Positions 1-64,000 of a stretch of DNA of 64,000 bases are shown here, in pieces. Below the pieces are notes generated by a model. That model made no database searches. It had not been told where the DNA came from and worked only from the letters and a program-made list of their open reading frames with translations. Position numbers and translations under genes: made by a program. Source of the DNA: Eledone cirrhosa (Eukaryota); assembly GCA_964016885.1 (NCBI GenBank), contig OZ024745.1, positions 7,812,001 to 7,876,000 on the forward strand, given 5' to 3'. Numbering within the stretch: the first letter of the stretch is position 1; every line of letters starts with the position of its first letter.

Positions 1-24766: not shown

Positions 24767-27584
24767 GATTTGTAGACAGGAAAAAGTTAAAAGAAACAAC
24801 AGCTAAGGTAAACAAAGTCATCCCATACCTTGAGGCGAGGAGCCTTCACCAGTGCAACAATATCCTCAAAGCAACAGCAAATACGGTGAGGAAACTACTT
24901 GGTATAAAAGCGAGAGGAAACAACAGACAAGAAAGAGCAGAGCCTTGGTGGAAGAAACGACTGAGTGGTCAAATCAGGGAAATGAGAAATGACATTGGAA
25001 AGCTTGAGACCCTACTGAATGGGACACTAAAAAACATAGACACTAAAAATAGACTGGAAATAAAGTACAAAACTAGGAGGAAAAAGCTAAATATTATCAT
25101 AGAGGAACTGAAGCAACGCATTGTAGCAAAGAGTGCAAAAATCAGGCGATACGAGAGCAGAGTCAGTCAGTATAGACAGAACCGCATGTTCGACAACAAT
25201 CAGAAGATGCTGTTTGGACAGCTTGAAGGGAAAGAAAGAGGCAACGACTTGATCCCTGAGGCGGAACAAACTAAAACATTCTGGAGAGGAATATGGGAGC
25301 AGGATGTTAAACATAATGACCAGGCAGTGTGGATTGAGACAGTACAGAAGGAGATTAGTGAACAGACACACCAACAAACTGATTTGAGTATCACAGTTGA
25401 AACTCTTAAGGGGAAGGCCAAAAAACTAACCAATTGGAAATCACCAGGCCCAGATGGTGTGCAGGGGTATTGGATTAAAAATATAACATCCCTCCACCCG
25501 AAACTGACAACCATGTTCAATGACTGCTTGATGTCAGGTGAGGTACCAGAGTAGTTGACAAAAGGTACCACAGTTCTGGTAATAAAAGACCGAATCAAGG
25601 GTAATGATGTTACCAACTATAGACCTATCACATGTCTGTCCGTAATGTGGAAACTGTTGACAAGCATTATGTCTGAGGAAATCTACCATCACCTCCACAC
25701 AAACAACTTGTTACCGGACGAACAGAAAGGATGCCGAAAGAAGTCCCCTGGTACAAAGGACCAGTTACTTATTGATAAGATGGTAATGAGGAATTGCAAG
25801 AGGAGACACACTGGTCTTGCCATGGGATGGATAGACTACAAAAAGGCATTTGACATGGTGCCTCATTCTTGGATCACCAAAAGCCTGGAGATCTTCAAGG
25901 TGGCAGATAACAACAGACAGTTGTTGGGCAAAAGTATGAAGTCCTGGGAAACAGTGTTAACATCAACTGGAGAATCCTTGGGAAGCGTGAAGATCAAGAG
26001 AGGTATCTTCCAGGGAGATAGTCTGTCCCCTCTGTTGTTTGTCCTTGCCCTGATGCCCCTGACCAGTGTACTGCGAAAAGTGAGAGCAGGATACAGGTTG
26101 GGAAAGGGAGGGCTTACCATCAATCACCTCCTCTTCATGGACGATCTTAAGCTCTTCGGGAAGAGTGAGAAGGAGTTGGATGTGCTTGTTGACACTGTCC
26201 GTATTTTCAGCAATGATATATGTATGCAATTTGGTATTAGTAAGTGTGGAGTCATTGTGATGAAGAGGGGTAAGTTGAGCAGAAGTAACGGAATCCAGGT
26301 ACCAACAGGTGAGATGATAAAGGAAATTGACTCTGAAGAAGGATACAAGTATTTGGGCGTTCTGGAGGCTGATGACATCAAGAACAATAAAATGAAGGAA
26401 TTGATAAGAACTGAAGACATTCGGAGAGTAAGGGGCGTATTAAAGTCACATCTGAACAGTAGGAATGCCATAAGTGCAGTAAATTCCCGAGCTGTGTCTA
26501 TTATTAGGTACAGTGCGGGAATTCTGAGATGGAATGTTGCTGAACAAAAAGAAATGGATAGGAAGACTAGGAAGCTATTGACTATCTACAACATGTTCCA
26601 CAAGAGAAGTGATGTCGATAGACTCTACTTAAGGAGATCTGAAGGTGGAAGATGTCTTATCAGTATAGAGGACTGTGTTCAGATGGAGAAAAATAACCTA
26701 CACAAATACGTGACTGATAGTAAGGAGCCAATGCTCAGAACTGTACTGAAGGAGGGGACAATAGGCCAGGGATGTCCAAGGAGGAAATAACATCAAGGAG
26801 AAAGAGCAGCCTTCAGGAAAAATCCCTTCATAGTACCTTCTTTGAGAAAACTAAATTTAGAGATCCACAGACATGGAACTGGTTGAAAAGAGGAGACCTT
26901 AAAAAGGCTACAGAAGGAATGTTAATGGCTGTGCAGGAGCAGGCCCTCAAAACGAAGTGGTTGAAACACCATATTTACAAGGAGGAGGCTAGCCCACTGT
27001 GCAGGATCTGTGGAGAGAGAGGGGAGACTGTGGCTCACATTGGGTGATCCACTGGCACCTATGCAAAGTAAACAATTTACCACATTCTGAGAAATGGTAT
27101 GAGCATAAGCCAGAGCCGGTGATAGAAAACGATCAGGTGAAGGTGCTGTGGGATTTTAGGATACAGACGGACAAGAAACTGGAACACAGTAGACCTGACC
27201 TGGTGGTTGTGGACAAAGAAAAAAGATCGTGCCTGATTGTGGATGTGGCCTGCCCATTCGACACGAGAGTGCAAGAGAAGGAGAGGGAGAAAATTAACCG
27301 ATACCAGGACTTAAAGTGGGAGGTAAAAAGGATTTGGAACTGCCATGAAGTCAAGGTGATCTCGATTGTCATAGGCGCACTAGGGACTATCTCAAAAAGT
27401 TTCCAGGGATGGTTAAAGAAAATTGGCCCCTTCACGCTTTTTGGAACGCTTCAAAAGGCATGCTTGCTGGGAACAGCAAGAACCCTCCGATACGTCCTGA
27501 ATATCTGAGGCTGCAGGTAGTGGCTTGATATTCATTTCAACAAACTTTCCAGTTAACTAACATCAATGACTGAGACTCAAAGAG
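24767..27584 (+). mobile_element. R4/Dong-clade RT-REL retrotransposon, family D1, 5'-truncated copy 1
   Basis: [61 protein letters not shown]; stop at 25552-25554, frameshifts, and a deletion near 27042 removing RHD; ends in (TAA)n. Confidence 0.92.
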
Positions 27585-27591
27585 TAATAAC

Positions 27592-27633
<42 letters not shown>
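27585..27633. repeat. (AAT)n junction between a D1 tail and the Tx1-B tail (tail-to-tail)
   Basis: Directly visible. Confidence 0.95.
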
Positions 27634-27892
27634 TTCATTTATTGGCCACAAGGGCCGACATATAGGGGACAATACAAAAGACTGGGACATGGGGTTTTAC
27701 AGAAAAATCGAGTAAACAATATGAATAACAATAACAAAGTAACAATAAAGTAACAAGAAAATTACAAGAAAAAATTCCCCAATAGGGGGAATGACCACCT
27801 AGGGTTCGCTCAAGTACCCCACCAGTCCTGAACGACCCGACGCTTCGAGAGCCCCCTGGAAGGGCACCCTTATCCTCTTCAAATTTACCTAC

Positions 27893-30800
27893 CTACAGCC
27901 ACATGACCAGAGTAGGCCCACTCACACGGGCCACTCTCGTCACATTCACCCACCTTTCAGCAAATGTACTGGGGGGGGGGGGGGGGCAGCACTTCTCTCT
28001 GCACCCTCACCTTCCTTTCCAAGTGAAACTTGAAAAAGTTGATGAGGGATTGGCCGAAGAGAAAAGTGTCTGTCTTCAGTCCTTTTCAACCTGGTCCACC
28101 ATACAACCTCTTTCGCTACTGCCACCAGGCAGAGGAAAATTGACTGCTCTTCCTGGCCAAAAGAAGGCGGCGGGTCGATCTTTACTATGGACTCGGCCGA
28201 TAGCCGGATCCGTTCTACACGCGACAATAGCTGTTCGACATAACTCCACAAGTCAGTAATGCACGGACACTGGACGAGTGCGTACAGAACAGTTTCGTCG
28301 TTCTGTGCGCATCTCGGGCAGGTCCGTCTGACAGCACTTCCGTGCCTGTAGAGTTTATCCCGAACCGGCAGCGCCCCTCGGTAGCACTGCCAGGCGAGGG
28401 ATTTTTGGAAATTATCCATCGTGCCCGGCTCGAAAGTCCTCCGGTAGAGACTGGTTAGTTCGACTTCGTTGACTCCCAGATCCTCTCTGAGTGCGTCGTC
28501 GCACTTGCCCACCACTAATCCTCTATAGAACTCGAGAGTGGAAGTTCCACTGACTGCATTGCCCGCCTGGTAGAGGGCAGTGAGTGCCTGGCAACATTCC
28601 AGATGCCAGTCACCCAGTCTCGGTCTCTTCTTGACCCAGGACTGCAACTCAGTCAAAGAAACGAGCTGCGGAAAGGCCCGTCTGACAAACGGCGACCACA
28701 CCTGTTCACCGCTTAGTCAGAATATCTGGAGATTCCGCAGCCTCAACGCGTGCCTGCGCATCATTAGCCACGGCATGCCCAGCCCTCCACGTAGAGGGTG
28801 CTGGCAGCAGATGGACCGCCTCACCAGCGGAACCTGACCCCTCCACAATAATTTGAAGAGGAGCCGCTCCAAGATGGCGAGGCGCGAACGGGGGCAAGGG
28901 ACGACAGTCAGACGGTAGTAGATGACGGACGCGATGTACGCGTTCGCCACCTCCGCCAGACCTTTCAGTGATAGCTTCATCCCAGCCCATTTCTGGGTGA
29001 GACTGACTATCCTGCCCGTCACCTCGTCCCAAGTCTTATACACCTCGAGGTCTGGCCCGAACCAACCCCTAGCAACTTTACCGGTCCGTCCAGCGCCTAA
29101 CGACGCTGTTGGACGGCATGGACTTACCTCTCCAGGTGCTGAGTTGCAAGCCCACTGACTTTTCTGGGTTAAGTTTTGCTCCCATTAACCTTTCATATTC
29201 CTCCAATAAGTTGCCGACCACCTCGATTTCTGAGGTGTCCGACACCATCACGATGATGTCGTCCGCATAAGCCGACACAGCCCTTCCGCGTCCCGGTTCG
29301 AGCGGGATGCCCTGCAACAGCTCCAGCTTCCGCAGTAAAGGCTCGAGAGTCAATACGTACAGGAGGGAGGAGAGAGGGCACCTTTGACGAACCGACCGGG
29401 AGACCTGAAATGGTTCCGAGAGGTGGCCATTAATTTTGACCATCGAGCAGGTGCCGCTGTACATTGCAGCGATCCAGCTTCTGAAGACGGGGCCGAAGCC
29501 AGCCGCCTTGAGGACAGCCTCCAGGTACCGATGGTCGACCCTATCGAATGCTTTCGATTGATCTAAATTGATCAGAGACCCACCGAAGCGAGGTTTACAC
29601 CCTACCCTCTCTATGATGTATCGCATTAGGTGGAGGTTGTCGTGTATGGACCTGGTTGGGATTGCGCAAGTTTGCGCCTCCCCAACCAAATCCCCGACGA
29701 CAAGCGCCAACCTCTTCGCTAACACCCTGGCCAAAATCTGAGCAGAGTTATGGGCCTGAAATTGTCTAATGTGTCCCTCTTGTTCTCGTCTTTCCTTATC
29801 AGCGTCACTACGCCTCGGCTCACAGAACTGGGAATACTCCCGCTTTGCTGCCAGTTGCAGTAGAGGGCTTCTGGCATATTTACGTAAAGCTCGTAGGGCA
29901 GACCATCCAAACCGGGTGACTTGCGCCTCATGCAGCCAACAAGGGCATCCTGAATCTCGGCTGAAGTAATTGGCCTTTCGCAGCGCCCAGCGTCAGCCGT
30001 CGAGAGTTGCGGCAAGCCATCGAGGTAGGGACTGAAGTCCGTCAACATCTCTGACCCGCCACTTCCCCCGAACAACCGAGCACATCCTCTTGGAATCGCT
30101 TAGCTTGTGCCCGTGTCGGTCCGTCAAAGACCGAATCGTGGTTTTATTACCACGCTGCGCCTCTGCCAGGCGGGCCCATCGAACAGCTTTGGTTCCCTCG
30201 TTTCTCAGAGCACGCGCCTTAGCTCTGACAATGCAACCTTCGTGTTTCGCATTGAAGAAATGGTCTAATGCCATTCTCGCCGCTAGCACATCAGTTGCAA
30301 TGCCACTACCAATAGCCCCGTCTAACTTATCTACTAACTCCCCCTCCTTTCTATTTTTCTCTAATGCTACTTCTTTGCTAAACTCTATCGACATTACTCT
30401 AATCTCTCTTTTGAGAGCCCCCCATCATCTATTGTTGACGACTCCCCCTGTCAACTTTTTCTTAACTAAATTGTTGACCTGGTCTCTGAAAGCCTTACGT
30501 GCCGGAAATGACATGTTTAGCTTCCAGTAATCAGGTCCTAACCTACGCGTCTTATCTAGGTCAACCATACAGATCACAAACTTGTGATCTGAATAGGCGA
30601 CCGTTTCAAAACGTGGACAGCTTACACTATTTCTGTCTATTTTCTTAATGAATATCCTGTCTATATACGATCTAGATGACCCTATGCTGTTAGCCCAGGT
30701 CCACACTGGCGCATTAGGGAAATCTAGTCGGTACCTGTCAGACAGTTAGAACTGGCTGATCAGGTTCTTGAGGCTTTTGCACTCCCCGCTCCTATCGGAT

Positions 30801-31263
30801 ACTCCCACACAGTCCCAGCGTACGTCTAAGATGCCGTTCCAGTCCCCCGCTAACAGTAAAGGGTGAGACGTACCCAGAAAGGCTTCCAGGCGTCTAAAGA
30901 AGTTCGGCCTTCCTGCCCCAGTAGGAGCATAGACGGCCACCAGTCTAAAGGCACCACCTTCATTATTGTTCACGTCCAGGACCACCAACTTCTCGTCCGG
31001 GTCCCGGAAGATCGACCTTACCTCGAGATCCAGGCCTTTCTAAACAGCACTGCCACCCCGCCTCCCATTCCCGGCCGGCTAACAGATGCAAAGATCTGAT
31101 AGTCGTCGAAAATGGGGGCTAGTGCGCGCGTGTCGGAAATCCTGGTCTCGCTGACTGCAATTACATCCATTTCTATAGACCTGAGGTCTTTGAGCAGGTG
31201 ACCCTGCTTCTAGGACGATCCCAGGCCTCGAACATTTAAACATCCTACTCTTAATACGGCCAT
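27893..31263 (-). pseudogene. Tx1-B ORF2 APE-RT-CCHC (multiple stops and frameshifts)
   Basis: MAVLRVGCLNVRGL start, VYAPTGAG, GDWN, SDH, KSPGLDG, DQSKAFD, YADD, CPRCAQNDET. Confidence 0.92.
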
Positions 31264-31298
31264 GTTGGCAGGTTAAACAGAGAGAGAGGAAGGTTTAC

Positions 31299-33272
31299 TT
31301 ACCTTCCGGGCTCTTGTGAAGGTCGGGTTGTTCGACCTCCATAGTTAGTGGGATTTCTTTGGGAACCCCTTTAAAATTCTTGAAGTGGGTTTTACGTTCA
31401 GGCTTCCCACGCCCCGAGGAAAGCTGTCTTGTATTTCTTTGAATATGTCGAGCGACATTCGCACCAGAACCAAATCTTCCGGCACGCGAAATGTGCTCGA
31501 TTTAAAAATGTCCTCCACTTTTTGTATATTTTCACTTCGTGCTACGAGGGCCATCAGTTTCTTGTTGACCCTCCTGACGAGCACGAAGTATTGTATGTTT
31601 TGTTGGTGTGATTTTATTTGTTTGCGTGGCTGTGGGTGTGATGGTTTTGGTGGTGTTGTTTCGGTTGTATCTGTGTTTGTTGTGAGTGCGGTGTCTGTGG
31701 TTTCAGATGTTTGTGTGTATATTTGTTCTTGCGTCTGTTTCGGTTGTTTGCGTTTGGGAGATTCTGGTGATGGTGATGGTGGTGTTGATGTTGGTGTTAT
31801 TGGAGAGATGTTTGCGTGGGTGGTGTCTGCGTTTTTTATTGTGGGTGCTTTTGTGCTTTGTTGATTTTTCTTTTTCTTTTTGTGTTTCCTTTTTTGTATT
31901 TTGGGGGATTTGGGATTTCCCTCATTTTCACTACTGGTAGATGAGGGGTCTGTGTCTGTAAGTGTGTCTGTATGTATGTTTATGGTTTTATTGGTGTGTG
32001 TATTTTTGGGGGGAGGGGGAATTTGACAGCTTTCCTCGTTTCCCCCCTGGGTGGTCAATGTTGGTGGTGGTCTTTCTATTGGTGTTGTTGTTGGTGGTTT
32101 TGCCGGTGCTGGTGTTGGTTGTGGTCCTCGCCCCGGCGTCGGCAGCAGTGGAGCCTTTCGACTCCTTGCCACTTTCAGCAGTTGAGGGCAGAAGACTCGC
32201 AAATGGGTTTTTTTCTCCACAAACAAAACACTGCGGCCTTTTGCCTTCGGTCATAATGTGAATGACCGTCCCATTCTGAAGGCGGATGTGGTCCGGGATT
32301 GTCTTCACATTCTCGGGCCTGATCTGGAGAAGGATCTCCAGGTCAACCCCGGATCAGTCCTCTCTGGCCGTTCTGGTCACTTCTATAGGGACTGTATCCG
32401 TCCCCTCCAAAATCACACATCCCAGAAGCCACCACATGTCAAGTCCTGGTGGGATTCTGGGAAAGTGGAGACGGGCCGTTCTTTCTCCCATGTGGGAGGG
32501 GTACATTATGATCTTGCTGGTTTTGCAAGGAGTCATAGCGTGTTTTATAGCGAGGGCTTCTGACTTGAACAACACCGAAATGGTGCCGTACTGTCTGCCC
32601 CTCTCTATGTACTGGGTGTCTTCTCTGATGCACCTCAGCGCGACTTCGACATCTTCTTGTGGGATTAAAGCTGCCCTTTTGGTTTGTGCTGAGATGCATC
32701 TATAATGCACCGTTTTGCGCTCCACTGCCTCAATAGCTTCTACCGGGACAGTTAAGTTGGCCCAAGTTTGCTCTTGCTTGATGAGCTTCCATGCCTGGGC
32801 CAACTTTCATCTTTGTTTGAGAGGTCCATGTTGAAGCATGGCCTCTTTTTTGCTGCTGCCGCAGCGAAAGTGTTCTTCTTGTTTTCATTGGGGGTTTTGT
32901 TGTCGTTGTTCTTGTTGGTGTTGTTGTTAGCACTGTCGCTGTTATCATTGTTGTCTTTGTTGCCACCGTTGTTCTCGGTGCAGTTGGTATTGTTGCTGTT
33001 GGTGTTGTCGCTATTTGTTTTCATGTTAGTGGTGTTGATATTGTTGTTGTATTTGTTTTGTTTTTTTTGTTATCTGTATTTTCGTTGTCACTGTTACTGT
33101 CATTTTTTTCAAAATTAGAGTTCTTATTGGTATCATTGGTGTCTTTGTTTACCTTGTTTGTGGTGGTGTTTGTGTTATCAATGTGTGTTAATTTCGCTGT
33201 AGCGCTCCTCTCAACTTCCACGTCGTTGTCGCACGACAGCCGATATATCGCTGGGGCGCGTGGCTCACCCAT
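31299..33272 (-). pseudogene. Tx1-B ORF1 (frameshifted)
   Basis: Starts MGEPRAP; pieces YIERGRQYGTISVLF and EGKRPQCFVCGEK/THLRVFC are homologous to Tx1-A ORF1. Confidence 0.8.
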
Positions 33273-33468
33273 GTTTTTTTTTCTTCGTAAATTTTTTAAC
33301 ATGTAAAACAAAGTTCAAATATTTGGGCCAAAAGGCCCAAATATTATACTTTCCCCTTCACGGGGCAAAGTCTAAGAGCTTATATCCCTTACACAACAAG
33401 AAATATTTAACAACAAATAATTTTAACAGGCAAATAAAGCGACTTACTGTGACCAATAATAATAGACC

Positions 33469-33598
<130 letters not shown>

Positions 33599-34440
33599 CG
33601 CACGAGGTGGTAGAAGGTCATGAAATCGCTCCCGTAAGTTTTTGATTTTTAACATATTTAAATCAATTGTGAAATAACAATTCTTAGTACAAATGTTGCA
33701 TAATCCACCGAATGAAGTCCCATACAATTTCGGATCCATATTATATTGTTATATCGCTCAAATATTCAATTTTGTATTATATATTTTGTATTAAAAAAAA
33801 AAGAAAATGGTTATAAATGGAAGAAAACACCCTTTGTCTACACTATATAGAACAGCCAAATAACAGCAATTTCACCAACACCAGAAAGTTGATACACCAC
33901 CTATCCCATCACACTAAATATAACAGCCAGATAACGGCAATTTCACCACCACCACCATCAATCCCGGCATGATAATAATAATTACTATTATTATTGTCTC
34001 AAATTTTAACAAAATGTTTAATCCCAATTTTACGGGAATATGTCAACACAATATATATTAAACATACGAACACAAACTCATAGATACTACATATCACGAA
34101 ACCCAGTAACCACAACGCCACCGCCGCCACCACCCCATCCATCATCTTGCTACCACTATCCCATCGCCGCTGCCACCACTCCTTCATTGCTACCACCACT
34201 ATTCCCCTGTTAACTTGAGAGAGAACGGGGAAGGAGGCGGTATCACTAGACAAGGGAGAGGCTAGCAAAAGATATAAATAGATTGACTTAGTGACCTGGC
34301 CACCGGCCAAACGTCAACAGCAACAACTATGGGACTGCTGGCTCACCCCTTCGTCACCAACAATATAAAAAGCCCCGGCACCACCACCGACATAGCCAAC
34401 AACAATAACAGGCAACTACAGCTAAAAGCATATTATATTA

Positions 34441-34498
34441 TTGTAATGCACTGGGTGATTGCTGGCCTTGTGCCTGGAGTGGAGACAATTATTAATAA
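34441..34498 (+). mobile_element. S1 SINE 3' tail fragment
   Basis: gtaatgcactgggtgattgctggccttgtgcc...gacaattatt matches the reverse complement of 47480-47525. Confidence 0.7.
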
Positions 34499-34568
34499 TT
34501 TCATTCTTAAGCCACGCAATGCTCACATTAAGGAACCACTCATTTAAAAAAAAACAACAAAAAGAAAA

Positions 34569-37500
34569 CCCCGTGACCAAGAAATACCGGGATGGTGGCC
34601 GGCGGGGAATAGCCGTGTCTCTAGGGGAGAACGACCCCTCTAGTCTTGGTTGACACTCGTTCTAGAAGTGGTAACACGAAATGATTACCCCTTGGCGGAT
34701 AAGGATAAAACGCGACAAAATAAAGTAAATGTCTAATGATAAAATCTCATACCGGATCGACCGTCACCCGGGTAAAAAAGGGCCGCGTCCCTCAGAGAGG
34801 AACCAGACTGGGGTCGAAAAATCAGCTAATGGTTCAAACCTTCCCATCACTTCGGAGCTGGAGACCTCCCATAACCGGAATACTCCTACTGTTGGCCCTC
34901 CATGCTCACCACCAAGAAATCCAAAGAAAAAGAGAGAAAATGGTCAAGGGAAGATAATAAAGAAGTCCTTGAGGCTTTCTACACTGCCATGTACTACCCA
35001 TCAAATACATCGAATACAGAACAGACATATATCAACTGGAAAAAGAAACATCCCGAAAACAGAGGCTATATTGACAGTAACAAACTAGCCAATATACGAA
35101 GAAATATTGTAAGAAAAAAGTTACTAACTGATATAGAAATTGATCAGATCAAGCTAGTAGCACAAAGTCAGCGAAGGGAAAATGAAACATGTGTCAGTGA
35201 AAATGAGGTAAACTGTAACACTTCGAACCCCAGGGTTGGGGCGGAATCACTGGCAACAGAACAAATTAAAGAAAGGATCGAAAAAGTGGAGGGAGTGCAT
35301 GCTCAGGATGAAACTCCAAATGAAAATAATGAGATCGTAAATGATAAAGAAATGAATGAGAATGAACTTGCCAACTTGAAGGATGAAATTATGATCGAAT
35401 GGATGAAAATGAAAGAATCTGACATGGGGCAACGAGACACCCTCCCTAAGATCCAGAACTCCAAACAGAACCAAAAGATAATACACAAGACTAACATAAT
35501 TCTCAAAAACATTATCATCACAAACAAACTAAACATTACTGATTTAAATCATCTCTATTATGCATCGGCTAAAGTCACCACTCACTTATGTGGAGTGAAG
35601 ATGTAAAAACAAAGGAATTCCCACAAGAAATCTACTTGGCAAGAGAACATCAATCGCCAAATAAACCTTCTCCGATCTGACATAGAAATTTTAACAAACT
35701 ATAAAGTAGGTGAACATGTTAAACAAAGTAAACTTAGAAAATTGAAAAAAAAGTACAGTATAAAATCAACATGTGACATAGACATGCTGATAGAAATAAT
35801 CAAGCAAAAAGTGTCGGCCAAAGCTGCTCGTATAAGGCGCTTTGAAAAACGATCTAGATTCTATAAGGACAATAATATGTTCAAAAACAACCAAAGAAAC
35901 TTCTACAGAAAAATTGGTAAGTCAACAATAACTGCTAAATCAATACCACCCAAGGAGGAAGTGCAAGAATTCTGGGAAAAGATCTGGGCCGAAGAAAAAG
36001 TTCATAACATACATGCCCCATGGATAGACAGACAAATGAAAGATACAGCTCACCTTGAGGAACAAATATGGGAAAATATAACAGTTGAACAGTTGCGCTT
36101 GGCTCTAAGAAAAACCAGCAAATGGAAATCCCCAGGAAAAGACAAAATACAAAACTTTTGGATAAATGCCTTCACAGAGTCTCATGAGCTGTTAGCCCAA
36201 CTTTACAATGAAATAGTTAAGGAGCCAGAAAAGATACCATCATCGCTAGTTAACGGCATTACATTCCTGCTTCCGAAGAATGATGAGACAAACAATCCCA
36301 AATATTACAGACCGATAACTTGCTTGACCACAATGTATAAAATTTTAACATCAGTCCTAACTGAATACACATATGACCACCTGATAACAAATGACCTATT
36401 TCCCATTGAGCAGAAAGGGTGTAAACGAGGCTCATATGGCTGTAAGGATCAGCTTCTGGTTAACAAAATGATACTGGAAGATTGTCATAATAGACACAAA
36501 AATCTATCGATTGCTTGGATAGATTATAAAAAAGCATTCGATAGTTTGCCACACGGTTGGATTGAAAGATGTTTAGAGATTTTCAAAATATCCCCCGTTG
36601 TCAGGAGGTTTTTGTCATTCAGTATGAAGACATGGAAAACGACACTCCTTTTGAATAGTGAAACAAAATCACTGGAAGCTGGAGAAGTTAATATTAATTG
36701 TGGAATTTTTCAGGGTGACTCTTTATCACCGCTTTTATTCTGCATCGCTCTTATACCATTAAGTAAAATGCTCAATGAAACAAAACATGGATATAAAGTC
36801 TATGACAAAACCATTAATCACCTGTTCTACATGGATGACCTGAAACTATTTGCAAAAAATGATGAACAATTGCAAGGGCTATTATCCACTGTGGAGCAGT
36901 TCAGTGATGACATTAAAATGGAGTTTGGACTAGATAAATGCGCCAAAGCAACGTTCACCAGAGGAAAGCTGCTGAAGAGTTCAGACATTAATCTTGATCG
37001 GGGGAACGTGATAAGAGAACTTGATCAAGAAAAAACTTACAAATATCTAGGTGTTTGTGAAGGAGACGGAATCAAGCACTCGACAATGAGGGAAAGGATA
37101 AGGAAGGAATGTTACCGCAGAGTAAGAGCAATCTTAAGAACGGAATTGAATGCAAGGAATAGGATCGATGCCATAAACACGCTTGCCATACCAGTAGTAA
37201 CCTACAGTTACAATGTCATCAACTGGTCAAGCACAGAGATCCGTAGGCTCGATACAAAAATTCGAAAATTCTTAACCATGCACAGAATGCATCACCCTAA
37301 GGCAGATATAGATAGAATATATCTCCCTAGGAAAGAAGGAGGACGTGGGTTAATCCAGTTAGACATTGCGTTGAAAACTGCGACAATTGGATTATCTACA
37401 TATCTAAGGGAATCACATGATTGGATGATCAAACTCGTTTTGAAACACGAAAGCATCAAAAGATCATATTCCATTACAAAAGATGCACAAAGATACAGAA

Positions 37501-38520
37501 TGGACTACAAATTTCAGAAGTCCCATTTACTGCTGAAATGGAAAACACAGAAAAAGCAAAGCAGGTAAAAGTAACTGCAAAGAAAGAACTGCTACAGAAA
37601 CTGGCTAAGAAATGGCAAGAAAAGCCTCTGTATGGAAAATACCCAGAGCGAGCTAACAATCCTGATGTTGACAAAACTTTAACCCATCAGTGGTTGGCAT
37701 CCTCTGGACTGAAATCGGAGACTGAAGGACTGATTATATCGGCACAAGATCAGTGTCTGCCAACAAAAAATTACCAAGCCAACATAATAAAAAATGGATG
37801 CAGCCCATTATGCCGTGTATACAAAAAACAACCAGAGACCATTGACCATATAATTTCAATGTGCAGTCCTATAGCTCCAACCGAATACCTAAACAGGCAT
37901 GACAGAGCTGCACAATACATACATTGGATAATGTGTAAGCATTTTGACCCGCCCTATCAAAAGAATTGGTGGGAGCATCAACCACCTCCCATACTTGAAA
38001 AAGATCACATCTCAATCTTGTGGAACTTTAGCATCCAAACAGACCGAAAAATAGATGCAAATAGACCTGATATAATATTGGAGGACTTTAAAAAGAGGGT
38101 ATGCCTGCTAATTGATATGTCTGTTCCAATAGACAAGAATGTATCTATAAAAACATTTGAAAAATTGAGCAAGTATAAGGACCTGGAGATAGAAATTGGA
38201 AAAATGTGGAAATTGAGAACTAAAACAATACCAGTGGTTGTAGGCGCTCTGGGAATGATACCTAAGGGGTCTATTGATTACTTATCGCAAATCCCAGGAA
38301 ACCCGCGTATAGGAGAAATACAAAAGATAGTACTAATGGGAACTGCCCATATACTAAGGAAGATTCTGTCAATATAAGTACATCACAAGTCTAAACACTA
38401 AAGATGCATGTGTGAGTATGTATGTTCTTTCTTGAACATGGCGGACCTTGTTGTCTCTTGAGGTCACTGGTTGTGACTTGGTGATAACTCGTATGAACAT
38501 AAAGCAAGATAAATGCAACT
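34569..38520 (+). mobile_element. R4/Dong-clade RT-REL retrotransposon, family D2, apparently full-length
   Basis: Structured 5' UTR, a single disrupted ORF and a 3' UTR ending gataaatgcaact followed by (ATA)n; the exact 5' end is uncertain (34499-34569). Confidence 0.9.
34729..38377 (+). pseudogene. D2 polyprotein: N-terminal domain, RT, CCHC, restriction-like endonuclease
   Basis: [80 protein letters not shown]; frameshifts near 34900 and 37500, stop at 35604-35606. Confidence 0.92.
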
Positions 38521-38543
38521 ATAATAATAATAATAATAATAAT

Positions 38544-39829
38544 TTGGCTCTTAGAAAAACCAGCAAATGGAAATCCCCAGGAAAAAACAAAATACCAAAT
38601 TTTTGGATAAATGCCTTCACAGGGTCTCATGAGCTGTTAGCCCAACTTTACAATGAAATAGTTAAGGAGCCAGAAAAGATACCATTATGGCTAGTTAATG
38701 GCATTACATTCCTGCTTCCGAAGAATGATGAGACAAATAATCCCAAAAATTACAGACCGATAACTTGCTTGACCACAATTTATAAAATTTTAACATCAGT
38801 CCTAACTGAATATACATATGACCACCTGATAAAAAATGACCTATTTCCCAATGAGCAGAAAGGGTGTAAACGAGGCTCATATGGCTGTAAGGATCAGCTT
38901 TTGGTTAACAAAATGATACTGGAAGATTGTCATAATAGACACAAAAATCTATCAATTGCTTGGATAGATTATAAAAAAGCATTCGATAGTTTGCCACACA
39001 GTTGGATTGAAAAATGTTTAGAGATTTTCTAAATATCTCCCGTTTTCAGGAGGTTCTTGTCATTCAGTATGAAGACATGGAAAACAACACTCCTTTTGAA
39101 TAGTGAAACAAAATCACTGGAAGCTGGAGAAGTTAATATTAATTGTGGAATTATTCAGGGTGACTCTTTATCACCGCTTTTATTCTGCATCGCACTTATA
39201 CCATTAAGTAAAATGCTCAATGAAACAAAACGTGGATATAAAGTCTATGACAAAACCATTAATCACTTGTTCTACATGGATGTCCGGAAACTATTTGCAA
39301 AAAATGATGAACAATTGCAAGGGCTATTATCCTATTATGGAGCTATTATGGGGCAGTTCAGTGATGACATTAAAATGGAGTTTGGACTAGACAAATGCGC
39401 CAAAGCAACGTTCACCAGAGGAAAGCTGCTGAAAAGTTCAGACATTAATCTTGATCGGGGGAGTGTGATAAGAGAACTTGATCAAGAGGAAACTTACAAA
39501 TATCTAGGTGTTTGTGAAGGAGACAGAATCAAGCACTCGACAACGAGGGAAAGGATAAGGAAGGAATGTTACCGCAGAGTAAGAGCAATCTTAAGAACGG
39601 AATTGAATACAAGGAATAGGATCGATGCTATAAACACGCTTGCCATACCAGTAGTAACCTACAGTTACAATGTCATCAACTGGTCAAGCACAGAGATCCG
39701 TATGCATAAAGATGCATGTGTGTGTATGTATGTTCTTTCTTGACCATTGCGGACCTTGTTGTCTCTTGAGGTCACTGGTTGTGACTTGGTGATAACTCGT
39801 ATGAACATAAAGCAGGATAAATGCAACTA
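38544..39829 (+). mobile_element. D2 copy 2: 5'-truncated and internally deleted
   Basis: Matches 36099-37244, then jumps at about 39703 to the 3' UTR (38398 onward). Confidence 0.92.
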
Positions 39830-39848
39830 TAATAATAAAAATAATAAT

Positions 39849-40034
39849 TGTTTCTACTTTAGGCACAAGGCCAGCAATTACATAGTACATTACTGGTACT
39901 TTATTTTATCGACCCCGTAAGGATGAAAGGCAAAGTCAACCTCGGCGGGATTTGAACTCAGATCGTAAAGGGACATAACTATGCTGGAAAGCATGGCGTC
40001 CGACCCTCTACCGATACTGCTAATCCACTGCCCT

Positions 40035-40035
<1 letters not shown>
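39849..40035 (-). mobile_element. Full-length tRNA-derived SINE (S1) within an (AAT)n tract
   Basis: Minus strand: A-box-like tagcagtatcgg, B-box gagttcaaatccc, core gcctttcatccttacggggtcgataaaataaagtacc, tail gccttgtgcctaaagtagaaac followed by (ATT)n; AAT repeats on both sides. Confidence 0.88.
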
Positions 40036-40100
<65 letters not shown>

Positions 40101-40102
<2 letters not shown>

Positions 40103-42751
40103 CATTGGAAAGCTTGAGTCCCTACTGAATCGGACACTAAAAAACATAGACACTAAAAATAGACTGAAAATAAAGTACAAAACTAGGAGGAAAATGCTAA
40201 ATATTATCATAGAGGAACTGAAGCAACGCATTGTAGCAAAGAGTGCAAAAATTAAGCGATACGAGAACAGAGTCAGTCAGTATAGACAGAACCGCATGTT
40301 TGACAACAACCAGAAAATGTTGTTTGGACAGTTGAAGGGAAAGAAAGAGGCAACGACTTGATCCCTGAGGCGGAACAAACTAAGACATTCTGGAGAGGAA
40401 TATGGGAGCAGGATGTTAAACATAATGACCAGGCAGTGTCGATTGAGACAGTACAAAAGAAGATTAGTGAACAGACACACCAACAAACTGATTTGAGTAT
40501 CACAGTTGAAACTCTTAAGGGGAAGGCCAAAAAACTAACCAACTGGAAATCACCAGGCCCAGATGGTGTGCAGGGGTATTGGATTAAAAATATAACATTC
40601 CTCCACCCGAAACTGACAACCATGTTCAATGACTGCTTGATGTCAGGTGAGGTACCAGAGTGGTTGACAAAAGGTACCACAGTTCTGGTAATGAAAGACC
40701 GAATCAAGGGTAATGATGTTACCAACTATAGACCTATCACATGTCTATCCGTAATGTGGAAACTGTTGACAAGCATTGTGTCTGAGGAAATCTACCATCA
40801 CCTCCACACAAACAACTTGTTACCGGACGAACAGAAAGGATGCCGAAAGAAGTCCCCTGGTACAAAGGACCAGTTACTTATTGATAAGATGGTAATGAGG
40901 AATTGCAAGAGGAGACACACTGGTCTTGCCATGGGATGGATAGACTACAAAAAGGCATTCGACATGGTGCCTCGATCTTGGATCACCAAAAGCCTAGAGA
41001 TCTTCAAGGTGGCAGATAACATCAGACAGTTGTTGGGCAAAAGTATGAAGTCCTGGAAAACAGAGTTAACATCAGCTGGAGAATCCTTGGGAGGCGTGAA
41101 GATCAAGAGAGGTATCTTCCAGGGAGATAGTCTGTCCCCACTGTTGTTTGTCCTTTCCCTGATGCCCCTGACCATTATATTGCGAAAAGTGAGAGTAGGA
41201 TACAAGTTGGGAAAGGGAGAGCTTACCACCAATCAGCTCCTCTTCATGGACGATCTTAAGCTCTTCGGGAAGAATGAGAAGGAGTTGGATGTGCTTGTTG
41301 ACACTCCGTATTTTCAGCAATGATATATGTATGCAATTTGGTATTAGTAAGTGTGGAGTCCTTGTAATGAAGAGGGGTAAATTGAGCAGAAGCAACGGAA
41401 TCCAGGTACCAACAGGTGAGATGATAAAGGAAATTGACACTGAAGAAGGATACAAGTATTTGGGTGTTCTGGAGGCTGATGACACCAAGAACAAAAAAAT
41501 GAAGGAATTGATAAGATCTGAATACATTCGGAGAGTAAGGACCGTATTAAAATCCCATCTGAACAGTAGGAATGCCATAAGTGCAGTAAATTCCCGAGCT
41601 GTGTCTATTATTAGGTACAGTGCAGGAATTCTGAGATGGAATGCTGCTGAACAAAAAGAAAAGGATAGGAAGACTAGGAAGCTATTGACTATCTACAACA
41701 TGTTCCACAAGAGGAGTGATGTCGATAGACTCTACTTAAGGAGATCTGAAGGTGGAAGAGGTCTTATCAGCATAGAGGACTGTGTTCAGATGGAGAAAAA
41801 CAACCTACACAAATACGTGACTGATAGTAAGGAGCCAATGCTCAGAACTGTACTGAAGGAGAGGACAATAGACCAGGGGATGTCCAAGGAGGAAATAACA
41901 ACAAGGAGAAAGAGCAACCTTCATGAAAAATCCCTTCATAGTACCTTCTTTGAGAAAACTGAATTCAGAGATCCACAGACATGGAACTGGTTGAAAAGAG
42001 GAGACCTTAAAAAGGCTACAGAATGAATGCTAATGGCTGCGCAAGAGCAGGCCCTCAAAACGAAGTGGCTGAAACACCATATTTACAAGGAGGAGGCTAG
42101 CCCACTGTGCAGGATCTGTGGAGAGAGAGAGGAGACTGTGGCTCATATTGTATCCGAGTGTAAACACCTAGCCCAGACTCACCTTAAGGGCTGGAGACAT
42201 GATGTGATGGGCAGGGTGATCCACTGGCACCTATGCAAAGTAACCAATTCACCACATTCTGAGAAGTGGTATGAGCATAAGCCAGAGTCGGTGATAGAAA
42301 CGATCAGGTAAAGGTGCTGTGGGATTTCAGGATACAGACGGACAAGAAACTGAAACACAATAGACCTGACCTGGTGGTTTTGGACACGGAAAAAAGATCG
42401 TGCCTGATTGTGGATGTAGCCTGCCCACTCGACACGAGAGTGCAAGAGAAGGAGAGGGAGAAAATTAACTGATACCAGGACTTAAAATGGGAGGTAAAAA
42501 GTATTTGGAACTGCCATGAAGTCAAAGTGGTCCCGATTGTCATAGGCGCACTAGGTGCTATCTCATAAAGTTTCCAGGGATGGTTAAAGAAAATTGGCCC
42601 CGCCCCGTTTTTGGAACACTTCAAAAGGCATGCTTGCTGGGAACAGCAAGAACCCTCCGATACGTCCTGAATATCTGAGGCTGCAGGTAGTGGCTTGATA
42701 TTCATTTCAACAAACTTTCCGGTTAACTAACATCAATGACTGAGACTCAAA

Positions 42752-42753
<2 letters not shown>
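40101..42753 (+). mobile_element. D1 copy 2, 5'-truncated, disrupted
   Basis: Collinear with 24991-27584; retains ETVAHIVSEC and RHD; flanked by (AAT)n at 40036-40100 and 42754-42811. Confidence 0.93.
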
Positions 42754-42811
<58 letters not shown>

Positions 42812-42830
42812 GTACTGAAGGAGGGGACAA

Positions 42831-44670
42831 AATCACTGGAAGCTGGAGAAGTTAATATTAATTGTGGAATTTTTCAGGGTGACTCTTTATCACCGCTTTT
42901 ATTCTGCATCGCACTTATACCATTAAGTAAAATGCTCAATGAAACAAAACATGGATATAGAGTCTATGACAAAACCATTAATCACTTGTTCTACATGGAT
43001 GACCTGAAACTATTTGCAAAAAATGATGAACAATTGCAAGGGTTATTATCCACTGTGGAGCAGTTCAGTGATGACATTAAAATGGAGTTTGGACTAGATA
43101 AATGCGCCAAAGCAACGTTCACCAGAGGAAAGCTGCTGAAGAGTTCAGACATTAATCTTGATCGGGGGAACGTGATAAGAGAACTTGATCAAGAAAAAAC
43201 TTACAAATATCTAGGTGTTTGTGAAGGAGACGGAATCAAGCACTCGACAATGAGGGAAAGGATAAGGAAGGAATGTTACCGCAGAGTAAGAGCAATCTTA
43301 AGAACGGAATTGATTGCAAGGAATAGGATCGATGCCATAAACACGCTTGCCATACCAGTAGTAACCTACAGTTACAATGTCATCAACTGGTCAAGCACAG
43401 AGATCCGTAGGCTCGATACAAAAATTCGAAAATTCCTAACCATGCACAGAATGCATCACCCTAAGGCAGATATAGATAGAATATATCTCCCTAGGAAAGA
43501 AGGAGGACGTGGGTTAGTCCAGTTAGACATTGCGTTGAAAACTGCAACAATTGGATTATCTACATATCTAAGGGAATCACATGATTGGATGATCAAACTC
43601 GTTTTGAAACACGAAAGCATCAAAAGATCATATTCCATTACAAAGATGCACAAAGATACAGTAATGGACTACAAATTTACTGCTGAAATGGAAAACACAG
43701 AAAAAGCAAAGCAGGTAAAAGTAACTGCAAAGAAAGAACTGCTACAGAAACTGGCTAAGAAATGGCAAGAAAAGTCTCTGTATGGAAAATACACAGAGCG
43801 AGCTAACAATCCTGATGTTGACAAAACTTTAACCCATCAGTGGTTGGCATCCTCTGGACTGAAATCGGAGACTGAAGGACTGATTATATCAGCACAAGAT
43901 CAGTGTCTGCCAACAAAAAATTACCAAGCCAACATAATAAAAAATGGATGCAGCCCATTATGCCGTGTATGCAAAAAACAACCAGAGACCATTGACCATA
44001 TAATTTCAATGTGCAGTCCTATAGCTCCAACCGAATACCTAAGCAGGCATGACAGAGCTCCACAATACATACATTGGATAATGTGTAAGCATTTTGACCT
44101 GCCCCATCAAAAGAATTGGTGGGAGCCTCAACCACCTCCCATACTTGAAAAAGATCACATCTCAATCTTGTGGAACTTTAGCATCCAAACAGACCGAAAA
44201 ATAGATGCAAATAGACCTGATATAATATTGAAGGACTTTAAAAAGAGGGTACGCCTGCTAATTAATATGTCCGTTCCAATAGACAAGAATGTATGTATAA
44301 AAACATTTGAAAAATTGAGCAAGTATAAGGACCTGGAGATACAAATTGGAAAAATGTGGAAATTGAGAACTAAAACAATACCAGTGGTTGTGGGCGCTCT
44401 GGGAATGATACCTAAGGGGTCTAATGATTACTTATCGCAAATCCCAGGAAACCCGCGTATAGGAGAAATACAAAAGATAGTACTAATGGGAACTGCCCAT
44501 ATACTAAGGAAGATTCTGTCAATATAAGTACATCACAAGTCTAAACACTAAAGATGCATGTGTGAGTATGTATGTTCTTTCTTGAACATGGCGGACCTTG
44601 TTTTCTCTTGAGGTCACTGGTTGTGACTTGGTGATAACTCGTATGAACATAAAGCAATATAAATGCAACT

Positions 44671-44671
<1 letters not shown>
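42831..44671 (+). mobile_element. D2 copy 3, 5'-truncated (RT C-terminal half, CCHC and REL in one 531-aa frame)
   Basis: Collinear with 36667-38520; ORF 42932..44527; (TAA)n tail at 44672-44737. Confidence 0.93.
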
Positions 44672-44737
<66 letters not shown>

Positions 44738-45641
44738 GTACTGAAGGAGGGGACAATAGGCCAGGGGATGTCCAAGGAGGAAATAACATCAAGGAGAAAG
44801 AGCAGCCTTCAGGAAAAATCCCTTCATAGTACCTTCTTTGAGAAAACTGAATTTAGAGATCCACAGACATGGAACTGGTTGAAAAGAGGAGACCTTAAAA
44901 AGGCTACAGAAGGAATGTTAATAGCTGCGCAGGAGCAGGCCCTCAAAACGAAGTGGTTGAAACACCACATTTACAAGGAGAAGGCTAGCCCACTGTGCAG
45001 GATCTGTGGAGAGAGAGGAGACTGTGGCTCACATTGTATCCGAGTGTAAACACCTAGCCCAGACTCACTATAAGGGCTGGAGACATGATGTGATGGGCAG
45101 GGTGATCCACTGGCACCTATGCAAAGTAAACAATTTACCACATTCTGAGAAGTGGTATGAGCATAAGCCAGAGTCGGTGATAGAAAACGATCAGGTGACG
45201 GTGCTATGGGATTTTAGGATACAGACGGACAAGAAACTGGAACACAATAGACCTGACCTGGTGGTTTTGGACAAAGAAAAAAGATCGTGCCTGATTGTGG
45301 ATGTGGCCTGCCCATTCGACACGAGAGTGCAAGAGAAGGAGAGGGAGAAAATTAACTGATACCAGGACTTAAAGTGGGAGGTAAAAAGTATTTGGAACTG
45401 CCATGAAGTCAAAGTGATCCCGATTGTCATAGGTGCACTAGGGACTATCTCAAAAAGTTTCCAGGGATGGTTAAAGAAAATTGGCCCCTTCACGCTTTTT
45501 GGAACGCTTCAAAAGGCATGCTTGCTGGGAACAGCAAGAACCCTCCGATACGTCCTGAATATCTGAGGCTGCAGGTAGTGGCTTGATATTCATTTCAACA
45601 AACTTTCCAGTTAACTAACATCAATGACTGAGACTCAAAGA

Positions 45642-45642
<1 letters not shown>
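44738..45642 (+). mobile_element. D1 copy 3, 3'-terminal 0.9 kb
   Basis: Collinear with 26742-27584; (TAA)n tail at 45643-45684. Confidence 0.93.
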
Positions 45643-45682
<40 letters not shown>

Positions 45683-46601
45683 TACAAACATGAAAATATG
45701 AAATATTCCCAATCAGTCTCGTACAGAAATCCTTTTTAGGAGAATAGCTTAGAGATTGGACGGATATGATATTGTGCGAAAAGAAACAGGAAATTCATTG
45801 CAGGCATACAAAAAGAGAGAAAAAACTGACATAATTACACATCTAAAGGCGATTAGACTTTACACACCGGATATCCGGTTACTGTTTGATGGCTGATGCT
45901 TAATTTGAAATAGAATTAATAGTAATTCTTTTTATCTAATTCATGTTCACTTTGAAATAACTTTAAAAAAAAAAATTACAATTGGGTTAGGGCTATTCCC
46001 CAACGACAAACTGGCATAATTAAAGACTATCTGGTATGATAACAACATGGAATGAAGGAAACGAAACCGAGAATACCGGTAAAGGTTGTGTCGTTCTTCC
46101 CGCCTTCATAGATTCTGTTAGGGTTTTATAACACCGCTGTTTCTCTGTGAAGCTTATACGTAACTGGAGGGCGTTAAAATACGAATAATTTATGTCGGTC
46201 TCTTTTCAGCGTGACTTTCCTCTTCTCTCTGATGTAGGTAAATACAAAGAGTAATTTGCCAGCTTTTATTTATTTATTCCTTTATTCTTTTCTTATTGTT
46301 AAAATTACATGTCTCACAACAAAGAAACTGACAAAGTCACAAACACTGTGATTTAATAATGTTTAGGATAAATACGTCTTTGATTATACGTCTGCACTTA
46401 GGTTTCTCCTGCCAGAGAACCCGTAGAACGACAATCTTATTGCCACACTGGTATAGCCACCTCATTAATTGATACTTTCTAAGGTTTGTCTGTTAGTTTT
46501 TCATCACAATCTAAATGTTTCAAAATTATGATAAAAGTTCAGTCCTAGACTGTGCTTCAGATTCCAAAATACAGCTTATTTCAACGAAAACATCGCAGAT
46601 T

Positions 46602-46938
46602 CTATAGCTACATTAAACCAGAACCTATAGCTACATTCAACCAGAACCTATAGCTAGATTCAACCAGAACCTATAGCTACATTCAACCAACACCAATAGC
46701 TACATTCAACCAGAACCTATAGCTACATTCAACCAGAATCTATAGCTACATTCAACCAGAATCTATAGCTACATTCAACCAGAACCTATAGCTACATTCA
46801 ACCAACATCAATAGCTACATTCAACCAGAACCTATAGCTACATTCAACTAGAACATATAGCTACATTCAACCAGAATCTATAGCTACATTCAACCAGAAC
46901 CTATAGCTACATTCAACCAACATCAATAGCTACATTCA
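46602..46938. repeat. 23-bp minisatellite (ctatagctacattcaaccagaac), about 14-15 copies
   Basis: Units start at 46625 and 46648. Confidence 0.95.
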
Positions 46939-47402
46939 TTAAAATATAAAATACAACATCATTGCATTGATGTTGTATTTTAATTTTAATTTTGCTTTGA
47001 TTCTGTTTTAATGTAATTCTGATTTTGAATTTAAATTGCCATTCAGAAATAATATAATATATGTCACCCCACTGTACATCAATATATACATATGTATCTG
47101 TATGTCTCTTGCGTTGGAAAGGAGGTCATGTAAGTGTACAAACATTGAAAAATGCTCCGAAGAATCCAAGCCTCGGTTTGGATGAAACAATTGTAAGCGA
47201 ATAAATGCTTTGAACATAGCTTTGATTCCTGTGAATTCTATATAACTGCTCTGTAGAACAACTGATGTTATTACATTGAGCTATTTATCTTACTGGTAAT
47301 AAGGTAGTAATAAATTACTGACTTTCACTGTTTAGGGTTTAAAATATATATAACTATAAAAAGTTTTAGTATATACATAACCATAAATAGTATCCTTAAT
47401 AC

Positions 47403-47433
<31 letters not shown>

Positions 47434-47479
47434 CTTTATCATTAACATTAATAAAAAAATAAATAAATAAAATACTAAT

Positions 47480-47662
47480 TGTTTCTACTTTTGGCACAAG
47501 GCCAGCAATTACCCAGTGCATTACTGGTGCTTTCTTTTATCGACCCCGTAAGGATGAAAGGCAAAGTCAACCTCGGCGGGATTTGAACTCAGTTCGTAAA
47601 GGGATGTAACTCTTTGCTGCAAAGCATGGTGTCTGACCCTCTACCGATACTGCCAATCCACA
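47480..47662 (-). mobile_element. Near full-length S1 SINE
   Basis: Highly similar to 39849-40035. Confidence 0.88.
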
Positions 47663-48184
47663 ATGTATAATTATTTAAAAATAATTTTTCCCAACTTTCT
47701 TTTAGACTAAGTCCCCGAATTTCATATAGCTTATAGTCTCAGCAGGTAAAAGACCAGCCCTGCTTTCTATAGTGAATGTGTCCCAGACGTTTGACCAAAA
47801 CATTTATTTTGAGGTTTTCAGGGGTGAATGTACACGAGATGATATGTGAAGGAACCATTGTTATAAACCTACGGCCTTTTATTTATATTAACAATAAAAT
47901 ATATATTCTTTCTATTTTAAATACGATGTTTGAATGAGCTGCAACGATTCTCGTGTCTTTTTGTCTCACGTGACGCTAATTCTAATGTTCTTTTCAACAC
48001 AGTAATTACAATGATAGAGTAAACCAGGGTAAATTTAATTAGGGTTCTATAAACATTAAACTTACAATTTTCTCTTCGTCTTATTATTGACAGTAGCATT
48101 TAAATAACATAGTAGCTAGTTCTAGCATTAGATATGTATTATATATTTCGTCTAAATAACACTATTTTTGTTGTTGAGGTGCAG

Positions 48185-48725
48185 TGCACTCTACTAAAGC
48201 AGGTGGAGAAGTTCAAGTATCTCAGGGCTGTGTTCACGAGTGATGGAAGGCAGGAGGCTGAATTAAGTGTAAGAATTGCAAAAGCTGGTGCAGTAATGCG
48301 CCAGCTTCAGCATTCAGTAATGAGAAGGAAGGTAAGTGTAAAATCCAAACTCGTTATCTTCAATTCGGTATTTGTGCCAACTCTTACCTATGGTCACCAA
48401 TTTTAGGCAATGACCAAAAGAATACGATCGCGAATACAAGCGGCCGAAATGGGATTCCTCCGAAGAGTCTTTGGAGTAATGTTACTCGATAAAGTGTGTA
48501 GCTCGGAGATCAGAGAATCACTCCAGGTAGAGCTGCTACTTCTCTGGATTGAGAGATCACAGCCCTGATACTATGGACATGTGGTTAGAATGTCTCAGGA
48601 AAGAATCATTGGACAGATTTTACGGGCAAAACCAACTGACAGGAGACCCAGGGGTAGACCCTGAGTAAGATGGTTGGATAACATCCATGAGTTTGGTTGG
48701 TCACGCTTGGAGATCCAGCTGGATT
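48185..48725 (+). mobile_element. RTE-clade LINE 3' fragment (RT thumb and C-terminus)
   Basis: QVEKFKYL, FVPTLTYG, RIQAAEMGFLRR, YGHVVRM, RPRGRP..RW with in-frame stops. Confidence 0.88.
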
Positions 48726-49006
48726 AGTTAGAGACTGTTCTAACCAGCATTACAGCCATCATATCTAACTGCCTGAAAATTAGGTGACACTATTTTAAAC
48801 TGTTTTCTTCATTGGTGGAGTGTTCGCTCTGGTATTTCAGAAACTACTGAAGCTAAAAACATTCAAATTTTCTTGTATGAATAAACAAACTTTCCTGTTT
48901 AAATATTCGCTGCCTTGCGGTTACTGAAAACAAATAACTCTTACAGAAAATCATAATTTGCACAATTGCAGAGAAACTGTAATTGTATTAATTATTATTG
49001 CAAACT

Positions 49007-49170
49007 AGGGCGGAGGAGTGGCAGTAGAATCGGTACAGTGTCGAACAACATGCTTTGCGGCATAAAGTTTCGTCCTTTTACGTTCTGATTTCAAATCCTG
49101 CTGAGGTTAGCTTTGCCTTTCATTCTTACGAGGTTAATAAAATAAAATACATGTAACGCAGGGAATCGAT
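49007..49170 (+). mobile_element. Degenerate S1-like SINE
   Basis: tggcagtagaatcgg ... ttcaaatcctgctgaggttagctttgcctttcattc. Confidence 0.75.
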
Positions 49171-49747
49171 TTAAAATCGGTAATTCTTTTAAGCTGTCTC
49201 CGTTGATTTAAAAAAAAACCCAGAATTAGTCGTTTAGTTTACGTATTGAGACACCAACCATTCCTTTTTTAAAACATTTCTAGTAATGTAGTTTTTGTCA
49301 TGTATAATGTTTTTTAAAGTATAAAGTAAATTAATTCTCACAGGAACACTACCACTTAAAATAAAATTTCGCCGGAGATAGATTAATAAAATGGAATAAG
49401 AGCGAGTGGGGAGGAAAATATCTGAAAAATTAATAAGCGTGCGTGTGGGGGGGGGGGATTATTGGAGACCCGAGAATATGTAAGAATATAATCAAGAATC
49501 TATTAAACGTTGTGTGATATTGGACATGGTTTACATATCTGTCATTATAAGATATATTTCTTTGGATTATCTTTAATAGATGACATTACAATATATACGA
49601 TTGTCCCTTAGGGGAGTCGAAAGATGGAGTAATTTGATTAGTTCCCTTTAAGTCCTGGTTTTATATCACGCCAATGTTGATAAAAAAAACCAGTTATGTA
49701 CTGGGGTCAATATAATTGGTTATACTTACTTTCCCATCTCGAGTCAG

Positions 49748-50070
49748 CAGGGCTGGACCGAAAGGGACGACCATACAGCATGACAATCTTCCCGTTTTGC
49801 GGTGTTTAGGCCTCTCATCTGGGATGCCACATGCTGTGACACCTGTTCAAGTGACAACCTGATGCCCGGCTCTCGACCGTTCTCGGATAGGTTTGTGGTA
49901 GAGACTGTAGCAGTGGAGATTTACAACGTTCTTGGCCCTTGGACCACATCCCTACTCACTACTATCGGAGCGGAGTTGGCTACCCTCAGGTACGAGCCCC
50001 GCGAGGGGAAGTGACTGTTCTAGCGCGTCTCCCTCACCGTCCTCCGGATCAATGTATTCTCCATCTTGTC
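49748..50070 (+). mobile_element. CRE-like non-LTR retrotransposon REL endonuclease remnant
   Basis: Translated pieces GLDR, MTIFPF, PLIWDATCCDT, VAVE..VLGP, EPRE resemble the CRE-clade endonuclease C-terminus. Confidence 0.65.
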
Positions 50071-50663
50071 GGTTGGGACCCAGAGGTGGAGGGTAAGTTA
50101 GTTGCTAGTGGAGGATACTCGTTCGGATGTCAATTTCACACATGTATTGAGTACCTTTTTAAACTGTAAGCAAATTGTTAGATAAATCTAGCTGTGTGTG
50201 TGTGAGAGAGAAAGAGAGAGAGAGAGTGGGGGGAGACTTTTCAGTCATTATATCATTGTTACATCATATTTATACTTGATCAAATCTTACTAGAATCAAC
50301 TCCACCCATTCACCTACTTAGGGGTGGGGTGATAAAAGGAATACCAGTCATGTGCTAAGGTTTGTTTCTATTGACTACAAATACGTGGCGTTGTGCCAAC
50401 GTAAGAAAGAACCATGTTGTAACTAAACAAAAAGAAAAGGAAAGAAAGCGAAAAACAAAGCATTTCTGAAGCACTTAACCGTACTTAAACATGGCGAGTA
50501 AAGCGATACGTTTGAAATGTGATAACCTTGCTTAGGGTTTGTTCAAACGTTCCATAGACTCTTAAATACTTCTCGCATTGTAAAAATGACGAACGAATTA
50601 TATGATTAATAATTCTACCCATATTATACACGTATCGGCATAGCAATATATACACACACACGC

Positions 50664-50758
<95 letters not shown>

Positions 50759-51126
50759 TATATATATATATACATATATACATATATATATATATACATA
50801 TATACATACATATATACACATACATACATATATATATATACATATATATATGTGTGTGTGTATGTATGTAAGTGTGTGTGAATGTGTGTCAAGTAAATAT
50901 ATATAATGGTAAATATAAATGGTATAAAGCAAGAAAACAAACAATGAAGTATTTTTATGTAATTGATATTAATAGGCCGACGGTGAAAGTATAGGTGAGT
51001 GGGCGCTCCTCGGGAATGGCGCTCACATTAATAGATGTGTACAGTTTTTAGCAACGTTTGCTGAATGAAAGTGGACACTGGATTTGATTTCAGAGAGTCG
51101 TAACGATATGATGCAATAAATTATAC

Positions 51127-51848
<722 letters not shown>

Positions 51849-51932
51849 CATACATACATACATACATACATACATACATACATACATACATACATACATG
51901 CATATATATATATATATACAAACATATATATA

Positions 51933-52023
<91 letters not shown>

Positions 52024-52032
52024 TGTATGTAT

Positions 52033-52236
52033 GTAGTTACTGATGATGTTGATCTTTTCTTCTTTTCGGGTTATAGCTACTGTCACTAAGAGAGTGGGAT
52101 TGGCTCAGTGCACAGTCTTCCCTCACTTTAATAAAATCTTTGCGCACAGGCATTGTACGATAGAATTAATTAATAATTATTAATAATGGTATATCGTGCA
52201 ATGGCCATACTCGATAACGAGGGGGCAGCCATCATG
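52033..52236 (+). mobile_element. 5'-truncated second copy of the same element, inverted
   Basis: Reverse complement of 51232-51436 with scattered mismatches; (TATG)n on both sides. Confidence 0.7.
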
Positions 52237-52439
52237 TATGTATGTATATGTATAATTTATTGTATCATATATATATATATATATATATATATAGCATGTC
52301 TTCAACTCTTACTGTGTAGAAGGGTACGAGATCAATCTCAGAAAAAGTGGCATAACATTTTAAGAAACTGTCAAGTAAGAAATATAGTTGTTGATATCTT
52401 GGTGGGTTGGGTTTAATAAATGATGAACTTTTACATAAG

Positions 52440-52560
52440 CGAAAGAGCGTAGTTTAAATGATAGGCTGTTGAACTCACGGTCATAAGGTCAATGTTTCGA
52501 TTTCAGGACCGTGCGGCGCGTTATGTTCTTGAGTAAAATACTTTATTCTACTTTGTTCCT
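52440..52560 (+). mobile_element. Degenerate tRNA-SINE head (family S2, as in 14810-14895)
   Basis: ttcgatttcaggaccgtgcggcgcgttatgttcttgagtaaaatactttatt is similar to 14833-14884. Confidence 0.6.
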
Positions 52561-53232
52561 TCTGTTAGGAGTTGTGACCGGCAGATGGTATGAACAATAG
52601 AAAAACCAGCAGAAAGATTGTTTCTTTCGTCTCAGCTGACAACCAGCCACGTACCTTTTGCATACATCACAAGAAGCCTTCATCTGAACTGGAATTTAAG
52701 TTGAGTAGCAGAGTATCAAGTTCTCCGTAGGTAAACTTAAAATCAATATTGAAAGATAAGGAAGCATTTAGAGTGTGTGCCACCGGAGCAGCCCTTAAGT
52801 TTTCGGCCCCCACATATTCAATACTCAATTATATACAACAGATCCAAAAGCATCGCTCGGGGTGAACCACCGCCATCGTCCCCTTAACGCCTAACAACGC
52901 TAGTGAGTATTCATGAACTTACCCTGTTCCTACCCATCACAACAAAGACGCTATACCTTTGTATATTTATCCAGCAAAAATAAAATAGAGTTCTGCTGAT
53001 GGTATTCGAACAGTCGACACTTCTGCCACCAGCGTTAGAAATAGTTTATAAAAAATGATACTTTATCGTATATAGATTTGTAACTGTTGATGAAATCATA
53101 GAAGCGCCGCAGTCACACAGCACGTCTTGGGCATTGTGAACCTGGTGGAGCCCATTCTCTCTCCCGGCTTGAATACAGCTGAGTTCTTGATTAGAAAAAG
53201 TGATAGAGCAAGAATAGATTTAACTACTAGAC

Positions 53233-64000: not shown

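Follow-up and report, generated by a model that had tools for sequence, protein, structure and literature searches.

A conserved splice-donor motif at the end of ORF1 in Tx1-like LINEs and a predicted ORF1-only mRNA

Overview

Two Tx1-like LINEs on the minus strand of a stretch of Eledone cirrhosa DNA (the window, meaning the whole 64,000 nucleotides analysed) carry the splice-donor motif G/GTAAGT, the slash marking the putative exon end, where ORF1 gives way to ORF2. A donor at or just past the ORF1 stop is kept, together with the ORF2 ATG, in both elements (Tx1-A and Tx1-B), in a distant family found in the bacterial genome bin G001 and in a copy from a second bin, G002. In the explanation to which we give roughly even weight, this first donor (D1) would be joined to a 3' UTR acceptor, removing ORF2 and yielding an ORF1-only mRNA, with the unspliced RNA as transposition template. 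A previous sequence-only reading had seen in the same motif a 53-nt intron that fuses ORF1 to ORF2; its observation is mostly real, its fusion is unsupported, and the ORF1-only splice, itself a prediction from sequence, is the better founded of the two.

The usual account of LINEs is of bicistronic RNAs without introns, where splicing happens by accident and leads to a dead end. Were the ORF1-only splice to be real, the ratio of ORF1 to ORF2 would be set in a programmed manner in a LINE clade, in convergence with the solution of Copia elements, and a path to ORF1-only (HAL1-like) elements would be open; the retained 3' UTR intron would, moreover, allow the reach of cis-preference to be tested directly.

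Anatomy and class of the two elements

Microsatellites and LINEs abound in the window, a stretch of animal DNA in which Tx1-A extends over ~24700-18740 and the decayed Tx1-B over ~33450-27630 (Table 1). The two share 74% identity in ORF2 DNA and 31% in the RNA-binding/CCHC core of ORF1, and the ORF2 of B aligns to that of A at 59-68%; they are diverged Tx1 families with a common donor, as had been proposed. Pfam domains PF03372, PF00078 and PF13966 (APE endonuclease, reverse transcriptase (RT) and C-terminal zinc motif) were identified in the ORF2 of Tx1-A, for which a protein search returned an Argonauta hians protein as the closest named homologue. ORF1 gave no significant Pfam match and no relatives in protein searches, and its atlas feature matches (0.91-0.93) were to zf-CCHC / ZCCHC3-RBD clusters; the Tx1-A endonuclease returned no loci from viral, genome and metagenome collections.

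Neither element has LTRs. AATAAA followed by (ATT)n closes both 3' ends, (ATT)n also lies upstream, and 5'-truncated units are present among the G001 relatives, as is usual for non-LTR elements. The proteins of A and B are those of ordinary Tx1/L1-group LINEs, and we take the elements to be Tx1 from the type of their ORF1, the tree described below having comprised unnamed relatives alone. Membership of Ty1/Copia, with its LTRs and protease-integrase-RT order, was considered and ruled out for these APE-RT non-LTR elements.

Table 1. Features of Tx1-A and Tx1-B in the window (positions of the whole stretch)
Feature	Position	Strand	Remark
Tx1-A ORF1	22431..24524	-	intact, 697 aa; its stop TAA lies inside the donor
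Tx1-A donor D1, G/GTAAGT	22429..22435	-	sole G/GTRAGT in the element
Tx1-A ORF2	18984..22395	-	Exo_endo_phos, RVT_1, zf-RVT; one stop, one late frameshift
Tx1-A 3' UTR candidate acceptor	18826..18889	-	62-nt AG-free U-rich tract ending CGCAG (G at 18826)
Tx1-A AATAAA and (ATT)n tail/target	18689..18752	-	
Tx1-B ORF1	31345..33272	-	broken; C-terminal domain frame ends at TAA 31347-31345, 42 nt upstream of D1
Tx1-B predicted hairpin	31288..31307	-	7 bp; pairs the donor with the start of the pyrimidine tract
Tx1-B donor D1, G/GTAAGT	31297..31303	-	GT at 31302-31301, in GGAAG/GTAAGT
Tx1-B pyrimidine-rich donor-to-ATG spacer	31264..31296	-	14 of 33 positions match A
Tx1-B ORF2 start codon, AAC ATG G	31261..31263	-	offset as in A
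Tx1-B proposed acceptor AAG (+53, phase 2) and competing TAG (+58, phase 1)	31245..31252	-	both from ORF2 codons 4-7
Tx1-B ORF2	27893..31263	-	APE-RT-zf, decayed; against A, 8 non-triplet gaps and 4 stops
Tx1-B ORF2 stop, then donor-like TAG/GTAGGT	27887..27895	-	possible D2, one mismatch; inferred from the D2 of relatives
Tx1-B 3' UTR candidate acceptor region	27682..27798	-	U-rich AG-free zone of 115 nt, ending CAG 27682; exact site uncertain
Tx1-B AATAAA and (ATT)n tail/target	27585..27643	-	

The donor at the ORF1-ORF2 junction

The geometry that had been described for B is exact: the donor GT (31302-31301) overlaps a TAA (31301-31299) that lies 35 nt ahead of the ATG at 31263, and the first AG downstream of the donor falls at +53 (AAG, 31252-31250), in phase 2 of ORF2. 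The offsets in Tx1-A are identical (donor 22434, ATG 22395, CAG at +53). The donor is unlikely to be kept by chance, judging from the rarity of the 7-mer and its low neutral retention, and the earlier view that it is under selection holds. G/GTRAGT is expected at ~1.2e-4 per site, or 0.5% over 45 nt; A has a single one in 5961 nt, at the junction, and B has two in 5818 nt. At four-fold sites of ORF2, A and B agree in 221 of 385 cases (57%), so that under neutrality the 7-mer would persist at one offset with a probability of ~2% (0.574^7). Taken alone, the search for the motif with an ATG was not significant, its count being reached by 11 of 100 and 22 of 100 shuffles.

The remaining parts of the proposed intron fared less well. 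Constancy of spacer length is confined to the pair, with 35 nt in both A and B and 14-15 nt in more distant relatives. The AG at +53, read as a selected acceptor, is explained by the coding sequence, since codon 5 is Arg in A and B and 37 of the 69 Arg codons of the A ORF2 are AGR; the codon specifies Lys or another residue in many related endonucleases, and in B the candidate is an AAG with a TAG 5 nt downstream. On the other hand, the fallback offered with the fusion, namely a spacer that serves reinitiation only, leaves the retention of a perfect donor unexplained.

The pyrimidine run past the donor might pair with it or might help U1 to bind, in a TIA-1-like manner. The hairpin predicted for B (-14.4 kcal/mol, z -2.61) was matched by 3 of 200 shuffles, and none was predicted at the donor of Tx1-A (z 0.40).

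A further point concerns the end of ORF1 in B, which had been placed at the TAA within the donor. As was then cautioned, the main ORF1-B frame stops at 31347-31345, and it is this frame that is homologous to the C-terminal domain of A (score 60 against 26.8+/-4.8, reached by 0 of 300 shuffles). The frame ending in QEPGR has a stop at 31373-31371, so that a single frameshift into it must fall within 26 nt, an event of ~3% at the indel rate of B (8 non-triplet gaps in 3345 nt). A third candidate ending, PEGK, would stop at 31297-31295 and give a phase-1 donor in frame with the TAG at +58, at ~7% by the same rate. Beyond the C-terminal domain, the tail of A aligns with no frame of B (scores reached by 515, 932 and 883 of 1000 shuffles). 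If ORF1-B ends at 31345, no frameshift is needed and the donor lies 42 nt past the stop, in the same class as in G001; the B donor is probably situated past the ORF1 stop.

Public contigs identify B as a copy of a larger family ~10% away (one contig differs by 64 letters and 6 gaps over 30767-31346), and they mark the premature ORF2-B stop at 31211 as specific to this copy. Both junctions are present unspliced in other public contigs, that with the A junction differing by one letter over 22150-22550. The comparison covered 22150-31750 in four of six runs, with 40 of 1278 substitutions, 12 of 73 indels and 15 of 2625 joints listed. Among the 15 listed joints, within a stretch that ends short of the UTR acceptor of A, there was no 53-nt skip and no skip from the B donor to the UTR, a result that says nothing on rare forms; no indel between 31040 and 31444 was among the 12 listed.

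Distant relatives

More distant elements were reached by a search with a relative, P0010, and lie on host-derived contigs within the two bacterial genome bins, G001 and G002. In G001, tandem arrays with 69 ORF2 matches include an intact element, the ORF2 of which is 43% identical to that of A over 689 aa. Its junction consists of the ORF1 stop, G/GTAAGT, 7 nt and the ATG, placing the donor 13 nt ahead of the start of ORF2. A donor past the ORF1 stop was found at all 24 G001 loci with an ORF2 start and at 35 of 38 junctions in 18 stretches, counts that come from tandem copies of one family and represent one lineage rather than independent cases. There is no pyrimidine tract at this junction, and codon 5 does not begin with AG. 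In G002, the copy L124 keeps GAG/GTAAGT past a TAG stop, 11 nt ahead of the ATG and with a changed spacer; it has the one perfect donor among four decayed junctions, the donors of the other three being damaged or deleted. Loss of the junction in L125 was considered as a splice and rejected in favour of a deletion between TAA repeats.

The three G001 misses all belong to the subfamily C13 (3 of 3 junctions), which has no donor at the ORF1 stop and shows a TAATG stop-start overlap (L117 6060-6075); its sole upstream donor, CTG/GTAAGT, lies ~213 nt inside ORF2. This perfect donor (L117 ~6285) is perhaps a shifted D1. The outgroup elements L137 and L139 have no donor at the junction, and the ORF1 end of L138 is missing. 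A quick tree of 21 rows, none dropped and rooted at the midpoint, places A/B as sister to (C13,(P0002,(P0010,G001/G002))), with SH-aLRT of 100 for A/B and 99 for G001/G002, and the ORF2 divergence over which the donor is retained amounts to ~1.5 substitutions per site. On this evidence the donor may be ancestral and have been lost or displaced in C13, or it may have arisen twice. In P0089 and P0120, reading runs through unspliced, decayed junctions; donors read back from these two were dropped as too ambiguous.

These relatives bear directly on the proposal that removal of a 53-nt intron, phase 2 at both ends, joins the two ORFs of A and B in frame, which we now consider very unlikely. In its favour stand a consensus 5' splice site, a first AG at +53 in both elements and a frame that fits in A, with CAG; additionally, only the A/B clade has the longer pyrimidine spacer, and a second, lineage-specific use is possible there. 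In related families, however, the spacer varies, an outcome that the earlier reading had itself named as refuting its proposal and that largely rules out fusion as the general role. The donor of these families lies past the stop, from where it cannot join ORF1 to ORF2, and in G001, which also lacks the pyrimidine tract and the codon-5 AG, fusion is impossible, as it is in L124. In B itself fusion requires both the frameshift within 26 nt (~3%) and the use of AAG beside a TAG, the in-frame YAG is not conserved (AAG in B, absent in G001, an Arg/Lys codon), and the ORF2 ATG is retained everywhere. Moreover, a fused mRNA encoding the RT would be copied in cis and lose its intron, whereas contigs bridge both junctions unspliced, and no fused ORF1-ORF2 protein was found among the best 150 representatives or three long homologues.

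Several features of these contigs were observed in passing. The ~69 copies on G001 contigs C3-C19 (L002-L025, L057-L070, L117-L122) form head-to-tail arrays with a period of 6.4-6.9 kb, and the element seems to use these arrays as its own insertion target. Between some subfamilies the identity of ORF1 falls to 38-44%, whereas the ORF2s are close. An intact animal LINE in a bacterial genome bin amounts to host contamination of a reference genome, and G002:C16 (539 kb) and L137-L139 are further contigs with eukaryotic retrotransposons in such bins.

The second donor and the 3' UTR acceptors

A second donor (D2) lies within 40 nt of the ORF2 stop in 33 of 38 UTRs of the relatives, the other five having GA/GTAAGT, and a pyrimidine tract with YAG follows ~250 nt past D2 (in C13, ~180 nt from the stop). 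In L002, D1 and D2 are the only two G/GTRAGT in 6450 nt, each within 20 nt past a stop codon. Across six aligned subfamily UTRs, GTRAGTA and the acceptor TAG are invariant and their flanks variable. The spacing of donor, pyrimidines and YAG (36 nt) is found again in L002 at D2, within non-coding UTR, which argues against its serving to fuse reading frames at D1. The D2 intron showed no covariation (0 of 31 pairs), and Rfam gave no match in three loci; an 11-bp inverted repeat was seen in five of the six aligned UTRs within the 249-nt interval from D2 to the acceptor (L002 6486-6735).

Candidate acceptors are recognisable in the window as well. Past D1, the longest zone free of AG terminates at a YAG of the 3' UTR in A (1 of 122 YAG sites), B (1 of 128) and L002 (1 of 127), and also in C13. 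Shuffled UTRs reached such a site in 84 (A), 9 (B), 61 (L002) and 2 (C13) of 2000 cases, figures that are optimistic, as the thresholds were set from the real sites; furthermore, U-rich 3' UTRs yield long AG-free zones regardless, which weighs against this evidence. The candidate acceptor is invariant in G001/G002, evident in A and ill-defined in B. The UTR CAG of A has no aligned AG in B, A has no clear D2, and the acceptor of the relatives may serve D2 alone.

The same 20-mer, with a CCCC/GGGG hairpin, occurs in both 3' UTRs (A 18885-18866, B 27789-27770). Being upstream of the U-rich tract, it lies inside the predicted intron, and it is a candidate recognition element for ORF2.

Two rival explanations need no splicing at the donors. 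According to the first, which we regard as unlikely, the motif is a landing site for U1 snRNP, rarely or never spliced, that blocks premature polyadenylation and so lets transcription continue through ORF2 (telescripting). Such a role accounts for both donors and for the presence of all intervening DNA in every genomic copy, fits the hairpin predicted at the B donor and has a precedent in the donor of the EVD Copia element, for which a role of U1 against premature termination has been shown (PMC5580714, in part). It leaves unexplained the invariant 3' UTR TAG behind a pyrimidine tract and the placement of both donors directly past stop codons; it is also compatible with an ORF1-only mRNA, the two not being mutually exclusive. 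The second, to our mind quite unlikely, gives the motif no part in splicing or U1 binding and treats its likeness to a donor as incidental to a strong stop context (TAAG) or a termination-reinitiation signal. That the TAA is the stop in A, that ORF2 has its own ATG and that C13 and L137 show a TAATG overlap, as in SART1 (PMC5972666, in part), speak for it; against it, GTAAGT is separate from the stop in G001, in L124 and probably in B, and the motif recurs past ORF2, where nothing reinitiates.

A model of ORF1-only mRNA

The preferred explanation remains the evenly weighted splice from D1 to the 3' UTR. The GTAAGT at the end of ORF1 would act as a conserved donor, joined to the 3' UTR acceptor in a splice that cuts out the entire ORF2 (~3.6-3.7 kb; 3609 nt in A and 3745 nt in L002). 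The resulting mRNA would supply ORF1 protein in excess; unspliced full-length RNA would give ORF2 protein from its own conserved ATG by termination-reinitiation and would serve as the template for transposition. The splice product predicted for A keeps ORF1 open, with 20 extra codons and a stop ahead of AATAAA.

In all genomic copies examined the intervening sequence is still present. An mRNA without ORF2 cannot copy itself in cis, and cis-preference (PMC5860796, in part) would explain this retention; the ORF1-only splice thereby avoids the flaw of the fusion, in which a spliced RNA encoding the RT would be copied in cis and the intron erased. Mapping of 14 G001 stretches, in which the short units are 5'-truncated, revealed no ORF1-only (spliced) DNA copy, and there was none among the G002 copies. 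The D2 intron is likewise kept, in 38 of 38 UTRs, a retention that goes beyond cis-preference and calls for an extra assumption. C13, L137 and L139, which lack a donor at the ORF1 stop, and the decayed G002 junctions, of which one in four keeps it perfect, count against the ORF1-only model.

A broader proposal, which we advance tentatively and at somewhat less than even weight, is that of a Tx1 LINE clade with retrovirus-like control of isoforms. With a spliceosomal donor past either stop codon and a single 3' UTR acceptor, ORF1-only and trimmed mRNAs would be produced, only the unspliced RNA would be reverse-transcribed, and introns on the sense strand would be kept for good.

Comparison with known systems

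The closest counterparts are the non-LTR retrotransposons of the Tx1 clade (L1 group), among them the L1-Tx1 families of Octopus vulgaris, of which 13 recent ones are listed (PMC13282606, in part). They share with A and B an ORF1 with RNA-binding and CCHC domains, an ORF2 of APE-RT-zf-RVT order, an end of AATAAA and simple repeats, and 5'-truncated copies; the elements described here differ in their conserved donors past both stop codons and in the 3' UTR acceptor. Neither 'splic' nor 'intron' occurs in the main text of PMC13282606.

In the plant Ty1/Copia element EVD, a spliced subgenomic gag RNA makes the structural protein only and the unspliced RNA serves as enzyme source and genome, as demonstrated in RNA (PMC5580714, in part). 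Both systems have a conserved donor of U1 type where the structural ORF ends, and the same division of labour between spliced and unspliced RNA is predicted here. EVD, however, is an LTR element with a short intron coupled to premature polyadenylation, whereas A and B are non-LTR elements in which the intron, predicted rather than derived from RNA, comprises the whole of ORF2 and the normal poly(A) site would be used.

Mammalian L1 and HAL1 offer parallels, in that a LINE can have functional splice sites and that ORF1-only elements (HAL1) exist (PMC4859970, in part); L1 splicing (SpIREs), located in the 5' UTR/ORF1, is described as a dead end (PMC5860796, in part). The available portions of these two sources yielded no conserved donor at the ORF1 stop. 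Termination-reinitiation as in SART1 and L1 is the likely route to ORF2 from unspliced RNA, and C13 and L137 share the TAATG overlap (PMC5972666, in part); in that process a donor motif is neither involved nor needed. Introns in TART are antisense (PMC1636488, in part).

No LINE in which a conserved donor, located where ORF1 stops, removes or fuses ORF2 was found in the literature, coverage of which is incomplete and includes parts of PMC5537684, PMC8616336 and PMC10294476. The motif had no match in the accessible content of four of the eight supplementary files of PMC9115989, nor in part of supplementary file 24 of PMC10294476.

Other observations in the window and its relatives

Both Tx1 elements and several RT elements (24988-27042, 34875-38377, 40098-42150 and 42812-44527), the latter presumably R4/Dong-like, are stacked in (AAT)n runs (18689-18740, 24738-24766, 27585-27633, 33455-33557, 40036-40100, 42753-42811, 44672-44737 and 45643-45684), a clustering of microsatellite-targeting LINEs of two clades. 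Minisatellite arrays lie at 9630-11285, 46602-46938 and 57074-57743, with units of 37, 23 and 28 nt, respectively. GTAAGT is also found at the extreme 5' end of B (33447) and close to that of G001 units (L002 ~783 / 7222), and pyrimidine tracts with AG precede ORF1 in L006; together with the 5'-end GTAAGT, these sites could delimit a 5' UTR intron.
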